IMG/VR virus record: IMGVR_UViG_3300050581_000228 | Source of the DNA: a virus | Taxonomy: Duplodnaviria > Heunggongvirae > Uroviricota > Caudoviricetes | Length of the DNA: 64,000 nucleotides | Reading direction: 5' to 3' (one strand) | Part shown: in pieces, positions 1 through 64,000 of the stretch | Numbering within the stretch: the first letter of the stretch is position 1 | Layout of the letters: every line of letters starts with the position of its first letter | The notes under the pieces: model-generated | Told to the model about the DNA's origin: nothing | Database searches by the model: none | What the model saw: only the letters and a program-made list of their open reading frames with translations | Position numbers and translations under genes: made by a program

Positions 1-1666
1 GATTGGTCAGAGAACACACGTCATGCGTCTCAATGGCCTCCTCGAACTCCTTCCCAAGGTTCTCCACGGCCTCTTGATAGCTCACCGTAGAGAGCGGCTG
101 GCCGCCGCGCGCCCCATCGGGGTAGCAGGTGAAGCCGCGAAGACGCGGGGCATACTTCGCCAGCGTCAAGGCAAAATCGTTCACCGTGTCGGGATTGTTC
201 CGCTTGCTTCCCCACTTGGGCAGATTGATCGTGCTGCTGATGGCCTGATCCACGTAGTCCTGGATGTCGGCCTGCACCCTCATCCGCCGCTCATAGTCCT
301 CTGCAAGGTCGAGGGCGCTTTCCACTTGGTCAGGATCAAGGCCGTAGAGCTTGATTAGCTCTTGGGCGGCCGAATCCACGACGTACTGGTAATGCCACTT
401 GGTCCCCTCCCGCAGATACCGGCGCTTGTAGGCGACGGCGAAGATCGGCTCGATGCCGGTGCTGGTGCCGGCGAGAATGCCGATCGTTCCTGTCGGCGCG
501 ATGGCGCGTCGGGCGATCGGACGCGAGACGCCCAGCTTATCGGCGAACTCGTTCGAGACCTTATTCGTGACGCCCCGGTAGAACCTCAGCCAGTTGTGAA
601 GCTCGGGTGTTACCTCGTAACGATAGCCGTGTTTGAGCAGCCATTCGTGAATGCCCATCAAGCCGACGCCCAGCCGGCGGTTTTTCTCTCGGACCTTCTG
701 AATCTTCTCGTAGGGCAGGTCCGCCCGGAGCGTTCCGCAGAGCAGGAACTTGGTGGCCAGTTCGAGGACTGTCTTGTACTCCTCGATGTTCTCGATGCGT
801 CCCAGGTTCACGCTGCCAAGGTTGCACACGTCGGAGTCGTCTCCACTGACGACCTCCGTGCAGGCGTTTCTCAGCGTGTCTCGCTCTTGCTCGAACAGGT
901 TGAACGAGAACCCAGGCTCGGCCGTCGAGACAGCCTGCAAGACATTCCGCTTGAACAACTCGCCAGGATCGCCAGTTTGACACAACGGGAGGAACCACGA
1001 TGTATCGTAGTTCACCGAGATGTTCGTCATGTCCAGCGGCGCGGGCCAGTTCTGGTCGTGTTGCTTGACCTCGGCCAGCGTCAGCCGCGTGCCGGGGACG
1101 AGCAGGTCGTGCCAGTTCTTCACGGTCAGGAACTTTTCGATGTCGCCGTGTCGCCAGTTCAGCGAGGCATAGATAGCGGATCGCCGGCTGCCGCCCTGCA
1201 TGACGTTGCGGCCAATCTCGTTTATCATCAGCATCTTGGGGATCGGCCCACTGGCGTATCCTCCCGTGCCGGAGAGGATCGAATTGCTCTTGCGATAGAT
1301 CGAGTAGTCGATGCCGATCCCGCCGCCGGTCATCAGGCAGCTTTCCGCCTTCCAGCTAAGATTGGCCCAATCCTCGCGCGAGTCCTCTTCTGCGCACAGA
1401 AGGTAACAGTTGTTGTAGAATTTGCGCGTGCGACCGGCATAGTAGAGATAACGACCGCCGGGGATGAACTTGAGATCGCGGATGAAGCCTCTGAGTAACT
1501 GCATCTCGTCATCGGAGAGCAGTTGCTTATGGTGCGGATTCTTGGTCTCGGGCAGCTTTCCGCACACGTCCTCCACCAATACGTCGGCCAGCTTCGCCCA
1601 TGTCTCGCATCCGGTATGTTGATATTTGGCAATGAAGATGTCCTCGCTGAACTTCGAGCGGAACAT
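1..1666 (-). CDS. ribonucleotide reductase catalytic (large) subunit, partial (C-terminus beyond window start)
   Basis: Hand translation of the minus strand from about 1666 gives MFRSKFSEDIF...KFIPGGRYLYYAGR...NCYLLCAEEDS...GGGIGIDYSIYR...DVCNLGSVNL...LPKWGS. This is the RNR barrel with the CNLGS motif typical of class II/NrdJ-like enzymes. The ORF is absent from the track because it has no stop in the window. Confidence 0.85.
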   Translation of the reverse strand, partial: MFRSKFSEDIFIAKYQHTGCETWAKLADVLVEDVCGKLPETKNPHHKQLLSDDEMQLLRGFIRDLKFIPGGRYLYYAGRTRKFYNNCYLLCAEEDSREDWANLSWKAESCLMTGGGIGIDYSIYRKSNSILSGTGGYASGPIPKMLMINEIGRNVMQGGSRRSAIYASLNWRHGDIEKFLTVKNWHDLLVPGTRLTLAEVKQHDQNWPAPLDMTNISVNYDTSWFLPLCQTGDPGELFKRNVLQAVSTAEPGFSFNLFEQERDTLRNACTEVVSGDDSDVCNLGSVNLGRIENIEEYKTVLELATKFLLCGTLRADLPYEKIQKVREKNRRLGVGLMGIHEWLLKHGYRYEVTPELHNWLRFYRGVTNKVSNEFADKLGVSRPIARRAIAPTGTIGILAGTSTGIEPIFAVAYKRRYLREGTKWHYQYVVDSAAQELIKLYGLDPDQVESALDLAEDYERRMRVQADIQDYVDQAISSTINLPKWGSKRNNPDTVNDFALTLAKYAPRLRGFTCYPDGARGGQPLSTVSYQEAVENLGKEFEEAIETHDVCSLTN

Positions 1667-1888
1667 CGGATTGACTTCGGAATGAAACGTCAAGGTTGCT
1701 TGCTCCCAGGGGACATAGTTGCGGGCCGTAATGAAAGAGTGATGACGGGAATTAGCGCACTCTCTTCCAGCGTGTCATCGGGATGCTGGAAATCGAGCGA
1801 GAAATGAGAGGTGGGGCAATTGAGTTGTTCCATGCCGATCGCCATGCCCTCAAAGATCGTGGCGACGGCTTCGCCGCGCATGAGCGAG

Positions 1889-2231
1889 TCACGCAAACGG
1901 GTTAGAGCCTTTGGGGCAATCGGCATCGGGGTCAACCTTTATGAGTGTGGCGTGGGTGGGTAAACGGTCTTTCTTCCGAAGGCCGAGCTTCTCCTTGACG
2001 AGTCCGCGCGCCTCGCTACGGGTGTTCGCGCGAACCATGCCGTTCCGGCCGTTGCATTCCCAATGCCACTCGAACCGTGGCGGATTGAGGCGCGGGTCCA
2101 GGATCATTCCACCGGCAATCGCCTTGCGTTTGATCTCACGCTTGACCTTTGCCAGGGCTTCCTGGTAGCCGATCCTGCGCGGGCGTCGGGGGAGGGAGTC
2201 GAAGTATTCAATCCGTGTGCGTCTCATCGTC
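1889..2231 (-). CDS. small basic hypothetical protein
   Basis: The 1889..2344 ORF probably starts at MTMRRTRIEYFD; the upstream part overlaps the GNAT gene. Lysine/arginine rich. Confidence 0.3.
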
Positions 2232-2700
2232 ATGCCAGGGGAATAGGGTGCGAGAACAGAACTCCGTCCTCCGGCTGCCCATAGAACGTGAAGTAATCTC
2301 TGAGCAGCGGGACTTCGGCGCGGAAGCCGAGCTTGGTCAGCCAACCGCTGATGTCATCCGGCTCGCCCGGCCGCAGCCGACCCTCCGGCACGAGCATCAG
2401 CAGTTCGATCGCGCCGATTTCACGGGCAAACATGGCGCAGTTGTGGATCAGCCGGCGACCAATGCCCTGGTGCCGGAAAGGAGCCTTCACGGCGACCTTC
2501 TCGATCTCAACATCGCCTTGACGGTTGTTGCGGAACACCACCATGCCGATCGGCGTGCCTCGCCATGTCGCAACGCACGCCATGCAGTCCTGGGCGATTC
2601 GCCGCCAGTCTTTCGGCAGCCAGGCGTAATCGAAGCACTTGATGTCGATGTCCAGCAGATAGTGGGCATCTTGTTCATTGCTAGCACGAATCTGAATCAT
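2230..2700 (-). CDS. GNAT family N-acetyltransferase
   Basis: Acetyl-CoA binding motif VAVKAPFRHQGIGRRL (Q/RxxGxG); size of 156 aa fits. Confidence 0.8.
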   Translation of the reverse strand: MIQIRASNEQDAHYLLDIDIKCFDYAWLPKDWRRIAQDCMACVATWRGTPIGMVVFRNNRQGDVEIEKVAVKAPFRHQGIGRRLIHNCAMFAREIGAIELLMLVPEGRLRPGEPDDISGWLTKLGFRAEVPLLRDYFTFYGQPEDGVLFSHPIPLA

Positions 2701-2702
2701 CT

Positions 2703-3698
2703 CTACTTCCTGAACTGGGGCCTCGCTATCTGGGCGAACAGGTTCTCCTGGACCGACCCATCTGATTGCAGAGCAATCACCTTCTGCTCAAGGTGCTGAC
2801 ACTTGGCGTCGTTTTCCTCGCGGCTCAGGTCGCGGAATATCCAGCCGGTCGTGATTGCATCCCAGCACTCGACCATCCTGCTGAGCACCTTCATCTGATG
2901 AGCGTTGCTCACGCGGGCGCGTTGCTGGGCGATTCGCAACAGCGGTCGGCCTTCCGGCATGTACTTGCTGACGATTTCGTCGATGCAGCACACTACCTCT
3001 TCGTCGCCTATCCGTTCGCCAAGGAGCCAACCGTACATGCAGAGTTGGTCGGCGTACTCCTCGTTGCCGCTTTCCATGTACAACTGATTGATCTCGAATC
3101 CGTGGTGGTCATACGGCACGTAGTCCTTGTGTGCCGTGTTGTGACTCTTGCTCGCCTTGAACGGCGGGCCATAGCCGTCACGGCAAAGGCGGTAGTTCTT
3201 GCTCGGAGAGGCTCCATACTTCGAGCAGAAACCCTTGACCTTCCAATCGAGGATTACGTGGACGCCGCATTCGTGAATGAAGCGACAGTCCGGCTTGCCG
3301 ACGATCGGCACGCCTTTGATCTCGCTACGGACCTCGAACTCAAACCGAGGCGGCTCCTTCGACTTCTGGAGCATGGCCAACAATTCGGCGAACGCGCCGG
3401 TCAGCACGTAGCAGTCGAAGATGTATTTGCCCGCGTCCAGCGCGAAGTCGCGGTTGTGCGGCTCGACTTGGTTCTCGAAAATCGCGGTAAAGTCAAACTG
3501 TGGATCGGCCCCTTTGCCGAACAGCCGCTCATGCAAAGCCGACTTCGCGTAGGCGTCGAAGCCCGCACCGACGCTCATGTAGACCTCTTGGGCGATGCGT
3601 GGGGCGCGCGTCTCGGCCAGATGCTTGATGTAGAACTCTTCTGTGTCTTTTCCCCACAAGGTCAGCGAGGAATGGCTGAGGTAGGTTGGTTTACGCAT
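2703..3698 (-). CDS. PD-(D/E)XK nuclease superfamily protein
   Basis: Likely start MRKPTYLSHSSL. PD...D.K core GKPDCRFIHECGVHVILDWKV. The start overlaps the upstream HAD gene by 8 nt. Confidence 0.5.
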   Translation of the reverse strand: MRKPTYLSHSSLTLWGKDTEEFYIKHLAETRAPRIAQEVYMSVGAGFDAYAKSALHERLFGKGADPQFDFTAIFENQVEPHNRDFALDAGKYIFDCYVLTGAFAELLAMLQKSKEPPRFEFEVRSEIKGVPIVGKPDCRFIHECGVHVILDWKVKGFCSKYGASPSKNYRLCRDGYGPPFKASKSHNTAHKDYVPYDHHGFEINQLYMESGNEEYADQLCMYGWLLGERIGDEEVVCCIDEIVSKYMPEGRPLLRIAQQRARVSNAHQMKVLSRMVECWDAITTGWIFRDLSREENDAKCQHLEQKVIALQSDGSVQENLFAQIARPQFRK

Positions 3699-4209
3699 CG
3701 AGCATCTCCTGAATCGCGCGCCGTAGGTAATCCACGGCTGTGTGGTCTTTGAGCGAATTCCACGGTCGCGGGCATAACAAGGTGGCTCCACCGGCCTGAC
3801 GGAAGGCCAGAATGTTGCTTTCGCGGTCGTCGATCAGCAACGTGCGCCCGTTGGCACACCACGCCTTGTTGGGCGTCAGGACGAATCGCCGCGTGTAGTT
3901 CGGCATTTGCTGTTCGATCCATCGCAGTTTGCCCTCGGCTGAACCGGGCCAAGAGGCAGGCGTGGAACAGATCACCACGTTCTCCGGCCCCACGGCATCT
4001 TCACAGAGGGCCACTATCCCGCGACCGTCCTCCATCCACGGAAGAGTTGCCCACCAGATCGCATCCGTCTTGCCCCAGAGTTCCGCATCGGTAATCTGGA
4101 GTTCGCCGCGATGAAACGCCGTGTTCACATCCATGCCATGTAGGTCATGGACGGGAGATTGGAGATCGACGATCACGCCGTCCATGTCCAGGAAGATGAG
4201 CTTGTTCAT
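3691..4209 (-). CDS. HAD superfamily 5'(3')-deoxyribonucleotidase-like phosphatase
   Basis: MNKLIFLDMDGVIVD (DxDxV) and LLIDD motifs. NT5C-like enzymes are common in phages. Paralog of the 10511..11080 gene. Confidence 0.65.
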   Translation of the reverse strand: MNKLIFLDMDGVIVDLQSPVHDLHGMDVNTAFHRGELQITDAELWGKTDAIWWATLPWMEDGRGIVALCEDAVGPENVVICSTPASWPGSAEGKLRWIEQQMPNYTRRFVLTPNKAWCANGRTLLIDDRESNILAFRQAGGATLLCPRPWNSLKDHTAVDYLRRAIQEMLDA

Positions 4210-4514
4210 GCTGGCTGTCCGTCCCTCCCGTTGACGCAAGGCGTATTGGCATTGCGCAGCGGCACCCCATGCTGCTCGAAACAGGCGACTCCGAGCGTCA
4301 CGACTTTTCGCAGACTCTCCAAGGTCTTCTCGTCGCCGTCCTCGCAGGTTGCCATGCGGAACGCCTGGTCAAGGTAGTGCCCCATGTAGACCAGGAATTC
4401 GCCGACAGTGCGCTTGTGCTCCTGGAAAGTGCCGTTCCATTGGCGTTGCCCCCAGCGGCGGGCTTGGTAGGCACGCTCGCTGGCAATCGCGTCGAAAATC
4501 ATGTCGATGGTCAT
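4206..4514 (-). CDS. hypothetical protein, possibly an all-alpha MazG-like NTP pyrophosphohydrolase
   Basis: 102 aa. ERAYQARRW...VGEFLVYMGHYL...EDGDEKTLESL loosely resembles the MazG EExxE/D pattern. ATGA coupling to the ligase gene stop. Confidence 0.35.
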   Translation of the reverse strand: MTIDMIFDAIASERAYQARRWGQRQWNGTFQEHKRTVGEFLVYMGHYLDQAFRMATCEDGDEKTLESLRKVVTLGVACFEQHGVPLRNANTPCVNGRDGQPA

Positions 4515-5584
4515 TCGTTGTCCTGTGCGCCTTTCCGATCGAGATAGTCCGCGCTCACGCTTTTCAAGATCAGCCGACCGCCGGTAGGAGCGTAGAATTG
4601 CTCAACCTGCGGGGTGATGACGCAGCCTTCTCGATCCTTAAAGCTGCTCTTGATCTTGTCTGAAGTAGCCAGCGTCGTGGGACCGTAGGTGAACTGCCTC
4701 ACGAGGTCTTTGCTGAACGGTCCCTCGTAGAGCACGGGGACCAGTTCGACGCCGAACTGGGCGCAGGCGGCTTTCAACGCCTCCCAGTCGAGATACCTGC
4801 CGTTGACGCTGATGTCGAAAACCCGGTAGCCGTCCTTGTCCTTGACTCCATAGTCGAGGTCTTGAACACACGCCCCGAAGATTTCCCCGAAAACGATCAC
4901 CGAGTTCTTCTCATCGCAGAGATGCGTGAGGAGATTCAAGACGCATTCGTCTTCGAGCGGCTTCCAGTAGATGCACGCCTTGCCTTCTTCCGGTTTCTTC
5001 CGCCTGGTCCGATGGCTCCCGGCCATGAACTCGAATTCGCCGTTCTTGAGGATCAGACCAACCCGGCTGTTCGTGCCGTGAATCTTCTCCGTGATCCGAA
5101 CGATTGTTCCTTCCGCGAAGGCATCGGGATAGCGCCAGATGTTCTCGATTTCTGTGTACTTGTGGAACTGGCTGTCCTCTGGCGCGAGATCGCCGGCAAA
5201 ATACTTGGCCGGCGGCTCGTACTTCTTGGCGGCCCACATCACCGACACGTCGCTCCCCAGGGGATGGGCGCGCAAGAGGTCGGGGGCAGGGATGATGAAA
5301 CCGAAGCTCGGTTCGCCTCGCAGCCGGCAGGCTGCCACCCGACACTGGCACTTGATGCCGTCGAGTTCGGCGTGTTTGAGATACTTCTGGATGCCGAGCG
5401 TTTGGCTGACATCCTGTGGGATCAGAATTCCGGGATGGAAAAAGACAACCCGCTGACCGTGTTGGAACTCGCCCTTGCCGACGATCGTTGTAAGACCCTT
5501 GATGACCGCGATTTCCAGTTTGCTCGCGTTCGGATGGGGCCTGATCTCGTCAATGGCGGTGAGTTCAACGAAAATGTTGGACAT
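4511..5584 (-). CDS. RNA ligase (Rnl2-like nucleotidyltransferase, KIHGTN motif I) with N-terminal tRNA-binding-like OB domain (DraRnl/NgrRnl Rnl5-like architecture)
   Basis: Motif I TEKIHGTN sits at about aa 168. The N-terminal 130 aa (HPNASKLEIAVIKG...GQRVVFF...ACRLRGEPSFGFI) matches the Myf/EMAPII-type tRNA-binding domain pattern. Confidence 0.7.
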   Translation of the reverse strand: MSNIFVELTAIDEIRPHPNASKLEIAVIKGLTTIVGKGEFQHGQRVVFFHPGILIPQDVSQTLGIQKYLKHAELDGIKCQCRVAACRLRGEPSFGFIIPAPDLLRAHPLGSDVSVMWAAKKYEPPAKYFAGDLAPEDSQFHKYTEIENIWRYPDAFAEGTIVRITEKIHGTNSRVGLILKNGEFEFMAGSHRTRRKKPEEGKACIYWKPLEDECVLNLLTHLCDEKNSVIVFGEIFGACVQDLDYGVKDKDGYRVFDISVNGRYLDWEALKAACAQFGVELVPVLYEGPFSKDLVRQFTYGPTTLATSDKIKSSFKDREGCVITPQVEQFYAPTGGRLILKSVSADYLDRKGAQDNE

Positions 5585-5828
5585 AGGCGCGCACCTTGAG
5601 CGCTGGAGGATGGTTGGAGGAAAAGCTAGAGCAACGCCAGACGCGGTTGGCGAGTCCTCTTCAACAGAGACCGCTTGCGCTAGTCGAGTGGTTTAAGTCA
5701 ACCTGGGAGTCTCCCAAGTATCAGGGCGCACGCTGCCTTTTCGAGCAACGTCTTTTCCGGCAGCTAGGGACTGCTCTCCAGCGTTGTCGCTGGCATATTG
5801 CTCAGCCCATCAACTCCCAGGTTGAAGG

Positions 5829-6248
5829 TTATTGAAGGTCTTTGAGGATCGACCGGAGGTACTTGCGGGCAGCCTTGAATCGCAGAATCAGGGCACTGCC
5901 GAGGCAGCCGCCGATCGCCATGCCGACGCCAGAAAGCGTCGATGACGCCAGGTTGGTCAACGTCTCGGTGCCGTGAGTGGCTGCGTAGACCAGGGCAGCA
6001 ACGCCTGACACGGCGACCAGAACCAGGGCAAAGGCCCCGGTGGCGTAGGCAGCCGTGCGCCGCGACCAATGGCCGAGCTTCCTGCCGGCAGGCTTTTCCA
6101 GGACGTTCCGGCGGAAGAAGTCGTGGATGTTCTGGCCCGGCGAGCGATCCAGAGAGATCGTTTGCCTGCCTTCTCCGTTGTCCACGTTCAGCCAGGTGCC
6201 TTCATCGTCCCGGTTGATTTCCACGGTTGTTTCGATAGTTCTGTTCAT
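5829..6248 (-). CDS. hypothetical membrane protein
   Basis: Start MNRTIETTVEIN. C-terminal hydrophobic helices (AFALVLVAVSGVAALVYA, GVGMAIGGCLGSALIL). Confidence 0.4.
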   Translation of the reverse strand: MNRTIETTVEINRDDEGTWLNVDNGEGRQTISLDRSPGQNIHDFFRRNVLEKPAGRKLGHWSRRTAAYATGAFALVLVAVSGVAALVYAATHGTETLTNLASSTLSGVGMAIGGCLGSALILRFKAARKYLRSILKDLQ

Positions 6249-6472
6249 GGATACCTTTTCTCCCGGACCTTGGGCAGTTCGCGCGGGAACTGGCCCACGT
6301 CGTTCAGCACGTTCTCCTCGGCGTACCGCTTGCCGCCCTCGATGATGCCTGCGGCAACGAGCTTCTCCAGGAGCCTGGTCGCCGAGACCCACTGGGACTC
6401 AATCACCAGTCGGCCGTCGATATAGAGGGCTTCCTTCTGGTCTGGAATAGCCACGAGCAATACTTGACTCAT
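6245..6472 (-). CDS. small hypothetical protein
   Basis: MSQVLLVAIPDQKEALYIDG..., 75 aa. ATGA overlap with the stop of the upstream methyltransferase gene. Confidence 0.4.
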   Translation of the reverse strand: MSQVLLVAIPDQKEALYIDGRLVIESQWVSATRLLEKLVAAGIIEGGKRYAEENVLNDVGQFPRELPKVREKRYP

Positions 6473-7107
6473 CGCAATGCCTCCTCTGGCAGGAAATAGT
6501 GTGGTTGGACGCCGTGAACGTTGAAGATCACGACTTCGCAGTGGAACTCGACGCCTGGAAACACATCCAGGGGAAGGCTGACGACCGATGTGATCCTGGC
6601 ACCGCAGTCTCGTAGCCACCGCCAACGTGTGCTTCGTATCCGCTGATTCAGACGAAAGCCCATCGGCGTGAACATGGCGACGGGCATGGTCGGGCGGAAC
6701 AACGTGAACACATGCGACAGGAAGACCTCTGGATAGAGTCGCTTCCCCGCAGCGCCATTGAAGGGTGGGTTGCAAACCACCACATCTGCCTCGGCGAGCA
6801 TCGTTTTGTCGGTGATGTCCTCGAACCGTCCCGTGTGGCAGAAATCACACTGCGATTCGTCCACGTGCGGGTCAATATCGCAACCGAGCACGCGACATCC
6901 AGCCTTCTTCCAAGGGTCGGTCAATCGGCCGGTGCCGATCGCCGGGTCGAGCACCGTCTTGAACTGCGGATGCCGCAGGACGTTGTAGGACATCGAGTTG
7001 TAAAGGATGTCGAACAGGAAGCTCGCAACGCCAGGCGGCGTGTAGATCGTGCTAGGCTTCGGGTTCCTCCGGTAATCGTTTCGTGAAACTGTCAAAGGAC
7101 TCGGCAT
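6469..7107 (-). CDS. N6-adenine DNA methyltransferase
   Basis: Motif I DPAIGTG followed by motif IV NPPF. Confidence 0.8.
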   Translation of the reverse strand: MPSPLTVSRNDYRRNPKPSTIYTPPGVASFLFDILYNSMSYNVLRHPQFKTVLDPAIGTGRLTDPWKKAGCRVLGCDIDPHVDESQCDFCHTGRFEDITDKTMLAEADVVVCNPPFNGAAGKRLYPEVFLSHVFTLFRPTMPVAMFTPMGFRLNQRIRSTRWRWLRDCGARITSVVSLPLDVFPGVEFHCEVVIFNVHGVQPHYFLPEEALR

Positions 7108-7820
7108 CGGTCTTCCATTGGTCGCTCGTGGTCAATCGTCTCCGCAAGCACTTGCTCGACTCGTTGGACGGCCTCAGCAAAATACTTGGCGTCCTTCTCG
7201 ATTCCCACGAAGCGCTTGCCGCTTCGGATCGCGGCTTCGGCCGTGGCACCCGATCCCATGAACCAGTCGCCGATCGTCTCGCCCGGCATCAAAGTCACCA
7301 GTCGTTGCAGGAGTTCGATCGGCTTCTCGGCCGGATGGATGCGATTGCTCGTCGGAACAACCTTGCACGATAGAACAGTCCCTTGGGTGTCCGTGAGCGT
7401 CGCGCCGGTGCCGGAGCACGCCAGGATCAATTCGTGCTGATGCCGCCACGGCCGCCCCATTCCGATCCGCTCCTTGTTCCAGACCAGGCAGACGGATCGC
7501 GGGAACAGGCTGTAGGTAGCTTCGTAGAACACCGGGTAGCTCTGGGCATCACAGAAGAACAGATGGTGTGAGTCCTTGCCGGCAACTTTCTGTGACAGGC
7601 CCACAATCTGCTCAAACCAGCCCCGCAGAATGCTCAGGTCCGCGTAGCAACGGGTCCAGCAATCCTCAGCCCGGCTGGCGTAATGCTGGGCCGGCAGGAA
7701 GAACGGCGGGTCGGTAATGACCGCATCGACCATGCCGGCTGGCAGCCGTCTCAAGACGTGCTCGGCATCACCGCAGAACAGCGAAATGTCGTTCTGCTGC
7801 CAATCAGGCTTCAGGGTCAT
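7092..7820 (-). CDS. DNA methyltransferase (beta-class N4-C/N6-A, ParB-associated type)
   Basis: DPPF near the N-terminus, then HPAEKP and GSGATAEAA (FxGxG-like), the order seen in DNA_methylase N-4/N-6 family. Probable start MTLKPDWQQ. Confidence 0.8.
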   Translation of the reverse strand: MTLKPDWQQNDISLFCGDAEHVLRRLPAGMVDAVITDPPFFLPAQHYASRAEDCWTRCYADLSILRGWFEQIVGLSQKVAGKDSHHLFFCDAQSYPVFYEATYSLFPRSVCLVWNKERIGMGRPWRHQHELILACSGTGATLTDTQGTVLSCKVVPTSNRIHPAEKPIELLQRLVTLMPGETIGDWFMGSGATAEAAIRSGKRFVGIEKDAKYFAEAVQRVEQVLAETIDHERPMEDRCRVL

Positions 7821-8908
7821 TCCACGTCCCTCCGTCGCCAATAGCGGGCTTCCTTCGGGATTCCGTCATCGGTGAGTTCCCGGTACTTGAACGTGACCGT
7901 CTGGCCTGTCTTGAAGCACTTCCCCTGGAAGAATGCTGGCATATCCTCGCCCGGATGCTCGGCCGCCGTGCGGCTCATGTCGGGATTGAGAAACTCGCGC
8001 TCGGCGTCCGTCAGGCCGGCAAGCTCCAGTCGCTTGCCCCTGTAGTCCACGATCAGTGCGCCAATCTTGCCCAGAAGTCGGCTGCCCTTGTTCGTCTCAC
8101 GACCAGACGTGAAACCAACGACCGTAGCCTCAGCGTCCTCGTAGGGTTTGAATTTGAGTAAGCCCTTGTGCCGTTTCGGCGTCCAGGGGGCCATCGGATC
8201 GCGGATCACACAGCCCTCCCCGCCTTGGTCGAGAACCTTTTGGAGGAAATCATTGACATTCGCTTGTGCCTCATCCTCACCCTCCGGCAACCGAAGCTGC
8301 TGATGAATGAAGACCCGATCATTCTGGGTCTCCAAGAACTCGCGCAGGAACATCAACTCATCGTTGAAGGTCGCCGGTGTGTTGACCCAGCCATAACCCG
8401 GCATCCTGTCGATCCGGGGCTTGAACCATTGTTCGATCTGCTCGAAGGCCAGGCTGCGGACCATGTTGGCGTTCTTGATCTCCCCCGACATGAACACGTA
8501 GGGAAGCGCAGGAGCGCTGTAGACCGCATAGCTGATGCGATGGAATCGCGGGTCCGGCTCATCGCCGCCGCAGATCGAGCGGCAAAGCTGGAAATTGCCA
8601 CGACCGGCCCACAATTCCCCATCGAGCGGACACGCCGGAAGGGCATTCAGAAAATCATCCGGGGCCATGATCGGATTACCATACCGGGACCACAGACCCG
8701 TGGCTTTCGGCTTGAGTTTCAACTTTCTCTTGCCGGTTTTCGGGTCTGTCACGCTGGCCCACGGTACTTGTTCGGTAGGGACGCCACGACTCGCGCCGCC
8801 GTCCCAGAAGCAGCGCGTTCCGTCGAGCTTCTCGCTGACCAAGTAGCCGGCGATCTTGTGCTTGTCCGGGTTGTAGGTATCGGCCAGTTGGAGAAACTCA
8901 CGACGCAT
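7817..8908 (-). CDS. ATP-dependent DNA ligase
   Basis: Probable start MRREFLQ. Motif I SEKLDGTR, motif III LDGELW, motif IV EGCVIRD, motif V LLKFK. Confidence 0.85.
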   Translation of the reverse strand: MRREFLQLADTYNPDKHKIAGYLVSEKLDGTRCFWDGGASRGVPTEQVPWASVTDPKTGKRKLKLKPKATGLWSRYGNPIMAPDDFLNALPACPLDGELWAGRGNFQLCRSICGGDEPDPRFHRISYAVYSAPALPYVFMSGEIKNANMVRSLAFEQIEQWFKPRIDRMPGYGWVNTPATFNDELMFLREFLETQNDRVFIHQQLRLPEGEDEAQANVNDFLQKVLDQGGEGCVIRDPMAPWTPKRHKGLLKFKPYEDAEATVVGFTSGRETNKGSRLLGKIGALIVDYRGKRLELAGLTDAEREFLNPDMSRTAAEHPGEDMPAFFQGKCFKTGQTVTFKYRELTDDGIPKEARYWRRRDVE

Positions 8909-9182
8909 TATGTCGCTCCAGGTGCTTGAATGCGGACTCGCTGTAATCGGCAAGGAAACTGCCGGCGCACCCGCAGGCAAACATGACGAACGGATTGAGG
9001 CTGACCAACGGACTGAGCAGGACGCCGCACCAGAAGCCCGCGCACTGGTAGCACTCAAACAAGCCGTGGTAGAGCTTCGGCGGCAGGTGTTGGCGCGCCC
9101 ATGTATCCACCGGCTCCATGATCTCGCTGTCGATCAGGATGTGAGTCATGCCGATGACGGCCAGAAAGAACAGCCAGATCAT
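8898..9182 (-). CDS. small cysteine-rich membrane protein, hypothetical
   Basis: 94 aa. Hydrophobic N-terminus MIWLFFLAVIG, then CYQCAGFWCGVLLSPLV. Confidence 0.4.
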   Translation of the reverse strand: MIWLFFLAVIGMTHILIDSEIMEPVDTWARQHLPPKLYHGLFECYQCAGFWCGVLLSPLVSLNPFVMFACGCAGSFLADYSESAFKHLERHNAS

Positions 9183-9964
9183 ATTGGCAACTCCGTTGGA
9201 TTGTGGACCGCCGTGCCGTTCACCCAGTCGAACACGCGGAACTGCCCACCTTCCGTGATTCGCACGAAGCTATTGACCCGCTCGGCCCAGGTGCCACAGT
9301 TGTAGTGCCACTCGCCGATCCGACCTGGCTTGTGGGTATGTCCGCAGACCGTCACGTCGGCGATCGGCGGCATCTCTCGCAGGTTGCGGTTGATGGCCGT
9401 GAACCGATCGGGCTTGCCGCGCAGGCGGTTCCAGAAGCTCACGAGCTTCTCAAGACGCCCGACCGTCCGGTCTTCGACCGTGCGGTACTTGTCGAGCATC
9501 GGCCCATCGTTGCGATCCTCGGCAAGCCCTGAGTAGATCGCCGTGATCCGTCCGAGTCCGGGCGTATCGCTGGAGCAGAACGGATCGGCTTGGTGACCGT
9601 GGATGAATCGCACTGACTTGCCAGCGATCCTCTCCTCGTGTTCAGCGCACATCGTCGAGAAGAACGGATATTCCAGCCAACCTTCCTTGTGCATGAAGTA
9701 ATAAAGGTCGGCATCGTGATTCCCAAGGACGTAGATTGCCTCCATGTCCGCTAGGCGGTCCAGCAGCCGTTCACGATTCGTCAGAACCTTGCTGATGTTG
9801 CTCTGCCACAACTCGAACAGATCGCCGCAGATAATCAACCGGCCGTTGTTACCGTCAACCATTTTGAGGAAGCGCTTGAACTGCTTCTCGCGGTCGCCAT
9901 GCGCGAAGTTATCGCGCGGCCCGCCATCTCCCATGTGCAAATCGCTTATGCAGTAGGTTTGCAT
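9179..9964 (-). CDS. calcineurin-like metallophosphoesterase
   Basis: DLHMGDG, GDLFE, GNHD, GHTH motifs. Confidence 0.8.
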   Translation of the reverse strand: MQTYCISDLHMGDGGPRDNFAHGDREKQFKRFLKMVDGNNGRLIICGDLFELWQSNISKVLTNRERLLDRLADMEAIYVLGNHDADLYYFMHKEGWLEYPFFSTMCAEHEERIAGKSVRFIHGHQADPFCSSDTPGLGRITAIYSGLAEDRNDGPMLDKYRTVEDRTVGRLEKLVSFWNRLRGKPDRFTAINRNLREMPPIADVTVCGHTHKPGRIGEWHYNCGTWAERVNSFVRITEGGQFRVFDWVNGTAVHNPTELPI

Positions 9965-10100
9965 GTTGGCTCCAAGTCATCCGGGTGCCGGTCGAATTCG
10001 AGCCACTCGTTGAGTTGGCGTCGAATGACCGATTCGACGACCTCCAGATCGGCGTCGTCGGGCATGTTGTCAAGTTGCAGATGTACGGTGATGTTCATAA

Positions 10101-10172
10101 AAGCCAGCGGCAGGAATCGAACCTGCGCCCCGCTGATTACAAGTCAGCGGCTCTACCATTGAGCTACACTGG
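10101..10172 (-). tRNA. tRNA-Thr (anticodon TGT)
   Basis: Reverse complement folds as GCCAGTG-TA-GCTC/AATGGTA/GAGC-C-GCTGA/CTTGTAA/TCAGC-GGGGC-GCAGG/TTCGATT/CCTGC-CGCTGGC-T, a canonical cloverleaf of 72 nt. Confidence 0.8.
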
Positions 10173-10337
10173 CTCCAGCCCGATCAGACCTGCGCGTCGG
10201 CGCTGGTCGTCTCGGCCTGGTCGCACGTGGCCGCCTCGGCGGCTTCGGTGCTCTGCTGGGCCTCGGGAAGAGCCTGCTCTTCCGGCTGCGGGCCACTCTG
10301 GGTTTCGTCGTGCGTCATTGCGAGCACTCCTGTGGGG

Positions 10338-10511
10338 TTAGAAATGGGCAGGGCGTCCAGTGCGATTCGCAATCGCAAGTCCCTGCTTGATCGCCTTTTT
10401 CTTCGCCGCCTTGCGGCTGGCTGCATTGCCTGGCGAATAGGTGTAGACCTTGCCAGCTTCGCCATAGCGATAGCCGGGCTTTCCGTTTTGCGTCGTTCGT
10501 TGGATGGGCAT
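10338..10511 (-). CDS. small hypothetical protein (57 aa, below the ORF-track cutoff)
   Basis: MPIQRTTQNGKPGYRYGEAGKVYTYSPGNAASRKAAKKKAIKQGLAIANRTGRPAHF. Its ATG overlaps the TGA of the upstream HAD gene (ATGA coupling). Confidence 0.35.
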   Translation of the reverse strand: MPIQRTTQNGKPGYRYGEAGKVYTYSPGNAASRKAAKKKAIKQGLAIANRTGRPAHF

Positions 10512-11080
10512 CACAATCTCCCAAATTGCTCGCCGAGATAACTCATCGGGTCACGGCCGTGCAGCGAGTTCCACGGGCGCGGCACAAGAAGCGACGTGCC
10601 TCCCTGTTCTTGGAAAGCAGCGACGTTCTTATCGCTGTCGTCGATGAGCAGAGCGCCGGGCTTTGCGCAGAGATGCTTAGAAGGTCCGATGAGGAACTGC
10701 CTCTGCATCCATTTCGGAGCACACCGCTGAATCCACTCCAGCTTGCCGGCTAGGCAATCGGGGCTAAGCGTCGGACTGGTCAGGAAGTGGACGTTCTGCT
10801 TCCCGACCCTGGCCTCGGCCCAACCGACAATGAAGCCGAACTCCGGCGAGGGTGGCGTGCTAGCCCACAATTCGCGCGTAATCGAGTTCCAGAAGCCGGC
10901 CGGCGTGAAACGGTCATAACCCGCCAAGCGATTCGCGGCACTTACAATGTCCCAGCCGCACTCGACCGGATAGGCGGAATCATCCGGGTAGTGCAGGCCG
11001 AGATGGTCAAATACGTGTTTGTGGAAGACGTTGGAGACGCCATCAATGTCGAGCAAGATAGCTGTGATCTTTTGGCTCAT
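10511..11080 (-). CDS. HAD superfamily 5'-nucleotidase-like phosphatase (paralog of 3691..4209)
   Basis: Start MSQKITAILLDIDGV. LLIDDSDKNV and LLVPRPWNSL match LLIDD and LCPRPWNSL of the first copy. Confidence 0.6.
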   Translation of the reverse strand: MSQKITAILLDIDGVSNVFHKHVFDHLGLHYPDDSAYPVECGWDIVSAANRLAGYDRFTPAGFWNSITRELWASTPPSPEFGFIVGWAEARVGKQNVHFLTSPTLSPDCLAGKLEWIQRCAPKWMQRQFLIGPSKHLCAKPGALLIDDSDKNVAAFQEQGGTSLLVPRPWNSLHGRDPMSYLGEQFGRL

Positions 11081-11750
11081 TTCTGTACTCCGGGCGTCGA
11101 TCCTTGAGACGCTCGAATAGCTTCTTTCGCCGTTTTGTGATGGTCGAATGACTGGACATGCCGACCGCCTTTGCGATCTCGCTATCCGTGTGCTCAGCAC
11201 TCTTCATCTCGACGATCTTCACGTCGATCTCATCGCGGCAAGATGCCCTGATCTCATCCTCAAGCTCGTGGCCGGCGGCAATGTCAACCGTGGATAGCCG
11301 TGAGAAGCAGGATTCCGTAGCCTTTAGCCCAACTGCTCGTGGAGGCGTAATCGGTTTTCCCTGCTGACGTGCCAGCTTTTGGGTTTCGTGCGGCACAACG
11401 ATTGTTGACTCCTCGTCCGCGACCTTTGCCAAATGATTGTCGATGGCGGTGTAGATGTACCCCGTGGGATTGGGTTTCTTCACGCGGCCCTTCTTTTGCA
11501 TCATGTCAACCGCCTCACACAACCCGACCAGACCTGCTGACACGAGGTCGTCACGGAAGAATGTGAAGTGGGGACACTCGCGCAAAAAGGCTTCCACTCG
11601 CACGATGACGAGCGCCATGTTGCCTTGAATCATCTCGTCGCGCGCGGCTTGGTCGCCTTGAACAAGACGCTCGTAGAGTGCGTTGTTCTTTTCACGCGAC
11701 AATGGCTCGCTGTAGCCCGCAGCCCGACTCTGTTCCAGTAAACTCTTCAT
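11043..11750 (-). CDS. sigma-70 family RNA polymerase sigma factor
   Basis: Region 2-like ALYERLVQGDQAARDEMIQGNMALV. Region 4 HTH SEIAKAVGMSSHSTITKRRKKLFERL. Confidence 0.7.
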   Translation of the reverse strand: MKSLLEQSRAAGYSEPLSREKNNALYERLVQGDQAARDEMIQGNMALVIVRVEAFLRECPHFTFFRDDLVSAGLVGLCEAVDMMQKKGRVKKPNPTGYIYTAIDNHLAKVADEESTIVVPHETQKLARQQGKPITPPRAVGLKATESCFSRLSTVDIAAGHELEDEIRASCRDEIDVKIVEMKSAEHTDSEIAKAVGMSSHSTITKRRKKLFERLKDRRPEYRNEPKDHSYLARH

Positions 11751-12262
11751 GGTGTGATGCGATCCACTCGCCAAATGCAGCTTGTGTAGTAGCCACGCTC
11801 CTCACAGGCTTCACGCGAGTAGGGAAACGCACTTCCTTCGGGATCAAAGATGACTCCGGTGTCGTAGGCAATTACATGGGTGCCCCGAGGGCCGTAGCAC
11901 TCAATAACGCCACGGGAAATCAGCAAGTGACGAGTGAATCTGCTCCAATTGTCTTTCTCGATGCCGATAACAACCTGCCGTGTGCGGTCGCAGGCTGGTA
12001 TGATTGCCGGCCGCAACGGAACCGGCGTAACGGCGCATCCCATGTCCAGTGCGGCCTCGGCCAACTCGTAGATGTTATGGCCGCGACGGCAGGCTGGCTC
12101 TGGAAGATCGGGGAAGATGATTTCGCTGCCGTCGTGGCCGACGCGCCGCATCAGGTCCATGACCGAGATGTCCAGCGCCATTGCAAACGCCGTCACGGCG
12201 CACTGCCATCGCTCAGGTTTCTTCTGCAACTTCACGTTCCGCCTCCAAGCGATCGAGTTCAT
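11747..12262 (-). CDS. hypothetical protein (Cys/His pattern suggests a possible papain-like peptidase fold)
   Basis: ERWQCAVTAFAMAL ... GTHVIAYDTGVIFDP; weak. Confidence 0.35.
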   Translation of the reverse strand: MNSIAWRRNVKLQKKPERWQCAVTAFAMALDISVMDLMRRVGHDGSEIIFPDLPEPACRRGHNIYELAEAALDMGCAVTPVPLRPAIIPACDRTRQVVIGIEKDNWSRFTRHLLISRGVIECYGPRGTHVIAYDTGVIFDPEGSAFPYSREACEERGYYTSCIWRVDRITP

Positions 12263-12629
12263 CGAGCAGTTCGTCGATGTCTGGAGGCTGCCAGGACGGC
12301 TTCCAGAACTGACGCCAGTTCGGCGGCGCGAACAGCTTGTCGTATTCCTCTTGGGTCGCGGCCGTTAGAATCCAGATGCCGCAACCGAACCGCTCCCACA
12401 CGGGCCACTTGATCTTCTGCTCGCGTGTGAAGCTGTATTTGCCGGGGTTCTTTACGTCGATCCACCGGCCGCCCCATTTGGGATGGTGGCAATAGAGATC
12501 GGGGATGCCATACTGGTAGGCGTTCCCGACCATGCGTTCGACAAGCCAACCGCGCGTTCTGAGGAACGTGATGAGGTCGCGCTGGATGTACCATTCCGGC
12601 CCGTGCTTGGGCCGTCCCAGCCGCTTCAT
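12213..12629 (-). CDS. VRR-NUC domain nuclease
   Basis: QRDLITFLRTRGWLVERM...YGIPDLYCHH...RWIDVKNPG, i.e. PD...(D/E)xK in a VRR-NUC arrangement. Confidence 0.7.
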   Translation of the reverse strand: MKRLGRPKHGPEWYIQRDLITFLRTRGWLVERMVGNAYQYGIPDLYCHHPKWGGRWIDVKNPGKYSFTREQKIKWPVWERFGCGIWILTAATQEEYDKLFAPPNWRQFWKPSWQPPDIDELLDELDRLEAEREVAEET

Positions 12630-12925
12630 TCCTCAAGAACAGTGAACTGCTTTGGATGGGCCTTCACGGCGTCCAGGTCGATCGTGAATCTGGCGGTATG
12701 GTCCTTCCCGAAGCCGATCAGGGCCTCGCAGAATGGACCGTAGCGCCTCGTCACGCGAGGCGCGTCGTCCAGGACCATGCCCGCTGGGATCACGATGTCT
12801 TCTTCGACTCGGATTTTCATTTCCTCTCCGATTTCTTCTCCGGTCCTTTGTTTTGCGTCTTTGCGATCGGCTTCTTCCTGCCGAACAGTCTCCCGAATAG
12901 CCAGCGGATAAGCCGCCAGTACCAC
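12626..12925 (-). CDS. hypothetical protein
   Basis: Open frame in the operon; no motif recognised. The true start may be the internal MKIRVEED. Confidence 0.3.
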   Translation of the reverse strand: MVLAAYPLAIRETVRQEEADRKDAKQRTGEEIGEEMKIRVEEDIVIPAGMVLDDAPRVTRRYGPFCEALIGFGKDHTARFTIDLDAVKAHPKQFTVLEE

Positions 12926-13242
12926 GGCCAGATCATGGGGTCCAGCACCGTGCCGTTGTCCCAGATCACCGTCTTCGTTTCCTTGCCGTCCAGTTGCGTG
13001 ACCCGCAGGATTCGGGTCTTATCTTTCTTACGGCGAATTCGAGCCTGATGAAGCGCCATCTTGAGGGCCTTCATCTCAGCCGGCCGAAGGTTCTTGACCA
13101 CACCAACCTCGATGCGAGGCCAAGGGAACCACCACCGCCGCCAGACCTTCGCCACGGACCACACGTAGTCCGGGCTGAACGTCAGAACGTTGTCGTAGTC
13201 GGAAACAGCGGCAAGGTAGGCTTGAATCTTGAAGACGGTCAC
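12817..13242 (-). CDS. hypothetical protein
   Basis: 141 aa, Trp-rich (WRRWWFPWPRIEV); no motif recognised. Confidence 0.3.
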   Translation of the reverse strand: MTVFKIQAYLAAVSDYDNVLTFSPDYVWSVAKVWRRWWFPWPRIEVGVVKNLRPAEMKALKMALHQARIRRKKDKTRILRVTQLDGKETKTVIWDNGTVLDPMIWPWYWRLIRWLFGRLFGRKKPIAKTQNKGPEKKSERK

Positions 13243-13243
13243 G

Positions 13244-15820
13244 CTACATCATCTCCGGCGCGCGAATCTTGACCTTCTCCGCTCCGTCCTTCTTCTCCGC
13301 CCAATTGGCCATCTCCTCGAACCAGGACATGCCGATTAGCGGCACCTTGTCGCGGTAGGACTCCACGACTCTACGAACCGTTGCCGTCACCTGCTTCACG
13401 ACGCTTGGGTGCGTGCTGCACATGAGTTCGTCATGGACGTTCATCGGGCCGACGAGAAGCTCATGGATTCCCGCTGGCTGGATGTCCCAGATCGCCCGCT
13501 GCACGGCCTTCGTGATCTGGCCGCCGGGCGACTGAATCTCATGGTTGGCCGCCGCTCGCATGTTGGCGGCTTGAATCTGGAAGGCGGCTCCGTACAAGGC
13601 GCTGGCAACGGCACCGCCGGCGGTCTGAATCCTGTCATTGCGATGGACCTTGACTGGGTGGTTCCGCCAGCCTTTCGGCGGTTTCCGAGCAAGCTCAAAC
13701 AGCGCCCGGCAAATCTTGTTCTCCAGGGTGAAGTAGCGGCGGAAGCCCAGGAAGCTCTCGACGTACTCGGCCGGCTCGTCCCACACGACCTGCGAGCCGA
13801 TGCCGCCGGGTTGCTTCATCGAGCAGAACTTCCTTATGGTTCGCTCGCGGGCCTTGCCGATGCCCTTATACCGATTGGCCCATTCCTCGTGAGCTTTCTT
13901 CGCCTGCGCCTCGTTGATGCTCAGATTGCGTTGCAGCGTCTTTTCGTTGCCGCCGTAAATCTCGGCGAAGACGCCGCTCTTGCCCTTCTTGTACTTCTCC
14001 TTGTCCGCGACCACTTCCTCGTAGCTGCAATCGAAGAGAACCATGCCGAAGAGGGCGTGAATCTTCTTGGTTCCAATGCCGGTCCCATCGCACTCCTCGC
14101 ATTCATGTGTGCCAGCGCCGTGGCACTTCCTGCACTTCTTCGATGAGCACTTGCCAGTACCGTTGCAGTCGATGCAAGGTGCCTTGGTAACAAGGGTCTT
14201 GCGAATCTCAGGATCGTTGTAAACCGCATCGGCGATCGTGACCTCGAAGCTGTCGAAGTCGCCTCCGCAGAGGTTGTAGCCCGGCCAAGCCAGTGGGAAC
14301 ATGCAGCGGACTTCATCCGATCCCTTGATCCCTTGGGCGTTCAGGCCATCGCCGCCGCTCATGCGGTTGCTGAGCGTGCCCACGATGTTGAAGCTCGCGT
14401 GGAACTTGCCAGCGAAGATCAACTTGGTGAAAAGCTCGACCTCCTTGATCGCGTGCTTGACATTCAGCAAGTCTTTAGCTCGCACAGCGGCGGGGTGAGG
14501 CTCACCGGCCTTGAGATGGCCGCGCCCGCGACACCGCTGGCAGACGCCACCCTCATACCTTCCGGTTCTATCGCACTTCATGCAGAACTCGTGGACGTGG
14601 ATGCCGTCCCATCCTTCAACGCCATCGGTGCCGATGTCATCTTCCTCGTCGTCTTCGATGACCTGGTACTTCTCGACCTTTTCGAGGTTCTGCTTCTTGG
14701 TAGACTCTTGAATCTTGAGGCTTTCGGTGTCGTCCATGACTTCCATCAGGTAGGCACGGACGGCGGCCGGCTTATTGATGTTGACGGGAGAGGCCGCAAC
14801 CACGGCCTGGGCCTTGGCCAACAACTCCGTCATCCCTTCGACGTTGATGGTGAAACCGCGCCAACGAATAACGGGCACCATGCACGCCAAGATCGAATCG
14901 TCATCGCCCGGCGTCGGAAAGCCGAAATGTTCATCGAGCGCTCGCGTGTAAACGATGTCGTCGGTTGCGTAGTCGCGGGCATCTGTCCGCGCTGCCCAGT
15001 GCTCGATGAAGTGATGGATGACAGCCGGCCACGCTCGGCCCGCGAGCTTCTGCTTGCCATCTTTTTCAATCCACACTTCCCAGTTCTTCTCCGGGCTGCT
15101 CACGGCCAGGGCAGTCGGGGCGTAGCCGAGTTCGTAAGGTCGCCACGCGGGGTCCGGTTCAACGTCCTTGTAGTGATACTTGGGCGTCAAGCCCATCGCA
15201 TGTTCCGCAAGGAACTTCAGTCCGCCGGCCGGATTGAATCGCAGCACGACATCCTTGAAGTCGGGGTCCACCAAGCCCGTTTTCGTATCGCGGCGATCAA
15301 ACGCCTGCCACTTGGGCGCGTCCTTGTCGGCGCTCTTGGCGAAGTAGATGTCGTCAAGCTCGATCCGCTGCTCCAACTCCTGCGCCAGGGCATAGGCCAG
15401 TGCGGTGGGCACTTTCCGAATCCTGATGTCCTCGCGGGCCATCAGGCTTTGATACGGTCCCTTGCGGGAGTGTAACAGGAGATCGAGGGCGCTAGCCGGC
15501 TTCACGCACGGGCCATCCTTACCCTTCGGTTCCAGCAGCGCGATCTCCTCGATATGCTCGCAAGGAATCCAATCGGGTTTCGCCAAGCGGAATGTCGTGT
15601 AGCACTTGACGATGTGAAACCAGTCGAACGCCAGGTTGAACCCGACAACGGTATGCTGGCAAATCCATTCGATCAAGGAAAGAGTCTCGGAGATTGGCCG
15701 CCGCCAAACCTCGTGGAGGACAATGGGACCATCTTCCTCAGCGTACTGGAGGAGCACCATTTGGGAATGCAGCCCGCACGTCTCCGTATCGAGGTAGACT
15801 TTCGATGGAAAGTCACTCAT
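13244..15820 (-). CDS. family A DNA polymerase with 3'-5' exonuclease domain and DnaJ-type CxxCxGxG zinc-finger insertions
   Basis: Exo I VYLDTETCGL. Motif A GGDFDSFEVTIADAV. Motif B KEKYKKGKSGVFAEIYGG. Motif C VHDELM. Inserts CMKCDRTGRYEGGVCQRCRGRGH and CIDCNGTGKCSSKKCRKCHGAGTHECEECDGTG. Confidence 0.9.
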   Translation of the reverse strand: MSDFPSKVYLDTETCGLHSQMVLLQYAEEDGPIVLHEVWRRPISETLSLIEWICQHTVVGFNLAFDWFHIVKCYTTFRLAKPDWIPCEHIEEIALLEPKGKDGPCVKPASALDLLLHSRKGPYQSLMAREDIRIRKVPTALAYALAQELEQRIELDDIYFAKSADKDAPKWQAFDRRDTKTGLVDPDFKDVVLRFNPAGGLKFLAEHAMGLTPKYHYKDVEPDPAWRPYELGYAPTALAVSSPEKNWEVWIEKDGKQKLAGRAWPAVIHHFIEHWAARTDARDYATDDIVYTRALDEHFGFPTPGDDDSILACMVPVIRWRGFTINVEGMTELLAKAQAVVAASPVNINKPAAVRAYLMEVMDDTESLKIQESTKKQNLEKVEKYQVIEDDEEDDIGTDGVEGWDGIHVHEFCMKCDRTGRYEGGVCQRCRGRGHLKAGEPHPAAVRAKDLLNVKHAIKEVELFTKLIFAGKFHASFNIVGTLSNRMSGGDGLNAQGIKGSDEVRCMFPLAWPGYNLCGGDFDSFEVTIADAVYNDPEIRKTLVTKAPCIDCNGTGKCSSKKCRKCHGAGTHECEECDGTGIGTKKIHALFGMVLFDCSYEEVVADKEKYKKGKSGVFAEIYGGNEKTLQRNLSINEAQAKKAHEEWANRYKGIGKARERTIRKFCSMKQPGGIGSQVVWDEPAEYVESFLGFRRYFTLENKICRALFELARKPPKGWRNHPVKVHRNDRIQTAGGAVASALYGAAFQIQAANMRAAANHEIQSPGGQITKAVQRAIWDIQPAGIHELLVGPMNVHDELMCSTHPSVVKQVTATVRRVVESYRDKVPLIGMSWFEEMANWAEKKDGAEKVKIRAPEMM

Positions 15821-16139
15821 CGTCATCCTCATCGTGCGGTAGGAATGGACAGCACTCCCAGGCATCTGGATATTCACCTAGTTCCTGGAGCTTTGCCAAA
15901 GCACTCCGAACAGCGAATACGGCGTTGTCGCACTGCTCTTGTGCAACGTGCCATCCTTTACAACGACACACGTCCTCGAAGTCATCTTCACACTCGTAGG
16001 CCACCTCGATAGCGCAGGCATAATCCTGCCAGGCTTGAGCAATGTGACGAAAGCGGCCACATTCACAAGTGAGTCGCCTCACGCGAATCAGGAGACAAGT
16101 GGTGATAGCCAGGAATAGAACACTTATCAGTAGGATCAT
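15813..16139 (-). CDS. hypothetical membrane-anchored Cys-rich protein
   Basis: N-terminal TM segment MILLISVLFLAITTCLLI; acidic C-terminus; several Cys pairs. Confidence 0.35.
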   Translation of the reverse strand: MILLISVLFLAITTCLLIRVRRLTCECGRFRHIAQAWQDYACAIEVAYECEDDFEDVCRCKGWHVAQEQCDNAVFAVRSALAKLQELGEYPDAWECCPFLPHDEDDDE

Positions 16140-16141
16140 GG

Positions 16142-16537
16142 TTATGGCACTTTCGGCCGAGGCGTGAACACCTTGTAGCCGTCCTCGTCGTAGGTCAAAT
16201 CAGAGTAGTAGCGTTTGTCGATGGATCGTTGTTCGGCCTCTTGCTCAAGCATGAACCGCTCGTAACGTTCCTCAGCATCCCACGCCTTCAGTGCTTGCTT
16301 GAGTGTTGGAAAGATGCCCAAGAGCGCGCCCCGGTAGGTGGCCCTAGCGCGATCGCCAACGACCTCAACGCCCTCGCCGAATGGCAGGAGTCGTCGGGCC
16401 TTGGGCGGCGGAATAGGCCGTTTCTGGGCAATCGCTTCCTTGACGGTTTCTGCTTCGTCCTCTTCAAGGCGATAGATCACCTTGCCGTTCGGCAGCTTGA
16501 CAGCGAATTGGAAGTCGTTCTCGTATTGCTCGTACAT
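16142..16537 (-). CDS. hypothetical protein
   Basis: 131 aa ORF with an ATG start; no motif recognised. Confidence 0.4.
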   Translation of the reverse strand: MYEQYENDFQFAVKLPNGKVIYRLEEDEAETVKEAIAQKRPIPPPKARRLLPFGEGVEVVGDRARATYRGALLGIFPTLKQALKAWDAEERYERFMLEQEAEQRSIDKRYYSDLTYDEDGYKVFTPRPKVP

Positions 16538-16547
16538 GGTGTAAGCT

Positions 16548-16670
16548 CAGAGGGCCTCGGCATTCCACACGGCTTCCGCGTGCCACGCGGGTGTCACCGT
16601 TACAGCCTGGCTAAGGCAGTCCTAGTCATTGGCCGTGCGGTCTATAGGTTCAGCGCAGTTGCGCGCCGAG
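16548..16670 (-). ncRNA. candidate structured RNA in the rsr 3' intergenic region (14 bp perfect inverted repeat closing a roughly 95 nt domain; contains UGACUAG)
   Basis: CAGAGGGCCTCGGC at about 16548-16561 pairs with GCCGAGGCCCTCTG at about 16657-16670. The minus-strand RNA contains CAAUGACUAGGAC. Strand is assigned by context. Coordinates carry about 8 nt uncertainty because of the display/ORF-track discrepancy here. Confidence 0.3.
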
Positions 16671-16690
16671 GCCCTCTGATGATTCAGGGC

Positions 16691-18352
16691 CTAGTTGCGA
16701 ATGAAGTCCGCCATGAGGGCGGGACAGGAGGCGTCGAAGCCTACCAGGTCAAGCATCCCAGCGTCGTTCGGATCAGCGATCGTAAACCCGGTGGCCGTCA
16801 TGCCGACAACGATCAGCTTGGCGTTGATGCCCGTGGCCTGACGGTACTGCATGAGGGCCTGACTGGGATGAATCTGCCCGGCCCAGGTCTCGTTGTCCGT
16901 GTAGACCACGAAGGCGTCCACTTCGAGCCGGTGTTCGAGGGCATAGATCATTGGCAGGGCACAGTCGGTCCCGCCCATCGGAATCTGCTCGATTGCCTGG
17001 ATCACGCCGTTGAGGCCCTGCCTCTTGGAGATGTCCACGGGCACCAGTTCGTGTGAGAAGCCGACCACATGCGTCTGCGGCTCGATCTTGTGAGTCACCA
17101 TCGACATGCAGGCGACGGCCTTGCGGCAGTCCAGATGCGTATTGGCCAGGTACTCCCAGCCCATCGACCCTGACACGTCCAGGGCCAACAGATGCCGCTT
17201 GCCGGTCGGCTCGACGGCATCGAAAGCCGAGTAGAAGGCATCCTCCAATGCAGCCGTGACTTGCTGTACCGGCTGCCATGTGAGGCTGCCTTTGATCCCG
17301 TGCCCTTGCCCGTAAGTGTCGGCTGCAATCAGAACGGACAATGGATGCACACGAGCACCTTTGAGCCGTTCGGTGTTGGTGAGCGTGTCGCACACCAGCT
17401 TCGTCGCTAGCGATAATGGCTTGAGCAGGCCCACGCTGGTCATCTTGCCGAGGTTGCGAATCATGGCCGTGGGCGGCAGATTCGGCAGCAAGGCGTCCCA
17501 GACCGCTGGGCTGCCAAGCAGCGTATTCGGCACGTGTTCCAAGGTCAGGCCGAAGGCTTGGATCAGCCGGACGGCCTCCTTCTCGTCACTGGGACCGAGC
17601 TTGTTGATCTCATTGAAGCCGGTGACGATCCGCAGATCACATGAACACGGCGGAAGCTCGCCCTTGGTAATCCAGTGATACAGGGCGTTGTGGTCGGAAT
17701 CAGTCGCCACCGGATGGCTCAGTCGCAGCACGTCGCGGTGCGTATAGCCAGCCCGGTTGCGGTACTTCGTGACTTGATAGGCCAGCTTGTCAGCAGGTTT
17801 CGTGTTGTACCAGACCGCAACCGCTTCACGTAGACCACGGCCCCAGCCGCGCAGTTCTTTGCAGTTGGCGACGAATTGGAACAAGTGCGTTGAAGTTCGG
17901 CACACGTGCGGGACAAAGCCAAGAGCCATGCGCCGAGCCGAATCGTTGTCCATCTGACTGGCCAAGAGTGCCAAAGCGAAGATCGCGGCGTCATTCTTGG
18001 GAGCACGTCCCGACTCGCTGATGGAAACAATCGTATCGACGGTCTGCGTTGGGTTGGCAGCCGCACACTCGATCACCACGGCGGCATTGTCAGCCGTCAA
18101 CTGGCGCTCGCCCACGTAGTAGGTGCCGCCCTCGCTGCCCAAGATCAAGAACCGCTCTAGTCTGCTCCAGCAATCCAGCGTATGGTTGTAGCCACCAGCA
18201 TTGTTCTGCGCCTGGCGTTTGCCAGGGATCGGCAGGCTCTGCGGGGTGACTCGGGACGACACGTGCTTGGCTAGGGTCTTCATCCAACGATCTCCAAGTG
18301 AAAGAATTGGGCGAGGAACTGCCGTGGGTGTCATCATTGCCAGATAACCCAC
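16691..18352 (-). CDS. rsr: Ro60/Rsr-like protein (TROVE-like helical N-terminal region plus C-terminal vWA domain with MIDAS)
   Basis: 553 aa, GTG start. C-terminal vWA HLLALDVSGSMG...GGTDCALPM (DxSxS...T MIDAS) preceded by about 350 aa of helical repeats. Size and architecture match Ro60 orthologs. Y-RNA-like motifs lie on both sides. Confidence 0.7.
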   Translation of the reverse strand: MGYLAMMTPTAVPRPILSLGDRWMKTLAKHVSSRVTPQSLPIPGKRQAQNNAGGYNHTLDCWSRLERFLILGSEGGTYYVGERQLTADNAAVVIECAAANPTQTVDTIVSISESGRAPKNDAAIFALALLASQMDNDSARRMALGFVPHVCRTSTHLFQFVANCKELRGWGRGLREAVAVWYNTKPADKLAYQVTKYRNRAGYTHRDVLRLSHPVATDSDHNALYHWITKGELPPCSCDLRIVTGFNEINKLGPSDEKEAVRLIQAFGLTLEHVPNTLLGSPAVWDALLPNLPPTAMIRNLGKMTSVGLLKPLSLATKLVCDTLTNTERLKGARVHPLSVLIAADTYGQGHGIKGSLTWQPVQQVTAALEDAFYSAFDAVEPTGKRHLLALDVSGSMGWEYLANTHLDCRKAVACMSMVTHKIEPQTHVVGFSHELVPVDISKRQGLNGVIQAIEQIPMGGTDCALPMIYALEHRLEVDAFVVYTDNETWAGQIHPSQALMQYRQATGINAKLIVVGMTATGFTIADPNDAGMLDLVGFDASCPALMADFIRN

Positions 18353-18442
18353 GCGCTTCGGCCCAATGTTTTGCCGGGCAAGGAATGCCGATCGGTGTTT
18401 GTCAACTGAAGGTGAGATAACCGATGCAGCTTCGGCCCGGAG

Positions 18443-18572
18443 GCACGCCGGTAGGACTCGAACCTACGACCACAGGTTCCCTTTGTGATAACGCTCCCGA
18501 TTCGGCCCATCAGGCAAGAGACTCGAAAGCGATTTCTGATACCTGCGCTCTGACCAACTGAGCTACGGCGTA
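18443..18572 (-). ncRNA. tRNA-like gene 1 with about 56-63 nt intervening module inside the anticodon stem-loop (Y-RNA-like/intron-like)
   Basis: Acceptor TACGCCG/CGGCGTG. D-arm GCTC-AGTTGGTCA-GAGC. Anticodon stem CAGGT...ACCTG enclosing 63 nt. Variable loop TGGTC. T-arm GTAGG-TTCGAGT-CCTAC. The insert contains CGCUUUC...UCUCUUGCC...UGGGCCGAAUCGGGAGCGUUAUC. Confidence 0.5.
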
Positions 18573-18581
18573 CACGAGAGC

Positions 18582-18701
18582 GGACACCGGCGGGGATCGA
18601 ACCCGCAACACCCCGTTATCAGCGGATAACGCTTTGCCTTCGGCCCAGAGGGCAAGAGATGGAAAGCGCGTTAGGTGCTTTGCCGATTAAGCTACGGCGT
18701 C
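18582..18701 (-). ncRNA. tRNA-like gene 2 with 49 nt homologous module between the D-arm and an anticodon-arm-like hairpin (loop CUGAUAA, would read GAU)
   Basis: Acceptor GACGCCG/CGGTGTC (one G-U pair). D-arm GCTT-AATCGGCA-AAGC. T-arm GCGGG-TTCGATC-CCCGC. Insert CGCUUUCC AUCUCUUGCC CUC UGGGCCGAAGG CAAAGCGUUAUC, with outer stem CGCUUU/AAAGCG covarying against CGCUUUC/GGGAGCG in gene 1. Confidence 0.5.
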
Positions 18702-18709
18702 CAAATCGT

Positions 18710-18743
18710 TCTCTATTTAAGACGACAGGCGGGGAGGGGTTTT
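18710..18743 (-). promoter_or_regulatory. conserved 34 bp promoter-like motif immediately upstream of tRNA-like gene 2 (identical copy upstream of the 61667 ORF)
   Basis: TCTCTATTTAAGACGACAGGCGGGGAGGGGTTTT here equals the reverse complement of 61609-61643, which lies 24 nt upstream of a plus-strand start codon. Confidence 0.4.
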
Positions 18744-19549
18744 GCCGTCAGATTTTGTCCCGTTTTTGCCAATTCAATGTCCTGATCGAACTCGTCATCG
18801 CTGATATAACCCGCACACCATGCGCCCATCCGCGTAGCGAGACCTTCAAGGCCGGCTTCCAGCAATTGCCCGATGCGGGCATTGATCTCCTCCTTGCCTC
18901 GCCGATACCGGAACTTCCTGCGATACCGAGGGTTGACGATGAGCTTCCGCTTGTGCTTGCCCCGAGCCGCAATGATTTCATCGGCCGCCTGAATTTGCTC
19001 ATCGGCGGGGAGCTTCACGAGGGCATCCACGTCGAGCAAAGTCAGCATCCGGGCGGCGACCTTCTCACGGAGTTCCTCGGGAAGCTCCATGATCCGTAGC
19101 CGCTGATGCACCCACCGCGTATCGCGGTTCATTTCCTGGGCGATCGTCCGCAACGATGTGCCGGCGGGAAAACGACGAGCAATCGCTTGTGCCTGTTCGA
19201 GCGGATTGAGGTCTTCGCGCTCCAAGTTCTCGGTCAGGTTTAGAATCTCTGCCGCACGGTCAGTAAGACCTTGCCGGATGTTCGCCGGGATATTGGTCCA
19301 TCTCAGAAACGTCTTGACCGCCGCCAGACGGCGGAAACCGGCGACCAGGCGGTATGGCTCAATGAAGCCGACCTGACTGTCCTCGCGCCGCTGGAGGATC
19401 ACCGGGATTTCAAGCCCGGCTTGCGCGATGTTGTCGGCCAGCCCCTTCACGGACTGAAACGTGAACACATTGCGGCAATTGAAATCAGGATCGACCCAGA
19501 TGTCGGCCAGCGGAACGTCGTATGCGTCGTAACGACTAAGGCGTTCCAT
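18713..19549 (-). CDS. ParB-like nuclease domain protein
   Basis: Start MERLSRYDAYD. ParB box PYRLVAGFRRLAA (GxRRxxA). Confidence 0.65.
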   Translation of the reverse strand: MERLSRYDAYDVPLADIWVDPDFNCRNVFTFQSVKGLADNIAQAGLEIPVILQRREDSQVGFIEPYRLVAGFRRLAAVKTFLRWTNIPANIRQGLTDRAAEILNLTENLEREDLNPLEQAQAIARRFPAGTSLRTIAQEMNRDTRWVHQRLRIMELPEELREKVAARMLTLLDVDALVKLPADEQIQAADEIIAARGKHKRKLIVNPRYRRKFRYRRGKEEINARIGQLLEAGLEGLATRMGAWCAGYISDDEFDQDIELAKTGQNLTAKPLPACRLK

Positions 19550-19565
19550 AGATACCTCGGTAGAC

Positions 19566-19592
19566 GAAAAACGGCCCGGCCGAAGCCGGGCC
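19566..19592 (-). terminator. rho-independent terminator downstream of tRNA-Asn
   Basis: Minus-strand GCCCGGCTTCGGCCGGGCC followed by GTTTTTCG. Confidence 0.55.
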
Positions 19593-19595
19593 AAA

Positions 19596-19670
19596 GGCTG
19601 CATCGCCTGGGGTCGAACCAGGAACCACAGCATTAACAGTGCCGCGCTCTACCATTTGAGCTACGATGCA
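19596..19670 (-). tRNA. tRNA-Asn (anticodon GTT)
   Basis: TGCATCG-TA-GCTC/AAATGGTA/GAGC-G-CGGCA/CTGTTAA/TGCTG-TGGTT-CCTGG/TTCGACC/CCAGG-CGATGCA-G-CC. Confidence 0.8.
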
Positions 19671-19676
19671 GTGAGA

Positions 19677-20015
19677 CTAGCTCAGGGTATCGGTCACGAG
19701 CGAGTCAAGCGGTACGCTGGCCGAAACGGCGCACTCCCTGCGAGGAAATGGGATGATGTACTCTCGGTCCTCCGGTTTATCTGGGCCGTGAGCGGTCAGG
19801 GCATTGACACCCTCTTTGCCAACCGGCTCATAGGTCTCGCGGAAGATGTCGTCCTTGCAGGGATAAAGTTCGCCCTTAACGCCCTGGACGATCCAATCGC
19901 CAGGCTCGACGATCAAGTCCTGACCGTGAAGTGTCTGGTTTCCGGGGATCACAACCCGCTGCATGACGCGCTCGGCATTGACAACTACGGGCTTCTTACG
20001 AAAGGCAGCAGGCAT
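19677..20015 (-). CDS. hypothetical protein
   Basis: Probable start MPAAFRKKPVVVNAERV; no motif recognised. Confidence 0.4.
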   Translation of the reverse strand: MPAAFRKKPVVVNAERVMQRVVIPGNQTLHGQDLIVEPGDWIVQGVKGELYPCKDDIFRETYEPVGKEGVNALTAHGPDKPEDREYIIPFPRRECAVSASVPLDSLVTDTLS

Positions 20016-20156
20016 TACGAATCTCCAAAGAACCCGGCCGGGGCCAGACGATCCGGCGAGTCCGGCCGGGAGCAAATGGCGGCGGGTCCGGGCGAAATCT
20101 GAGGCCAATCAACCTCTAGCTCTCTGGCTACGTTCGCCGCTTTGCCGCCACCTCGA

Positions 20157-21470
20157 TCATTTGAGTGGGCCGATGTCCCGGCCGCCGTCGATGATGTAGC
20201 GCTGCGGCCCATTCTTTTCATTCTCGTGCCGCAGCTTCACGTTCAGACGCCACGTCAATCCATGCTTTGGATTGACTCCGTGAAACCACTGGGCCGGCTC
20301 CCGGTAGCCCGACAGGCTGTTGTACGCAAAGGCGTCGGTTCCGAGCCAACTGCCGTTGACCAGGAGTTCGCCATCCACGTCAGACAGAGTGCTTGCCGCA
20401 TGGTGGTGGCCACAGCAGAAGTAGCGGCATCGCTTGGCACCGGCCGCCGCACCCAGGGCGATCAAGCCCTTCTGACGCCGGACCATGCCGTACCACGGGA
20501 TTCCAAGGCTGCTGCGGCAATCGTCGCCATGCGAAACGTTGAAGCCGACACCGTTGATGTTGACGTTCGCCGACCAGGCGTCCGGGATCGTGAAGTAGAC
20601 GTTCTCCAAGCCACGGCAATGCAGCCGGGCGATCTCCCCGACCAGGTAGTCCCAGTTATCATGGGCACCGAGGTAGTCTTTCTTTGGTGTCCGCCGGCCG
20701 TGGTTGCCCGCAAGATACAGGACGTTGACCTGCTCGAAGTGGGCCGCTAGGTCGCGGTACATCAGCGCGTGAAGCTGGCCGATCGCCAGGCAGTTCTTGA
20801 ACTGGTTGCGGTAGTAGCTTCGCTCGCAGGCCCGGTGGATTTCACCGCTCGTGAAGTCCCCGTAAGCCAGCACCCAGAGCACCGGGAAGTGGAACTTGGG
20901 ACTCAGGGTGTTCTGCGTCCATTCCACGACGGTATTGACGTAGCGCTCAGCGCGGGCGCACGAGATCGGAAAGTTGTATTCTTCCAATCCACCGACCTCT
21001 TCTGGCCGCACAACGGCGTCGTGATGACCGTCGCTCATGTGCATCACGCAATGCTCGACGATCTGTGCCTTTGGCCGCAAGACGATCTGTGACGGCAACG
21101 CCCTGAAAGGCTTGATCCGCTGCTCCATCTCGGCGGTGATCGCCCGGAACAGTCCTTGCGTCTTGGCGCTGGCCTTGCTCTTGGCCCGCTCTCGATTTCG
21201 CTCCTCGGTCAGATGGATGACCTCGGCCTCAAGCTCCAAGATGCGCTTGTTCGTCGGATCATGGTCCTCCAACTTCTTTCGCTGTCCGCCGGCTTTCTTC
21301 GGTGCGGGTTCGCCATTCGGCCACGGAACTTCCTTGTAGGCACGCCCTGTGGCAATATCGCTGACCAGGGATCGGCTTACCCTGTGCTTCTTGGCGATCG
21401 CCGCTTGAGTCATCCCATTACTGACGAGATCGGCCTTGATGCGCGCGGCCTTGTCCAGGTTCATCGTCAC
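20157..21470 (-). CDS. metallophosphoesterase with N-terminal HTH domain and coiled-coil linker
   Basis: HTH MTQAAIAKKHRVSRSLVSDIATGR. Metallophosphatase motifs VMHMSDGHHD, GNHG, GHHH. Confidence 0.7.
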   Translation of the reverse strand: MTMNLDKAARIKADLVSNGMTQAAIAKKHRVSRSLVSDIATGRAYKEVPWPNGEPAPKKAGGQRKKLEDHDPTNKRILELEAEVIHLTEERNRERAKSKASAKTQGLFRAITAEMEQRIKPFRALPSQIVLRPKAQIVEHCVMHMSDGHHDAVVRPEEVGGLEEYNFPISCARAERYVNTVVEWTQNTLSPKFHFPVLWVLAYGDFTSGEIHRACERSYYRNQFKNCLAIGQLHALMYRDLAAHFEQVNVLYLAGNHGRRTPKKDYLGAHDNWDYLVGEIARLHCRGLENVYFTIPDAWSANVNINGVGFNVSHGDDCRSSLGIPWYGMVRRQKGLIALGAAAGAKRCRYFCCGHHHAASTLSDVDGELLVNGSWLGTDAFAYNSLSGYREPAQWFHGVNPKHGLTWRLNVKLRHENEKNGPQRYIIDGGRDIGPLK

Positions 21471-21480
21471 TTGTCCTCCG

Positions 21481-23487
21481 CTAGGCCACGAGTTCTTCGA
21501 TCATTACTTCATCGTCGCTGCCCTCAACGTCGAGAGCATCGCTGAACTCACCCAAGGTCATCAGTTCCAGACGACGATTGGCCTGGATGACTTCAAGCAC
21601 TCGTTCATCGGTCGGCAGGTGAATCAGGTCCACGATTTCGCAGCCAAGGTTCTCGTCCATGCCTTTGCGGTGAATTCGGTCTTCACTCTGAGCACGATAC
21701 TCCGGCTTGAAGCTGTTGCTCCAATACACGGCCATCCTCGCCTCGACCAGCGTAAGGCTCATGCCGCCGGATTCCGGGTGCGAAACGAAAGCCACGCGCT
21801 CGTTCGCGCGATCGGCCCAGAAGTCCAAGGCGTCTTCACCCTTCCGAGTGACAACGTTGCCTTGATGGTCAGTGACCTCAAACCCACGGCCGTCGCATCG
21901 CAGCACCGACCAAGCCTCCTTGCGGCAAATGCCGGTGACCCGATCGACGCTGCCGGTAAACCCGGCGAACACGACGATCCGGCCATTCTCCTCACATTCT
22001 TCGAGGAGCTTCCTGAGAGCCTTCTCCTTCGGGCACGCAACCTCGCGGGCGATCCGCACCATCTTGGGCACGGTCTTCGAGCCGCCGCAGCGCGGGCATG
22101 GAACCCGCCTCTTTTGGAGCTTGGCGGCGAACTCTTCGCTCAGCATGTCGATCGTGCTGTAGGTGGCCTCCTCATCCTCGGGGTCAAACCACTCCTCAAC
22201 CTCGCCACAAGACTCTGGACAATGCGGACAGCGAACCTCGCCGTCCTGTACCTCCCGATACTGGAAGCCGTCGCTCAACTCGCGGAGCAGCGTCAGGCCC
22301 GTAATCGTATTTGGGGCACCGTCCATGATCGCCTGGGCCACCCTCAGCGCGCTGGGATGCGGCTTGCAGATGATCTTGCGGTATCGCTTCTCGGGCAGAG
22401 TCAAGCAATCCTTCTTGTGCTTGATGACCACGAGGCCCTTGAGCCGCTCGTACATATAGGCGACTTCATTGAAGCTCGGCTCGAACGGATGAAACTCATC
22501 GTGGTCAATGAACCCATCAAGCTGATGCGGCCCGTCGTTCTCGAAAAGACCGCAATGCTTGCACTTGTGTTCGTCGTCCTTCCAACCGATCCGCTTGGGG
22601 TACATTCCGGCGTCGAACTGCTTTATCACGACGAAAGCACAGCGGTGCTCAAGCGCCTTGCGACTGCCTTCCCGCAGGAAACCGGGCCATGCGATCTCGC
22701 ATTGGCTCCACCAGTCGAGAGGCGACTTCGGCGACGGCGTACCGCTCATCTCGATCACATAGCCGTCGAGACCATACTTCTCACGGATGAGGTCCGCCAA
22801 CTGCTGCGCGGCTTCGGTGCGCTGGCTGGTATCGCCTTTGAGCCGGCTCGATTCGTCGAAGATCACTCCTTGCGGAAGCTCGTTTTCGGGCCTCCAGTCC
22901 GTCATCCGGCGTTTGAGTTCCTCGTAGGTGATGAACTCGATGCGGATGGAGCCTGAAAAATCGAAGCCCCACTTGGCAAACTCGCGCTTGATGTTGGGGA
23001 TCGAACTCTTGGGACCGACCCACCACCAATGGAGAACGCCGCTCTTCTCAATCACCTTCTGCGCCGAGAGGGTCTTTCCCGTGCCCATTTCCGCCGCCCA
23101 GAGTTGATAGTGGTAAGTCAAGCCACTATCAGACAGATCGCACTGATGGGCCATCAGCGGCGTAGACTCCCCATTGAGCCGCGCATCGGAGTAGTCGTGC
23201 CGGACGAGATCGCGGTCAAACCAGGCATACACGTCCTCGCCCATCAAGAAGCCAAGCTGAAAGCGGTTGCGAGGGCAATCCTCGACCGACCAGATTTTTC
23301 GGCCGTCCTCATCGTCATCGCGGCCATGCCAGCGCGATCCGCGCATGGCCTTGATCTCTTCCTTTAGGCTGAACGGCGACTTGAGGAACCAGATTCGACC
23401 ATCTCTATACTCCAAGGTGGCCGCCGAACGGATAAGCCTGCCGCTTGAGGTCCGGGTCGTGAGTTTGCAGTTGATGGTTTCAGGCAT
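21481..23487 (-). CDS. SNF2/DEAD-like superfamily 2 helicase with zinc-ribbon insertions
   Basis: Walker A AAEMGTGKT. DExx box VIFDESSRLK. C-terminal helicase domain VVFAGFTGSVDR ... SGGMSLTL. Cys clusters CKHCG, CPHCPESCG, CPRCGG. Confidence 0.7.
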   Translation of the reverse strand: MPETINCKLTTRTSSGRLIRSAATLEYRDGRIWFLKSPFSLKEEIKAMRGSRWHGRDDDEDGRKIWSVEDCPRNRFQLGFLMGEDVYAWFDRDLVRHDYSDARLNGESTPLMAHQCDLSDSGLTYHYQLWAAEMGTGKTLSAQKVIEKSGVLHWWWVGPKSSIPNIKREFAKWGFDFSGSIRIEFITYEELKRRMTDWRPENELPQGVIFDESSRLKGDTSQRTEAAQQLADLIREKYGLDGYVIEMSGTPSPKSPLDWWSQCEIAWPGFLREGSRKALEHRCAFVVIKQFDAGMYPKRIGWKDDEHKCKHCGLFENDGPHQLDGFIDHDEFHPFEPSFNEVAYMYERLKGLVVIKHKKDCLTLPEKRYRKIICKPHPSALRVAQAIMDGAPNTITGLTLLRELSDGFQYREVQDGEVRCPHCPESCGEVEEWFDPEDEEATYSTIDMLSEEFAAKLQKRRVPCPRCGGSKTVPKMVRIAREVACPKEKALRKLLEECEENGRIVVFAGFTGSVDRVTGICRKEAWSVLRCDGRGFEVTDHQGNVVTRKGEDALDFWADRANERVAFVSHPESGGMSLTLVEARMAVYWSNSFKPEYRAQSEDRIHRKGMDENLGCEIVDLIHLPTDERVLEVIQANRRLELMTLGEFSDALDVEGSDDEVMIEELVA

Positions 23488-24010
23488 GGTATTCCAGCAG
23501 AAAGCCGCTGCGATCAGGAGCCGTCGTGCGCTCGAAGTTGCTCCAGACGGAAGTCAACCCCGCCCGATCAAACAGCAGAAGGATTTTCGAGTAACAGGTT
23601 CGTACAGTTGGCGGGCTGGCATCGTTCGTTCCGGCGGCCACGGCGTCTCGCCACTGCGCGAGAGTCCCGGTGAGGACGGCCAGGTTGACGCCTGGCGCGG
23701 TCGTTTCGCCCCGGACGAAGGACATGCCGGAAGTGCGTTCAAGGATGTCCAGCAGATCACGCTCATCGGCGATCACAAGCACGCTGAACGAAACGTGCGA
23801 AAGAAGGCTTGGGGTGATCTCCGCGTCCTGTTCCTTCAAGGACGCCAGACAGGACAGAAACTTCTCTGCGTCGGCCAACTTGCGGTGGCTGGCGTCGGCA
23901 GCGCCGGCGATGTTGTAGCCTAGAGCGTGGTGCGACAGACTCAGGAGCGTCGTAAAGTCGATCGCCGGTGTCGTAATGAGTACGGTTTCAACGGGCATTC
24001 CTATCCTCAC
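23480..24010 (-). CDS. hypothetical protein
   Basis: ORF in the operon; start MRIGMPVETV or MPVETV. Confidence 0.4.
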   Translation of the reverse strand: MRIGMPVETVLITTPAIDFTTLLSLSHHALGYNIAGAADASHRKLADAEKFLSCLASLKEQDAEITPSLLSHVSFSVLVIADERDLLDILERTSGMSFVRGETTAPGVNLAVLTGTLAQWRDAVAAGTNDASPPTVRTCYSKILLLFDRAGLTSVWSNFERTTAPDRSGFLLEYHA

Positions 24011-24285
24011 GTCATCGTCTCGACTTCAATCATGCTCTCGAACTCAGGCTCAAAACTCGCCAGAAACTCCTCGATGATCCCATCCCGGACATGCTCCGCG
24101 TCACACGATTGCGAGACCGCCGAAAGCTCGACGGCAAAGGCAACGTCCTCCTCCGGTGCCACAAAGGCGTAGTCAACCACGGCCCACCAGCCACCTGACG
24201 ATAGACCATCAAGCACCGCTCGAATGGCCCGACGTGATGGCCGTGGCTTCCACTTGCCTTCATAGAGCAGCAGTCTGTACTCCAT
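24007..24285 (-). CDS. hypothetical protein
   Basis: Probable start MEYRLLLYEG; acidic C-terminus. Confidence 0.3.
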   Translation of the reverse strand: MEYRLLLYEGKWKPRPSRRAIRAVLDGLSSGGWWAVVDYAFVAPEEDVAFAVELSAVSQSCDAEHVRDGIIEEFLASFEPEFESMIEVETMT

Positions 24286-24660
24286 AACGCACCACAAGAG
24301 ATGGCCGGTTACTGCGTGTTTCGCTGGCGTCGGTATAATCTCCGCTACTCCACACGCCCTTGTTGAACTGTCCCACCCTCGGCTGCCCACCACCGAAACA
24401 TGCGGCAGCCGCCCTCACCGGCCTTGCAAACCCGTCCATGATGCGCGTCCAACAGGAGAGGCGCGACGGGTGTGATCTGCAATCGCCGCCAGAAAGACGG
24501 CGAAAGATTCCGATCCACACATGGCGGATGGATCAAGAGAATCGCTGATTCGCCAGGCTGGCTCAGCGGTAAGCCTTTGCAGGTTCGCCTGCCGCCGGCA
24601 GGGAACGTCCGACGCCGTAGAGCACGGCGTCTAATGCTCCTTCCGCACGTGGCGGATGAG

Positions 24661-25404
24661 CTACCGAGCGCGGGCCTTCTTGCCCGGCTCCTCCTTCACT
24701 GCCTCGACATCGCCGCTCTTGGCGGTGACGAACTTCTGAATCTCCGCAACGATGGTCTCCTGCGGCGGAAGATTCGTGAACGGCACCGAGCACGGCTGAA
24801 CATCGGGCACGTGCCAGGAATAGCCCTTCTTGCTCTTCGCCAGCCGCGCCTTGAGGGTGCAGGGCTTCGGCCCGTGCGGCTCCATCTTGCTCACGTCCGC
24901 GCCGCCGGCCTTCTTGCGGTCGATGTCGGCCTGAGTGAGCGGACAGAACACGGCGATGTCGCTGGCGATCGGGCGGGTGCTCTTGCCGCCGCAGAAGAAC
25001 TCCAGCAGGCGGCCAGTGCTGCGCTCGACTACCAGAAAGCTGATGCCGTACTGGCAGCGCGATTCCGGCTCCTCGCTACGGGCCGCGATGTCCTTGAACG
25101 TGTCGGAAGTCGGGTCATAGTTGACGATCACCGCATCCGAGTCGCTCATGTCGAGCGCCTTGGTGCGCCATCCCAGGGGCAGAATGTCGATCTGCGGGCC
25201 GAGTTTGATGATACGGTCCTTGGATTCCTCGATCCCGTAGGTGCCGGGGGCGACCAGACCGAGATTGATGGCATCGCCCTTGGTGAACAGTCGCAAGCGG
25301 CCAAGGAAGCCGGACCTGCGGGAAAGTTCCGCAAACTGTTCGTCGGTGCCAAGCTGGGTGGAGGGGAGTTGGTTGAGGTCAACGGGGGTTAAAGCGGTAC
25401 TCAT
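24661..25404 (-). CDS. hypothetical protein
   Basis: 247 aa ORF with ATG start; no motif recognised. Confidence 0.4.
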   Translation of the reverse strand: MSTALTPVDLNQLPSTQLGTDEQFAELSRRSGFLGRLRLFTKGDAINLGLVAPGTYGIEESKDRIIKLGPQIDILPLGWRTKALDMSDSDAVIVNYDPTSDTFKDIAARSEEPESRCQYGISFLVVERSTGRLLEFFCGGKSTRPIASDIAVFCPLTQADIDRKKAGGADVSKMEPHGPKPCTLKARLAKSKKGYSWHVPDVQPCSVPFTNLPPQETIVAEIQKFVTAKSGDVEAVKEEPGKKARAR

Positions 25405-25444
25405 GGAAAACTCTAGGGGTTGGTTTGTTGAAAGTCGGGATCAG

Positions 25445-26326
25445 TCAGCTTGAATTCACGGGCGCATCCAACACCTGCCTTTCTCTACATTGGCGAACTT
25501 TCGCCTCTAGCTCTCGCACGCTGTCTCGATCGAGATGGCAGGCCCAACGCAAGCCCGCATAGAAGCCGTCGAGCGGATTCTGGCACCCCTCGGTTGCGCA
25601 GATCAACGCTCCGACTTGTCTCTTCGCTAGCTCGATCTCGATGTCCTTCATGTGACGAAGATGGCCCTGCGCCCGGAACGGGTCCGAGTAGAAGGCGTCC
25701 ATCTTGCCCTGCTTGACCGCCTCTCTGAATTGCTTGACGCACGCTGCCGCAATGGGCCTGAACTCCCTGGGCGGCGTGATCTTGGCCCGATCCACGTAGT
25801 CCCGTTGCATGGACCGTGGAATCTTGGCCAGCATGTAGGCGTTCTCGATGGGAATCTCGCCCCGATCGACCATCACCTGAATCTCTCTCAGGAGATTGGC
25901 CAGTTCGAGGCACTTCCCGACCCATTTCGGTGACTTGCGGATGAGACAAGCCAACTCGCCTTGGGTCATGCCAGGGTTGCGTAGCAGCAACCTTTTAAGC
26001 TGCTGGGCATATTCGGCCTGCTTCGTCTCCGGCGAGATCGCGTTCGCCTGGAGCATCAGGACCAGAGCCTCGTCATCGCTACACTCCCTGATGATGCAGG
26101 GCAGCGTATCCCGCCCTGCTTCCTTGGCGGCGGCGTAGCGCTGGAGGCCATTGATGATCTCGTAAAGCCCGTCGCCGAAAGGGCGAACAAGGATTGATTG
26201 CAGGACGCCTTTCTCCCGGACGCTCTCGCGCAATTCCAGGTATTCAACGCTGTCCCGATTCACGCCCCGTAGCTTGACCTTCGGCTCCCGCAGGACGTGG
26301 ACCGGCAAGGTCTCCAATCGGTCCAT
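25445..26326 (-). CDS. ParB/Spo0J-like N-terminal domain protein
   Basis: ILVRPFGDGLYEIINGLQRYAAAKEAG matches the ParB N-terminal box. Confidence 0.7.
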   Translation of the reverse strand: MDRLETLPVHVLREPKVKLRGVNRDSVEYLELRESVREKGVLQSILVRPFGDGLYEIINGLQRYAAAKEAGRDTLPCIIRECSDDEALVLMLQANAISPETKQAEYAQQLKRLLLRNPGMTQGELACLIRKSPKWVGKCLELANLLREIQVMVDRGEIPIENAYMLAKIPRSMQRDYVDRAKITPPREFRPIAAACVKQFREAVKQGKMDAFYSDPFRAQGHLRHMKDIEIELAKRQVGALICATEGCQNPLDGFYAGLRWACHLDRDSVRELEAKVRQCRERQVLDAPVNSS

Positions 26327-26356
26327 GCGGGCCTCCGTTGCTTTACTGTCATACCG

Positions 26357-26508
26357 ATACAGTAGGGTAAAAAGACGAAAAATGTGACTGCGACATCGCC
26401 AGCCTCGAAAAAACGTGGAACGAAGGCCGGTTGTAACGCCGCGTCAATTACTGGCCTCTATTGCCATCTGCTTTCGCGGTCACATTTTTCAGGCATTTAC
26501 CCTACTGT
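26357..26508. promoter_or_regulatory. large palindromic element upstream of the primase gene (candidate operator or origin)
   Basis: Arm ATACAGTAGGGTAAAAAGACGAAAAATGTGAC at 26357-26388 faces the inverted arm GTCACATTTTTCAGGCATTTACCCTACTGTA at 26478-26508, with GCCGCGTCAAT between. These are A/T-rich patches in GC-rich DNA. A homologous single-arm module sits at 61486-61561. Confidence 0.4.
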
Positions 26509-26587
26509 AATAGCAGAACAGTTAATTCTCGCCGCTCTGGCAATCCGCGCCCCACTCTGGGGCGTCCTCTATCTAATAGGAGCCACG

Positions 26588-29296
26588 ATGCCCAAGCTCT
26601 CGGAAGCCATCTTCAACTTCATCAACGCTCGCAAGACGACCAACGCCGATCTGGTCGAGCGTTGGCACATTGGCATGGAGACGCAAGTCAACGTCGCAGC
26701 CGATAAGGGCGAACCAGTGGACGGGAAGCGTTCCACTTACACGGATAGTGAATACGAATGGTTTAACGTCAGGGTGCCCAAGAACGCCGCCAGCGAGCCG
26801 GAGTTCCGTGATTACGAACTCAGGTGGCCCCTGGACCTTCACGTCGAAGGCATCGGCATGACCGGCTGGGACTGGCAAGCCCGACAGTCCCGCTGGGTGG
26901 CGTTTGACTTCGACTCATTGACGGCCCATGCCAAGGGCATCGGGGTCAGTAACGAGGAACTCGAACGCATTAAGCGCGCTGCAATGGCTTGGCCTGGTGC
27001 CGAGATTCGCAAGAGCACCGGCGGGGCCGGCATCCATATTTATGTCTTCCTGGATGGCATCCCGACCGAGAACCACACGGTCCACGCCGCGCTGGCCCGC
27101 TGCATCCTTGGCATGATGTCCTCGGAGACCGGCTTCGACTTTGCCAGCCAGATCGACTGCTGCGGCGGCAATATGTGGTTCTGGCATCGAAAGATGACGG
27201 CCGCAAACGAGGGCCTCACGCTCCTCAAGAAGTCAGAGAAAATGCTGACTGAGGCTGACCTGCCGCCCAACTGGCGGGACCACATCGAGGTCATCACCCG
27301 GCGACGGTCCAAGATTCGCGTGCAAATGAATGATGAGTACCTTGATCCCTTCGAGGCCCTCACGTCTGCCCGCCGAATTGTGCCGCTGGACGAAACCCAC
27401 AAGCAGATCATGGACGAACTTGCCCATTCCGGGTTCACCACGATCTGGGTGCCTGACCACCACTTGTGCCAGACACACACTTGTGCTTTGGCAAAGCTGA
27501 TGGAGACGGGCAAGTACCAGGGCATCTACAAGACCAACTCCCAGGGTAAGAACCCCGGTAGCCCGAACTGCTTCATGTTCCCCTTGGATCATGGCGGCTG
27601 GCGGGTTTACCGCTTTTCGCCCGGCGTCAACGAGGCGGAGACCTGGAGCCAGGACCGGGAGGGGTGGACCAACTGCTACTTCAACTGCCGCCCTAACTTG
27701 GCCACCGCCGCCAAGGCGGTAGGTGGCCAAGAAGACCCGGATCATGGCGGGTTCGTGTTCAAGAACTCGGCCGAAGCGAAGAAGGCAGTCGAGGCGATCG
27801 GACAGAAGATCGACTTGCCCGAGAAGTATCTGAATCCGAAATCGAGTCGCCGGGTCAGGCTGAAAGCCCACAAGGACGGCCGGCTGGTAATGCAAATCAG
27901 CAAGAAAGCAGGCGAGAAGGATAAGGGGCTGGAAGGCTGGGTGAGCAAGAACGACAAATGGGTCAAGGTCTTCGACGTGATGGCGGACACGAAACGCGAT
28001 GACCTATCGCACGCCGAGTACGACAACGTAGTTCGCCAATTGGTTACGCCAACGGGTGAAGATGCCGGTTGGCACCTTTTTGCCGAGGACAAGACATGGC
28101 AACGCTTCGGAACGGAGAAAATCAAGTTGCATTTGCACTCGACGGGCCATCCGAAACCCGAAGTCGAATTGATCCTGGGAAGCATGATCGGCAGAGCCTG
28201 GAAGCTGGTCAACGTCCCCTTCCAGCCCGAATATCCAGGCAACCGTCAATGGAATCTCCGCGCGGCACAGTACGCCTACCAGCCTGTAAGCCTTGAGAAC
28301 GACCAGGTGCCACAGCACCTCCATTGGGATCGCGTGCTCAAACACTGTGGTCAGGACTTGGATGCAGCGGTGCGGGAAAGCGAGTGGTGTGGACTTCACA
28401 ACATCAAGTCGGGAGCCGACTACCTGCTGTACTGGATCGCCTTCGTGCTGCGTGATCCGTTCCAAGCTCTGCCCTACCTGTTCCTGTATGGAAACCAGAA
28501 CAGCGGCAAGTCGATCTTGCACCAAGCGTTCGGGTTGCTGATGACCTCGGGAGTGGCCTCGGCCGACCGCGCGCTCAACACCAGTACGGACTTCAACGGC
28601 GAGCTTGCCAATTGCGTGCTCGCGTACATCGAAGAAACCGACCTCTCGGCGCATGGGGGCAGGGCTTACAACCGCATCAAGGATTGGACCACGAATGACG
28701 ACTTCTGGGTGCGGCGGATGCACACCGACGCCTATAAGCAGCGCAATACCCTGCACTTCATCCAGACGGGCAACCGCCTCACCAACGTCTATTTGGAGTC
28801 AGGCGATACGCGGATCGTCGTGATCTATGTGCCGGACTTGCTGCCGGGCGAAGAGGTTGCAAAGAACACGCTGGTTGCCAAGCTGAAGGAAGAGGCTCCG
28901 CATTTCATGCGGACGGTCATGGACCTCACTCTTCCGTCGCCCTTCGGCCGTCTGGGGTTGCCGCCGCTACGGACCAACAACAAGGAGCGGGCAGAAGAAA
29001 TGAACAGCACCGCGATTGAGACTTTCATCAACGAGCAGTGCTTTCAGGTGCCGGGCGAGATGGTCGAGTTCAGCGTCTTTTACAAGCGGTTCCTCGACTG
29101 GTTGCCGGAAGGAACTCGCTACATCTGGAAGAAAGGGGTCGTCGTCGATGAGGTCAAACGGCATTTCCCATTCGGGGGCTACACCGGCAACAAACGAATG
29201 ATCGGCAACTTGTCCTTTGAGGAAAAGACGCCAGCACCGGACGCGAAGCCCTGGATCAGCGTGGACAACAAACTGGTACGGAAGGAAGACGCATGA
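26588..29296 (+). CDS. primase-polymerase / SF3 (D5/P4-alpha-like) helicase fusion
   Basis: Start at MPKLSE preceded by AGGAG. Prim-pol-like GGAGIHIYVFLDG region. C-terminal P-loop GNQNSGKS and downstream helicase motifs. Confidence 0.75.
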   Translation: MPKLSEAIFNFINARKTTNADLVERWHIGMETQVNVAADKGEPVDGKRSTYTDSEYEWFNVRVPKNAASEPEFRDYELRWPLDLHVEGIGMTGWDWQARQSRWVAFDFDSLTAHAKGIGVSNEELERIKRAAMAWPGAEIRKSTGGAGIHIYVFLDGIPTENHTVHAALARCILGMMSSETGFDFASQIDCCGGNMWFWHRKMTAANEGLTLLKKSEKMLTEADLPPNWRDHIEVITRRRSKIRVQMNDEYLDPFEALTSARRIVPLDETHKQIMDELAHSGFTTIWVPDHHLCQTHTCALAKLMETGKYQGIYKTNSQGKNPGSPNCFMFPLDHGGWRVYRFSPGVNEAETWSQDREGWTNCYFNCRPNLATAAKAVGGQEDPDHGGFVFKNSAEAKKAVEAIGQKIDLPEKYLNPKSSRRVRLKAHKDGRLVMQISKKAGEKDKGLEGWVSKNDKWVKVFDVMADTKRDDLSHAEYDNVVRQLVTPTGEDAGWHLFAEDKTWQRFGTEKIKLHLHSTGHPKPEVELILGSMIGRAWKLVNVPFQPEYPGNRQWNLRAAQYAYQPVSLENDQVPQHLHWDRVLKHCGQDLDAAVRESEWCGLHNIKSGADYLLYWIAFVLRDPFQALPYLFLYGNQNSGKSILHQAFGLLMTSGVASADRALNTSTDFNGELANCVLAYIEETDLSAHGGRAYNRIKDWTTNDDFWVRRMHTDAYKQRNTLHFIQTGNRLTNVYLESGDTRIVVIYVPDLLPGEEVAKNTLVAKLKEEAPHFMRTVMDLTLPSPFGRLGLPPLRTNNKERAEEMNSTAIETFINEQCFQVPGEMVEFSVFYKRFLDWLPEGTRYIWKKGVVVDEVKRHFPFGGYTGNKRMIGNLSFEEKTPAPDAKPWISVDNKLVRKEDA

Positions 29297-30069
29297 AGAT
29301 CATCGCCATCGGCCATTATCGACGTGTCGGCAAGGACACATTCGCCAACTACCTGATCGAGAAGGTCCGGCACCTGAACCCGCGCCTGCGGGTTGGCAAG
29401 CGGTCCTGGGCCTGGAAGCTCAAGCAAGTCTGCCACGAGCTTTACGGCTGGGCCGGATTGCGCGAGCCGGAATACTACGAGACGGAGCCGGGGGCCAGTG
29501 AGCGGGAGATTGTCTTGCCAGCGCTTGGCAAGAGTCCCCGCCAAGTCTGGATCGACTTCGGCACTCCGGCCGTCCGTGAGCAGGTCTACGATCGCACTTG
29601 GCTCGATTACCTGCTCAAGGGCGAGCATGATCTGGATGTCATGCTCATTCCCGACACGCGATTCCTCAACGAAGCAAACGCCGTTCTGGAGCTTGGCGGC
29701 GAACTCATCAAGGTCGTTCGGCCCGGCTTCGGGCCGGGGCCGAACAAGCCCGACCGGGAGCTTTTGGGCTTCAAGCGGTGGAGCAACGTGATCGGCGAGA
29801 CGGGCGAGCTTCGCCACCTGGAGCTTTGGGCAGCCCGCTACGCGGCCTGGCTTTGCGGCGCGGAGAAGCCGGAACGGACGCCAGAGGAGATGCAGGAGGC
29901 GCTCAAGAGTGTCGAGCCGTGGGAGGCTGCGAAGAACGAAAAACCGAGGACAAGGACAACGAGAAAGTGCTGGTATGACCAAGACCTACTCCGGCCTCGT
30001 CCATTTGAACGGCAATCTCCTGGCCTCGATCGACCTGGAGACTACTGGTCTTCAGGCCGGCTACCATGA
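29293..30069 (+). CDS. deoxynucleoside monophosphate kinase-like P-loop kinase
   Basis: MKIIAIGHYRRVGKDT resembles the T4 dNMP kinase GxxRSGKDT P-loop. ATGA overlap with the primase stop. The 3' end overlaps the next gene, so the true end may be earlier. Confidence 0.5.
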   Translation: MKIIAIGHYRRVGKDTFANYLIEKVRHLNPRLRVGKRSWAWKLKQVCHELYGWAGLREPEYYETEPGASEREIVLPALGKSPRQVWIDFGTPAVREQVYDRTWLDYLLKGEHDLDVMLIPDTRFLNEANAVLELGGELIKVVRPGFGPGPNKPDRELLGFKRWSNVIGETGELRHLELWAARYAAWLCGAEKPERTPEEMQEALKSVEPWEAAKNEKPRTRTTRKCWYDQDLLRPRPFERQSPGLDRPGDYWSSGRLP

Positions 30070-30595
30070 GCCGATCCAGATCGCCGTGGTGCCGCTGAAC
30101 AGCGACATCCGGCCCTTGGAGGGCGTGCGCCCGTTCTATACGACGATCAGGCCCGAGCACCCGGAGCGACAACAGAAGCGGGTTGGCTACGTCCACGGCC
30201 TCAAGATGGAGGATTTGGTACTCCATGCTCCAGAAGCCGGGAAAGTGGCCGATCTCCTCGTCGAATGGTGGGAAAAGCTCGATCTTCCGGTTGGTAAGCA
30301 GCTTGTGCCGTTGGCTCACAACTGGGCCTTCGAGTCGAAGTTTTTGCAAGCCTGGCTGGGCATCGGCTTGGCAGATACGCTATTCTCCGGCCACGCGCGG
30401 GACGCCATGCTCTTTGCCCTGGCCCTGAACGACAAGGCGGCCTTCATGGGCCTGCCGGCCCCATTCGCTCGGGTCGGGCTGGGTTCGATCTGCAAGCGGT
30501 TTGGCATTGTGAATGACAATCCGCATGATGCCCTGTGTGACGCGATTGCTGAGGCAGAATGCTACCGAGCGATGCTGACGATGGACCTGCTATGA
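29975..30595 (+). CDS. DnaQ-like (DEDDh) 3'-5' exonuclease
   Basis: Start MTKTYSGL. Exo I IDLETTGL, Exo II HNWAFE, Exo III HDALCDA. Confidence 0.8.
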   Translation: MTKTYSGLVHLNGNLLASIDLETTGLQAGYHEPIQIAVVPLNSDIRPLEGVRPFYTTIRPEHPERQQKRVGYVHGLKMEDLVLHAPEAGKVADLLVEWWEKLDLPVGKQLVPLAHNWAFESKFLQAWLGIGLADTLFSGHARDAMLFALALNDKAAFMGLPAPFARVGLGSICKRFGIVNDNPHDALCDAIAEAECYRAMLTMDLL

Positions 30596-30606
30596 CACGA
30601 AGAAGG

Positions 30607-30643
30607 GCGCTCAGGCGTTGACCCGAGCGCCCTTTTTGTTTGC
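30607..30643 (+). terminator. rho-independent terminator
   Basis: GGGCGCTC-aggcgttgaccc-GAGCGCCC followed by TTTTTGTTT. Confidence 0.6.
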
Positions 30644-30646
30644 GCT

Positions 30647-30829
30647 TCACTTGCCCTTGCGGTGAAATCCTCTCAAGGTCTTCGCCAGTGCGATTTGTCG
30701 CTTCGTTGTTCCCGAGATGTTCCTCGGCGGATGGGCCATGAACTCGGCCAGGCTCATGTGAGCAGACTTGGCCTTTCTTGTCAACGCGCCAGGATGTTCG
30801 ATGGCACCCTGAATCCACTTCTTTGCCAT
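30647..30829 (-). CDS. small conserved hypothetical protein
   Basis: 60 aa, MAKKWIQGAIEHPGALTRKAKSAHMSLAEFMAHPP; basic. Confidence 0.35.
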   Translation of the reverse strand: MAKKWIQGAIEHPGALTRKAKSAHMSLAEFMAHPPRNISGTTKRQIALAKTLRGFHRKGK

Positions 30830-30840
30830 TATTGATGCCC

Positions 30841-31758
30841 TTATGTGTAGTACGACCCATCAGGCCAGGTGATGATGCGCAACTGAAAGTACGTGCGAGG
30901 TTCAGAGGCCATAGGCGGCAACACATATTGTCCACCAGTGGTTGGTGAAACAAACCTACGAGTGCCATCCTCGGCGGTAGCGATCGTAGGGATGCGACCG
31001 TCTACGTAGTAAGTATCTTCGTATTCTTCGCCTTCCTGACCAGGCCCAGGCGGATAGAAAGAGCGCCCGTAGTATGAATAATTTCGCATCCCCTCCCACA
31101 ATCCTGGGATGCCGAAGTCTAGTGACGCCGCGTCACCAAGAAACCACACGTCCATAGGTTCCCAATGATACATCATTGTGAACGTATTCACCGCAAACAC
31201 AGAAATCCACCACTCGGGAGCGTTCGGCGCGGGCACAGCACGTCCCGCTGCAATCATGTTGAAATGATCGAATGTCCCCAACGGGGCCTCTCGCCATTTT
31301 TTCGAGTACACGATGTACTCCGTGCCGGTTTCGGCTGGGCCACCAAACGGCGACGGTCTGTACGGCAGATTGTACAGGACGTTTGCCTCCCCTGCGTCAT
31401 ACAGATCGTTGAAAGCCGTCATTCTCCCTATGGGATTGACCGTATGGCGGAAGTAATGCTGTGGCCACACCGAGGCAATATGGTTTCGCATAGTGGTTAT
31501 GTCCGCCTGTCGCAACCACGTTTGGTTGGGAGGCAGCAATGGCAGGCCGGCCCCCAGGACCGTATAGGCGTTGTAGAGATTGATGCGGCCGTTCCAGAGG
31601 TCTCGGGTGAGAACAAGTCCTGGTGGTCCGGGATAATCCATCATTGACATTGGCTTGCATCCTACTGATACGACTGATGAGTTGCCAAACCCTGGCGATC
31701 GGCCTGGGAAGTCAGTAGCTTGAAAACCCTGCAATCGGCGAAATCCACCAACTTGCAC
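30841..31758 (-). CDS. hypothetical (virion-associated?) protein
   Basis: 305 aa, Trp/Tyr/Pro rich; last gene of the minus-strand structural block. Confidence 0.4.
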   Translation of the reverse strand: MQVGGFRRLQGFQATDFPGRSPGFGNSSVVSVGCKPMSMMDYPGPPGLVLTRDLWNGRINLYNAYTVLGAGLPLLPPNQTWLRQADITTMRNHIASVWPQHYFRHTVNPIGRMTAFNDLYDAGEANVLYNLPYRPSPFGGPAETGTEYIVYSKKWREAPLGTFDHFNMIAAGRAVPAPNAPEWWISVFAVNTFTMMYHWEPMDVWFLGDAASLDFGIPGLWEGMRNYSYYGRSFYPPGPGQEGEEYEDTYYVDGRIPTIATAEDGTRRFVSPTTGGQYVLPPMASEPRTYFQLRIITWPDGSYYT

Positions 31759-32237
31759 CGGCTGATATGTACGCCGAACTGTCGGAGTTCCTTGCGAACC
31801 TCGTGCGTCAGCGTCTTGGTTAGACTCTCGCCTGCGATTCCCTGCATTATCTCGTCGTAAGTGTGCGTGGCGATCACGCGAATGACGGCCGATTGCGTCA
31901 GATCGTTAATCGTCGTGTCCACGTCCCAGTTGACCCTGCCGATCGCCCGCACCACGTCGGGAATCCTGTAGACCACAAGGGTCTTGACGACGACCTTCTT
32001 CCCGTCCTTGGTCATCATCACCTGGTCGGGGATGGCAAGGGTCTGGCGGGCCGTCACGATAACTTCCACGTCCGTCGTTAGCGGCCAGTAGATATGCAGA
32101 CCGGGCGCGAGGGCCACAATCCTCCTCCCGTACACCCACTTCACTGCCCCATGTGTGGCACGAATGATGAGGATGCGCGGAAAGAACTGAAAGACGGCTT
32201 GAAACAACTCGTTCAGCCAGGCGAACGCGCTTTCCAT
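31662..32237 (-). CDS. SPFH/band-7-like domain protein (tentative)
   Basis: Start MESAFAWLNELFQ. VVKTLVVYRIPDVVRAIGRVNWDVDTTINDLTQSAVIRVIATHTYDEIMQ resembles the SPFH core. Confidence 0.4.
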   Translation of the reverse strand: MESAFAWLNELFQAVFQFFPRILIIRATHGAVKWVYGRRIVALAPGLHIYWPLTTDVEVIVTARQTLAIPDQVMMTKDGKKVVVKTLVVYRIPDVVRAIGRVNWDVDTTINDLTQSAVIRVIATHTYDEIMQGIAGESLTKTLTHEVRKELRQFGVHISRCKLVDFADCRVFKLLTSQADRQGLATHQSYQ

Positions 32238-32241
32238 CGGA

Positions 32242-34821
32242 TTACTCCAGGAGGTAGGCCCTGCCGGCGGCAAACTTGTTGGGCGAGTTGACCCCATCCC
32301 AGTGGAAATCAAAGCTGCCTCGATTCGTGCCGTCGTTCAGAACCGCATTGGTGTCCATCTCCAACTTCTCGTCCTTAACCTGCTTGAAGAAGCTGTCGAG
32401 CTTCGTCGATTCCTTCGTCGTCGAGTCCGTAATGATCGTGTTGTGAATGTCGATCACGGAGATGCCCCCTGAACTGCCGCCTGGGGCATAAGGATTTTTC
32501 TGGTAGTCAGGAGTGGTGTGGCTCGGCCTTGTGGGGTCCACCTGCGCCCGGTCTGCCAATGGCGGCGGATTCAACGGCTTCTGATCGCCCTGGTCCGAAG
32601 GCTTCTTGTCGCCGTAATCCTGGTGTGTTCGGTAGCCGCTGATAGTGACAATGGTGCCTCCGCTCAGGTCGCCGTCTGCGCTCTTGCCGATGCCGTTGCC
32701 ACCCGCGTTTCCCGCATACTCCTCCTCCACGGTCGGAAAGATCAAGTTCTGATCCACATCCGCCGGCCAGGCGAAATCGTAGGCGGTCATGGAGCCGGCC
32801 TTCACTGGCGTCCAGACCTCAAAGGCGATCTCATTGCCGGCCGAATCGAAGTTGGCCTGCTCGACGATGCCCGTCACCTGCCCTGTCGAGACGTAGTTCT
32901 GCGAGAAGTTGAGAGTGACCGGATCGAGCGTTTCAAGCTGGAGCTTGTTGATGAACGTGCGGAACCGAATCTTCTTCCATGTGTTGGCCATGCGGATCAG
33001 CCAGAACGTGGCGCTCTTGATGACCAACTCCTGGATGTTGTAGATGTAGAATTCCTTGACCTCTTCGTGCGTGCCATACTTCTTGACGTTGTGTTTGAGG
33101 ATCACCTTGTTGGGTTCGTCGGCGGCGTAACTTTGCCGCCATTCGGCTGTGAGCTTTGTCACCAGGTCTTCGGTATCGGTGTGGAAGACCTCCAGCGACT
33201 TGGGAACGATGTCGCTCTGCGAGATCGAGATGGAAGCCGTAGGGGCCTCCGGCAGGTATCGCAAATAGAACTTGTCGCCGCTGAGCCAGATGGCGCAGCG
33301 TGCCTGCCAGGCGATCTCCTCCAGGACTTGAACGATGTTCTTGCGTTCCAGCAGGGCGAAATTGGAGGGGTAGTTCTCCAGCCTGCTCCGAACATGGTTG
33401 AAACTCGCCGTGTCAATCGACAATTCGGGCGTGTAGAGACCGATCAGATAGGATAGGATGTCCACCGTGTTTGGGCCGACATTCGATTGGAAGGTGACGT
33501 ACAGGTCATCCTCCCAGCCTTCGTCCGTATAACTCGAAAGCGGCTTTGGAAGCCGGATGATTGTGGCCGAGATACTGCCAAAGGACTCTGTACGAATGCT
33601 GTAGTAGGAGAGCGGCACAGCAATGAGTCGCTTTACGCCCTCGAAGGCACGTTTTGCGGCGACATTCACCACGGTTCCCGGCACGATAGACACGATGTAG
33701 TCGAGTGGCTCGCTCTCGGCAAGTTTCACCCGGCTGCCCCCTTCGGCCGTGAAGAAGTTGGCGCTGGAGCCGGTGACTTCCTCGCTGTACCAGACTAACT
33801 CGCGCGGGCCGTTATCCGGGTAACGCACGTGAATGTTGATGTTGACGTGAGGCGTGTCCTTCTTCGTAGCGAACTCGGGATGTTCCCTGGCCGTGATATG
33901 AAACACCTGGCCCTCGAAGTAGCCGGTGAAAATGCCGCCATTGATGTCCAGTTTCAATGAGACGTTTTGCGGGAACTTCTCACCGCCCAGAATCGTAACG
34001 GCTGGCTTCTCCTCGGCGCGATGTTCGGCCAACTCGGCGCTGAGTTCAGCGGCTTGCGCGGCTAGTTCCGAGAACCGCTGCCAGGCTTCGGATTCGCGTT
34101 GCGCGTACTCGGCTTCCCCAGCGGCGTCATTGTGGTCATGCGCCCATTGCTTCTGATAGAAGAAGATGAGGGCAATGCTGTTGGTATAAGCCCGCTGCGT
34201 GGCCAGCACGCTAAGCTGCATGGGAATCGTGTAGTCGGCGATTGACACCGCGCTCGTCGTGGTGCCGATGAGCGGCTCCGTGATCTGCAAGGCAGGTACG
34301 TCGAGGGGAGTGCCGAAGATCATGGGCCAAGGCGAGCCGACCAGCTTCTCGGGAATCTGTGCAAAAGCTCCCTCCTCGGCCGAGAAGCCGATCTCGCGGT
34401 CCTCCAGCTTGGAGATGATCGTGAAGGAAACCGTGCGGTCACCTTCATTCCAGGTGATCGGACTGGACACCTGGCCTTGGAAGACGAGGAACTTCTCGCT
34501 CACGGCCAGCCCGTCGAACCACTGGTAGAGCTTGCAGGGCCGCTTGTGGATGTCGTGGGAGTCTAGGATCGCCTTGATCGAGCCGTCCGTGTCATCCAAG
34601 GTGACTTCGATGGATTGGCTCTGCCCGCCGCCGGAAACATTGACCACGGCGTCCAGTTCGCCGATCGAGAGAATCTTGCCCTTGATACCGCCGGCAATGT
34701 CCCGGTCGGCATACTGGACGAAATTGCCCCCATCCACCCATTTGACTTCCAAGATGTTGATCGGTTCGGTTCCGAAGCGGGTGGCGAGCTTCGTCAGCGA
34801 TGCGGCAGAAATGTTTCTCAC
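32242..34821 (-). CDS. large tail/baseplate protein
   Basis: 859 aa, Gly/Ser/Thr rich, in the tail gene block. Confidence 0.5.
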   Translation of the reverse strand: MRNISAASLTKLATRFGTEPINILEVKWVDGGNFVQYADRDIAGGIKGKILSIGELDAVVNVSGGGQSQSIEVTLDDTDGSIKAILDSHDIHKRPCKLYQWFDGLAVSEKFLVFQGQVSSPITWNEGDRTVSFTIISKLEDREIGFSAEEGAFAQIPEKLVGSPWPMIFGTPLDVPALQITEPLIGTTTSAVSIADYTIPMQLSVLATQRAYTNSIALIFFYQKQWAHDHNDAAGEAEYAQRESEAWQRFSELAAQAAELSAELAEHRAEEKPAVTILGGEKFPQNVSLKLDINGGIFTGYFEGQVFHITAREHPEFATKKDTPHVNINIHVRYPDNGPRELVWYSEEVTGSSANFFTAEGGSRVKLAESEPLDYIVSIVPGTVVNVAAKRAFEGVKRLIAVPLSYYSIRTESFGSISATIIRLPKPLSSYTDEGWEDDLYVTFQSNVGPNTVDILSYLIGLYTPELSIDTASFNHVRSRLENYPSNFALLERKNIVQVLEEIAWQARCAIWLSGDKFYLRYLPEAPTASISISQSDIVPKSLEVFHTDTEDLVTKLTAEWRQSYAADEPNKVILKHNVKKYGTHEEVKEFYIYNIQELVIKSATFWLIRMANTWKKIRFRTFINKLQLETLDPVTLNFSQNYVSTGQVTGIVEQANFDSAGNEIAFEVWTPVKAGSMTAYDFAWPADVDQNLIFPTVEEEYAGNAGGNGIGKSADGDLSGGTIVTISGYRTHQDYGDKKPSDQGDQKPLNPPPLADRAQVDPTRPSHTTPDYQKNPYAPGGSSGGISVIDIHNTIITDSTTKESTKLDSFFKQVKDEKLEMDTNAVLNDGTNRGSFDFHWDGVNSPNKFAAGRAYLLE

Positions 34822-35216
34822 TGCTCGACCCCCTCAAACTCAATCGTGATCTCCACGAACTCCCCGCGAGGCATCGGCGCAAGGGCCGGTGCAGCCCGGT
34901 CGCTCGTGTCAAACTCAAACGGGTTGTTGGTGAACCAGCCCACCCAGACCCGCTCGTTGTGGTCCGTCACGCGAATCTTGGCGGCATAGTAGGCTTGGAT
35001 GAAGGCCCTGAGTTCCAGGGCCTTGTTCCTGGTCAGCCGGAAGTTCCATTGCAGATGCCGCCGGCCGTTCTTCGTCTTGACGTAGGTGTAGAGCGTGCCA
35101 TCCATTGCACGCTTCACCATGACCTCATCCGTGAGATTCTCGCCGTCGCCCCATTGCGGGTTGGGCAGCAGAGTCGTGGCCACCGGCGCTGAATGGGGTG
35201 CCTGCATGATGAACAT
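34818..35216 (-). CDS. tail-associated hypothetical protein (domain shared with the C-terminus of the 35227..37557 product)
   Basis: ELRAFIQAYYAAKIRVTDHNERVWVGWFT...EFVEITIEFEGVE parallels ELIRFIREHLGLEIKLSDWEQRVWKGVIT...FSAGFEFEGEL. Confidence 0.45.
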   Translation of the reverse strand: MFIMQAPHSAPVATTLLPNPQWGDGENLTDEVMVKRAMDGTLYTYVKTKNGRRHLQWNFRLTRNKALELRAFIQAYYAAKIRVTDHNERVWVGWFTNNPFEFDTSDRAAPALAPMPRGEFVEITIEFEGVEQ

Positions 35217-35226
35217 GGAAACCTCT

Positions 35227-37557
35227 CTACGCTGACAGCAATTCGCCCTCGAACTCGAAGCCGGCCGAGAACTGATCCTTTCCGTCCTGGATCACTGGCT
35301 CATCGGGCGTCGTGATGACGCCTTTCCAGACCCGTTGTTCCCAGTCGCTCAGCTTGATTTCCAGGCCAAGATGCTCCCGAATGAAGCGGATCAACTCGTA
35401 GGTTTCAGTCCGGCGTAGGCCGGAGAACGTCAGAGCGAGGGTCTGAACCTTGGGCCAGTTGGGATCGGCGAAGATGGTGAGCGTCCCGCCGCGCGACTCC
35501 CGGTTGATGCGGTCAAAGCTCAGCCGGTCCTTGTTGCCGAAATCGGGTGGCCGAAGTTCGATGATGTCAGTTGGCGAGCCTTCTGCCGGATAGATCAGCG
35601 AAAAAGGCGACGTAACGCCGGGGAATGGGCCTTGCAGCGGAGGCAAGCCGGCCGGAGCATAGTCGAACAACTCGACTGCCCCATGCTTGACCAGGATATA
35701 GGTAGCGGCCTGTTCAAGCCCCAATTCCGAGTCAACGGCCCGGTTGCGGACGACCGTGACGCCTGCGGCCTGCCCGAGATCGAGTTGACTGCCAAGCTGC
35801 GGCCCCTTCTGAACGGCCGCCGATTGCGTCAACGAAAGTGCGCTCGCTGCCTGGCCGAGTTGTGTGATCCAGGCATTCTGGTCCAGGTCCAACGTATTGA
35901 CAGCCGAGACAAAGATGCCGCCCGGTTCCTCAAACGAGAATCCGGCCTGCTGGCCGACAGCCAGGGTCGAACTCGCGGCCCGATTCAAGACGGTATTGAC
36001 CGAGGCCGAGCTATCCAGGCCGGTCGTGACCTCAATAATCTCGATCGTGCCAGGGATGAACTCCTGGTGAGTCTCCTGCAAGACGTTCGTCGCCGAGAGA
36101 TACCACGGTCGGGCGACAACATGACTCTGGCTCAATTCGATCGTGTTGGTGGCCGTGCGATTGAATACGTTGACCGTAGTTGCACTTTGATCGAGGTCTT
36201 CGAGCCAGCTTTCAGCGTCAAGTTCATACTCATGGGTAATGAACCCGGCAGCTTCCTGACTGAACGTCAATGTACTGCCGGCCGTTAGGGTCCGAATGAA
36301 CCCGGCAGTCGCCTCCTGGTCGAGAGTCAGTTGGCTCTCCGCAGATGCGTCTATGATAAACGCGCCAAGAGCTTCCTGACTCAGGGCAAGGACATTTTCG
36401 GCACTGAGTTCGTGAATCCACTGGTCCGTTGTGACAGCCGCCTCTTGAGTCAAGGCAAGCGTGCTGTCGGCACTGAGATCAAGAATCCACTGGTCCTCGC
36501 TGACCGTTGACTCTTGGCTCAAACTGAGCGTGCTCGCGGCACAGAGGTCGTAAACCGTGCCAAGTGCCCCGTTCGCTTCCTGGGTCAACGCCAGAGCGCT
36601 CGTGGCGGACACTTCATGGAGCCAGACGCCCGTGGTTACGGTGGCCTCGCTCGCAAGTGACAGCGAGCTTTCGGCGGACACATCATGGCCCCATGCCGCT
36701 GTCGTCACAGCGGCTTCGGTGGTCATACTGAGCGGACTATCCGCACTAACATTGACCACCTTGGTCAATGATGCCAAGTGGTCGAGCGTCAGTTCACTGG
36801 ACGCACTGCGGTCGAAAACCGCCTGAAGACCCGCCGACTGGCTGAGTTCCAGGGCGCTTCCAGCGGAGACATTGATGATCCCGCCGGTGCCTTCGCCCTC
36901 CTCCTCGCCGAGGGCAGGTCGCATATTGCCCAGCAAGGATGCAAAAGTTCCCAGCTTGCCGGTCATCTCACCCGTAACCGGAGATGGCTCAACTTCCACG
37001 TAAGCCAACTGCGCGGTGCCGATCAGATAGTCGATGCCGCCAAGCGCCCATCGCGGTGAAGGATGACCGACGATCTCCGCATCGCAACTCGCGGAACTGA
37101 CAAGCTCCAGCGTGCTCGCGGCGCTCAGATTGATGACCTGGCCGCCGACTGCTCCTCCCAGGGCCAAAGCTAGGCTTCCCAGCCCGACGCCTAGCCGACC
37201 GCTCCGCGCGCCAATCGCCGGCAACGGTGCGTCCGGCCCGGTGAATCCAAGCTGGGAATCTCCCAATTGCCAGTCGGGGCTGCCCATCGCCCAAGCGGGC
37301 GGGGCGTGACCGATGATCTCGGCCCCATCATCCGTGGACTGCGTGACAACCAGCGTACTCGCGGCCGAAAGATTGAAGACCTTCGGGCCATCCGGTCCAC
37401 TCAGGGCGATAAGGAGGTTTCCCAGCATCGCGGCGGGCACGCCGAGCTTGCCGCTCATCGTGCCTGTCGAGGGCAACGTGGCCTCAGCACCGGCATAAGC
37501 CAGTAGCATGTTCCCCAGTTGGGAGTCAACAGTGCCTAGCTTCCCGGTGTATGCCAT
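35227..37557 (-). CDS. tail fibre-like protein with internal about 22 aa tandem repeats
   Basis: Repeats such as LSADSTLALTQEAAVTTDQWIHELSAENVLALSQEA. Gly/Ala rich N-terminus. Confidence 0.5.
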   Translation of the reverse strand: MAYTGKLGTVDSQLGNMLLAYAGAEATLPSTGTMSGKLGVPAAMLGNLLIALSGPDGPKVFNLSAASTLVVTQSTDDGAEIIGHAPPAWAMGSPDWQLGDSQLGFTGPDAPLPAIGARSGRLGVGLGSLALALGGAVGGQVINLSAASTLELVSSASCDAEIVGHPSPRWALGGIDYLIGTAQLAYVEVEPSPVTGEMTGKLGTFASLLGNMRPALGEEEGEGTGGIINVSAGSALELSQSAGLQAVFDRSASSELTLDHLASLTKVVNVSADSPLSMTTEAAVTTAAWGHDVSAESSLSLASEATVTTGVWLHEVSATSALALTQEANGALGTVYDLCAASTLSLSQESTVSEDQWILDLSADSTLALTQEAAVTTDQWIHELSAENVLALSQEALGAFIIDASAESQLTLDQEATAGFIRTLTAGSTLTFSQEAAGFITHEYELDAESWLEDLDQSATTVNVFNRTATNTIELSQSHVVARPWYLSATNVLQETHQEFIPGTIEIIEVTTGLDSSASVNTVLNRAASSTLAVGQQAGFSFEEPGGIFVSAVNTLDLDQNAWITQLGQAASALSLTQSAAVQKGPQLGSQLDLGQAAGVTVVRNRAVDSELGLEQAATYILVKHGAVELFDYAPAGLPPLQGPFPGVTSPFSLIYPAEGSPTDIIELRPPDFGNKDRLSFDRINRESRGGTLTIFADPNWPKVQTLALTFSGLRRTETYELIRFIREHLGLEIKLSDWEQRVWKGVITTPDEPVIQDGKDQFSAGFEFEGELLSA

Positions 37558-37560
37558 TGC

Positions 37561-38559
37561 CTAACTCTCTTCCCAGTGGACCAATGCCAGCGATACGGCC
37601 GTTGAGTTGTTGTACCGATCCAGTGCGATTCCGTACTGCATCGGATAATGGTCCGTATACGTCGATACGGAGTACCACTGAATCCAGTGCAGACCGTCAA
37701 GCGAGTAGTAGTATCGTTTGTAGTCGCCGTCCAGCGCGAAGCGAAACCAGAAGAACCGTTGAGGCCAGATGTTGCGACCGCTAAATGATGGGGCCGATCC
37801 GGCTGACGTAGGAGAGTTGTACGGCACAAAATGGAGTGCGGGATACGCGGTGCCGGCGGTCATTCTCAGGCCCCATAGCGTGAACTCATTTGCCTCGCCA
37901 CCACCGCCGTGGATGCAGATTCCACCGAAGAAATCAGCAGACGAAATGCCACTCATCACGAATGCCGTGGTGAGCGTCGTCTTGCCTTCACTCAACGGGC
38001 GCATGATGCCGCGTACCTGGGGACTGTTCGTATCTTGATCCGGGTCCGAAAGAATCAAGACGCCCCCGTCGTAAGTCACAGTCGCGTTTCCTTGATTGAA
38101 CCATGTCCAGCCGGTCTGTGGCGGAGCCTTGAGCCGCTGGCATGGTCCGTACTTGTGCCAGGCCGCTCCGTCGTCGTATTCCAGGTAGATGCCGTCCGTT
38201 GGGATGAAAAGCCGCCCCTTGACTCCGGCCGCCGGCCTATTCGCGTAGAGGTCTGAGATAAAGCGATTGGCCACTCTGGCTTCCAGGCTTCCTTTGGTGA
38301 GGAGGTGGATCACGCTTGCGCCGCTGGCGTGTGTAGCCGCCGCCGTCCCTTCGATTCCGCGAGTAACGGTGAACGTCGTTCCTGCCACGCCGGTCACAAG
38401 CAGCAATTCCCCGTCGATCTTGATTCGGAAGTTGCCGCTTGTCGGAAACGCCGTTGCATCAGTCACCGTGCAACTCGTAGCGGTAGGCGTAGTGATCGCC
38501 GCCGACAACGTAGTGACAGCTTGATTGGAAAATCTCTCGGTCATTATGATTGGCTCCAA
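37561..38559 (-). CDS. tail fibre / receptor-binding protein paralog 1
   Basis: Shared N-terminal module FRIKIDGELLLVTGVAGTTFTVTRGIEGTAAATH...LTKGSL and C-terminal HWEES with the next two genes. Confidence 0.55.
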   Translation of the reverse strand: MEPIIMTERFSNQAVTTLSAAITTPTATSCTVTDATAFPTSGNFRIKIDGELLLVTGVAGTTFTVTRGIEGTAAATHASGASVIHLLTKGSLEARVANRFISDLYANRPAAGVKGRLFIPTDGIYLEYDDGAAWHKYGPCQRLKAPPQTGWTWFNQGNATVTYDGGVLILSDPDQDTNSPQVRGIMRPLSEGKTTLTTAFVMSGISSADFFGGICIHGGGGEANEFTLWGLRMTAGTAYPALHFVPYNSPTSAGSAPSFSGRNIWPQRFFWFRFALDGDYKRYYYSLDGLHWIQWYSVSTYTDHYPMQYGIALDRYNNSTAVSLALVHWEES

Positions 38560-39611
38560 TGCAGGACTGAGATACCGCTGTCAATGGAGAAATAGGGGGC
38601 CGATGAGGTGTAGCCGCCCATCGCCTGAACAGCGATCCCAATTTGATCCGGGGTGAGATTGCTGGACCTCGAATTGCTGGCTAGCTGGGTCCACGTAACG
38701 CCGTTGACCGACATCGAGATGACTCGGTTTGTGGAATCATCCACGTACTTGATCCACACCAACGGCGACTCGGAGAAGTGTTGACCGCTCGGCCAACCCG
38801 TAACGCTTGTTCCCGATGTCGCCGTTGCACTGGCGAAGTAGTAGCCGCGAATGTTCATGTCGTTGCCACTTCCGCCAAGCCCGTACACCTCCATCTTGCC
38901 GGACGTGGAATCACGGATGCAGAGGCCCAATTCCACATAGGAGCTAAAGTTGTAGGGAATGATGATCGGCAAGAACGCCATCACCACGGTAAAAGGCGGG
39001 GTCGGGTAGGTCTTCAACACGGCTCGCCACAGGGCGCTGGTGCTGACGGCCGCGCAGAAATACATCGGCCCAAAGGTGTTCACGCAGGTGGACGTTCCCT
39101 GATTGAGCCAGGTTGGAAAATCGGCGGGCGCTGGGGGCGTCATGGGCCAGATCGGGCCAAACTTCGTCCACGATGAACCGTCGTCGCGTTCGATGAACGC
39201 GCCGTCAGTCGGCAGAAAGATGCGGCCCGGCGTACCGGCGGCAGGACGATTGGCGTAAGTGTCATAGGCCGCCAGGTCATTCTGGTCATGGGCGTCAAGT
39301 GCTCCGGCCGTAAGAATATGGTACACGGCCGTGCTGCTTGTGTGGGAAGCCGCTGCCGTACCCTCTTGACCGCGCACCACGGTAAGGGTGGTGCCGCTGA
39401 CGCCGGTGACCTTCATAATCTCGCTGTCGATCAGGATACGGAAGTCACCGCCCGTGAAGCCCATGACGCTGGCCACGTCAACTTCCGTCTCCGTGTCATC
39501 GAGGTCTTCGGCAAGCGTCGTGCTGACGAGATTCTTGAATTGTTCAGCCATTACGATTCCTCCCAATGCAAGAAGGAGATGATTCGCGGGATTCCGTTCG
39601 AGGTTTTCCAA
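38544..39611 (-). CDS. tail fibre / receptor-binding protein paralog 2
   Basis: FRILIDSEIMKVTGVSGTTLTVVRGQEGTAAASH...LTAGAL; C-terminal HWSQS. Confidence 0.55.
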   Translation of the reverse strand: MENLERNPANHLLLALGGIVMAEQFKNLVSTTLAEDLDDTETEVDVASVMGFTGGDFRILIDSEIMKVTGVSGTTLTVVRGQEGTAAASHTSSTAVYHILTAGALDAHDQNDLAAYDTYANRPAAGTPGRIFLPTDGAFIERDDGSSWTKFGPIWPMTPPAPADFPTWLNQGTSTCVNTFGPMYFCAAVSTSALWRAVLKTYPTPPFTVVMAFLPIIIPYNFSSYVELGLCIRDSTSGKMEVYGLGGSGNDMNIRGYYFASATATSGTSVTGWPSGQHFSESPLVWIKYVDDSTNRVISMSVNGVTWTQLASNSRSSNLTPDQIGIAVQAMGGYTSSAPYFSIDSGISVLHWSQS

Positions 39612-40549
39612 CTATTGGCAAACACGCCAACCTGATCGGCCGTAAGAAAAGTTGTTCGATCCTGGGGGGCATGGACCGGTGTGAAGGCAATGCCATCGGA
39701 GCCTGCGATTTCCACCAGACGGGTCGTTCCGTTGTCCGTCATGCGAATCCACAACGGCACGAACATCGGGCAAGGATACTGAAACTGGTTCCCGGAGATC
39801 GTCGTGTAGTTCGTCCACTGATCGTAGCTGAAATAGCTGGGATAGTTCTGCATCCCCCAGCCATAGGTGATGATCTTGCCGGATGAACTATCCCGCCAAC
39901 ACACACCGAATTGGGCGTAATAGCCGCTGGATGTGTAGATTGGCGATTGAGGAAGGATGCAGGCGGTAATCGTGTAGGGAGCGGAAGGGGCGGATTTGAC
40001 CAACAACCGCAGGTTTTCGCCTGACGATACGCTGGGCGTCGTCAGGACCATCATGCCACAGGTGTCCGCGACCGTCGCGGTGCCCTGGTTGACCCAGGTG
40101 AAATTGCCGCTGGACGGCGGCTTCATCCGATTGAAGGGCAGCATGTTCCACGCCGAGCCGTCATCCTGACTTGCCATCCCGCCTGTCGGCAAATAGAGCC
40201 GTCCTGCCTGTCCGGCCGCATCGCGGTTGGCGATCGCGCCGACAGCGAATTGCTGGATGTCCCGCTGAGCCAGAGAGCCGGCCGTCAACACATGAAAGAC
40301 GGCTACGTCCGCATCGTGGCTGGCCGCCGACGTGCCCTCCTGCGCCCGCGTGACCGTGAAGGTCTTGCCCTGCACGTCCGTGACCAGCATGATCTCGTTC
40401 TCGACGATGATGCGGAAATTGCCGATGGCGGGAAACCCAACGGCCGACTTCACAGTCAAGCTGGTATCATCGTTGTCGATGGCGGACTCCAGCGAGGAGA
40501 GGCCGCCATTGGCGAATTGTTCATAGGCCATTGTGTTTCCTTCTAGCAA
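39551..40549 (-). CDS. tail fibre / receptor-binding protein paralog 3
   Basis: FRIIVENEIMLVTDVQGKTFTVTRAQEGTSAASH...LTAGSL; C-terminal HWEES. Confidence 0.55.
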   Translation of the reverse strand: MLEGNTMAYEQFANGGLSSLESAIDNDDTSLTVKSAVGFPAIGNFRIIVENEIMLVTDVQGKTFTVTRAQEGTSAASHDADVAVFHVLTAGSLAQRDIQQFAVGAIANRDAAGQAGRLYLPTGGMASQDDGSAWNMLPFNRMKPPSSGNFTWVNQGTATVADTCGMMVLTTPSVSSGENLRLLVKSAPSAPYTITACILPQSPIYTSSGYYAQFGVCWRDSSSGKIITYGWGMQNYPSYFSYDQWTNYTTISGNQFQYPCPMFVPLWIRMTDNGTTRLVEIAGSDGIAFTPVHAPQDRTTFLTADQVGVFANSWKTSNGIPRIISFLHWEES

Positions 40550-40586
40550 AAGAAAAGGCCGAGCGAAGCCGAAACCCCGCCCGGCC
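40548..40586 (-). terminator. rho-independent terminator between tail genes
   Basis: Minus-strand GGCCGGGCGGGGTTTCGGCTTCGCTCGGCC followed by TTTTCTTTT. Confidence 0.5.
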
Positions 40587-40603
40587 TATGGCGAGGGAGT
40601 AGG

Positions 40604-41227
40604 TTACGCACTCACCGAGTAGGTCACTTTGAGTTGGTCGCCGTTGTTCACGGGCACGTCGCCGGAATTGAACAGAGCGGTCGCCCAGAGGTAGTTTCCA
40701 CTGGCCGTATGGTCGCTCTTGGTCTGGGCGTTGGTCCCGCCGCAAGCGAAAACGCCCTTCACGGTCCCGCTGGCCGTGATATTGAAGATCGAGACCGTGG
40801 TGTTGGTGATCGACTGGCTAGAGGCGGCATTCTCCTGCCATTCCGGTCGAGTCGAGGCACTGTTGCCGTTGTTGGCGTCAGTGTAATCCGCGAACTCGTC
40901 CCAGCCGTTGCCCGCCTGGTTGATGTTGTCGTAGGTGTCACCCGCAGCTAGCGCGGAATAGCCGGCGTTGTCGATCAAGCCCAAATACCAGGTGCCGATC
41001 GCCGAGACGCCGTGGAACATCACGTCCAGGAGCTTGTTCTTGCCCTCGTTCGTAATGCCGTTGTTGAAGTCGTAGACAGCCAAGAGCTTCCCATCGCGCC
41101 AATGCTCGACGGTTAGATGGCCACGCAGAGAAAGATCACTCTTCGCAATCCCGCCTCGGGCGACTTCGGCTCCGGCAGCGTGCTTGAGCGAGAGTTTGGA
41201 ACCACAAGTGTTCATAGGTTCTCCCAC
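40604..41227 (-). CDS. hypothetical tail protein
   Basis: 207 aa, Asn/Gly/Thr rich; lies between the tape measure and fibre genes. Confidence 0.4.
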   Translation of the reverse strand: MGEPMNTCGSKLSLKHAAGAEVARGGIAKSDLSLRGHLTVEHWRDGKLLAVYDFNNGITNEGKNKLLDVMFHGVSAIGTWYLGLIDNAGYSALAAGDTYDNINQAGNGWDEFADYTDANNGNSASTRPEWQENAASSQSITNTTVSIFNITASGTVKGVFACGGTNAQTKSDHTASGNYLWATALFNSGDVPVNNGDQLKVTYSVSA

Positions 41228-41302
41228 AGGGTTAGAGGATTCGCACGACCGCCCGATGGCGGTTACGACTGGAGGAATTGCCGCTCACCGTGAGCAGCGG
41301 TA

Positions 41303-44300
41303 TTAGAGACGGCTCGATCCGCGACGGGTTTCGCGCCTAATCAGACGCATGACTTCGCGGCCTGTCTGCCTCGGCCCCTTCGATTCCTGGATGATGATGT
41401 CGCCCACAGTCGTGTTGTAGGTCGTGCCACCAGTTGTCTCGAAGCTGGGTTCAACCCCAGCATTGATCGCCTGGAGTTGGGGCAGGAACTTGCGAGTATT
41501 CTTCGCACTGGTGATGAATTCGCCTGGGCTGAGCATCGCGGGTATGGTGTCTGTACCTCGGGCTACCCCGCCACTCTCAAAGAACTTCATCCTGCTGACC
41601 AGGCCACCCAGGGCCTTGCCGCCGATCGCGCCGCCCGTAAGTGATGCCGCGCTGGCCCTTACGGCGTTTGTACTTGACAGTGGATTGATCTTGTCCAGCC
41701 ACCATGCCACGCCACTGAGTTCCTTCTCAGTTTCCTTGGCAGCTTCCGTGAGGGCCTTGATATGCTGCACGGCTGGCGGGATGCTGGTAGCCGCAGCTTG
41801 GGGCAACTCCTTGGTCCTCTGGACGAGAATCCTTTGACCTTCGGCTGCTTCGCGTTGTTGGGCCTGAAACTCGACGAACAATTGAGAGTTGGCCGCCATG
41901 TCCCCGGCCGAGACGTTCTGCTGAATGGCAGCTTGGACCTTCGGGGCCGCCTCCGTGAGCGCGGCAATCTTCGCCTGCCGTTCCAAGAGTTCACTGATGA
42001 CCTTCGACAACTCGGCAAATTGCCGGGTTGTTTCGGCAAGCGACTTCCTCCGCTCGGCATCCGTAGCCGCAAGTGCTTGGGCGTTGGCCTCGTCGGCAGC
42101 AGCAAGGAAACGCTGCTGGAGCCTCATCAACTCCTCGCCCTGGCCCGCTGCGGCTTGACCAAGGGCTACGGGCGTCTGCTCCAGAAGCACCGCCTTCATT
42201 TCCTTGGTCACATTCGGCAAGTTGGCCAATTCCACGGCCAACCGGCTGATGTTCGCCATGTCGATCCGCAGGTTGGCTTGCTCCTGCGGGAGGCCGGCTT
42301 GCTTGTTCAGCGCCTCGATGAGTTCCGCCTGCTTCTGCGTCAGCTTGATGGCGATGTCCTTGAAACCCTCGATCAGGTCGAACTTAGCGCCGCTGGCCGC
42401 TTCAACATCCGTGATGATGGCCTTGAGCTTGACTTCACGGTCCTTGAGCGGTGCCAGGATGGCTTCAATGCCTTCCTCGAACGCGAACCGCAGGCTGACC
42501 GGCTGATCCGTAATGGCACTCTCGAACTTGCCGCGAATCTGGTTCGTCAACTCCTGGATACCCAGGAATTGCTCCAGATTCACGTCGCCCCGGCTCAGAA
42601 CCTCTTCCAATTGATCGGTAAGAGACAGGGCCGTCTTTTGGGCGGCTTCCCGCTCCTCGGGGGCGCGCTTCTTCTCATCCTTTGCGATGACCTCGTACTT
42701 GCTGATCTGCTCGACCAGGGCCTTGGCATCTTTAAGCTGAGCGCGGCGTAGCTCGATCTCCCGCTGAGCAGCCTCGGCTTGGGCCTGAGCAGTCTTATTC
42801 TCCTGCTCGCGCAGGGCGAGCCGTTGCTGGAGAATACTGTTGACCTCGGCTTCGGCCTGGCTGATCGCTGTGAGAGCATCCTGCTGTTCGCCAACAGTCT
42901 TGGCTTCCTTGAGCCGGGCTTCGCCCGACTCCAAGGCAGCATTGGCACGCTGGTCAGCCGTTTTCAGAAGCTCCTCGGCACCCTCGAAATCGAGCGATTG
43001 AGTGAGCTTCGCGGCCCGGCCTTCCAACTCGCGGGCACGTTGCAGTTGCTTGACCGCCTTCGCCTGATCGTCGAGCCGGCCAAGCTGGCGATCGAGATAC
43101 CGTTCCTCGTCCTTGAGCCTGAGATCGGAAGTCTCCTTGCGGTTCTTTTCGATGACCCGCGCGGACTCCTCCTGCCTTCGCTCCAACTGATTGATGACTT
43201 TTTCAATCAGCTTGAGCCGTTCTTTTAGTTGGTCCCTGAGCCGGTCCAGGATGTTCTCCTGGGCCTGGACGGCGTTTTCAACATCCTTGTCGTAGAGCTT
43301 CTGCATGTCAGCAACAAGCCGCTGTTGCTGTCTATAAGCATTGTTGACCGTTTCGGTTTGGGCCGCTTGAATCTTCTTCGCAGCGATCGTGGCCTCGGCC
43401 GCCCGTTCGTTCTCTCGGTCCCGGATCAGGTTGAAGTGCTCATCCAGGTAACGGGCGGCATTGGCAGTGCTTTCCTTGCCCTTGTCCATCGCCCGCCAAA
43501 GAGCGACCACTGCCGCCGTGATAGCGGTAATGGCGATAACCCCAGGAATCGACATCAGAGCGGCGACCAACCCCTTGGCTGCAACCCCTGCGGCTGTCAG
43601 CACGCCGGGCATCGTCCATACGACAGCACGCAACGCCGTCGTGATGGCGAGAACTCCCTTAAGAGTAAGCAGCGCACCGCTGATCCAAAGCATCGAGTCC
43701 TTGAGGCTTCGGACGATGTTGACCAGCCCGCCGAAGTAATCAAGCATCTGCTTGATGACCTTGAGCGCCTCCAGAGCGAAATCGTTGATGAAGAAGTTGC
43801 GAAGCTGGGTGATCTCCCTCTGCACCTGCTGTGCATTGGTCTGGATGATGATCTCCGCGCCTCTGCCGGCGATTTCCGCCCCAGCAGCACGGATCGCTTC
43901 CAGGTTCTTCGTGTACTGTTCTGCTGCCGCTCCGGTCAGGCCAAACACGCCGCGACCGACGCGGATGTTCTCGGTCAATTGCGCAATCTCGGATGCCGTG
44001 CCGTTCGTGGTCTCGCGGAGCTTTTCGAGGAACCCCTGGAACCCATAGGCGGCTACGCCAACCTCGGCGTTAGCGACACCCAATTCCTGGAACGCCTCCT
44101 TCATCGCCTTGGTGGGTTTGATGAGGCCGCGCATCGCGTTCGACAACAGCGTCATCGCCTCGTCAGGTTTCACGCCGCTGATCGTCAGGGTGGCCAGCGA
44201 AGCAAGAACCTCGTCGAAGCTGACGCCCATCTGATGGGCCAGCGTCGTCACGCGGCCGATCGTGTCGGCGATGTCGCTCAACATGAACCGGCCTTTGTCC

Positions 44301-45184
44301 ACGGCCGCGAACAGCTTGCCGCTGATGTCGGCGGCATCAGCAGCATTCAGGTGGTAGCTGTTGATGACGCTTGACAGTGCATTCGCGGCATCGGCAAAGC
44401 TGGAAACGGCGACCGTCGAGAGCCGAGCCGATTCCCGAGCCACCAGGAATGCCTCGGCAGCGCTACCGACCTGGTTCGACAAGATGTCGTAGTAGCCCTG
44501 AGCAACGTCCTCGATCGGCTTGGCGAACTCCTCGCTCAGGCCCCGAACCTGGATGGCCAGCATTTGCAGACTGCCGGCGGAAGGGCCGCCGATTGTCTGG
44601 ATTTGCGCCAGCTTGGTCTCGAAATTGGTGGCCGCCGTAAGCGATTCTTCCATCGCGTTACGGAGCATGGACATGGTGCGGACGATCAATTGCGTCGTGA
44701 CGACGCGAACCATCGTCTGCCAGCTAACGGCCAAACCGTTGACCCGATTTCCAGCCGAAGTGAGATGCTGCTTGGACGCCCGGTCGATTTGGGCCAGTCT
44801 GTCAGCCATCGTATTGGCCGTGCCGGTATAGTTCGCGCCCAGATTCCTGGACTGCTGAACTACCTGGTCAATCGAAATCTTGTGTTTCGACGCGAACTCG
44901 GCGGCAGACGTGATCGCACTTTGGAAGGCTCGCTGCTGCTGGACGGTTGTCACGCCGGAGACCTGGTACAGCTTCTGCAATTCGGTGACGTAGGCAGCTA
45001 CGTTGGCGGCTGCCCCCTTGGCTCCTGCCCCAGCGCCGGCCTGGTTGAACCGCTCCACGGCGGTAGCGGCCGATTGCAGGCGCTTCTCGAAGTCTGCCAG
45101 TTTCTTGTCGAACTGGCTGAGCGCCGTAAGCGCTTCGCTGACATCGAATCCGAGGGTTTGTGTGATTTCAGCCATGTACGTCAC
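41303..45184 (-). CDS. tail tape measure protein
   Basis: 1293 aa. Extensive coiled-coil (Q/E/A/K/L rich) with a central hydrophobic segment AITTALRAVVWTMPGVLTAAGVAAKGLVAALMSIPGVIAITAITAAVVALW. Follows the chaperone genes. Confidence 0.8.
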   Translation of the reverse strand: MTYMAEITQTLGFDVSEALTALSQFDKKLADFEKRLQSAATAVERFNQAGAGAGAKGAAANVAAYVTELQKLYQVSGVTTVQQQRAFQSAITSAAEFASKHKISIDQVVQQSRNLGANYTGTANTMADRLAQIDRASKQHLTSAGNRVNGLAVSWQTMVRVVTTQLIVRTMSMLRNAMEESLTAATNFETKLAQIQTIGGPSAGSLQMLAIQVRGLSEEFAKPIEDVAQGYYDILSNQVGSAAEAFLVARESARLSTVAVSSFADAANALSSVINSYHLNAADAADISGKLFAAVDKGRFMLSDIADTIGRVTTLAHQMGVSFDEVLASLATLTISGVKPDEAMTLLSNAMRGLIKPTKAMKEAFQELGVANAEVGVAAYGFQGFLEKLRETTNGTASEIAQLTENIRVGRGVFGLTGAAAEQYTKNLEAIRAAGAEIAGRGAEIIIQTNAQQVQREITQLRNFFINDFALEALKVIKQMLDYFGGLVNIVRSLKDSMLWISGALLTLKGVLAITTALRAVVWTMPGVLTAAGVAAKGLVAALMSIPGVIAITAITAAVVALWRAMDKGKESTANAARYLDEHFNLIRDRENERAAEATIAAKKIQAAQTETVNNAYRQQQRLVADMQKLYDKDVENAVQAQENILDRLRDQLKERLKLIEKVINQLERRQEESARVIEKNRKETSDLRLKDEERYLDRQLGRLDDQAKAVKQLQRARELEGRAAKLTQSLDFEGAEELLKTADQRANAALESGEARLKEAKTVGEQQDALTAISQAEAEVNSILQQRLALREQENKTAQAQAEAAQREIELRRAQLKDAKALVEQISKYEVIAKDEKKRAPEEREAAQKTALSLTDQLEEVLSRGDVNLEQFLGIQELTNQIRGKFESAITDQPVSLRFAFEEGIEAILAPLKDREVKLKAIITDVEAASGAKFDLIEGFKDIAIKLTQKQAELIEALNKQAGLPQEQANLRIDMANISRLAVELANLPNVTKEMKAVLLEQTPVALGQAAAGQGEELMRLQQRFLAAADEANAQALAATDAERRKSLAETTRQFAELSKVISELLERQAKIAALTEAAPKVQAAIQQNVSAGDMAANSQLFVEFQAQQREAAEGQRILVQRTKELPQAAATSIPPAVQHIKALTEAAKETEKELSGVAWWLDKINPLSSTNAVRASAASLTGGAIGGKALGGLVSRMKFFESGGVARGTDTIPAMLSPGEFITSAKNTRKFLPQLQAINAGVEPSFETTGGTTYNTTVGDIIIQESKGPRQTGREVMRLIRRETRRGSSRL

Positions 45185-45702
45185 CCGGATCGGATGGTGT
45201 TGACGCGAAGGGCCAGAAACGGATCGGGCAACGTGACGCCGGCCGCATACCGCTCGAAGGCTTCTTGCCCGAGCCTCTGAAACTCGTAGGGGCCAGGCTC
45301 AATGAGTTCCGCCGGAGGCGGCCATTTGGTTGGATCAGGGTCGATGTTTGCGTTGTGAAACTCGTTCCAGATCAGATGTGCTAGGGTCGTCGAATAGGTG
45401 AAGGTGTATCTGCCCTTGCCGTCGTCCACGTCAAAGGTGCCTTCGGCGTTGTCCAGGCCGAATTGGACTCGACTGCCGCGAGCATAAAGAAGGGGCTGGA
45501 TGATGAGTGGATAGCTTACGGCCCTGGCCAACGGCAGAAAGGTCGCGGCCGACGCCCCGCTCCACACCGGCACCTTCGCCGTGACTGCACCCAACCAAGC
45601 AACAGCCGCCTCCGTCAGGTGATCCGTCAATTGCTCCCGCAGCATCCTGGCGTACTTCAGACTGTCCAACCGGGGAGCGCGAAAGGTCGCAGTGAACTTC
45701 AT
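45181..45702 (-). CDS. hypothetical tail assembly protein
   Basis: ATG at 45702 (MKFTATFR) within the 45181..45717 ORF. Confidence 0.4.
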   Translation of the reverse strand: MKFTATFRAPRLDSLKYARMLREQLTDHLTEAAVAWLGAVTAKVPVWSGASAATFLPLARAVSYPLIIQPLLYARGSRVQFGLDNAEGTFDVDDGKGRYTFTYSTTLAHLIWNEFHNANIDPDPTKWPPPAELIEPGPYEFQRLGQEAFERYAAGVTLPDPFLALRVNTIRSG

Positions 45703-45874
45703 GGTCCGCAGCCTCACCTACGTCGTTTCAGGCCCAAGGGCATCCCTGCCCCCAACAATTGAGCCTCCCGCTCGCTCTCGTCGTGACTCGAAAGCTGGTC
45801 GAAGGCGATGATGAGGGCCTGTGTGTAGGGGCCGTTGTCCTCCCAACGCGGCTTCACGCCGGGCGGCAGAACGC

Positions 45875-46402
45875 CTAACCGTTGACAGGCGCGCCAGACG
45901 GCGTGTTCGCCGGTACGATGGTCGGGCCACTTGTGCCTTCCGACTCCGACAGCGGACCACGTAGAAAAACCTCGCGGGCCTGCTTGAGCTTTGCTTCATC
46001 CAGGCAGTTCGCTTCAAGGACCAAGCCGGTGATCCGGCCGATCTCGATCAGCGTGAAGCCGGCATTCTTGAAGTCCTGCTCCCAGTTGGTCCAAGAACCG
46101 GGATCATCCGGGTTGACCGTCTCCCATTCGATGCCGGACGGCTCCAGGGACTTGACGATCATGTACGCCAGCCGGCGCTTGGCGTAGATTTCCATGTCAT
46201 TCCTGTAGTTCGGATTGTTCGTGTCCGCGATCAATCCATCGCGGGTCATCTTCTTGGGCGGGATCGGCTCGGGCACGAACTTGTGGAACTCCTCAAAGTC
46301 CGGCAAGCCACAAGCCTTGAACACGATCGCCTCTTCGCCGCGAGGCAGGACCAGCGTGTATTCAGGGGACAGGGTTTTGGGATCGACTCCAGCGATTTTC
46401 AT
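45875..46402 (-). CDS. tail assembly chaperone (gpG-like)
   Basis: Sits upstream of the tape measure. An overlapping -1 frame stays open to 45714 (GT-like extension). Confidence 0.5.
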   Translation of the reverse strand: MKIAGVDPKTLSPEYTLVLPRGEEAIVFKACGLPDFEEFHKFVPEPIPPKKMTRDGLIADTNNPNYRNDMEIYAKRRLAYMIVKSLEPSGIEWETVNPDDPGSWTNWEQDFKNAGFTLIEIGRITGLVLEANCLDEAKLKQAREVFLRGPLSESEGTSGPTIVPANTPSGAPVNG

Positions 46403-46488
46403 GTGCGATTACTCCCTCGCAAAGGAAAGGGGCCGGACTGACACTCGCCGTGCCAACCTGGCGTTAAGGACTTGGAAAGAAGGAACGG

Positions 46489-47232
46489 TTAGGACCGCGA
46501 CACGATCGGCTCCACGGCGTTACACTTGCCGGAAACCGAGATTGCGGAATCCTTGAAGCTGACTTCGCGGCTTTCACTTCGGAAGTCGGGGAAGACGGTC
46601 GTCTCTTTCTGTGCCGTGCCACAAGGCGGCGTGTGGACGACTTCGATGTCCACCGCATACGGCTCGCACAGATCGGTTGCGGACGAGACCCATTCAGCAG
46701 CCCCGCCCGTCCGTTTCAGTGCATCCATTGGCGAAATGGTTTCGTTCGTGCCGGTCGTGATGTGTTCGTAGATGATGTCGAATTTGACATCCATCGGAAC
46801 CTGATCGCCTTCCCGCACGGTATCGAGATCGCCACGATCCAGGTCGTAGTTGTACTCGTTGTTCTCCGTGTAGGTCACGTCGCCGTCGCCCACCTTGATC
46901 TCCACTTCCTGGGACTGGAAGGTGACGGTGCCGCCGTCCACGTAAGTTCCCGCGCCGAGGGCGGGCGTGAAGACGATATTGGTGGTTGGACCACTATCGG
47001 TCGGCGTGCGGCCCGTCACCGTATGCACGGTCGTGCCAGCCGTCTCGCCGGCCACCGTGAAGCGGGCACCAACCGGCACCAACGTGGTCACGGTCGTATT
47101 GAGCGACACCGTGTCGATGTCGAAGGTGGTGTCGTCTTCGGCCGGAGGCGTGACCGGCTCGTTGATGAGCGCCGTCCCCGCAAGACCGTCTCTGATCTTG
47201 ATAACGGCGTCTCGAAGTTCAATTCTGGCCAT
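46489..47232 (-). CDS. major tail (tube) protein candidate
   Basis: 247 aa, Thr/Val/Gly rich, immediately upstream of the chaperones. Confidence 0.45.
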   Translation of the reverse strand: MARIELRDAVIKIRDGLAGTALINEPVTPPAEDDTTFDIDTVSLNTTVTTLVPVGARFTVAGETAGTTVHTVTGRTPTDSGPTTNIVFTPALGAGTYVDGGTVTFQSQEVEIKVGDGDVTYTENNEYNYDLDRGDLDTVREGDQVPMDVKFDIIYEHITTGTNETISPMDALKRTGGAAEWVSSATDLCEPYAVDIEVVHTPPCGTAQKETTVFPDFRSESREVSFKDSAISVSGKCNAVEPIVSRS

Positions 47233-47244
47233 CGAAAGCTCCTG

Positions 47245-47757
47245 TTATTCGTTGAGGTAAAGGACGTACCGTGCATCCACGGCGGTCTGTTTGATCTTGT
47301 CCACCTTGTCCAACTGGCCAAAGTGCAACACCCGGATGCTGTTGTTGTTCCCCGGTCGCGGCACCAGACATCCAAGATGTACCTGAGTGTCAGGGTCGCT
47401 GGCGACGTAATCGCCGGGTTCGCCGCCGAAGTTCCAGACTGGAATCGGCAAGGACATCGCCTCGTGAAACAGACCCGCATACTTGAGGATGGTCGCGGCG
47501 TTCTTCTTTGCCCCGTCGTAGCGACTGGTCAGAAGCACGTTGACATCGACGTAAATGCGGTGGTAGCCCTTCGAGAGTTCCTGATCGAAAGGGCCGGTGA
47601 TGCGGATTTCCGCACGGTCGCTGGCGTGCTCGAACTGTGCGGTGCGCTCGTCGAAGTGTTCGATAAGCACGGGCAGCGAAGCCTCGGTGGCGACCTGTTT
47701 CAGATAGTCGGCCACCGAATGAAATATCCAGCGCGACCAATTGGGGTTTGCGGCCAT
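47245..47757 (-). CDS. tail completion/terminator-like hypothetical protein
   Basis: 170 aa; assigned by position only. Confidence 0.35.
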   Translation of the reverse strand: MAANPNWSRWIFHSVADYLKQVATEASLPVLIEHFDERTAQFEHASDRAEIRITGPFDQELSKGYHRIYVDVNVLLTSRYDGAKKNAATILKYAGLFHEAMSLPIPVWNFGGEPGDYVASDPDTQVHLGCLVPRPGNNNSIRVLHFGQLDKVDKIKQTAVDARYVLYLNE

Positions 47758-47765
47758 AGTCGCTC

Positions 47766-48269
47766 CTATGCCCGAAGGGCGCTGGACTGGAGTTCCAAGA
47801 AGGACTCCGCCCTCAGATCGAAGACTTGCTCGGGCGTCTCGCCTACAAGCTCGCGGGCCGCAATGACCCAGCCGGCGTCAACCTCGAAGGATTCGATATT
47901 CTTGATCTGGTATTTGCGACGGTTGTAGACAATCCAATCGTCGGCAGTGAGTTCCGGCAGCGCAGGGACATCGCGGCGGTCGATGATGAACTCCCGCTGG
48001 CTGGCGTCGTAGTGGCCGCCCGTGACGAACTGCTTGTTCGCCGAGATGACGGAGATCGTTTGCTGAGCAACCCGATCAGTCCGCGAGGGCACCACGATCG
48101 CTCGTCGCACGTGCGTGACGCTTTTGGTCACGACTTTTTCGCCCGTCCTTGCGTCCGTCTCGCTGGAGACCAGCCTGTAGATGTCGATCGGCGCGCCGTA
48201 ATCCTTCTTCATCTGGTAAAGGGCTTGCCGAATCCGCTGGTTCAGATTGCGATTGATGGGCGGTCGCAT
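47766..48269 (-). CDS. head-tail joining hypothetical protein
   Basis: 167 aa; assigned by position only. Confidence 0.35.
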   Translation of the reverse strand: MRPPINRNLNQRIRQALYQMKKDYGAPIDIYRLVSSETDARTGEKVVTKSVTHVRRAIVVPSRTDRVAQQTISVISANKQFVTGGHYDASQREFIIDRRDVPALPELTADDWIVYNRRKYQIKNIESFEVDAGWVIAARELVGETPEQVFDLRAESFLELQSSALRA

Positions 48270-48278
48270 GGCGGGTTC

Positions 48279-48530
48279 CTAGCGGTCGAGAGTCCTTTCG
48301 ATTCGTTCCATCACCGCCGTGTTCCTGGCGATGACGGCGGAGCAGTCTGTGACCAACGGTAAGAGCACTTCCCGCTGTTCGTTCTCCAATTCGTCCAGCC
48401 GGTTGGAGAGCCGGTCTTCGCGCTTCCAGTCGCGCCACAGGAAGAACACGACGGCGAGAAAGAAGGGGCCGAACTGTTTGATGAGGTCCAGCGCGTCCGC
48501 AAACTCGCCCGAGGCAAAAAGGATGGGCAT
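48279..48530 (-). CDS. small membrane protein
   Basis: Start MPILFASGEF; TM segment FGPFFLAVVFFLW. Confidence 0.3.
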   Translation of the reverse strand: MPILFASGEFADALDLIKQFGPFFLAVVFFLWRDWKREDRLSNRLDELENEQREVLLPLVTDCSAVIARNTAVMERIERTLDR

Positions 48531-48572
48531 CAGAGAAGCCTTTCGCTGTCGGCGCGGGGTGGAAGAAGGGCC

Positions 48573-48600
48573 GCTCGCCCCGGACGTTTCCGGGGCGAGC
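48573..48600 (-). terminator. stable hairpin downstream of the capsid gene (terminator-like, no clear U-tract)
   Basis: GCTCGCCCCGG-acgttt-CCGGGGCGAGC, a perfect 11 bp stem. Confidence 0.35.
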
Positions 48601-48631
48601 GACCGGGATTGACAGAAGCCGCCAGCAGGGC

Positions 48632-50047
48632 TTAGCCGAGCAGCGGCACGCACAGCCGGGTGTCAAGCACCGCGACACCGCAGAGGGTATCGAGGTTGAC
48701 CTTGGTGCCGCCGGCGTCGATGTCGTACTGCATCGCAACACGCATGGCGATGCCGTTTCGGTTGACCACCTTGGCCATCACGCCACCCGCCGGCAAAGCC
48801 AGAGGACGGCTCACCAGGGCGACAGCCTCGCGGTGGAACGCCCAGTTCAGCGACCCACACGGGCCGGGGAAAGCGTCATCACCGCTACCCACCGCGACTT
48901 CCAGCGGCCGATCCAGCACAACCTTCGTGGAGGTCGAACTGACCGGAACGGTCTGGATCACGGTGTAAACCCGACGATTCGCACCAGGCGCGCCGAAGGC
49001 GAGCAACTGACCGATCTGCGGACCCTTGTTGGCCGTGTGGTTGTCAAGCTGAATGAGCTTGCTGTAACCAACGGCGTAAGCCTCGTGGGCATCGCACTTC
49101 TTGTAGTGCGTAGCCACGCAGTCATCCAGCACCGGGTACTTGAGGCCCTCGCTGAGGACCACGGCACCCGTGGTGGCATCGGTCATATATGTGGGCTGAT
49201 CGTTCCCGGCCAGCACCAGGTACTCACCGGCAACGCCCGTGATCGTGACGTTCAGAGCGCCCTCGTAGCCAGCCGGGTGCGGACCACTGGTACAGGTCAG
49301 GTCTTCTGAGTCAGCGCCGATCGAAACCGAGTTGACATTCTGATCGAGGTAGGTGTTGAAGCCCAGGATGCGGCCGAGGGTCGCGTTCTCCAGGGCCGAC
49401 CCGCCGTCGCCGCGCTCGTTGGCCTTGATAAACATCGTGTTCTTCAGGAGGGCCGTTTCGCTCGCGGGCGAGAGCACAAGGTTCCGACCTTGCATCGGGG
49501 CCAGGTTCTCGTTGAGCCGCTGACGGGCTTCCAGCACGTAGTCGTGGCTGTTCTCGGCGCTCAGGCCGCCGAGCTTGCCTGCGCGGTTGTTCACGCCGGT
49601 GAGGAACTCGTGAATGCGGCCCATGATGGCGCGGTCAACCGAACGACCGATCGTCTGCATCGCGGGCAGCAAGTAGACCTCCACCAAGTCCTGGAAGGAC
49701 AGGCTGGCTTCGCCGTCCTTGATGACGAAGGACTTGTAGAACCACTGATCCAACGGCACGCGCACGTTAGTGGCGGCAGCCGTCTCATGGACCAGCGTAT
49801 CACCGTCCGCCTTGCGGCTGATGGTGAAGGTTCCGGGCCGGCGAGTGTTCACCACGTCGCCGTAGCTCTTGACCTCATCCTCGAAATCGCGGTAGACGAG
49901 ATTGGCCATGACCATGTTTTCTTCGAGGATGGCCAGGCCCTCGTTGGCCCACATCTCGGGGATGAAGGCGTCGTTGTTTGCATCGGTCACGCCGTAGCAG
50001 GCGACGGCCGACACAGAGAGATACCAAAGATTCATTGTTGTCTCCAA
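48632..50047 (-). CDS. major capsid protein candidate
   Basis: 471 aa, immediately downstream of the scaffold-like gene and followed by a strong hairpin. Assigned by gene order only. Confidence 0.55.
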   Translation of the reverse strand: METTMNLWYLSVSAVACYGVTDANNDAFIPEMWANEGLAILEENMVMANLVYRDFEDEVKSYGDVVNTRRPGTFTISRKADGDTLVHETAAATNVRVPLDQWFYKSFVIKDGEASLSFQDLVEVYLLPAMQTIGRSVDRAIMGRIHEFLTGVNNRAGKLGGLSAENSHDYVLEARQRLNENLAPMQGRNLVLSPASETALLKNTMFIKANERGDGGSALENATLGRILGFNTYLDQNVNSVSIGADSEDLTCTSGPHPAGYEGALNVTITGVAGEYLVLAGNDQPTYMTDATTGAVVLSEGLKYPVLDDCVATHYKKCDAHEAYAVGYSKLIQLDNHTANKGPQIGQLLAFGAPGANRRVYTVIQTVPVSSTSTKVVLDRPLEVAVGSGDDAFPGPCGSLNWAFHREAVALVSRPLALPAGGVMAKVVNRNGIAMRVAMQYDIDAGGTKVNLDTLCGVAVLDTRLCVPLLG

Positions 50048-50092
50048 TCGGGACAGATCGTTGTTGTAAGAAGCAGGTCCGACCCCTGAGTC

Positions 50093-50977
50093 TTAACGGC
50101 GGCGTGTTCGCCGGAGGCCGAGCAGTTCAGGGTTCTCTGCTCGAATCTTCTGGTACTGATCGGGCGTGAGATTACGCACGTCAATCTTCCCGTTAGAACC
50201 CGGTGTGAGGCCACCGATAGCCGAATTGCCGCCAACGCCCGAAACGACATTGCGCTTGAAGAGATTCTGGAACTCGGGAAGCTCCGTCATGCGCTTGACT
50301 GCCTCGCTGGGCGTCCGAGCGGTCTTGATCTCCTGGCCAGTAGTGGCGTCCTTGTCCGGGAAGTCCACCATGACATCGAACTGGCTGGTGCCCTTGCCGC
50401 TGCCATCCACCTTCTCGACCAGCTTGGTCCAGTCTTTCAACAGCGTCACAACTTGGCGGGTGTTGTAAGACTCGTGTTCGACTGCGGCGTCTTGAAGTGC
50501 CCGCATGATCGTCGAATCGCGCCACCGCGATTCGGCGATCTCTGCGCGTCGCATGGTTGCCGCGAGTTTGCCTTGATAGGCCGCCTCCAATTCCTTCTTT
50601 TCCTGGGCGGCCTGCTGTTCCTTGCTGCGAAGCTGCCCCTGGATCGTCTCCAAGTTCTCTTGCAGCGTTTGGCGCTCCTTTTCCGTCAGGCTCTTGTTGT
50701 TGGCCAGAAGCTCCTTGTAGGTCGCTTCGGTCTTCTCAAGCTCCTTGCGGTACTTTGTCTCCTGCTTTCGCCGTTCTGTGGCGATCGCGTCGTTGAACTT
50801 TTTCTGTTGCTCAGGGGTGAATCCCTCGGGCGGCTTCACGTCATCGAGCTTGTCGTCCGACTTCTTGTCCTTGTTGAGGTCGTCTCTGTTGAGGTCGTCC
50901 TTGTTCGGATCGTCTTCGCCTTCGTAGCAAGCAACAAGCGCGCAGGGTTTGTACCAGTCATTCAAACACATGACCAT
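50093..50977 (-). CDS. scaffolding protein candidate
   Basis: Acidic N-terminus (DDPNKDDLNRDDLNKDKKSDDKLDD), long coiled-coil, basic tail. Confidence 0.5.
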   Translation of the reverse strand: MVMCLNDWYKPCALVACYEGEDDPNKDDLNRDDLNKDKKSDDKLDDVKPPEGFTPEQQKKFNDAIATERRKQETKYRKELEKTEATYKELLANNKSLTEKERQTLQENLETIQGQLRSKEQQAAQEKKELEAAYQGKLAATMRRAEIAESRWRDSTIMRALQDAAVEHESYNTRQVVTLLKDWTKLVEKVDGSGKGTSQFDVMVDFPDKDATTGQEIKTARTPSEAVKRMTELPEFQNLFKRNVVSGVGGNSAIGGLTPGSNGKIDVRNLTPDQYQKIRAENPELLGLRRTRRR

Positions 50978-51078
50978 TGTTTCCTTTGTTCCCCGAATTT
51001 GTCCCCGGTGGCTCTGGCACGGGTAGTTGCCAGCCGGTAATGGATGCCGCTCTCGCGGCTGCTAAGAGATGCCGGGAA

Positions 51079-52338
51079 TTACGACACCCGGCTTACACGG
51101 ATCGCGTCATCGTCGCGCAAGAATGGCACGAGAAGCCGCCAGGCGAGCGCGGAAGGCACGCCGTTGACGATGTGCTCAACCGGCACATGATTGCGGCTGA
51201 ACGTGGTGCGGACGGACGCATAACCCTGGCTTTCGATGCCAAGGTTTTCAAGCTCCAACTCCGGGTCTTTGCCGTCCAGGAGCGAATGGGCGATCTCGTA
51301 ACATGCGCGACGGATCGCCAAAGGAACCTCGGTGTCTCCCCCTCGCGGAAACTCCAGAGCCTGCGAGGCTTCGGCGGTCATCACTTCCTCCGTCGTGGGA
51401 GAACTGCAACTGCCGACAGCCGATGGAATGTCTTGCAGTCCATATTGCTGCAACAACACGTACACCGGACGCTTGTATCCCTTGTAGTTCAACGTGTCGA
51501 TGATCTGCGTGGCCGCCCAGAGGGCCTTCGGCCGATCGGCTGGATCGGCGTCGGACCACGCGCTCTCGTGGAGGCGCGAGGCGAAATAGGAGTCAGCTTC
51601 GACAAGCGTGCCGTAGTAGATCATGTCCAGCCCGTGGTATGGTGAATCCGCCAGGAGTTCAAGTATGAGCCTCGTAACCCGGAGTTCCGGGGAACCGAAC
51701 TCTCCGAGCACCTCGCACTGAATCTGGGTTGCCTGGAGGCGATCGGTGTCGCCCCGGCCCACGACCTCCGATCCAAGGGCCGTGACATGGAGCGTAGGAA
51801 CGAACCACTCGCCCAGAATCTCGCACTGGACTTGAGTCGCTCGAACGGCGGCAGCCTCAACGGAACCCAATATCTCCGCAGCAGCCGCAGTAACCCGAAG
51901 TCCTGGAACAGTTGGCTCGCCGAGAACTTCGCATTGAAATTGGCTTACTCGAAGTCCCGGAACAGTCGGTTCCCCAAGGACTTCACATTGGATTTGAGTT
52001 GCTCGAAGACCATCAAGGTCGCCTCGCCCCAGTATCTCCGAACCGAGCGCAGTGACCCGAATCGTCGGAACAGTTACCTCACCGAGGACTTCGCACTGAA
52101 CTTGAGTGGCTAAAAGTCCGTCGAGATCACCGTTGCCCAAGATTTCCGCGCGAACCGCCGTAACCAGATTTGCCGGAAGGGCATAGGTGCCAAGTATCTC
52201 GCATACAACGCGAGTTGCCTGAACGCGGTCGGTTGCCCCACGTCCCAGCACTTCAACGACTGCACGAGTCGTGTGCAGTCGTTGCGTGTCACCACGCCCA
52301 AGAACCTCCTGTACGATACGAGTTGTGCGAAGGCTCAT
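51079..52338 (-). CDS. repeat protein (about 13 copies of an 18-19 aa unit with RGD tripeptides) with globular C-terminal domain
   Basis: Alternating units ATQIQCEVLGEPTVPGLR and VTALGSEILGRGDLDGLR. Confidence 0.5.
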   Translation of the reverse strand: MSLRTTRIVQEVLGRGDTQRLHTTRAVVEVLGRGATDRVQATRVVCEILGTYALPANLVTAVRAEILGNGDLDGLLATQVQCEVLGEVTVPTIRVTALGSEILGRGDLDGLRATQIQCEVLGEPTVPGLRVSQFQCEVLGEPTVPGLRVTAAAAEILGSVEAAAVRATQVQCEILGEWFVPTLHVTALGSEVVGRGDTDRLQATQIQCEVLGEFGSPELRVTRLILELLADSPYHGLDMIYYGTLVEADSYFASRLHESAWSDADPADRPKALWAATQIIDTLNYKGYKRPVYVLLQQYGLQDIPSAVGSCSSPTTEEVMTAEASQALEFPRGGDTEVPLAIRRACYEIAHSLLDGKDPELELENLGIESQGYASVRTTFSRNHVPVEHIVNGVPSALAWRLLVPFLRDDDAIRVSRVS

Positions 52339-53387
52339 ACATGCTCAATGCCGATCTGCATGGCGGCAACCTCTTCCGGCGTCCACAAAGCGCCAGTAGC
52401 CGGATTACGCTCTGCCAAGACTGAGAACACGTCGTACCCTGTGCTCGTCACCGTCTGATTGCCACCGGGGGTTTCCGTAGCGCCTGACTTGGCGAATGGC
52501 CGCAAACCTTGCGACGTGGTATCAGTCACTCGTGCATCGGCATTCAGTTGTATGCCCTTGATGTTGGCATTGATCCGCGTGCAATTGGTGACGCCGTAGA
52601 TGTCCTTGTGGCCAACGCTCGTCGAATACACGTAGTCCACGTCGTCATTCGACGGAACCTCGTCCACGCACGCGGCATTGCTCGTTCCCGTATTCCGCGT
52701 CCAGTCATTCTGAACATTGGAATTCGGAAACACGGCTTCGACGATCTGGCTGCCGAGAAAGTCGTTGTTCTCCGACCCCGAAGTATCCAGAATATACATA
52801 TCATCGAAGTAGACGAAGATTGAAGCCGAGCCTCCTTGCCCACCACGGAACTGTATCCGATCAATCAGGCCGGTTCCGCTGTTTCGAGTGTCGATACCCG
52901 ACGCGGAGGCAACCGTCGTCCCGTTGATGCGAACCTCGTAGGCACCATCCGTATCGCCGATGGTCAGCTTGACTTCCATGTAGTACCATTGACCGGCGGC
53001 GAGAGTGTATGGTTCGCTTTCACCGGGCATTACCGTGCCGGCACGGTTCAATTGGATGATCCCAGGATTGAGAATCTTGAGTCCAACATGATAATTCTCT
53101 TCGCCATCGTAAAACCGCAAGATGTCATAGTTGACAGCTATGGTGTCGAGCTTGATGGCAGCGCCGAAAACGATTGTTGCGGCTGGGGTGAACGGCGGAG
53201 TTGAGAATTGCACAGGAGGATTGGTTTGACGCAGACCAATCGAATAGCCAAAGAAACGCCCGCCGCCCGTGTAGACCACGCCAGTGACATCCAAGGGAGG
53301 GCCGTACTTCCGCACTATGAGCGCAGACACATTCTGACTGACGGCAGTAGCAAACGTCTCAAAACCTTCAATCCAACGCAGAGCCAT
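52335..53387 (-). CDS. hypothetical virion protein
   Basis: 350 aa, Gly/Thr/Asn rich; no motif recognised. Confidence 0.4.
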   Translation of the reverse strand: MALRWIEGFETFATAVSQNVSALIVRKYGPPLDVTGVVYTGGGRFFGYSIGLRQTNPPVQFSTPPFTPAATIVFGAAIKLDTIAVNYDILRFYDGEENYHVGLKILNPGIIQLNRAGTVMPGESEPYTLAAGQWYYMEVKLTIGDTDGAYEVRINGTTVASASGIDTRNSGTGLIDRIQFRGGQGGSASIFVYFDDMYILDTSGSENNDFLGSQIVEAVFPNSNVQNDWTRNTGTSNAACVDEVPSNDDVDYVYSTSVGHKDIYGVTNCTRINANIKGIQLNADARVTDTTSQGLRPFAKSGATETPGGNQTVTSTGYDVFSVLAERNPATGALWTPEEVAAMQIGIEHV

Positions 53388-53389
53388 GA

Positions 53390-53977
53390 TTACCTCGAAA
53401 TCCAGCTATATTGGCTACCGGCGCTGGCGTCCGTCTTGGTGATCGCAACCGTGCCGTTTGTCGCCGCGCCGGTCATGGGCGGAACATCTTGCTTGGCAAA
53501 GGTGCCTTGGAATTCGACCGTATAAGGCCCGCCGGCGGCACCGGACACATCGACATTGCCCGCCCCGATGCTTGCCAAGCCTTCCAGTTCAGCCTTTACC
53601 GTTGCCGCCGTGGCGTCACTGGCAATGGCGTTTGTAGTCTCACCCTCGAATGTCAAGGTAAAGGTGTCACCGGCTCCCAGGCCGTCAAGCGTGACGACCT
53701 GTTGTGAATTGCCGGCGGGAGTTGCGACCACGTAGACCTTGCAGGGATTGTCAACCGAGATGTTGATCTCTTCGCCGGCAGGGAGGCAGAAACCCGTTTC
53801 CTCGCTGACGCCTTGCGGGCCGACGTAGATGTCGATCGTATTGGCCGTGGCTGCCCGGACGTTGACGCCCTTGTATGCCTTGCGGGAGTATGGTGCTGTG
53901 ACGATTGGCTTGCTCACCGCATCGGCACCGCCGTGTCCCACGATGAATTCGCTTACTGATTCTTGAAACACGTCCAT
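53390..53977 (-). CDS. hypothetical virion protein
   Basis: 195 aa, Gly/Ala/Thr rich. Confidence 0.4.
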   Translation of the reverse strand: MDVFQESVSEFIVGHGGADAVSKPIVTAPYSRKAYKGVNVRAATANTIDIYVGPQGVSEETGFCLPAGEEINISVDNPCKVYVVATPAGNSQQVVTLDGLGAGDTFTLTFEGETTNAIASDATAATVKAELEGLASIGAGNVDVSGAAGGPYTVEFQGTFAKQDVPPMTGAATNGTVAITKTDASAGSQYSWISR

Positions 53978-55788
53978 TAGGTCTGTTTCCCTTGAGTGTT
54001 AGCGCCTCGGCCTCGCACACGCCGGTGCTTGCTGTCGTGCAAGGTACGATCCTGCCCCTGTTTCTTTTCCTGCCGCGAGGCTTGGAGGTTCGCCGATAGG
54101 TCCGGCACGCCGCGAGCGGCCGGATCGCCGCCCATTGAACTGTTCGACCCCTTGACGCTTGCTTGGGCCTGGGCGACACGAGCCGCACGCTCCGCATGGT
54201 CCTTCTTGGCCTGGATATGCTCCGTCTCGCTGAACCCGAGAGCCATCGAGCCGGTCTTCTCGCCGCAAAGGCCCGCTTCCACCGCCTGGAGGATCGTTTG
54301 CGGATCGCTCGTCGTATAGGCCGACTCGTCGATCTCACTGTTGATCTTGGAGATCGTCTCCACGCCGACCTTGCCGCCAAGCAGGGCTTGCGTGATCGAC
54401 TTGCTGATCTCGCGCTTGACCGTCTGACCGGGCACGCTGCTCATCAGCTTCGAGAGCGACGTGGCCTCGTCGATACGATCTTTGTCCGTCTTGAGCGAGT
54501 AGCGGTCGGGGTATTTGATCGTGGCGATCCTGCGTCGAGCGACGATGCGCTCCTCGTAGGTCGCCCAGAACTCCGCGATCTTCCGCTCCGCGCTTTCCAG
54601 CACGAGGCCGATGTAGCTCAGCCCGGCCTCCAGGCCGCCGCTGTCAAGCGCCTGCACCCCGGCAGGCATCTTGGAGCCGAGCGCTTCGACGCCCAGATTC
54701 ACCAGTCGGGTGATCTCCTGAGCAATCTCTTCTCGCAGGTCCATCGACGCCTTGAGCGGGTCGGGTGACGGATTGATGAACGCCGGGGCCTGGGCCTTGA
54801 TGTCGTAGGCGCGGCCGCGTGTCGCCCCGATCGTGATCTCGTTGTCGTGCGAGGTCTGGCCGCCGGCCGTGGCAGTCCCGTCCGGGTTGGCCGCTTGTTT
54901 CAAGTGGCTTCCCACGGCCCGGAGATCGCGTTGCTCGATGTAGAATGGGAAGTTCGCCTTCAAGGCGAAGTTCACGTCGCTCGACACCAGATTGAGCAAG
55001 GCGATCTGGTGATTGCAGATGTCCTTGATGAGCGAGTCACCCAAATCAAGCAGCACAAATGGAATGCGAGTCAACTCAAGCTCGATCGGGCCACCGGAGT
55101 TCCCATCGCGGTCGATCGGATCACCTTCGGCCGAGTAGAATTGCAGGTTCACCAGTCCGGTCTCCGGGCTGATCCAGAGCAACCGGAAGCGCTGAGCCTG
55201 CTGGAGCGGCAACATCGTCGCCGGATCGCAGTTCAAGCATGTGTCTCGCAGGAGCAACGATTGAAACTCGCTCGGCTCGTCAGGTTTGGTGCAGGCCCAA
55301 CTCAAGATGTCCTCGATCTGGTAAGGATAGAGGTACGGACGAGCGCTGCCGACATCGGCCAGCGTTTCGCCGGGAATCACTGAGTTGTCCACGAACACGC
55401 CCACGCGGCCCATCACGAGCAGTTCCGTCAGGCACTTGATGCCGAGGAATGCGTTCATCGTGCTGCCACGCCGATCGACGCCCTGATCGAGTCCGGCAAT
55501 CGCCCCCTGATAGCTCGGGGTGCCGTCTCGCCTGGTGATGTCGTGCATCCGCTGGAAGATCGAGTTGCGGATGCGATTGATGGCAGCCTTGGCGAAACTG
55601 GGAATCGGCGTGAGTCGTCTGCGGGCCTCGAAGTCCTGCATGTCCTCACGGCTCGTGAATCGCTCAAGGTACTTCTGCCGAAACTCCTCTCCACCTTGGT
55701 ACGTCAGTCGCCATTTCTCCCAGTCGGTCCAATTGCTCAACCAGTTCGGATGGCGTGAATCTATGATCCTTGTCTGAGTAAGACTCAT
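53977..55788 (-). CDS. portal protein candidate
   Basis: 603 aa, immediately downstream of the large terminase; size and position are typical. Confidence 0.55.
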   Translation of the reverse strand: MSLTQTRIIDSRHPNWLSNWTDWEKWRLTYQGGEEFRQKYLERFTSREDMQDFEARRRLTPIPSFAKAAINRIRNSIFQRMHDITRRDGTPSYQGAIAGLDQGVDRRGSTMNAFLGIKCLTELLVMGRVGVFVDNSVIPGETLADVGSARPYLYPYQIEDILSWACTKPDEPSEFQSLLLRDTCLNCDPATMLPLQQAQRFRLLWISPETGLVNLQFYSAEGDPIDRDGNSGGPIELELTRIPFVLLDLGDSLIKDICNHQIALLNLVSSDVNFALKANFPFYIEQRDLRAVGSHLKQAANPDGTATAGGQTSHDNEITIGATRGRAYDIKAQAPAFINPSPDPLKASMDLREEIAQEITRLVNLGVEALGSKMPAGVQALDSGGLEAGLSYIGLVLESAERKIAEFWATYEERIVARRRIATIKYPDRYSLKTDKDRIDEATSLSKLMSSVPGQTVKREISKSITQALLGGKVGVETISKINSEIDESAYTTSDPQTILQAVEAGLCGEKTGSMALGFSETEHIQAKKDHAERAARVAQAQASVKGSNSSMGGDPAARGVPDLSANLQASRQEKKQGQDRTLHDSKHRRVRGRGANTQGKQT

Positions 55789-55800
55789 GCGACACCCTTA

Positions 55801-57495
55801 CTAGAGAAATGCCTTTACGTCCTTGTTCGTGACCCGCATCGCCACCAGCGGCAGGGCCATTTCCGCGTAGCACCTGGCGTGAGCGAAGTGATCCGGCCCG
55901 GTTTCCTTGTACACGTAAATGGGATTGCCGAACTCGTCGCGCTCATAGGTGCCCACCAGGCTCTTCATGTGCTCGCGGTATTCCAGCGACACATCGGCCG
56001 GCAAAAGAATGCGGGGCGGATCGGTCTTGAATCGTCCCAGCGCAGCGCTCAGCCAGTTCGAGCGATCGACCGTGATTACCGGGGCGTCATCGTCATCGTC
56101 TGAGATGGCGATCTCCTTAGCTGTGACGCCGCGACGGTAACGACACAAGTAGACGTGACCTGGAAAGCGACGGGCAAAGCGGCGGGCCTCCAGAATCCAA
56201 GGATCGGCGTCGATGACGCATGTGAGAACTTGCCACTCCCGCATCAGCCGGTTGAGTTCCGCATCAAACTGCTCTCGCCAGAACTTGCCTTCACAGAGGA
56301 CTTTCGCCTGGGCGCTTGCATTGAGATCGAGGCTGTATTCGTCGAAGAACCATTCGCAGACTTCATAGAAGCTCCAATCGCCCACGTCCACGCCCAGCGT
56401 GATGATTCTCTCGCCGCCCACGACGGGTCGTGTATCGTTCTTCGTGTGCGACCGAATGGAACGGTCGATCATGTCGTCGGTGACTTGCGCCCCGTCGCTG
56501 ACAAACGGCAGGCCAAGCTGAGAGTTGTGGAACTCCTTGCTGGCCAATTCGTCGCCGAAGCCACGGAAGTAACAGACGACCAACTCGCCCGGCGTTTTCG
56601 TGAACGAATAGAGTTGCGAGATGTGGAAGCCCCGGTGATCGGGGTTGCCATTGGGGTTCATCGAGACCCATTTGGCATTCCTGAGAAACTCAGGCTTTGC
56701 CTGGTGTTCAAGTCGCGCACCGCAAAGATGGCACTTGAGGAATGATTCTGCACAGCGAGAGTCAGTGACGCTCTCGCCGATGATCTCAATGTTGTCCGGC
56801 CACGATAAGAAGATATGCCGCGAGCAGCTTGGGCACGGGAACACGAAACGCTCCTGCGTGCTCGTCTTGTAGAGCTTGTGAATGCCGTGGTTGTGGACGG
56901 TCGGCGTGGAAATGCCCCAGACGTGCTTCTCGATGTGGCCGTCGAGACGGGTCAGGGCAAGCCAGATGGCTTTTTGGTCCATCTCATCTACTTCGTCGAG
57001 GATGAGTTCGGAGACGGGGACCGACTTGAGGTTGCTGTCGCCGCGCGATCCACTGATGTAGAGGCAGTTCGTTCCAGCCTGCTTGAGATCAACGGAATTG
57101 ATGTCCGTGAAGATCGACTTGAGATAAGGACTCAAGGCGAGCGCCGGCCCGAAGCGCCCCTTGCTGAACTTGCTGGCGTTCTTCGTTGTCGGCAGGACGT
57201 ACATTACGTCCCGCTTGAGTTTGTCGATCGTGTACAAAGCGCGGTTGATGGCAACTTCCGTCACGCCCAACTGTGCGCCTTTCATGGCCCAGTTGAACGG
57301 TGCCCATGAGTTGTGCATCTCCTTGACCCACGGGTGGTATACGTCCGAATAAGGTCCAGGGAAGTCACCGCCCATGATGCGACGATGGGCAGCCCATCTG
57401 TAGCACGTCGTCAGATTGCGGTCCTTGAGAAAGTCGTATACCCACGCCGGCAATTCATTCTGAAGCTCGCTCATCGGTGACCACGTACTCGGCAC
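55801..57495 (-). CDS. terminase large subunit
   Basis: 564 aa. ATPase Walker B-like SELILDEVDEM. C-terminal nuclease-like region with acidic residues (VIDADPW). Precedes the portal. Confidence 0.75.
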   Translation of the reverse strand: MPSTWSPMSELQNELPAWVYDFLKDRNLTTCYRWAAHRRIMGGDFPGPYSDVYHPWVKEMHNSWAPFNWAMKGAQLGVTEVAINRALYTIDKLKRDVMYVLPTTKNASKFSKGRFGPALALSPYLKSIFTDINSVDLKQAGTNCLYISGSRGDSNLKSVPVSELILDEVDEMDQKAIWLALTRLDGHIEKHVWGISTPTVHNHGIHKLYKTSTQERFVFPCPSCSRHIFLSWPDNIEIIGESVTDSRCAESFLKCHLCGARLEHQAKPEFLRNAKWVSMNPNGNPDHRGFHISQLYSFTKTPGELVVCYFRGFGDELASKEFHNSQLGLPFVSDGAQVTDDMIDRSIRSHTKNDTRPVVGGERIITLGVDVGDWSFYEVCEWFFDEYSLDLNASAQAKVLCEGKFWREQFDAELNRLMREWQVLTCVIDADPWILEARRFARRFPGHVYLCRYRRGVTAKEIAISDDDDDAPVITVDRSNWLSAALGRFKTDPPRILLPADVSLEYREHMKSLVGTYERDEFGNPIYVYKETGPDHFAHARCYAEMALPLVAMRVTNKDVKAFL

Positions 57496-57880
57496 TCAGC
57501 GGTAGATCGCCCGGCCGCTCCTCCTGTGCCGTCTCTTGCTCGACCACTCCACCGCTCGCAGGGTCACATTCATCAGGGGACAATCGCTGCGGGTCGGAGT
57601 GAACTTCATTCTTGGCCTCGATCTTCTTGAGAACTTCTTGAAGTCGCGCCACGAGACCATTGATGGACTCGATTGGCGCGCCAGGCATCCCGAAGTTGCA
57701 GTAGCCCTCGATCATGCCCACGAACGAGTGTGCGCCGATGAGCACTTGGCCCCAGAGGCGAGGCCCTTCAGTTTCCGACGAAAGCCGGAAGACTTTCTGC
57801 GGTGGCTGCGGAGCAACAGATGTCATGGGAGCAGCCTCCTCGGGGCAATTCCGGCACTTGCGCTTGTTGCGTACTGCCAT
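57455..57880 (-). CDS. terminase small subunit candidate
   Basis: 141 aa, directly upstream of and overlapping the large terminase gene. Confidence 0.35.
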   Translation of the reverse strand: MAVRNKRKCRNCPEEAAPMTSVAPQPPQKVFRLSSETEGPRLWGQVLIGAHSFVGMIEGYCNFGMPGAPIESINGLVARLQEVLKKIEAKNEVHSDPQRLSPDECDPASGGVVEQETAQEERPGDLPLSAEYVVTDERASE

Positions 57881-57960
57881 GTGGGTCTCCTTTCCGCTTC
57901 ATGGACCCACGGCATTATGCCGTGAGTCGGTGAAGCGGCCCTCGTGAGAGGGCCACTTGG

Positions 57961-58287
57961 TCATTGGCGTGTCTGATTGAGTGAGCGTAGCGTGCTGAGA
58001 GCGAAACTGAGATTACTCGTCCGCACCACCACGTTGCCGTCATCCATGACGATGTAAGTAGGCAAAACACTCATTCCGTACCAAGATGCGAGATCACGCT
58101 GCGTGTCCACGTCGATTTCCGTGACCGGGAACTCTCTGGCGACTTCGACCAGCAGCGGCTTATCGCGTTGACAGGGCTGGCACCAGGTCGCGTGAACAGC
58201 GACGAGAGAGGGGCCAGGCAGAGGCGATGCCTGATCGCTGCACCCTGTCAGTACGAGAAGAACAATCAGTGTGGCAACGTACTGCAT
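57961..58287 (-). CDS. thioredoxin-like lipoprotein
   Basis: MQYVATLIVLLVLTGC lipobox and WCQPCQ CxxC motif. The long Arg-rich N-terminal extension in the ORF track is rejected. Confidence 0.6.
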   Translation of the reverse strand: MQYVATLIVLLVLTGCSDQASPLPGPSLVAVHATWCQPCQRDKPLLVEVAREFPVTEIDVDTQRDLASWYGMSVLPTYIVMDDGNVVVRTSNLSFALSTLRSLNQTRQ

Positions 58288-58691
58288 CAGACGGCCTGGG
58301 CGAGCTTCGCGGCGTTCTCGACGGCCTTGGTCACTTCGGCCAACTTCGCGGCGATATAGGCGCGGCCTTCCTCGCTCTTGAGCTTTGCTTCGAGCACGTT
58401 GCGGAACACGGTCTCGACTTCGGCCAGCACGGGTTCCTCGCCCCCGAGGAACAGTTCCGCGAGGGTCTGAATCTTCCGCGCCATCCCGGAGTAGTCGCCG
58501 ACCGAGTAGTCGATCAGGAACTCGGGGGTCTTCCGCAGGCCGACCGCCTGGAGCTTCGCGGCCAGCTTGGCGGCCGCGCGCCGGCGGTTCTCGATCTCGG
58601 TGTCCTTGGTGAACAGCCACTTCCCGATGAAGTAGGCCAGCAAGGGCACGCACACACAAAGGGCAATGGTAGCAGGGGTCAAAACGAACAT
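58287..58691 (-). CDS. membrane-anchored hypothetical protein
   Basis: N-terminal TM segment IALCVCVPLLAYFIG; helical remainder. Confidence 0.4.
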   Translation of the reverse strand: MFVLTPATIALCVCVPLLAYFIGKWLFTKDTEIENRRRAAAKLAAKLQAVGLRKTPEFLIDYSVGDYSGMARKIQTLAELFLGGEEPVLAEVETVFRNVLEAKLKSEEGRAYIAAKLAEVTKAVENAAKLAQAV

Positions 58692-58730
58692 CTTTCTTTC
58701 CTTCTTTCGTGGTATGTGGTGAAACGGACT

Positions 58731-59381
58731 CTACACCTTGCGGCCGTGGTACACGTCCGAGAAGTGCTTGGCGGCACCGACGCCCAGACCGACAGCGGCC
58801 AGCACGCCCAGCAGAACCCACGTCACGTCGCGTTTCGGGACCGGCGGGGGCGTCACGGGCGGCAGGGGTTGCGGGGGCGGATCGACGTGAGGCGGCTGAG
58901 GCTGGGGTTGCGGGCAGCAATTCCGCCGCCTAAAGCATTCAGCAGCCGTCGCCTTGCTGTTCAATCCTCTCGCCAAAGCATCGGCGGTCATCGGTACGCC
59001 CGCGCCGGAGTATTCCGCAACAGGGTCGTTCTCGCCGACCGCCTGCAAACGAACGCACGGCAGCGCCGGCATCGTGCTCGCGTAGCGATCGCGGTACATC
59101 GCGGTATCAGTGTAGATCACATTGAAGTGAGTCTGATTCTTGATGCCGACGAGCGTTTCGTTGGTATCGAACCACTTCGCCATCGCGCGGAACTTCGGAT
59201 CGTTTCTCTCGCCGAACAACGTCAGGTATGGCGTCTCCTGATCCTGGGGCAGCGCCACGACCTTCTCTTCGGCGTAGCGCACGCCGTAGGCGGAATCGGC
59301 TTTCATCACAGGGTCGCCGGCCCATGCCGGCGCACAACACGCGGCCACCAGCAGGGCGACCGCCAACAGGTAGCGGATCAT
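58731..59381 (-). CDS. secreted/membrane hypothetical protein
   Basis: Signal peptide MIRYLLAVALLVAACCAPAWA. Pro-rich linker and C-terminal TM segment VTWVLLGVLAAVGLGVGAA. Confidence 0.4.
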   Translation of the reverse strand: MIRYLLAVALLVAACCAPAWAGDPVMKADSAYGVRYAEEKVVALPQDQETPYLTLFGERNDPKFRAMAKWFDTNETLVGIKNQTHFNVIYTDTAMYRDRYASTMPALPCVRLQAVGENDPVAEYSGAGVPMTADALARGLNSKATAAECFRRRNCCPQPQPQPPHVDPPPQPLPPVTPPPVPKRDVTWVLLGVLAAVGLGVGAAKHFSDVYHGRKV

Positions 59382-59393
59382 CTTTCTCTCCTT

Positions 59394-59978
59394 CTAGGGC
59401 AGGGGCGGGGCCGGGTTGTACACGGGCGTGACCGCCCAGCCGTTGGAGTTCTGCCATTCGCTCACGAAGGTGTCACGGGGAACCCACGTGATCGTGTCAG
59501 TGTCGTTGTTGTCCAGGATGCCCGCCCATTCGTTGTCGAAATGGATCAAGGCAACCATGTGCCTGCCGCCCATGACGGTCACGCCGCACCCGCGGCGCGT
59601 CGAGCAGGCCCAGTCCAGAAAACCGACATCACCGTTGGTGACGTAGGCATACCGCAGTCCCTCGCGGTTGAACTTCGCGGCAAGGTCTTCTGGCCATTCG
59701 CCATTGCCGTAGTTTCGCCGCCAGTAGTCCGCCGTGTTGTAGCGGCCCTGCCAGCGGAGGAGGCTAATCATGGTCGCGTGGACGCAAGAGCCTTCGTTCC
59801 GATTCCCAATCCAGTTCGGTTGTCGAAGCGAGACAGGCAGGTTGACGGTCGGATACTCAGTCTCGGCGGCCGGGGTTCTCCCCATATCTGGCCCGCTCAA
59901 GTCGATCACGACCTCGCAACCTGTCAGCACCAACGATAAGAAGGCAACTGCCAGGAGTCTTTTCATTTCATTCTCCAA
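59394..59978 (-). CDS. lipoprotein with putative Cys-His peptidase fold
   Basis: Lipobox LSLVLTGC. GSCVHATMISLLRW and later ...GGRHMVALIHFD suggest a papain-like catalytic Cys/His pair. Confidence 0.4.
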   Translation of the reverse strand: MENEMKRLLAVAFLSLVLTGCEVVIDLSGPDMGRTPAAETEYPTVNLPVSLRQPNWIGNRNEGSCVHATMISLLRWQGRYNTADYWRRNYGNGEWPEDLAAKFNREGLRYAYVTNGDVGFLDWACSTRRGCGVTVMGGRHMVALIHFDNEWAGILDNNDTDTITWVPRDTFVSEWQNSNGWAVTPVYNPAPPLP

Positions 59979-60559
59979 GGTTTGAGCAGAATGCCTCGCC
60001 TACGTTCCGTTCGCACGAAGCGATTGGGATTCCACCGACTCACGTTGTCCGTCCGAAAGATGCCGATGGCCGTGTGAGCCGCACAGCACCATTCCGAACA
60101 GAAGATTTTGGTCAAGTCCTGCTCTCGAAACAGCGACTCGATCCAGGAGAGGCCCACGCCGGCCGACCGGAATGCACCCATGTCGTCGTAAGGCGTATGG
60201 ATCGTCCCGGCCAGAAACTCGGTGAGGCGTTGCCGCTCACTGTCATAGAGCGACCGATACAAGGGGTAATGCCACACCTTGCCTCGATACACCTTGACAA
60301 CGGCATCGAGACTATGAGCCTGCGTCCCGAAGAATGGCTTGCCCGTGATCTCACAGGGAAGGCCGTCCAGGGTCGTAGACTCGAACAGAAGAAGTCGGCC
60401 GTCCGTGGCCTCGCCCATGATTCCCACGTGGCTGATGCCCCAACGCGGAATCCCATAGGTGGCGATGTTGATGAGGTCGCTGGTGAGGCAATCACCGCTG
60501 AATCCGATGATGTCGCCCGGCTGAATCTCACGCGCGTCCCTTGGTCGAAGTCTGGACAT
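59963..60559 (-). CDS. permuted papain-like amidase (YaeF/YiiX, C92-like)
   Basis: GISHVGIMGEA precedes FCSEWCCAAH, the His-before-Cys order seen in the YiiX family. Confidence 0.55.
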   Translation of the reverse strand: MSRLRPRDAREIQPGDIIGFSGDCLTSDLINIATYGIPRWGISHVGIMGEATDGRLLLFESTTLDGLPCEITGKPFFGTQAHSLDAVVKVYRGKVWHYPLYRSLYDSERQRLTEFLAGTIHTPYDDMGAFRSAGVGLSWIESLFREQDLTKIFCSEWCCAAHTAIGIFRTDNVSRWNPNRFVRTERRRGILLKPWRMK

Positions 60560-60917
60560 GGCTTTCGCTCCGAGTCAAGGGGCTGGGTTGGCGCTGCGGC
60601 CAACTTGTGGATTTTACGCGCCGAGACTTACCGTCGTAGCGCTGTTGATCCAACGAGAAGCAGACCTCGCAGCGGGTTTCGTCGAGCAACTCGATTCGAT
60701 TGCCGCAGGCGCACCATCGAGGCAGCAACACGGAACCTCATCGTTGTAAGAAGGCTGCCGCAGAGTGCGCCGGCGCTAGCACGCCTCGCGTGCGGCAGCA
60801 GTGAGACCCTGGCGGCGATCGTCCGGCCAGGGAACCGCACGGCGTTTGCAACCGAACGTGCGGGGAGGAAACGCTTCAAGAAGCGTCGGGCCGTGGATGC
60901 GATCCACGGCGGGGTGA

Positions 60918-61463
60918 TTACGAAGTGGGCAGTCTCAGAAGTTCGCTGCCCCGCGCGGCCTTGACCGTGGGAAACAGCCGATCTGCGATTCGGTCAATGA
61001 TCTCCTCGGAGCCTTCAATGCCTCGAAGCTCCTCGACCACGATCTCGCATATCGACTGCACGAGGCGATAGACGGCTTCCTTCGGAAGGAGTTCGCCCGT
61101 GTTCTGCTCCAAGGCAAGGCACTCTTTCGTGAGCTTGGCCAGCGTCATCAGCAGATTGTTGACGGACGCGCAGCAGCTAAGCAAGCTGGGATCGTTGTTG
61201 ATCTGCCTCTCGACCATCATGTAGGCCAAATCTCGCGCCTCGCGGAGCGACTTGACCCCATTGTGGCCCGAAAGTTCCGCCAGCCGACGCCGGTTGTTGA
61301 TGTCGGCCAACTGCATGAGCAGCCTGCTCTCAGCCTCTTCCGTACTCTTGCCGCCGTGGGCAAGGCAGAACTCGGAGCCGTACTCGGCTTCCCGCCAACA
61401 CTGTTCGTGGGGATAGCTGAACTTGCAGCGGCGGGGGTCGGCCGGGTCCGTCACGAGTTTCAT
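60918..61463 (-). CDS. hypothetical protein with N-terminal Cys/His cluster
   Basis: Start MKLVTDPADPRRCKFSYPHEQCW...FCLAHGG. Confidence 0.4.
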   Translation of the reverse strand: MKLVTDPADPRRCKFSYPHEQCWREAEYGSEFCLAHGGKSTEEAESRLLMQLADINNRRRLAELSGHNGVKSLREARDLAYMMVERQINNDPSLLSCCASVNNLLMTLAKLTKECLALEQNTGELLPKEAVYRLVQSICEIVVEELRGIEGSEEIIDRIADRLFPTVKAARGSELLRLPTS

Positions 61464-61485
61464 GGAACAATTCCTTTCCGTACCA

Positions 61486-61561
61486 ATACAGTAGGGTAAA
61501 ACCGCGAAAATTGTGACGACAGATTCCGAGAATTCCAAGATTTCTGGATTGCCGCGTCAAT
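61486..61561. promoter_or_regulatory. second copy of the ATACAGTAGGGTAAAA..CGAAAA.TGTGAC...GCCGCGTCAAT module
   Basis: ATACAGTAGGGTAAAACCGCGAAAATTGTGAC at 61486-61517 and GCCGCGTCAAT at 61551-61561, homologous to 26357-26448. Confidence 0.35.
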
Positions 61562-61608
61562 CTGCGCCAAAGACGCCAATCCTCCCGATTCGTCCACAAC
61601 GCGACAAT

Positions 61609-61643
61609 GAAAACCCCTCCCCGCCTGTCGTCTTAAATAGAGA
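61609..61643 (+). promoter_or_regulatory. second copy of the 34 bp promoter-like motif, upstream of the 61667 ORF
   Basis: AAAACCCCTCCCCGCCTGTCGTCTTAAATAGAGA, followed by AAGGAG then ATG at 61667. Confidence 0.4.
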
Positions 61644-61666
61644 CACCTGTTTCAAGGAGATCGTTA

Positions 61667-61906
61667 ATGCGACAGTATGTGATCCTCTACAAGAGGGGGC
61701 CTGGCAAAGACTTCACCCGGCTCAATCCCAAGGACCACGGCAACCTCATCGACCATGAAGAAGTCCGGGATGCCATTGAACTGATGCGTCAGCGGCCGTT
61801 TCTCGAAGGAACCTGCATTCGGCTCAACGACGAGTTGTTCAACATCATGTCGCTCAGCCAGAAAACAATGGACCCAAATGCTTTCCTGTTTACGGAGCCG
61901 GCATGA
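61667..61906 (+). CDS. hypothetical protein
   Basis: 79 aa with a strong RBS (AAGGAG). Confidence 0.45.
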   Translation: MRQYVILYKRGPGKDFTRLNPKDHGNLIDHEEVRDAIELMRQRPFLEGTCIRLNDELFNIMSLSQKTMDPNAFLFTEPA

Positions 61907-62121
61907 TCGTCCACATGCTCCGAGACAAGACGACCGGCCTTTACTACCGCCGAAGCAATGGTTGCGGGCCTGGCTGGGTCAAGCAGGAGCGCGGCTCGAT
62001 CTGGCCGACAAGAGGCGGGGCAGGCGCAGCGCTCGGGCACTGCCGAGAGTATGCCCGGCGAACCAAGAAACCGGACACGTTTGAGATCGTTGACTTCGCT
62101 CTGACAGAAAGGCAAGCATGA
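61903..62121 (+). CDS. hypothetical protein
   Basis: 72 aa, ATGA-coupled to the preceding ORF. Confidence 0.4.
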   Translation: MIVHMLRDKTTGLYYRRSNGCGPGWVKQERGSIWPTRGGAGAALGHCREYARRTKKPDTFEIVDFALTERQA

Positions 62122-62189
62122 CTATTGAAGAACTGATGAGCGCAATAAGATAGCCGCCGGTAGGGACGCCGACGGCTATCTCTGCGGAA

Positions 62190-62549
62190 CTACTTGCCCA
62201 CCAACTGGCGCTGCTTGAGATCGCTCCGCACCTGACGAACATCGGTGCGATGAAGTCTCTTGGCAATCTCTTTCGCAACATCCCATGTAATCCCACCTTC
62301 CACGTATGGCACTTCTTTACCCGCGTTCCGTCCCGTATCCGTATCCGTTTCCGAATCCGCCTCCGTGGCCACTGCCTTGGGACGGCGGGAGACCTTGGAG
62401 GCCCGGCCCTTTCTGGCCTTGGCCCTGGTGGTGGCCGTGGATTTGGTTGTGGCTGCTGGCTGCCCAGCAACGGCTCTGAGTTCCTCGACCGTTTCACAGC
62501 GGCATTCCATGCCTCCGATCGTGAAATAGTACAGGCGTCTTCCTTTCAA
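62190..62549 (-). CDS. hypothetical protein
   Basis: 119 aa. N-terminal CRC motif. Basic/Thr-rich linker encoded by a short ccgtatccg DNA repeat. Confidence 0.4.
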   Translation of the reverse strand: MKGRRLYYFTIGGMECRCETVEELRAVAGQPAATTKSTATTRAKARKGRASKVSRRPKAVATEADSETDTDTGRNAGKEVPYVEGGITWDVAKEIAKRLHRTDVRQVRSDLKQRQLVGK

Positions 62550-62554
62550 GAGGG

Positions 62555-63076
62555 TTGAATGGGGTGGAGGTCTTCACTCTATTGGCCCATCTGCGAAGCA
62601 TCAACATGATCGAGAAACCAAAACTCAAAGCACAGGTCATTCCGGTGTTCCGGGTCTACTACCGGGACTTGGAGCAATACATTCAACGGGTATTCGGCTT
62701 CGAGTTCGATTTCCTGTTTGCCACCGGGTTTGTCAACGGCATGTGCCCGGAATACCAGGTCACGGGAACCATCCCGTCAGCAATGGCTCAGCAAGCGAAA
62801 GACCTGCGGTCAGGCCGGCGGACCAGGAACCTATTGCTCATCATCAATGTACTCGCGGCGGACGGCTACATTCCGGCCGGAAAGTACATCATCGACACAC
62901 ATCGGCGACCGAATCCGACCGAAGCGTACCGCAGTCTCCTGCTGCGAACACGTGATCCGCTGGCACCGGAGTGCCTGCGATTAAAGGACGAGCACAAGGA
63001 TAATCTTCAACTGATGGACCGCGTGAAGGTGCTCGACCAGGCAGCCGCCGAACAACTCAAACGTGCGCGGCATTAA
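62555..63076 (+). CDS. hypothetical protein
   Basis: 173 aa ORF; no motif recognised. Confidence 0.4.
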   Translation: MNGVEVFTLLAHLRSINMIEKPKLKAQVIPVFRVYYRDLEQYIQRVFGFEFDFLFATGFVNGMCPEYQVTGTIPSAMAQQAKDLRSGRRTRNLLLIINVLAADGYIPAGKYIIDTHRRPNPTEAYRSLLLRTRDPLAPECLRLKDEHKDNLQLMDRVKVLDQAAAEQLKRARH

Positions 63077-63158
63077 CTCACGGGGCGGTAGTCCAACACC
63101 TGAGACGGCCCGACAAGGGATGCAATGTGCCGGTGGAAGCCCGGCCCGCCCCGCTTCT

Positions 63159-63935
63159 CTACTTCATTGCGGCTTCACCATGACATAGGTTTACGATCTT
63201 CCTGACAAGCTCCTTATGGCCGAAGTAGTGATCCAAGACCTTCCGTGGCTCAACAACCGAACGAACCATCGCGCGATGCTTGTGAGAAACGCATTTGGCG
63301 CAAAGGATGATCTTATCGGCGTTCCTTGGCACGTTCTCCGCTCGCAACTTGTCAACCTCAATGAACTCAAGATCGCAAAGGTGGCCAACCCTATCGCGGA
63401 TATGACGCCATTCGTCGCCCGTCCAACCTATCACCGCAATCCTCTTCCGCCTTCCATCCGGCGGGAGAGGCTTGGCGCGATGTGCGCTCGACATAGGTTT
63501 CGCGTCCGGCATCTGGACGGAAATGCAGGTCGGCTCTTCCATCTGCTCGACAACCCGCCTCGCAACCACGGCCGCGAGATCGCCGGTTGTCATCGCACAG
63601 AGGATTTGATCCGCAGAGAATACGTTGGTCACATCCTCGGGCGTCATCAATTGACAGAGACGGGGAAGAAAACGCTGGCGCAATTCCTCATCCGTGAGAT
63701 TCGTCAGCATTTCCTCCCTGGTTGCCGGCGCATTTTGGTAGCAGCTTAGTTTCTCGGCAAGCTCATCGCACTTCTCCGCCTTGGCCTGGCTGTCACGATC
63801 CATTCCCTGGATTCGCTCGACCAACGGCTGCAAAGCAGCCGTTGTCAATATGCCCGGCCGTTGCCTGTCCTTGGGGAATTGCTTCTGTGCTCGGTTTGCC
63901 AGCGTGGCGATCGAATCAGGCGAGTTCCGACGCAT
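63159..63935 (-). CDS. hypothetical protein
   Basis: 258 aa ORF with several Cys/His (CAKCVSHKH ... LCHGEA). Confidence 0.4.
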   Translation of the reverse strand: MRRNSPDSIATLANRAQKQFPKDRQRPGILTTAALQPLVERIQGMDRDSQAKAEKCDELAEKLSCYQNAPATREEMLTNLTDEELRQRFLPRLCQLMTPEDVTNVFSADQILCAMTTGDLAAVVARRVVEQMEEPTCISVQMPDAKPMSSAHRAKPLPPDGRRKRIAVIGWTGDEWRHIRDRVGHLCDLEFIEVDKLRAENVPRNADKIILCAKCVSHKHRAMVRSVVEPRKVLDHYFGHKELVRKIVNLCHGEAAMK

Positions 63936-64000
63936 TGAGTGGACAAGCCCCGCCAGCCAGTCCCATTCTTCCTCGGTCCATCGGATGACCGTCTTCCTTG

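Follow-up and report, generated by a model that had tools for sequence, protein, structure and literature searches.

In 254 bacteria and 22 phages, Y RNA genes lie close to rsr and on its strand, and the RNAs have the motif GNCGAAN0-1G in common (PMC4201824). One tRNA-like and one hairpin Y RNA were found per studied species; in M. smegmatis, the two are YrlA and YrlB, which are encoded upstream of rsr and arise by processing of a single precursor (PMC4201824). In the Thermus phage phiLo, the Ro60 gene is preceded by two hairpins that resemble Y RNAs, Yrl1 and Yrl2 (PMC12135203). These were found via a CGAA motif, bind Ro60 as judged by EMSA and cryo-EM, and occur in complexes with host PNPase (PMC12135203).

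The DNA analyzed here is a 64-kb phage sequence (64,000 nt; "the window") that encodes a Ro60 ortholog. The product of its rsr gene matches human RO60, Xenopus Ro60 and Deinococcus Rsr in the PDB with E values of 1e-117 to 1e-125, and is the presumed protein partner of all four modules described below. No close relative of the window was found in the INPHARED phage collection; the rsr coding region alone matches Mycobacterium, Gordonia and Streptomyces phages there, at ~70% identity. Directly upstream of rsr and on the same strand lies what is probably an array of two tRNA-like/Y chimeras followed by two plain hairpins. The last two units, modules C and D, are likely to encode short Y RNAs of the hairpin type, about 62-67 nt in length. 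The features are as follows, with the evidence for each in brackets; CM R1 is the covariance model introduced below, and L-numbers denote individual phage rsr loci.

16691..18283, minus strand: rsr, Ro60 ortholog of 530 aa (Pfam TROVE, 5.5e-44; vWA_Ro60, 1.9e-67)
18292..18295, minus strand: rsr Shine-Dalgarno (SD) sequence GGAG, 8 nt before the ATG (sequence reading)
18306..18367, minus strand: module D, probable hairpin-type Y RNA (RNAfold, CM R1, Rfam Y_RNA pairing, L001 ortholog)
18374..18440, minus strand: module C, probable hairpin-type Y RNA (RNAfold, CM R1, L001 ortholog)
18443..18572, minus strand: tRNA-like unit 1 (Rfam tRNA model, 47.4 bits with a 60-nt insertion)
18582..18699, minus strand: tRNA-like unit 2 (sequence reading; acceptor GACGCCG/CGGUGUC)

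A ParB/HTH gene occupies 18713..19633, and the repeats sit between it and rsr.

Stem-loops of modules C and D

A preliminary description of this DNA had reported two motif copies in the rsr leader, and the plus-strand strings given for both are present in the sequence as stated. The window contains exactly four matches to GGGCCGA-N7-11-GTTATC (18343-18364, 18416-18438, 18487-18508 and 18625-18646), at variable spacing. The four share the minus (rsr) strand and fall inside 304 nt; the expected count is 0, and 100 dinucleotide-preserving shuffles of the window gave no match. The claim that four copies lie close together on one strand is thus borne out. The two leader copies are real, but each represents only the 5' strand of a complete stem-loop, with the matching 3' strand further downstream. 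The copy reported first (18343-18368) is the 5' strand of module D alone, and D extends 37 nt past the reported start, with a 3' strand of its own, CCUCGCCCAAU (18316..18306). The "upstream CUUGCCC" that had been assigned to this copy (18382..18376) belongs instead to module C, as its 3' strand.

Modules C and D, 62-67 nt long, follow one another in tandem with 6 nt between them. Module C begins 2 nt past the discriminator base of tRNA-like unit 1 and reads 5'-CCGGGC-C-GA-AGCUGC-AUCGGU-UAUC...23-nt loop...ACCGAU-CGGCAUUCC-UU-GCCCGG-3'. Its RNAfold structure has an energy of -27.1 kcal/mol (z -4.19; 0 of 200 shuffles equally stable), and CM R1 scores it at 63.2 bits (E 1.8e-14). Module D reads 5'-AUUGGGC-C-GA-AGCG-CGUGGGU-UAUC...loop...ACCCACG-GCAGUUCC-UC-GCCCAAU-3', with an RNAfold energy of -27.1 kcal/mol (z -2.86) and a CM R1 score of 61.3 bits (E 6.2e-14). 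The Ro-binding type of helix with a bulged C, as in the Y RNA stem, is present in C (CCGGGC-C-GA / UU-GCCCGG) and in D (AUUGGGC-C-GA / UC-GCCCAAU). GCCGAAG lies close to the 5' end in both modules, at 18436..18430 in C and 18362..18356 in D. As for a pyrimidine-rich loop, the 5' half of the C loop, UAUCUCACCUUC, is pyrimidine-rich; the D loop of ~17 nt has a 4-bp apical stem and is not clearly so.

Both modules have orthologs in L001. That of C (2635-2706) has the upper helix AUUGGU/ACCAAU, a compensatory change, and a conserved loop; that of D is at 2848-2912. Two D-type copies with GCUCGUGGGUUAUC in common are found in L001.

The tRNA-like units carry the same module in permuted form. In unit 1, a circularly permuted Y module stands at the position of the anticodon loop (3' strand CGCUUUCGAGUCUCUUGCC, loop UGAU, 5' strand GGGCCGAAUCGGGAGCGUUAUC); it contains motif copy 3 (18487-18508), and the junction has a D-arm upstream and a T-arm downstream. 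The permuted module of unit 2, GCGCUUUCCAUCUCUUGCCC-UCU-GGGCCGAAGGCAAAGCGUUAUC, contains motif copy 4 (18625-18646). Unit 2 folds into a cloverleaf-like structure in RNAfold (-48.8 kcal/mol, z -2.2), in which D- and T-arms flank the junction. The sole Rfam YrlA (RF02553) match in the region, at 18523-18635, bridges both units at 37.9 bits against a threshold of 69. A canonical YrlA at this position was rejected as the primary reading, as it leaves two orphan halves and standalone permuted units occur in L002; across units 1 and 2 it is a possible alternative fold. The tRNA-like unit of L004 retains just AGCGUUAUC of the Y module.

Conservation across rsr loci

CM R1 was built from 29 hairpin modules picked with a regular expression for the 5' strand only. 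The invariance of the 5'-strand motif is consequently in part circular, while covariation and strand bias are not. In the 29-module alignment the 3' strand pairs although it was unselected, with 90.3% standard pairs compared with 37-50% when the partner strand was slid. Double-sided changes numbered 87, compared with 13-32 in the slid controls, and none of 500 shuffles was as good. The pair G12:U87 occurs in 25 of the 29 sequences. In the 64-kb window, C and D were the only matches to CM R1 (E about 1e-14).

Over 80 phage rsr loci, CM R1 found 146 modules, every one of them on the rsr strand (146/146). In their alignment 92.4% of paired cells are paired, compared with 30-46% in slid controls; there are 601 double changes, and compensatory changes are seen in 15 of the 16 pairs. 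The simple regular expression had located modules in about 20 of the 80 loci and was superseded by the covariance model, which places at least one module (E<1e-3) in 51 of the 80. Forty loci have at least two modules, and the number reaches 7. Of these modules, 104 lie upstream of rsr and 14 downstream, and in most loci a distance of 30-1800 nt separates rsr from its nearest module. The T-loop motif is present in 1 of 102 short modules versus 14 of 16 long ones; the latter are canonical YrlA.

The consensus stem consists of a lower helix with invariant GGGC/GCCC, the bulged C (conserved in 97%), G:U/C and A:U pairs and an internal loop. Above these follow a variable helix ending in GG:CC and the unpaired UUAUC (83-99%).

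The association extends to bacteria. Among 120 exact motif matches in GTDB genomes, 39 are within 1.2 kb of rsr and all of these are co-oriented with it (39/39); the loci concerned carry multi-module arrays. In Nostoc, a module is found about 108 nt after the rsr stop. Upstream of the Ro-like gene of Mycobacterium phage Nidhogg lie a YrlA-like segment and two R1 modules; genes annotated as "hypothetical protein" overlap the modules. The preliminary description had named absence of the motif beside rsr homologues as a refutation; the presence of modules there favors the finding. Among the readings offered earlier, that of extra Y-RNA-like units is supported by the bulged Y-type stem, by covariation over 146 modules, by the orientation exclusively on the rsr strand and by the presence of modules beside rsr in both phages and bacteria.

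Relation to described Y RNAs

C and D fit among the hairpin Y RNAs that are already known (YrlB and Yrn2; Yrl1 and Yrl2 of phiLo). S. Typhimurium YrlB, M. smegmatis YrlB and D. radiodurans Yrn2 are likewise shorter second Y RNAs beside a tRNA-like one and rsr, on the same strand, a likeness drawn from the published class description (PMC4201824). In members of this class the 5' and 3' ends pair into a long hairpin, and their GNCGAAN0-1G appears as GCCGAAG in C and D. The window shows the same arrangement, in that C and D fold as hairpins, have two tRNA-like Y units directly upstream and lie on the rsr strand, with C ending 90 nt upstream of the rsr ATG. Unlike YrlB, C and D are two tandem hairpins of 62-67 nt that lack the T-arm of the M. 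smegmatis RNA. Compared by description, Yrl1 and Yrl2 of phiLo are also a stem-bulge-stem pair directly upstream of a phage Ro60 gene. The relationship between the phiLo Ro60 and the Rsr of the window is only a distant one (PDB 9KOP, E 4e-6, against 1e-117 to 1e-125 for the Xenopus, human and Deinococcus proteins), and the window has two additional tRNA-like chimeric units.

The stem is also that of YrlA (RF02553): CM R1, although built from hairpins, finds the long modules with a tRNA-like loop domain as well, and the GNCGAA and YUAY (UUAUC) motifs are common to both. Unlike YrlA, the loops of C and D (23 and ~17 nt) contain neither a tRNA-like domain nor a T-loop motif, and the Rfam YrlA model gave no match on either module.

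The likeness to vertebrate Y RNA in the preliminary description was recovered with the Rfam Y_RNA model, whose alignment to 18301-18368 places GGCuGGUCCgAagguaGUGGGUUAu opposite CAUUGGGCCGAAGCGCGUGGGUUAU. The 5' strand of C and D is nearly the vertebrate consensus of metazoan Y RNA (RF00019), GGNCCGA..GUGGGUUAUC, with the bulged C and the G:U/A:U step. Module D scored 20.6 bits against RF00019 (E 0.46; gathering score 38), with pairing identical to that of the D stem, and 18.4 bits against the nematode stem-bulge RNAs (sbRNA, RF01656), again below the gathering score of 38; module C gave no Rfam match. C and D are similar to the stem-bulge RNAs in size and shape. Two sister modules pass the RF01656 gathering score (L027 4766-4838, 40.2 bits; L077 2837-2900, 38.5 bits), and three further ones reach 33-37 bits. 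At Rfam thresholds, the hairpin modules of 19 loci yielded none in a bacterial family and two in a nematode sbRNA family. C and D themselves lie under the gathering score of every family, and no curated family claims them. In contrast with RF00019 and RF01656, they stand at 18-21 bits, are phage-encoded and have no requirement for an oligo-U/La tail. Moreover, they differ from metazoan Pol III Y RNA genes in probably being co-transcribed with rsr and in the third base of the helix, G:C in place of U:A.

Expression was considered in a scan of 16500-19800, which returned no sigma-70-type promoter and a single rsr-strand terminator, located after tRNA-Asn (19593..19572; two overlapping calls, one hairpin). 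Within the scan there was no terminator between the tRNA-like units and rsr, including the interval between D and the SD. As neither a terminator nor a sigma-70-type promoter separates the tRNA-like units from rsr, the array is probably co-transcribed with it; with no promoter found, the transcription unit itself is assumed. The lack of internal terminators and promoters and the 2-nt gap between unit 1 and C suggest that C and D share a precursor with the tRNA-like Y RNA and are released from it as discrete small RNAs. Intrinsic terminators or attenuators were rejected as an identity for C and D; the alignment has no consistent U-tract after the stems, and the scan gave no match to them.

In the proposed mechanism, the array would be transcribed as one unit with rsr, and host RNase P and enzymes of 3'-end processing would cleave the precursor at its tRNA-like units. 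Single-stranded linkers would be cut by an endonuclease and the ends trimmed back to the stems. The resemblance to Y RNAs and the genomic association suggest, by analogy, that Rsr binds C and D; the phage Rsr ring would contact each hairpin via the GGGCCGA bulged helix, as Ro60 does with Y RNA. Once bound, the RNAs may stabilize Rsr and gate the central cavity of the ring and/or link it to a partner in the host, for example PNPase. With loops that differ (23 nt in C, about 17 nt in D) and the two tRNA-like domains, the RNPs might then have different specificities.

Alternative readings and significance

The modules might instead be cis-acting Rsr-binding sites that stay unreleased in the rsr mRNA leader, a reading that is compatible with Y RNA identity but improbable. 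Rsr bound to module D (and C) would block 30S loading at the SD and so exert negative autoregulation, which we consider unlikely. From the last paired base of D it is 10 nt to GGAG and 22 nt to the ATG, and no terminator lies between. The order of module, 4-10 pyrimidine-rich nt, GGAG and ATG is common to the window, L001, L003 and L004. In the window and seven loci (L001, L003, L004, L005, L070, L073 and L077) the rsr match starts 16-21 nt beyond the end of the last module, and Rsr identity among some of these is just 43-52%. In addition, RNAfold of a 206-nt context replaced hairpin D by pairing with the SD, the start region and the rsr 5' coding region, so that D could take an alternative conformation in cis; nevertheless, this fold has a z of -1.7 and is without comparative support. 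Position also speaks against regulation from the leader, as it is not conserved. With modules hundreds of nt upstream or downstream of rsr, among them the 14 downstream copies and the one after the Nostoc stop, a leader position is no defining feature. Canonical YrlA-type long modules use the identical stem, and the characterized relatives occur as free small RNAs that derive from a processed precursor (PMC4201824).

In a variant that we regard as distinctly unlikely, D, and possibly the whole uncut array, acts in cis: Y-RNA mimics in the leader would let Rsr rings throttle translation, and several rings could assemble on one polyvalent transcript. If true, this would be an autoregulatory use of the Y-RNA fold. 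No description of such a use was found for any Ro60 ortholog in the literature searched, nor any precedent there for Ro60 autoregulation via its own mRNA.

It is very unlikely that the hairpins lack an Rsr-specific function and are decayed duplicates of YrlA or tRNA-like Y units, or generic hairpins for processing or stability. The array clearly evolves by duplication, as the two D-type copies of L001 illustrate, and the reduced module in the L004 tRNA-like unit would suit decay. However, short modules outnumber long ones (102 versus 16) and keep the bulged C, GGGC/GCCC and UUAUC, and their compensated pairing is maintained over Rsr divergence to about 42% identity, which is not expected of decay.

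The suggestion that the repeats are DNA operators for a transcription factor, such as the adjacent ParB-like protein, is effectively refuted: the presence between the ParB/HTH gene and rsr of four direct repeats that resemble each other, all inside 304 bp, would agree with it, but pairing and not sequence is conserved across loci, with an upper helix that varies freely with compensation; the frequent G:U pairs, G12:U87 among them, would be C:A mismatches on the opposite strand and are sensible solely in rsr-strand RNA; and orientation is tied to the rsr strand in phages and GTDB genomes alike, copy spacing varies, and across phyla the motif tracks rsr, not ParB.

The reading of C and D as hairpin-type Y RNAs leaves the concept unchanged, as Y RNAs beside rsr, including hairpin pairs upstream of a phage Ro60 gene, have already been published. 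What CM R1 adds is the recovery, from rsr loci of phages and bacteria, of more than 100 hairpin Y-RNA modules, which often stand close together in tandem arrays of 2-7; this is of use for annotation and for the choice of RNAs for Rsr biochemistry. For this phage, an unannotated 140-nt "leader" would become two defined ncRNA genes, and the phage would probably possess a four-unit Y-RNA set beside its Ro60 ortholog.

The rsr leader and its two hairpins

The window is the genome of a tailed phage, encoding a large terminase, a tape-measure protein, a family A DNA polymerase, a DNA-ligase OB-domain protein and a metallophosphoesterase; no close relative was found in the INPHARED collection. Judged by sequence, rsr is a bona fide Ro60 ortholog. 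Its product matched the Pfam families TROVE (5.5e-44) and vWA_Ro60 (1.9e-67) and, in the PDB, human RO60, Xenopus Ro60 and D. radiodurans Rsr at E-values of 1e-117 to 1e-125.

Features of the rsr leader, read 5' to 3'
18713..19633, minus: ParB-like ORF (Pfam ParB_N and HTH_ParB)
18699..18582, minus: tRNA-like unit 2, after the ParB-like ORF
18572..18443, minus: tRNA-like unit 1 (Rfam tRNA, 47.4 bits, 60-nt insertion at the anticodon loop)
18440..18374, minus: hairpin module C, two nt after unit 1
6 nt, CAAAAC, minus: linker between modules C and D
18367..18306, minus: hairpin module D, 3' of the CAAAAC linker
UCUUUCACUU, minus: segment between module D and the Shine-Dalgarno, read from the sequence
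18295..18292, minus: Shine-Dalgarno GGAG of rsr, read from the sequence
16691..18283, minus: rsr ORF, ATG at 18283 (Pfam and PDB matches)

The longest ParB-like ORF (18713-19633) is overlapped at its 5' end by both a tRNA-Asn (19596-19670, minus) and the strong terminator-like hairpin (19593..19572) that comes after it, so the true ParB start probably lies further downstream. The promoter of the Y-array/rsr unit may be located between 19570 and that start.

The pattern GGGCCGA-N7-11-GTTATC matched exactly four times in the 64 kb; all matches fall within 18343-18646 on the rsr strand, and none came up in 100 dinucleotide-preserving shuffles. The strings and the four copies within about 320 nt reported in the preliminary description were thus correct. 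Nevertheless, the CUUGCCC taken there as an element upstream of the first copy is actually the 3' strand of module C, and the two leader copies, although present as motifs, are really complete hairpins that had been overlooked, which corrects the boundaries given there.

Module C is CCGGGC-C-GA-AGCUGC-AUCGGU-UAUC...ACCGAU-CGGCAUUCC-UU-GCCCGG and module D is AUUGGGC-C-GA-AGCG-CGUGGGU-UAUC...ACCCACG-GCAGUUCC-UC-GCCCAAU. Folded alone with RNAfold, each gave -27.1 kcal/mol (z -4.19 for C, -2.86 for D), and both hairpins were recovered when the two were folded together (-54.2 kcal/mol, z -3.75). The Rfam Y_RNA model placed D in exactly the same pairing register, with a score of only 20.6 bits (E 0.46). 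Neither module reached the gathering score of any Rfam family.

Conservation in phage and bacterial rsr loci

For comparison, 80 IMG/VR loci that encode relatives of Rsr (41-74% identity) were retrieved and oriented so that rsr is on the plus strand. In about 20 of them a regular expression for the 5' strand matched more than once upstream of rsr; a single match lay on the opposite strand. Most matches fold as the same hairpin, and changes in the upper helices are visibly compensatory. An alignment of 29 hairpins was picked by the 5' strand alone, so that complementarity of the 3' strand constitutes independent evidence. RNAalifold predicted a two-helix stem with double-sided changes in 8 of 14 pairs. 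With the canonical pairs G12:N87 and A13:U86 added, 90.3% of cells were paired compared with 37-50% for a slid partner, and there were 87 double-sided changes compared with 13-32; the observed score was reached by 0/500 shuffles.

R1, a covariance model seeded with these 29 modules, was searched against both strands of the window and the 80 loci (649 kb in total). At E<=1 it gave 146 matches, 146/146 on the rsr strand; those in the window were C (63.2 bits, 1.8e-14) and D (61.3 bits, 6.2e-14) only. In the 146-sequence alignment, which is fitted to the model and hence biased towards structure, 92.4% of cells pair (30-46% when slid), with 601 double-sided changes and compensatory changes in 15 of 16 pairs. 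Conservation peaks at the bulged C (97%), the following G (98%), G7 (94%), G9 (97%), the two G residues that close the upper helix (92-93%) and the five unpaired bases UUAUC (99, 99, 94, 83 and 95%).

At E<1e-3, at least one module was found in 51/80 loci and at least two in 40/80, with a maximum of seven; 104 modules lie upstream of rsr and 14 downstream, and 102 are short (<100 nt) and 16 long. The T-loop motif occurs in 14/16 long modules versus 1/102 short ones, and the long modules are therefore canonical YrlA, the tRNA-like type of Y RNA. Inter-module linkers measure <=19 nt in 32/67 cases; tight tandem arrays are thus the rule. The largest array observed (L036, 2210-2913, plus) packs three long YrlA-type modules and four short hairpins into about 700 nt upstream of rsr. 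In locus L013, a wcaG RNA motif (RF01761; 1298-1413, plus, the rsr strand; 56.2 bits, above threshold) lies directly 3' of two Y modules (1132-1201 and 1205-1296).

An exact scan of GTDB genomes (596 Gb) for GGGCCGAAG-N6-9-GGTTATC gave at least 120 matches, many of them noise, since chance matches are estimated at the order of a thousand. Among the 120 matches listed, 39 lay within 100-1200 nt of an rsr gene, all co-oriented with it; the genomes include Nostoc and other cyanobacteria, Chloroflexota, Armatimonadota, Actinomycetota, Verrucomicrobiota and Gemmatimonadota. R1 detected 48 modules in these 39 loci, in arrays of up to five with short and long modules mixed. The preliminary description had proposed looking for the motif beside rsr in related genomes and for conservation of its strand. 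It is present in at least 39 GTDB loci and, as R1 modules, in 51/80 IMG/VR loci, and the rsr strand is kept by every R1 match in the window and these 80 loci and by 39/39 rsr-adjoining GTDB matches listed. In Nostoc and Cylindrospermum loci (L103, L120, L126, L144, L146, L155, L180 and L192) the Y motif is downstream of rsr, not upstream, on the same strand and at a fixed distance of 105-120 nt, mostly 108-109 nt.

A cultured phage, Mycobacterium phage Nidhogg (L201, MK359350), has three such segments (4167-4239, 4300-4377 and 4440-4515, minus): two are R1 modules (30.9 and 21.6 bits) and one partly matches Rfam YrlA (36 bits). All three lie upstream of gene 234 ('Ro-like RNA binding protein') on the same strand, and overlap genes 233 and 232, annotated 'hypothetical protein', which are probably mis-annotated ncRNA regions.

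The tRNA-like units upstream

Both tRNA-like units of the window (18443-18572 and 18582-18699, minus) end at a 7-bp acceptor stem and carry, in place of the anticodon loop, a Y stem closed by a 3-4 nt loop. The order of this stem is permuted: the 3' strand CUUGCCC, the loop, then the 5' strand GGGCCGAAG..GCGUUAUC. The two units are circular permutations of YrlA. Similar units were seen in L001 (~2375-2499 and ~2506-2630), L002 (2299-2422 and 2760-2857), L032 (2189-2312) and L046 (near 6589), and the standalone examples in L002 show that the permuted unit is genuine. The literature consulted on Y RNAs held no description of such an arrangement. Because the acceptor strands CGGUGU and ACGCCG of neighbouring units are complementary, the tandem could instead fold as a single canonical YrlA between two half-units; an Rfam YrlA match (18523-18635, minus; 37.9 bits versus a threshold of 69) runs from the 3' half of unit 2 into the 5' half of its neighbour, unit 1. 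Two nucleotides separate the discriminator base of unit 1 from module C, a juxtaposition also found in L001, L002, L004 and L032. The T-loop motif precedes 13/118 modules versus a 2.4% background.

Identity and proposed working of C and D

Chen et al. (2014, PMC4201824) described Y RNAs beside rsr, and on its strand, in 254 bacteria and 22 phages. In each species characterised, one Y RNA is tRNA-like and one is a long hairpin (YrlB or Yrn2); the two M. smegmatis RNAs are encoded upstream of rsr and derive from a single precursor (PMC4201824). C and D contain GCCGAAG and UUAUC, which correspond to the published bacterial motif GNCGAAN0-1G and to the element YUAY (PMC4201824). With both published motifs and the anatomy of the Ro-binding stem, C and D are read as hairpin-type Y RNAs, presumed binders of the phage Rsr. 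The modules share a covarying Y-type fold and are strictly associated and co-oriented with rsr, in support of the earlier suggestion of extra Y-RNA-like units.

C and D fit the same class as YrlB/Yrn2 and the two Y-RNA-like hairpins of Thermus phage phiLo, which were found upstream of its Ro60 gene through a CGAA motif, bind the phage Ro60 and form complexes with host PNPase (NAR 2025, PMC12135203). Assignment to YrlA was ruled out, as the tRNA-like domain was tested for and is absent. Two sister modules, L027 4766-4838 (40.2 bits) and L077 2837-2900 (38.5), pass the threshold of 38 for the nematode stem-bulge RNA family RF01656 (Y-RNA homologues), and three more score 33-37 bits; automated annotation would call the L027 and L077 phage hairpins nematode sRNAs.

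A purely cis-acting leader or autoregulatory role for D is a minority possibility. D ends 10 nt before the Shine-Dalgarno, a layout that recurs in L001, L003, L004, L005, L070, L073 and L077. In a 206-nt context (18240-18445, minus) the RNAfold optimum keeps hairpin C, but hairpin D gives way to long-range pairing of D with the rsr Shine-Dalgarno, start codon region and early coding sequence, at a z-score of only -1.7. Nevertheless, position is not conserved across the family: many loci have modules 30-1800 nt upstream of rsr, Nostoc has them about 108 nt downstream, and literature searches found no precedent for such autoregulation. Decayed remnants or generic hairpins are contradicted by the maintained covariation. 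The DNA operator repeats also offered earlier are excluded, as pairing rather than sequence is conserved, G:U pairs are frequent and orientation tracks rsr.

The array is probably co-transcribed with rsr, since a scan found no terminator or sigma-70 promoter inside it. Processing of the tRNA type at both tRNA-like units would then free the modules, together with endonucleolytic cleavage of the short linkers and trimming back to the stem that is protected. Rsr would bind through the GGGCCGA bulged helix, and the RNAs could serve as gates, or could tether Rsr to a partner such as host PNPase, as has been shown for D. radiodurans, Salmonella and phiLo.

Three by-products may merit attention of their own: a covariance model of hairpin Y modules, how prevalent tandem arrays are, and the tRNA-like/Y chimeras with circular permutation that lie just upstream of C. 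C and D themselves are additions to the Y-RNA class already described beside rsr. About 8 kb from rsr, on the minus strand, lie the DNA-ligase OB-domain protein (7817-9058), a calcineurin-like phosphoesterase (9179-9964) and a tRNA-Thr (10101-10174), which with Rsr and the Y RNAs could make up an RNA-repair or anti-defence gene set.

Follow-up and report, generated by a model that had tools for sequence, protein, structure and literature searches.

The window, a 64,000-nucleotide stretch of DNA from a Caudoviricetes virus (IMG/VR record IMGVR_UViG_3300050581_000228), carries on its minus strand an array of two tRNA-shaped units, A and B, and two short hairpins, Y2 and Y3, followed by rsr, a Ro60 ortholog (Table 1). 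The rsr product matches the Pfam families TROVE (5.5e-44) and vWA_Ro60 (1.9e-67) and is 45-49% identical to actinophage proteins annotated as 'Ro-like RNA binding protein'. Units A and B lie 160-420 nt upstream of rsr on the same strand, within the few kb expected of a YrlA, and Y2 and Y3 sit between them and the gene in the same orientation. An initial annotation, which described the two units as tandem tRNA-like genes, mentioned neither Y2 and Y3 nor the adjoining rsr. Terminator prediction placed no intrinsic terminator in the stretch from the units to rsr, no sigma-70 promoter was found in a scan of 16500-19800, and nothing matched when the 441-nt array was compared by blastn with 50,697 phage records. 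A protein-coding reading of the units was rejected because only mechanical ORFs of 58 aa and 146 aa overlap them and because the elements are conserved and covarying, which also disposes of their being junk.

Table 1 Features of the Ro60/Rsr array in the phage window.
Feature	Position	Strand	Evidence
Unit A, type I tRNA-shaped Y RNA ("gene 2" of the initial annotation)	18582-18701	-	Sequence, intron-permissive ARAGORN, R3, family covariation, A15:U48
Unit B, type II tRNA-shaped Y RNA ("gene 1" of the initial annotation)	18443-18572	-	Rfam tRNA, intron-permissive ARAGORN, R3, covariation, G15:C48
Module of unit A	18625-18668	-	R1, R2, centroid fold
Module of unit B	18487-18531	-	R1/R2 seed, centroid fold, compensated L001 homolog
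Y2, mini Y RNA, canonical Y-RNA hairpin	18372-18440	-	Fold, compensated homologs
Y3, mini Y RNA, canonical Y-RNA hairpin	18301-18368	-	Rfam Y_RNA, nematode sbRNA family, fold
rsr, Ro60 ortholog, 530 aa; ATG at 18283, GGAG before ATG	16691-18283	-	Pfam

The acceptor stems, D arms with GG and T arms reported for the two tandem elements are indeed present, on the minus strand. Unit A is 120 nt long and consists of an acceptor stem GACGCCG/CGGUGUC (5' strand 18701-18695, 3' strand 18589-18583, discriminator C 18582), a D arm (18692-18677), a linker ACCUAACG (18676-18669), an anticodon-arm-like hairpin UCCG-CUGAUAA-CGGG with 4 bp and a 7-nt loop (18626-18612), a V loop GUGUU (18611-18607) and a T arm GCGGG-UUCGAUC-CCCGC (18606-18590). 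Its module is inserted between the D arm and this hairpin, which are about 50-51 nt apart, in line with the 49 nt given earlier for the CUGAUAA hairpin. Unit B, 130 nt long, has an acceptor stem UACGCCG/CGGCGUG (5' strand 18572-18566, 3' strand 18450-18444, discriminator C 18443), a D arm with GG (18563-18547), a V loop UGGUC and a T arm GUAGG-UUCGAGU-CCUAC (18467-18451). It contains a perfect 5-bp anticodon-type stem CAGGU/ACCUG (18545-18541 with 18477-18473) that encloses 63 nt, exactly as annotated, and the module stands in place of the anticodon loop, which the unit does not have. When compared with the Rfam tRNA model, unit B scored 47.4 bits (gathering score 29), only with a 60-nt insertion modelled in the anticodon loop, and unit A gave a partial match of 15.9 bits. 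A whole-unit covariance model, R3, scored unit A at 96.5 bits, unit A being itself in the R3 seed, and unit B, which is outside the seed, at 70.3 bits. Standard ARAGORN misses both units, and in its intron-permissive mode it reports A and B in the 64 kb window and nothing else of their kind.

The two inserted modules share a Y-RNA core, in which a bulged GGGCCGAA/CUUGCC helix and a second helix are followed by UUAUC at the 3' end of the module. They are homologous, as had been stated, with closing stems that differ by U-A versus U-G pairs; the length once put at 49-56 nt comes down to 44-45 nt for the module proper. Module A (CGCUUUCC..CUUGCCC-UCU-GGGCCGAAGGCAAAGCG-UUAUC) forms an upper helix CGCUUU-CC/GG-C-AAAGCG and a lower bulged helix (U)UGCCC/GGGC-C-GA(A) with the loop UCU, and its Ro motif GGGCCGAAGG is at 18646-18637. 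Module B (CGCUUUCGA..CUUGCC-UGAU-GGGCCGAAUCGGGAGCG-UUAUC) forms a 9-bp upper helix CGCUUUCGA/UCGGGAGCG and a lower helix (UU)GCCU/GGGC-C-(GA) with the loop GAU, its Ro motif GGGCCGAA being at 18508-18501. The sequence GCCGAAG of unit A fits the published Ro60-binding motif GNCGAA-N0-1-G, whereas that of unit B, GCCGAAUCG, departs from it by having the G after 2 nt; GCCGCUG, GUCGUAG and GCCGGAG are also present among the Ro motifs of other tRNA-shaped family members. The module covariance model R1, built from two sequences with module B in the seed and module A left out, detected module A at 41.4 bits (E 1.3e-7). R1 was too narrow (15 matches) and was iterated to R2, which again has module B in its seed and scores module A at 55.4 bits.

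Y2, which starts 3 nt past the discriminator of unit B, pairs its 5' strand CCGGGC-C-GAAG with the 3' strand CCUUGCCCGG and continues into an upper helix AUCGGU/ACCGAU, with UUAUC at the start of the loop. Its fold has an energy of -27.2 kcal/mol (z = -3.9), and its homologs in the Rsr loci L001 and L004 have compensated upper helices; hairpins of this type number 71 in 80 phage loci and the window. Y3 is built in the same way (UUGGGC-C-GAAG/CUCGCCCAA, upper helix GUGGGU/ACCCAC, then UUAUC; fold z = -3.4). It matches the Rfam Y_RNA family (RF00019) over the full consensus shape with 20.6 bits, below the gathering score of 38 and with an E value of 0.5 over 2.2 kb, and the nematode sbRNA family with 18.4 bits. 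A homolog of this mini Y RNA type in locus L077 scores above the gathering score of the nematode family. As in metazoan Y RNAs, the helix of Y2 and Y3 is made by the ends of the RNA, whereas units A and B have this helix in a form closed off by a loop.

The same architecture recurs widely next to rsr genes. A strict pattern scan for whole units, with acceptor and T stems among the selection criteria, found 66 units in 44 Rsr loci. These loci belong to uncultured phages and to Myxococcota and further bacteria, and every unit has the orientation of rsr, with no match on the opposite strand. R2, which models the module alone, matched solely the rsr strand (60/60 and 95/95) in the window and 160 Rsr loci, but since it also matches straddles, in which the 3' half of a Y RNA runs into the 5' half of the following one (e.g., window 18343-18395), its matches are not countable as units without a check of length and flanks. 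This strand preference goes beyond chance expectation, and the insert is conserved and covarying in homologous loci, where an unconserved insert had been considered. With intron-permissive ARAGORN, 80 phage Rsr loci yielded 31 such elements, of which 30 have the orientation of rsr, and 80 bacterial loci yielded 72; R3 gave 53 matches of at least 58 bits in the bacterial set, each of them on the rsr strand. Neither method settles the topology alone, because both yield chimeras at tandem classical YrlAs, ARAGORN in locus L029 (2761-2901) and R3 in the Gordonia phage Cashline (L161, 1752-1889). No YrlA reached the gathering score in 10 loci rich in tRNA-shaped units. On the other hand, no clear case of a tRNA-topology unit was seen in eight cultured Rsr phages (Cashline, FuzzBuster, Sixama, Shelob, Atu_ph07, Blueeyedbeauty, BoomerJR and Myrna), which have a classical YrlA or no YrlA, and the cultured-phage records inspected contain no Y RNA annotation.

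We then turn to covariation. In a MAFFT alignment of 39 type I units, not fitted to structure, 90.7% of the cells are paired, compared with 35-47% when the partners are slid by 1-3 columns. The upper module helix is 83.7% paired, with changes on both sides in 8 of its 9 pairs, and the lower one 89.7%; the 100% pairing of the acceptor and T stems is by construction, because both stems were criteria of the scan. MAFFT puts unit A of the window one column off in the upper helix, and likewise the small hairpin of A8, so that unit A counts as partly unpaired in the alignment even though it is well paired by eye. Among 10 type II homologs, the acceptor, D, anticodon-type and T stems of the unit B type covary. 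Of the 66 units, 61 have G:C or A:U at the Levitt pair 15:48, against 31.7 expected under independence, and the window shows both versions, A:U in unit A and G:C in unit B. Changes between the window and locus L001 are compensated inside single units: the acceptor stem of unit B goes from UACGCCG/CGGCGUG to CACGUUG/CAACGUG, the upper helix of module B becomes CGCUUUCA/UGGAAGCG, and that of unit A becomes CGCUUACCC/GGGUCAGCG.

The near-identical acceptor stems of A and B make a second fold possible in the window. A classical YrlA could span the A/B junction, with the T arm of A, an acceptor stem-loop made of the A 3' and B 5' strands, and the D arm of B; the 3' half of module A and the 5' half of module B would form the Ro60 stem, and the outer halves would be left over or paired together. 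The Rfam YrlA model does match in this cross-unit register, and only there (18635-18523, 37.9 bits, E 3e-6), but far under its gathering score of 69. The junction strands CGGUGU/ACGCCG form 6 bp, and the minimum-free-energy fold of the whole array uses this pairing of the A 3' strand with the B 5' strand, leaving the outer acceptor strands to each other. Classical YrlAs are also common elsewhere (16 phage and 20 bacterial Rsr loci), and the tandem ones of Cashline mimic a tRNA-shaped unit to R3 with 65.5 bits. However, the junction acceptor loop is 12 nt, while clear classical cases mostly have a 7-bp stem and a 3-8-nt loop, often a GNRA or UUCG tetraloop; the linkers between the module halves are just 3 nt; and a whole D arm and a whole T arm would stay unused despite perfect partners in cis. 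The upper helices of the window make 8 and 9 pairs in cis compared with 6 and 7 in trans, and in L001 GGGUCAGCG and CGCUUUCAA do not pair in trans past 4 bp, while the cis pairing is compensated. The centroid structure of the whole array is all-cis, with unit A, unit B, Y2 and Y3 each folded separately. We regard a junction YrlA as unlikely. A comparison of best-complementary 8-mers (7.2 of 8 in cis, 6.4 with other loci) is uninformative on this point, because upper helices are alike across the family; it fails to tell cis from trans where tandem units are paralogs.

The cis tRNA topology is further supported by comparison among loci. Many tRNA-shaped units are single in their locus; in L016, L041, L077 and L087 the acceptor stem differs from one unit to its neighbour, and in L087 and L106 units are separated by real tRNA genes. 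A 3' CCA is encoded directly after the discriminator in 8 of the 66 units, with about one expected by chance. Taken with the compensated changes in L001, these features argue for tRNA-shaped units that are predicted to fold each on itself.

Could the tRNA-like bodies serve as mere punctuation, cut by RNase P and RNase Z so that a long transcript is split into mini Y RNAs and rsr mRNA? In 9 of 18 phage units the next mini Y RNA begins 1-8 nt past the first base after the discriminator, the gap in the window being 3 nt, but such a role leaves the conserved, covarying Ro60-binding module in each unit unexplained, and bacterial units stand alone or amid tRNA genes, with a following mini Y RNA in only 2 of 48. 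We consider this role on its own very unlikely. That the units are real tRNA genes with a new short intron, spliced to give decoding tRNAs such as tRNA-Ile(GAU) in the case of A and tRNA-Leu(CAG) in that of B, is hardly credible. ARAGORN can be made to read both as intron-containing tRNAs, and type I units have a small hairpin that is anticodon-loop-like (C32 in 19, U33 in 23, A37 in 21 and A38 in 21 of 26) and that R3 aligns with the anticodon arm of true tRNAs. Yet the insert is the most conserved part, bears the Ro60-binding consensus, is without exception linked to rsr on its strand and occupies different sites in A and B; the type I site, between D arm and anticodon arm, does not correspond to a known intron position. 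The putative anticodon loops of type II units differ between homologs (AUCAGAA, CAAAAGA, AAUAUG), the 'anticodons' assigned by ARAGORN are erratic, and the supposed tRNA-Leu would be without a long variable arm. Furthermore, no Intron_gpI match was obtained at E <= 10 in 17800-20000, and no bulge-helix-bulge was seen by eye in the inserts of 45-63 nt.

The initial annotation had left the choice between Y-RNA-like tRNA mimics and tRNAs with a new short intervening sequence; known YrlA tRNA mimicry was not among the alternatives it considered. The first reading is supported and the second is not. With rsr 160 nt downstream, two canonical Y hairpins, a sub-threshold YrlA match and a recurring architecture, we conclude with good though not full confidence that units A and B belong to the YrlA class of tRNA-mimicking, Ro60(Rsr)-binding Y RNAs and have a circularly permuted, tRNA-like topology. 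The Y2 and Y3 hairpins and the Ro60/Rsr gene downstream on the same strand place the units in the YrlA class rather than among intron tRNAs, and since YrlA already mimics tRNA, the tRNA-shaped units are a variant within a known class and not a new one. Homology to YrlA by permutation is seen directly when the YrlA of the Microbacterium phage FuzzBuster is re-cut in its acceptor loop: it then aligns to unit A' of L001 with 97 identities and a score of 133.5, compared with 42.5 unpermuted and 52 ± 6.5 for shuffles.

From these structures a working model can be drawn. The array would be transcribed one way, as unit A, unit B, the two mini Y RNAs and rsr. Each tRNA-shaped RNA would fold in cis into an L-shaped tRNA body with an open 7-bp acceptor stem, D arm, T arm and 15:48 pair, and its extra arm would be the Y-RNA core, consisting of the bulged-C helix GGGC-C-GA, a 3-nt loop, the second helix and a single-stranded UUAUC. 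Host tRNA enzymes may excise the tRNA-like bodies, RNase P at the 5' end, followed by 3' trimming and CCA addition, and excision of unit B would free the 5' end of the mini Y RNA 3 nt downstream. Rsr probably binds the bulged helix, and the tRNA-shaped body with its free 3' end could then act as the effector that tethers Rsr to a partner binding tRNAs or 3' ends. A complex of Rsr, Y RNA and PNPase is known, and PNPase is one candidate partner, a tRNA repair or processing enzyme being another. More speculatively, tRNA-topology Y RNAs might be a distinct widespread class that dominates in Myxococcota-type Rsr loci and in some phages, matured like tRNAs (RNase P, CCA, possibly aminoacylation). 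With the diversified 'anticodons' of their anticodon-loop-like hairpin they would pose as particular tRNAs and so bring Ro60, together with an exonuclease or repair enzyme recruited by it, to machines that recognise tRNA, anticodon nucleases for example, or else act as decoys for these machines. Tandem arrays foldable either way would then be the bridge from a hairpin-carrying tRNA to the classical permuted YrlA; we offer this wider scheme only tentatively.

A true tRNA topology bears both on the reason for tRNA mimicry by bacterial Y RNAs and on their origin. The open acceptor, the sometimes encoded CCA and the often anticodon-loop-like hairpin make the idea of a tRNA maturation pathway directly testable, and the tRNA-topology form is a plausible ancestral or intermediate form, with tandem arrays readable in either register. 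It may also explain the few delta-proteobacteria candidates of the original YrlA search, in which matches overlapping tandem tRNA genes were discarded (PMC4201824). For annotation, the consequence is that some of these genes, such as unit B, are called tRNAs with an insert and others, such as unit A, are missed entirely. No description of the tRNA-topology YrlA was found in the literature reached by our search, and an earlier description is possible.

The closest known relative is YrlA (RF02553; Chen et al. 2014), the Y RNA with a tRNA-like domain from bacteria and mycobacteriophages, which is also characterised by Rsr binding and by modification through TruB and DusA. Like YrlA, the units lie near rsr on the same strand and have a tRNA-like domain with acceptor stem, D arm, T arm and a covarying 15:48 pair; their Ro60 motif is of the GNCGAA type, closely so in unit A and loosely in unit B, and their parts, including the linkers GCUAAAC and UUAYC and the small hairpin, are equal and come in equal circular order. 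However, the ends of YrlA form the Ro60-binding stem and its acceptor is closed by a loop, whereas the ends of units A and B are predicted to meet in the acceptor stem, with the Ro60 helix capped. In the tRNA-shaped units this helix has only about 4 bp beneath the bulge and a loop of 3-8 nt (3 nt in the window), a 3' CCA is encoded in some, and unit B adds a 5-bp anticodon-type stem around the module, all unlike YrlA. The crystal structure of YrlA is tRNA-like, and its authors proposed an origin from a dimeric tRNA (Wang et al. 2018, bioRxiv 10.1101/312249). In M. smegmatis, RNase P cleaves YrlA in vivo and CCA is added to it (PMC4201824), and the cleaved RNA resembles our units in the opened 7-bp acceptor stem and the tRNA-like 3' end on a Ro60-bound tRNA mimic; it consists of two base-paired pieces with the Ro60 stem ends free, while units A and B would be single chains whose topology is encoded in the gene. 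Yrn1 of D. radiodurans is similar as a Y RNA with a T arm that tethers Rsr to PNPase but has the Ro60-binding stem in the acceptor position and no evident D arm (PMC4201824). The small Y RNAs (RF00019, the nematode sbRNAs, Yrl1/Yrl2 of the Thermus phage phiLo (PMC12135203) and YrlB of S. Typhimurium) share the bulged GG(U/G)C-C-GA helix, the upper helix and UUAUC with the modules and with Y2 and Y3, although their helix is made from the RNA ends, whereas units A and B have it as a capped hairpin, with a complete tRNA body in the role of the 'loop domain'. Compared with tRNA (RF00005), the cloverleaf frame is present, yet the normal arrangement of the anticodon arm is not, and the lengths are 120 and 130 nt instead of 72-90 nt. 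Permuted tRNA genes of Cyanidioschyzon merolae and others and the two-piece permuted tmRNA are precedents for circularly permuted tRNA-like genes, but their products are processed back to normal function, whereas the two topologies of the Ro60 partner appear to be alternative mature forms.

The two tandem tRNA-like genes claimed in the initial annotation are borne out: units A and B, two putative Y RNA genes on the minus strand, both contain the cloverleaf parts, with a 7-bp acceptor stem, U8, A14, GG in the D loop, a UUCGAnn T loop and a Levitt pair (A15:U48 in unit A, G15:C48 in unit B). Unit B passed the Rfam tRNA cut-off (47.4 bits), an insertion of 60 nt taking the place of the anticodon loop, and unit A was detected by neither standard ARAGORN nor the Rfam tRNA model; intron-permissive ARAGORN reported both, as its sole such calls across the 64-kb window. 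Each unit carries a module, a hairpin with a predicted Ro60-binding Y-RNA core. The two modules are homologous to each other, as had been proposed, but their size is 44–45 nt and not the 49–56 nt given before.

Between unit B and rsr lie two canonical small (mini) Y-RNA hairpins, Y2 and Y3, and the 530-aa rsr product is a Ro60/Rsr ortholog (Pfam TROVE 5.5e-44; vWA_Ro60 1.9e-67). The window, with a G+C content of 59%, is a phage genome judging from the surrounding gene set, which comprises a family A DNA polymerase, a DUF5906 primase-helicase-like protein, two ParB-like proteins and DNA methylases as well as an RNA ligase, a DNA-ligase-like protein, a phosphoesterase, tRNA-Thr and tRNA-Asn. No intrinsic terminator was predicted from the units to rsr, the closest one being upstream, past tRNA-Asn, and no sigma-70-type promoter was found in 16500–19800. 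One ParB-like gene lies upstream of unit A, ending 12 nt before it, and may share a transcript with the Y-RNA array and rsr. The clustered RNA ligase, DNA-ligase-like protein and phosphoesterase form a possible tRNA/RNA repair set in this Ro60-bearing phage; Rsr and YrlA, the known tRNA-mimic bacterial Y RNA, have been tied to tRNA damage (PMC7790460), a link that the phage RNA ligase and phosphoesterase fit but do not prove.

Features of the window, and units with an extra capped hairpin in comparison loci (L numbers, Rsr loci gathered for comparison)
Feature	Position	Strand	Remark
Unit A	18701-18582	minus	
Small hairpin of unit A	18626-18612		after UUAUC
Spacer, unit A to unit B			9 nt
Unit B	18572-18443	minus	
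Rfam YrlA match	18635-18523		37.9 bits
Spacer, unit B to Y2			2 nt
Hairpin Y2	18440-18372	minus	
Hairpin Y3	18368-18301	minus	
Straddling module match	18343-18395	minus	29.8 bits
rsr	18283-16691	minus	GGAG, then ATG at 18283
ParB-like gene	18713-19633	minus	upstream of unit A
ParB-like gene	25445-26326	minus	
RNA ligase	4511-5584	minus	PF09414 and PHA02142 OB fold
ATP-dependent DNA-ligase-like protein	7817-9058	minus	
Calcineurin-like phosphoesterase	9179-9964	minus	
tRNA-Thr	10101-10174	minus	near ligase/phosphoesterase cluster
L016 unit	4993-5126		
L053 unit	4804-4938		
L090 unit	5691-5824		
L093 unit	1958-2104		
L115 unit	5544-5675		

Y2 and Y3 share the standard Y-RNA shape, in which a (U/C)GGGC-C-GAAG 5' strand pairs with a CUYGCCC(A/G) 3' strand leaving one C bulged, followed by a second helix and by UUAUC at the start of the loop. 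Y3 aligned to the full Rfam Y_RNA consensus with 20.6 bits, a score under the gathering score, and both hairpins were much more stable than their shuffles (z = −3.9 for Y2 and −3.4 for Y3). The modules of units A and B keep both Y-RNA helices and UUAUC with the strand order inverted: a 3'-type upper strand, the 3'-type lower strand CUUGCC, a 3-nt loop, GGGCCGAA, the other upper strand and UUAUC. The helix end normally bearing the RNA termini is closed and the end normally facing the Y-RNA loop domain opens into the tRNA body; the modules are thus Y-RNA cores turned inside out. We also observed that a composite of one mini Y RNA's 3' half with the 5' half of its successor scores as a module, in the window and likewise in L003, L004, L014 and L025. 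Tandem Y RNAs are paralogs whose helices resemble one another, which explains these matches and makes register a general trap in Y-RNA arrays. A phage mini Y RNA (L077 2837-2900) matched the nematode stem-bulge RNA family ceN72-3_ceN74-2 at 38.5 against a gathering score of 38, showing how strongly the Y-RNA core is conserved.

Relatives of the units were sought in 80 uncultured phage and 80 bacterial loci collected by Rsr protein search, the latter mostly from Myxococcota, Verrucomicrobiota, Armatimonadota and Chloroflexota MAGs with some megabase-sized contigs. With ARAGORN in its intron-permissive mode, the phage loci yielded 31 tRNA-with-insert elements, of which 30 lay on the rsr strand, and the bacterial loci contributed 72. 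A covariance model of the module alone, refined by one iteration (R1 to R2), gave 60 and 95 matches, on the rsr strand in every case. A strict pattern scan demanded flawless pairing in the T stem and the 7-bp acceptor stem, together with a D stem, the Ro motif and UUAYC; it returned 66 units, spread over 44 loci, and nothing on the opposite strand. With R3, a whole-unit model, unit A scored 96.5 bits and unit B, which was outside the seed, 70.3 bits, against a ceiling of about 55 bits for true tRNAs; 53 units in the bacterial loci reached at least 58 bits. Two architectures recur, often adjacent (the window, L001, L010, L016, L041): in type I, as unit A, the module follows the D arm and precedes a small hairpin, and in type II, as unit B, it is enclosed in a 5-bp anticodon-type stem. 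The tRNA-topology form was not found among the eight cultured phages examined.

The loci showed further variation. Some units (listed in the table) have an extra GNRA- or UUCG-capped hairpin between the module and the D arm or anticodon-type stem. A unit B homolog at L004 2751-2838 is devoid of the Ro60-binding hairpin, its CAGGU/ACCUG stem holding just AAACCAGCGUUAUCAAGGAA, and a mini Y RNA still lies 3 nt downstream. In bacterial L087, L100, L106, L112 and L093, rsr and the tRNA-shaped Y RNAs lie within very dense tRNA arrays, with more than 25 Rfam tRNA matches in 6.6 kb of L087. A match to the wcaG RNA motif (56.2, gathering score 42) lies upstream of a phage rsr at L013 1298-1413. Gordonia phage Sixama (L163; MN484601) gave an Rfam tmRNA match of 88 bits at 3995-4416 (record ~88707-89128), within the 713 nt that separate two annotated tRNA genes, where the record has no tmRNA feature, and a sub-threshold YrlA match of 46.8 bits at 4901-4999.

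To count pairing, 39 type I units were aligned with MAFFT alone, without fitting to a structure. The proposed structure paired 90.7% of cells, partners slid by 1–3 columns paired 35–47%, and none of 500 shuffles matched the observed values; the acceptor and T stems, being scan criteria, are perfect by construction and the D stem was selected more loosely (at least 3 of 4 pairs), whereas the module helices and small hairpin were unselected for pairing. The upper module helix was 83.7% paired with two-sided changes in 8 of 9 pairs, the lower helix 89.7% and the small hairpin 71%. For 10 type II units RNAalifold recovered the acceptor, D, anticodon-type and T stems, most pairs being changed on both sides, and the upper helices are each distinct and each complementary (for example CGCUUUCGA/UCGGGAGCG, CGCUUUCA/UGGAAGCG, CGUUG/CAACG, CGGUUCUC/GAGAAUCG, CCGUCG-UC/GA-GUGACGG). 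The bases of the tertiary (Levitt) pair, 15:48, are G:C or A:U in 61 of the 66 units, where independence predicts 31.7; this excess argues for a real L-shaped fold.

The small hairpin of type I matches the YrlA element named V arm by Chen et al. (PMC4201824). Its usual form, seen in 26 of 36 perfect stems, is 4 bp and a 7-nt loop of anticodon-like composition (C32 19/26, U33 23/26, A37 21/26, A38 21/26, the middle three variable), the general pattern being Y32, U33, variable 34–36, A37 and A38; the "anticodons" are diverse, including GAU, GUU, GCU, UGU, UCC and AUU. When true tRNAs are aligned to R3, their anticodon arm coincides with this hairpin and the module becomes a 51-nt deletion. From this loop composition and alignment, type I can be read as a five-armed tRNA and the small hairpin as a putative anticodon-arm mimic.

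Classical YrlA begins with the Ro 5' strand, continues through the T arm, the closed acceptor stem-loop and the D arm, and ends with the Ro 3' strand. The junction of two tandem tRNA-shaped units holds a stretch in this order, which explains the Rfam YrlA match in the window, and Chen et al. cautioned about the mirror-image artefact from dimeric tRNAs (PMC4201824). Comparative sequence data provide evidence for cis folding of the tRNA-shaped family. Single, non-tandem units are numerous; the acceptor stems of tandem units in L016, L041, L077 and L087 mismatch those of the neighbour (4–5 of 7 in trans), and true tRNA genes are interposed in L087 and L106. In L001, whose Rsr is 74% identical, the unit B acceptor changes CC to UU with GG to AA, compensated within the unit, as are the changes in the unit A upper helix, and the cross-unit upper helix fails past 4 bp. 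CCA is encoded directly after the discriminator in 8 of the 66 units, about 1 being expected by chance. The collections also contain classical YrlAs, in 16 of the phage loci and 20 of the bacterial ones, chiefly Verrucomicrobiota; further examples come from two cultured actinophages, Cashline and FuzzBuster. Most of these YrlAs have a 7-bp acceptor stem, with closing loops of 3–8 nt. In the window the fold is ambiguous because the acceptor stems of A and B are near-identical: the minimum-free-energy structure of the 410-nt array pairs each 5' strand with the other unit's 3' strand, but the centroid is all-cis. Owing to this ambiguity we leave the classical reading a small chance there and consider it improbable.

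For the cis-folded units, the array and rsr would be co-transcribed and the units cut out by RNase P, 3' processing and CCA addition; RNase P cleavage and CCA receipt have a precedent in M. smegmatis YrlA (PMC4201824). Excision would also release the following mini Y RNA at its 5' end; in 9 of 18 phage units, counted from the base next to the discriminator, a mini Y RNA starts within 1–8 nt. Rsr would bind the bulged helix, and the tRNA body may tether it to an effector.

Rfam 15 has no family for the tRNA-topology form, and the searched literature describes only the classical topology. FuzzBuster YrlA and type I are alike in parts and circular order, including GCUAAAC past the D arm and UUAUC-ACCUGUUAAGUGAG-AGGUC ahead of the T arm. 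When cut in its acceptor loop, FuzzBuster YrlA aligned to the type I unit A' of L001 with 97 identities and a score of 133.5, compared with 42.5 unpermuted and 52 ± 6.5 for shuffles. Given the shared order and the rise in score after re-cutting, type I is a circular permutation of classical YrlA, or vice versa, and a tandem array legible in both registers, as in the window, would be a textbook route to permutation. We rate the tRNA-topology form as a variant of the known YrlA-type Y RNAs.

Follow-up and report, generated by a model that had tools for sequence, protein, structure and literature searches.

The inverted repeat upstream of the primase gene of this Planctomycetota (pro)phage is most plausibly a pair of outward-facing, lineage-specific phage promoter modules, possibly with an overlapping operator, a reading to which we assign a probability of roughly 0.6. 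The 32-nt element that forms each arm is present in exactly three copies in the window, by which we mean the whole 64-kb stretch of DNA that was analyzed: at 26357-26388 (minus strand), 26479-26510 (plus strand) and 61486-61517 (minus strand). Every copy faces the leading gene of a long same-strand block, of which there are three. The symmetry of the "palindrome" would most likely arise from two divergent copies of one promoter, and the region is probably a transcription control region, not a replication origin. A large A/T-rich "palindrome" beside a primase gene does not on its own argue for an origin.

The left arm reads ATACAGTAGGGTAAAAAGACGAAAAATGTGAC (26357-26388), and the right arm (26479-26510) is its reverse complement, with 26 of 32 positions matching; a variable patch of 5 nt separates a block of 12 nt from one of 14 nt, both of which match perfectly. 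The arms are separated by 90 nt, which confirms the earlier note's description of two arms of about 31 nt facing each other across about 90 bp. In the repeat search, the inverted repeat could be extended to 52-nt arms with 75% complementarity. The strand folds strongly relative to shuffled sequence (z = -6.2) because of the inverted repeat itself, and Rfam and tRNA scans returned no match in the region itself. The A/T richness that had also been pointed out is present, with a GC content of about 34% in the arms and 52% in the intergenic region against about 59% for the window, but it is only modest and includes no long A/T-rich run.

When the three copies are placed in the same orientation, they share the form GTCACA(T/A)TTTTC, 5 variable nt, and TTTACCCTACTGTA(T/A), the 12-nt and 14-nt blocks being identical across the copies and only the intervening 5 nt varying. 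All three are therefore bipartite in the same way, with GTCACA, a 17-nt spacer that contains the 5-nt variable stretch, and the octamer CTACTGTA. The sequence TACAGTAGGGTAAA has three exact occurrences (26358, 26496 on the minus strand, and 61487) and no fourth site in the window at up to 3 mismatches, and GAAAAATGTGAC is found with each of the three copies. A loose bipartite search of the window yielded nothing above shuffled-sequence noise beyond these copies. The earlier note had suggested searching for every copy of its motifs; this search gives the three arm copies together with exact occurrences of GCCGCGTCAAT at 26438-26448 and 61551-61561. The related module that it had placed at 61486-61561 is borne out, comprising the arm copy at 61486-61517 and the second of these GCCGCGTCAAT sites.

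Module A (26357-26388, minus strand) carries GTCACA at 26383-26388 and, after the 17-nt spacer, CTACTGTA at 26358-26365. It points leftward to a ParB-like gene (25445-26326, minus strand) with ParB_N and HTH_ParB domains, the first gene after the module, whose ATG (26326) lies 30 nt away with GGAGG in between. Module B (26479-26510, plus strand), with GTCACA at 26479-26484 and CTACTGTA at 26502-26509 across the same spacer length, points rightward to the gene for a primase with a D5-type (DUF5906) helicase (26588-29296, plus strand), which is again the first gene after the module and begins with an ATG (26588) at a distance of 77 nt. Module C (61486-61517, minus strand), with GTCACA at 61512-61517, the 17-nt spacer and CTACTGTA at 61487-61494, points leftward to the gene 60918-61463, whose ATG at 61463 is 22 nt away. 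Shine-Dalgarno-like sequences lie between the copies and the start codons. The possibility had been raised that motif copies would bear no relation to gene starts; this is not so, as each copy faces a gene start at 21-78 nt. The third copy had been described as standing ahead of a plus-strand block, but it has the same orientation as the left arm and faces the minus-strand gene 60918-61463, which leads the structural block, instead of the plus-strand block at 61667.

We combined a gene map based on codon bias with family searches (Pfam, PHROGs and NCBIfam). The genes flanking the locus encode the ParB-like protein, a 247-aa protein of unknown function, the primase-helicase, a dNMP kinase and an exonuclease. 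Block 1 runs on the minus strand from 26326 leftward past the window start and is devoted to replication and nucleotide metabolism; its products include two ParB-like proteins, a helicase, an exonuclease, Ro60, DNA polymerase A, a sigma-like protein, DNA ligase, methylases and RNA ligase, and the ribonucleotide reductase and dUTPase of this minus-strand replication block are located beyond the window edge. Block 2, on the plus strand from 26588 to about 30600, contains the primase-helicase, dNMP kinase and exonuclease genes. Directly after its last gene lies a terminator-like hairpin with a T-run (30614-30641, plus strand), which fits a discrete operon starting from module B. Block 3 extends on the minus strand from 61463 to about 30.8 kb, a length of about 31 kb, and carries the packaging, head and tail genes, with products including thioredoxin, the large terminase subunit, a P22-like coat protein, a tape-measure protein and tail proteins, as well as a candidate portal protein without a family match.

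In the mechanism that we propose, each arm would amount to a whole promoter module with a direction, about 40 bp long and consisting of the -35-like GTCACA, the 17-nt spacer with its T-tract, and the octamer CTACTGTA at the -10 position. Modules A and B, placed back to back between the ParB and primase genes, would drive transcription outward, and module C would fire into the packaging and structural block, so that the three copies would head three large transcription units. The generic geometry of the sigma-70 family, two conserved blocks with a spacer of about 16-18 bp, is found in the three copies and in 25 relatives, and the generic placement is found as well, all three copies lying upstream of, and oriented toward, the adjacent gene. 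Transcription start at the modules, and the identity of the protein that reads them, are what we infer from sequence patterns.

A further candidate promoter directed rightward is present at 61608-61639 (plus strand), with TGAAAA, 18 nt and CTTAAATA, 28 nt upstream of the plus-strand gene at 61667. Its sequence agrees with the consensus form of the arms of relatives, and we tentatively regard this single site as a putative fourth promoter. If it is real, both divergent regions share one plan, namely an outward promoter, a box, and an outward promoter.

Arms and architecture in related phages

A comparison with INPHARED revealed no DNA similarity to deposited phages, and at the protein level known phages gave only distant primase matches. 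In the literature, we found no description of this phage family or of promoter consensus sequences of Planctomycetota. Relatives were collected by protein-guided searches, which gave 40 loci in IMG/VR and 38 loci in GTDB genomes, the latter nearly all in Planctomycetota MAGs (Thermoguttaceae, Pirellulales). Several primase loci lie deep inside megabase-sized contigs, for example 1.49 Mb into a 4.2-Mb chromosome, indicating that the phage family is temperate. The divergent pairing of the ParB and primase genes is kept in most relatives. Of 70 relatives, 56 have an inverted repeat with a score of at least 14 in the 450 nt ahead of the primase gene, compared with 35 of 1657 control windows (2%); at a score of at least 19, the counts were 43 of 70 loci and 3 of 1657 controls.

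The sequences of the arms vary by genome, being TTTGGCAGTCTTGTATAGGTGTC in the L128 group and GATTTCCGACACCCTTAGAG in L140, and reaching a length of 46 nt in L188. When the arms of 25 genomes were aligned, an upstream block reading GGGAAA, TGAAAA, GGAACA, TGACCA or GTCACA was followed by 16-18 nt with a T-tract and then by CWTGTATA, CTACTGTA or CAACCTTA. The two arms of one genome share an identity of about 0.8-1.0 in this upstream block and again over some 22 nt that form a downstream block, as against 0.2-0.5 in the 7-9 nt that separate the blocks and past the outer end. From genome to genome the downstream block varies strongly, yet inside one genome it is identical; the two arms therefore co-vary. 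This combination of lineage specificity and co-variation within a genome argues for recognition by a fast-evolving factor encoded by the phage, and the module would then be read by a specificity factor that changes from lineage to lineage.

Each arm holds about 22 contiguous identical nt, which is longer than a sigma factor usually constrains. This length suggests that a further protein binds there or that the arms undergo gene conversion. Recombination between the arms, to which the inverted center described below points, could by itself help to keep them alike.

The position of the arms follows the flanking gene starts and not the other arm: among the relatives, the arms lie a median of 33 nt from the ParB start and 82 nt from the primase start, and the gap from arm to arm ranges from 4 to 299 nt. 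Module C is also kept upstream of the orthologous gene in two relatives, L159 (93% amino acid identity; GTTGAGGAAATCGACGTTTTTAGGCTACTGTATTGG) and L160 (63%; TTCACAATTTTTTCATTTTTAGCCTACTTTGTAGG). In the L128 group and L140, contigs of 63-149 kb contain no exact arm motif besides the pair, and eight relatives showed no extra arm copies at up to 6 mismatches in about 35 kb per genome. The three-operon pattern is documented in this lineage alone. An exact 14-mer scan of IMG/VR gave single chance matches only, and the long bipartite pattern had no match in IMG/VR or in metagenome contigs.

One relative, L203, stands apart in its arrangement. Its module is tandemly repeated three times and is accompanied by convergent copies, which would be odd for simple promoters.

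Proteins that could read the modules

The most likely reader of the modules would be the divergent sigma factor of the phage acting on the core RNA polymerase of the host. The gene (11043-11750, minus strand) encodes a 235-aa, group-3-like protein of the sigma-70 family, which matches phrog_351 (E = 1.5e-8) and region 2 of sigma-F in the PDB (E = 2e-6). In NCBIfam, SigE, SigK, SigG and SigF all fall below the cut-offs, and TIGR02937 spans residues 36-217. A search with a sigma alignment located homologues on the same contigs as the repeat in eight repeat-carrying relatives, and a homologue search with the single protein found nothing. Between the recognition helices of the sigma factors and the -35 blocks, no correlation was visible across nine genomes. 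Module A would drive an operon that includes the sigma gene itself, 15 kb in, and a model with this sigma factor only therefore needs another source of initial sigma expression.

The earlier note had offered, as its alternative, a regulatory site shared by a phage regulator such as the sigma factor or the ParB-like proteins. Its sigma version comes near to the best-supported reading, in view of the promoter geometry, the orientation of the copies toward operons and the presence of the sigma gene. As for the ParB version, binding of ParB to the arms is unlikely because the arms are asymmetric. A parS or ParB (KorB) site is a palindrome of about 13-16 bp, and neither the arms nor the central box described below are palindromic. 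In L125, a perfect 28-nt repeat is retained with no ParB homologue within 6 kb.

Several other established types of promoter or binding site were considered and rejected. Housekeeping sigma-70 promoters were searched for as TTGACA, 16-18 nt and TATAAT, requiring 9 or more of the 12 positions to agree and a -10 hexamer of the form TAnnnT, and no match was obtained in 26200-26700, in 61350-61750 or in any intergenic region of the window. TATAGG cores in relatives prompted us to consider a T7-type promoter, but no gene for a single-subunit RNA polymerase was found; among the large ORFs of the window, beyond which the genome extends, Pfam gave DNA polymerase A, primase, helicase and structural proteins but not RNA_pol (PF00940). 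For sigma-54 and Bacteroidetes-type promoters, the spacing is wrong. A LexA box does not fit either, since CTGT and ACAG are separated by N9 here and by N11-N12 in L152, and copy C has no such dyad.

A repressor or operator over the -10 and start region is also possible. Taken as a full explanation, this alternative states that the arms are operators of a prophage repressor or regulator, with the block of about 22 nt as the lineage-specific binding site, and that its occupation shuts off all three lytic operons together; the promoter itself would then be read by the host RNA polymerase. It overlaps with the promoter reading and differs from it in the specificity factor. The temperate nature of the phage family, with primase homologues in chromosomal contigs of Planctomycetota, is in keeping with such a system, and the long identity from arm to arm together with rapid divergence among genomes resembles repressor/operator immunity pairs. 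One site is present at the heads of three operons, and the conserved block covers the -10-like octamer and beyond. Palindromic sequence also appears at this locus: a local dyad, TACTGT-N9-ACAGT(A/T), lies over the -10 and start region in arms A and B, the core of the L203 module is a 16-bp palindrome (CTCTATACCTATAGAG), and clusters of palindromic ACCGGAAGCGCTTCCGGT sites occupy this place in L132 and L135.

These points are set against the asymmetric, bipartite build of the arms, with their promoter-like spacing of 17 nt and an upstream block that is -35-like throughout the family. Copy C is without the local dyad, and no host-type sigma-70 promoter was found that an operator could overlap. 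Nor was a repressor gene found: the small ORFs at about 61.6-64 kb have no family match in Pfam, PHROGs or NCBIfam, and the sole HTH or repressor-like match is in the N-terminus of the exonuclease encoded at 20157-21470. As a full explanation, we therefore consider the operator reading unlikely, but an overlapping operator of a prophage repressor is a serious partial alternative to reading by the sigma factor.

The central box

Between modules A and B lies a box of about 20 nt, GGTTGTAACGCCGCGTCAAT (26430-26449, plus strand), which contains the GCCGCGTCAAT occurrence at 26438-26448. A second, shorter box, GGATTGCCGCGTCAAT (61546-61561, plus strand), lies between module C and the candidate rightward promoter, and it is conserved in L159 (ATTGACGCG) and L160 (AATGACGCGGC). 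The central box is also found between the arms of L119, L202, L127, L140 and L152, whose arm sequences differ, and with one mismatch in L190, L191 and L201. It is enriched about 24-fold in this region. Compared with its own reverse complement, the box in the ParB/primase region matches at 8 of 14 positions. In the GGAAA clade, to which many relatives belong, the arms are 4-46 nt apart and have no such box between them.

With respect to the primase gene, the box is on the other strand in all eight relatives, in a mirror-image arrangement, indicating that the center has been inverted in this phage, presumably through recombination between the arms. The function of the box seems to be independent of its orientation, and a regulator site and an initiator site are the candidates for what it may be. 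L228, an independent assembly of the same phage, has an identical orientation, and active flipping is therefore not indicated. The conserved but inverted central box is the one feature that the promoter reading leaves unexplained.

The inverted center invites the explanation that the locus is an invertible DNA switch, in which the arms are recombination sites and the 90-bp center flips a promoter or binding site toward the ParB or the primase side. Besides the mirror-image centers of L119, L202, L127, L140, L152, L201, L190 and L191, the general anatomy, inverted repeats of 20-47 nt flanking a short segment, is that of an inverton. We nevertheless regard such a switch as very improbable. No recombinase gene is near the locus, the central box contains no recognizable promoter, and the third copy stands alone with no partner arm. 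The replication functions of the two flanking operons are required jointly, and the independent assembly of the same phage shares its orientation.

The earlier note had proposed a replication origin. In this explanation, the central box would be the initiator site of phage replication, bound by the primase-helicase or another initiator, and the flanking promoters and A/T-rich DNA would aid activation and unwinding, as at the primary origin of T7 or the ori of lambda. The place directly upstream of the primase-helicase gene, kept in about 70 relatives, agrees with it, as do the conservation of the box of about 20 nt despite differing arms, its enrichment of about 24-fold, its seemingly orientation-independent function in the inverted state seen here, and a regional GC content below that of the genome. 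A cumulative GC-skew analysis, which had been suggested as a check, did show a local minimum at 26-27 kb; this minimum is shallow, lies at a switch in gene strand that confounds it, and is not the minimum of the window, to which the calculation refers.

There are no iterons, the only direct repeat being a 10-nt pair at chance level, and no DnaA boxes; TTWTNCACA occurs once in the window (34358), which is not above chance. The box is single and does not form an array. The second module of arm and box heads structural genes, 35 kb from any replication gene, and the arms follow the start codons and not the box; in the boxless GGAAA clade, they are only 4-46 nt apart. We consider an origin at this place quite improbable, and as a description of the region the earlier proposal is not sustained. 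The central box may still have an origin function, for example in initiation activated by transcription from the predicted modules.

A wider reading would make the locus the central switchboard for an extensive and unstudied family of prophages of Planctomycetota. It would combine a conserved center of about 20 bp, an initiator or regulator site that can be flipped when the arms recombine, with two outward promoters of about 40 bp that co-evolve with the sigma factor or regulator of the phage, yielding many naturally orthogonal pairs of promoter and factor, and would possibly couple transcription to the initiation of replication at one site. Taken as a whole, this reading appears distinctly unlikely to us.

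Comparison with known systems

To our knowledge, no phage promoters have been characterized in Planctomycetota, where the control of phage transcription is experimentally unknown and genetic tools are scarce. If the promoter reading is true, the operon structure of this prophage follows from the three modules, and the family provides some 50 natural versions of a single promoter architecture, each of them presumably paired with its own phage factor. The modules would then be usable as orthogonal expression parts.

The middle promoters of SPO1, which depend on gp28, are an example of phage-specific sigma-dependent promoters with their own -35/-10 consensus. Like these, the modules are bipartite with a spacer of about 17 nt, deviate from the host consensus and stand at operon heads, and a sigma factor is encoded in the genome. 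Unlike these, they are present in only three copies, with conservation over about 22 nt downstream and 7-12 nt upstream, and their sequence differs among close relatives. The dependence on sigma is putative here, and the host phylum is Planctomycetota.

The second comparison is with the divergent early promoter/operator pairs of temperate phages, such as PL/OL and PR/OR of lambda and the asymmetric operators of phi105 that flank PM/PR. In both cases, two outward lytic promoters are combined with an inverted arrangement of the same recognition sequence, and the specificity differs among related temperate phages. In contrast to lambda and phi105, the putative promoters of this phage adjoin each other back to back and no repressor gene intervenes, the repeat spans the whole promoter instead of an operator of 14-17 bp, and a third copy is located at the structural genes.

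Two systems bear on replication. The primary origin of T7 comprises the promoters phi1.1A/B and an A/T-rich stretch upstream of the primase-helicase region. The likeness lies in phage-specific promoters next to replication genes, from which transcription could activate the box if it is an initiator site; the differences are that no gene for a single-subunit RNA polymerase was found in the window, that the promoters are divergent and not tandem, and that there is no extended A/T-rich unwinding stretch. In phage P4, the alpha primase-helicase binds at two clusters of sites that lie apart, ori and crr, each with multiple octamer repeats. Here too, a primase-helicase of the D5/P4-alpha type is a candidate initiator and two homologous modules lie far apart, but each module has one box, and the long repeats are oriented toward gene starts.

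Of these systems, the arrangement in this phage would work like known sets of phage-specific promoters and like divergent early promoter/operator pairs.

Orientation of the central box and the local dyad of the arms

We compared the orientation of the central box GGTTGTAACGCCGCGTCAAT, the conserved element of about 20 nt lying between the outward-facing promoter-like arms A (26357-26388, minus strand) and B (26479-26510, plus strand), with its copies in L119 (5880-5899), L202, L127, L140, L152, L201, L190 and L191. The box of the window (26430-26449) was found in mirror image, inverted relative to the copies of the nearest relatives, and its orientation was identical in an independent assembly. 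Because of this inversion, the sequence comparison implies that the inverted arms would have recombined with each other at some point.

A counterpart to part of the box was found in the GGAAA clade, the relatives whose arms are only 4-46 nt apart and enclose no central box. In eight of their loci (L124, L126, L128, L129, L131, L134, L195 and L212), TGACGCGGATGCACCGATGCC is conserved in the presumed 5' leader of the ParB gene, beyond the ParB-side arm by about 8 nt; part of it, TGACGCGG, also occurs in the window clade's central box.

Arms A and B also carry a local dyad, TACTGT-N9-ACAGT(A/T), at 26344-26364 and 26503-26523, respectively, which extends over the -10-like octamer as well as the probable start region. 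This dyad is absent from copy C, the third module at 61486-61517 (minus strand), and in the relative L152 the CTGT and ACAG halves are separated by N11-N12. A LexA box was considered for the dyad of arms A and B and rejected: the sequence is similar and the spacing is wrong.

Unusual layouts upstream of the primase gene in relatives

Three further layouts were observed upstream of the primase gene. In a Lacipirellula MAG (L203, 5400-5910), the entire divergent module occurs in three tandem repeats with a period of about 200 nt. The arms have the pattern GTGCATTTT..GGCAGAAAGGACCTCTATACCTATAGAG, and each has a 16-bp palindrome as its core. The tandem repetition generates convergent arm pairs that flank segments of about 100 nt. 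In L132 (1830-2040) and L135, whose primase identity is 48%, at least seven copies of ACCGGAAGCGC in both orientations stand where the large inverted repeat would be, and some of them make perfect 18-bp palindromes; these sites look like operators or iterons. L123 contains a perfect 47-nt inverted repeat with a 14-nt gap (735-842), which stops 10 nt short of the start codon of the primase gene, close to the end of a contig. This repeat could be an extreme form of the same inverted-arm architecture or an assembly artefact.

Genome extent and the 61.5-kb divergent region

The long plus-strand ORFs 23-358 and 362-1498, at the window's left edge (1-1500), are probably spurious. In the near-identical Logan contig L226, minus-strand genes for ribonucleotide reductase, dCMP deaminase and dUTPase continue across this edge. 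The replication block is therefore longer than 28 kb, and the phage genome extends beyond the window. An independent short-read assembly (L227, Logan SRR17288838_41495) breaks at about window position 61639, within the 61.5-kb divergent intergenic region and 176 nt upstream of gene 60918-61463, which could be caused by the repeat or by a genome end.

Repressor-like domain, Ro60 gene and RNA genes

The exonuclease (phrog_284; 20157-21470, minus strand) carries at its N-terminus a domain of roughly 45 aa similar to HTH repressors (phrog_6223, 6831 and 1468), the only repressor-like DNA-binding domain noticed within the window.

The replication block also encodes a phage Ro60/TROVE and vWA protein (16691-18352, minus strand), together with an RNA ligase (4511-5584), tRNA-Thr (10101-10174) and tRNA-Asn (19596-19670). 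Directly upstream of the Ro60 gene, the Rfam tRNA model gave a score of 47 bits to a 130-nt stretch (18443-18572, minus strand) in which ARAGORN called no tRNA. This stretch resembles a YrlA-type Y RNA that has a tRNA-like module.
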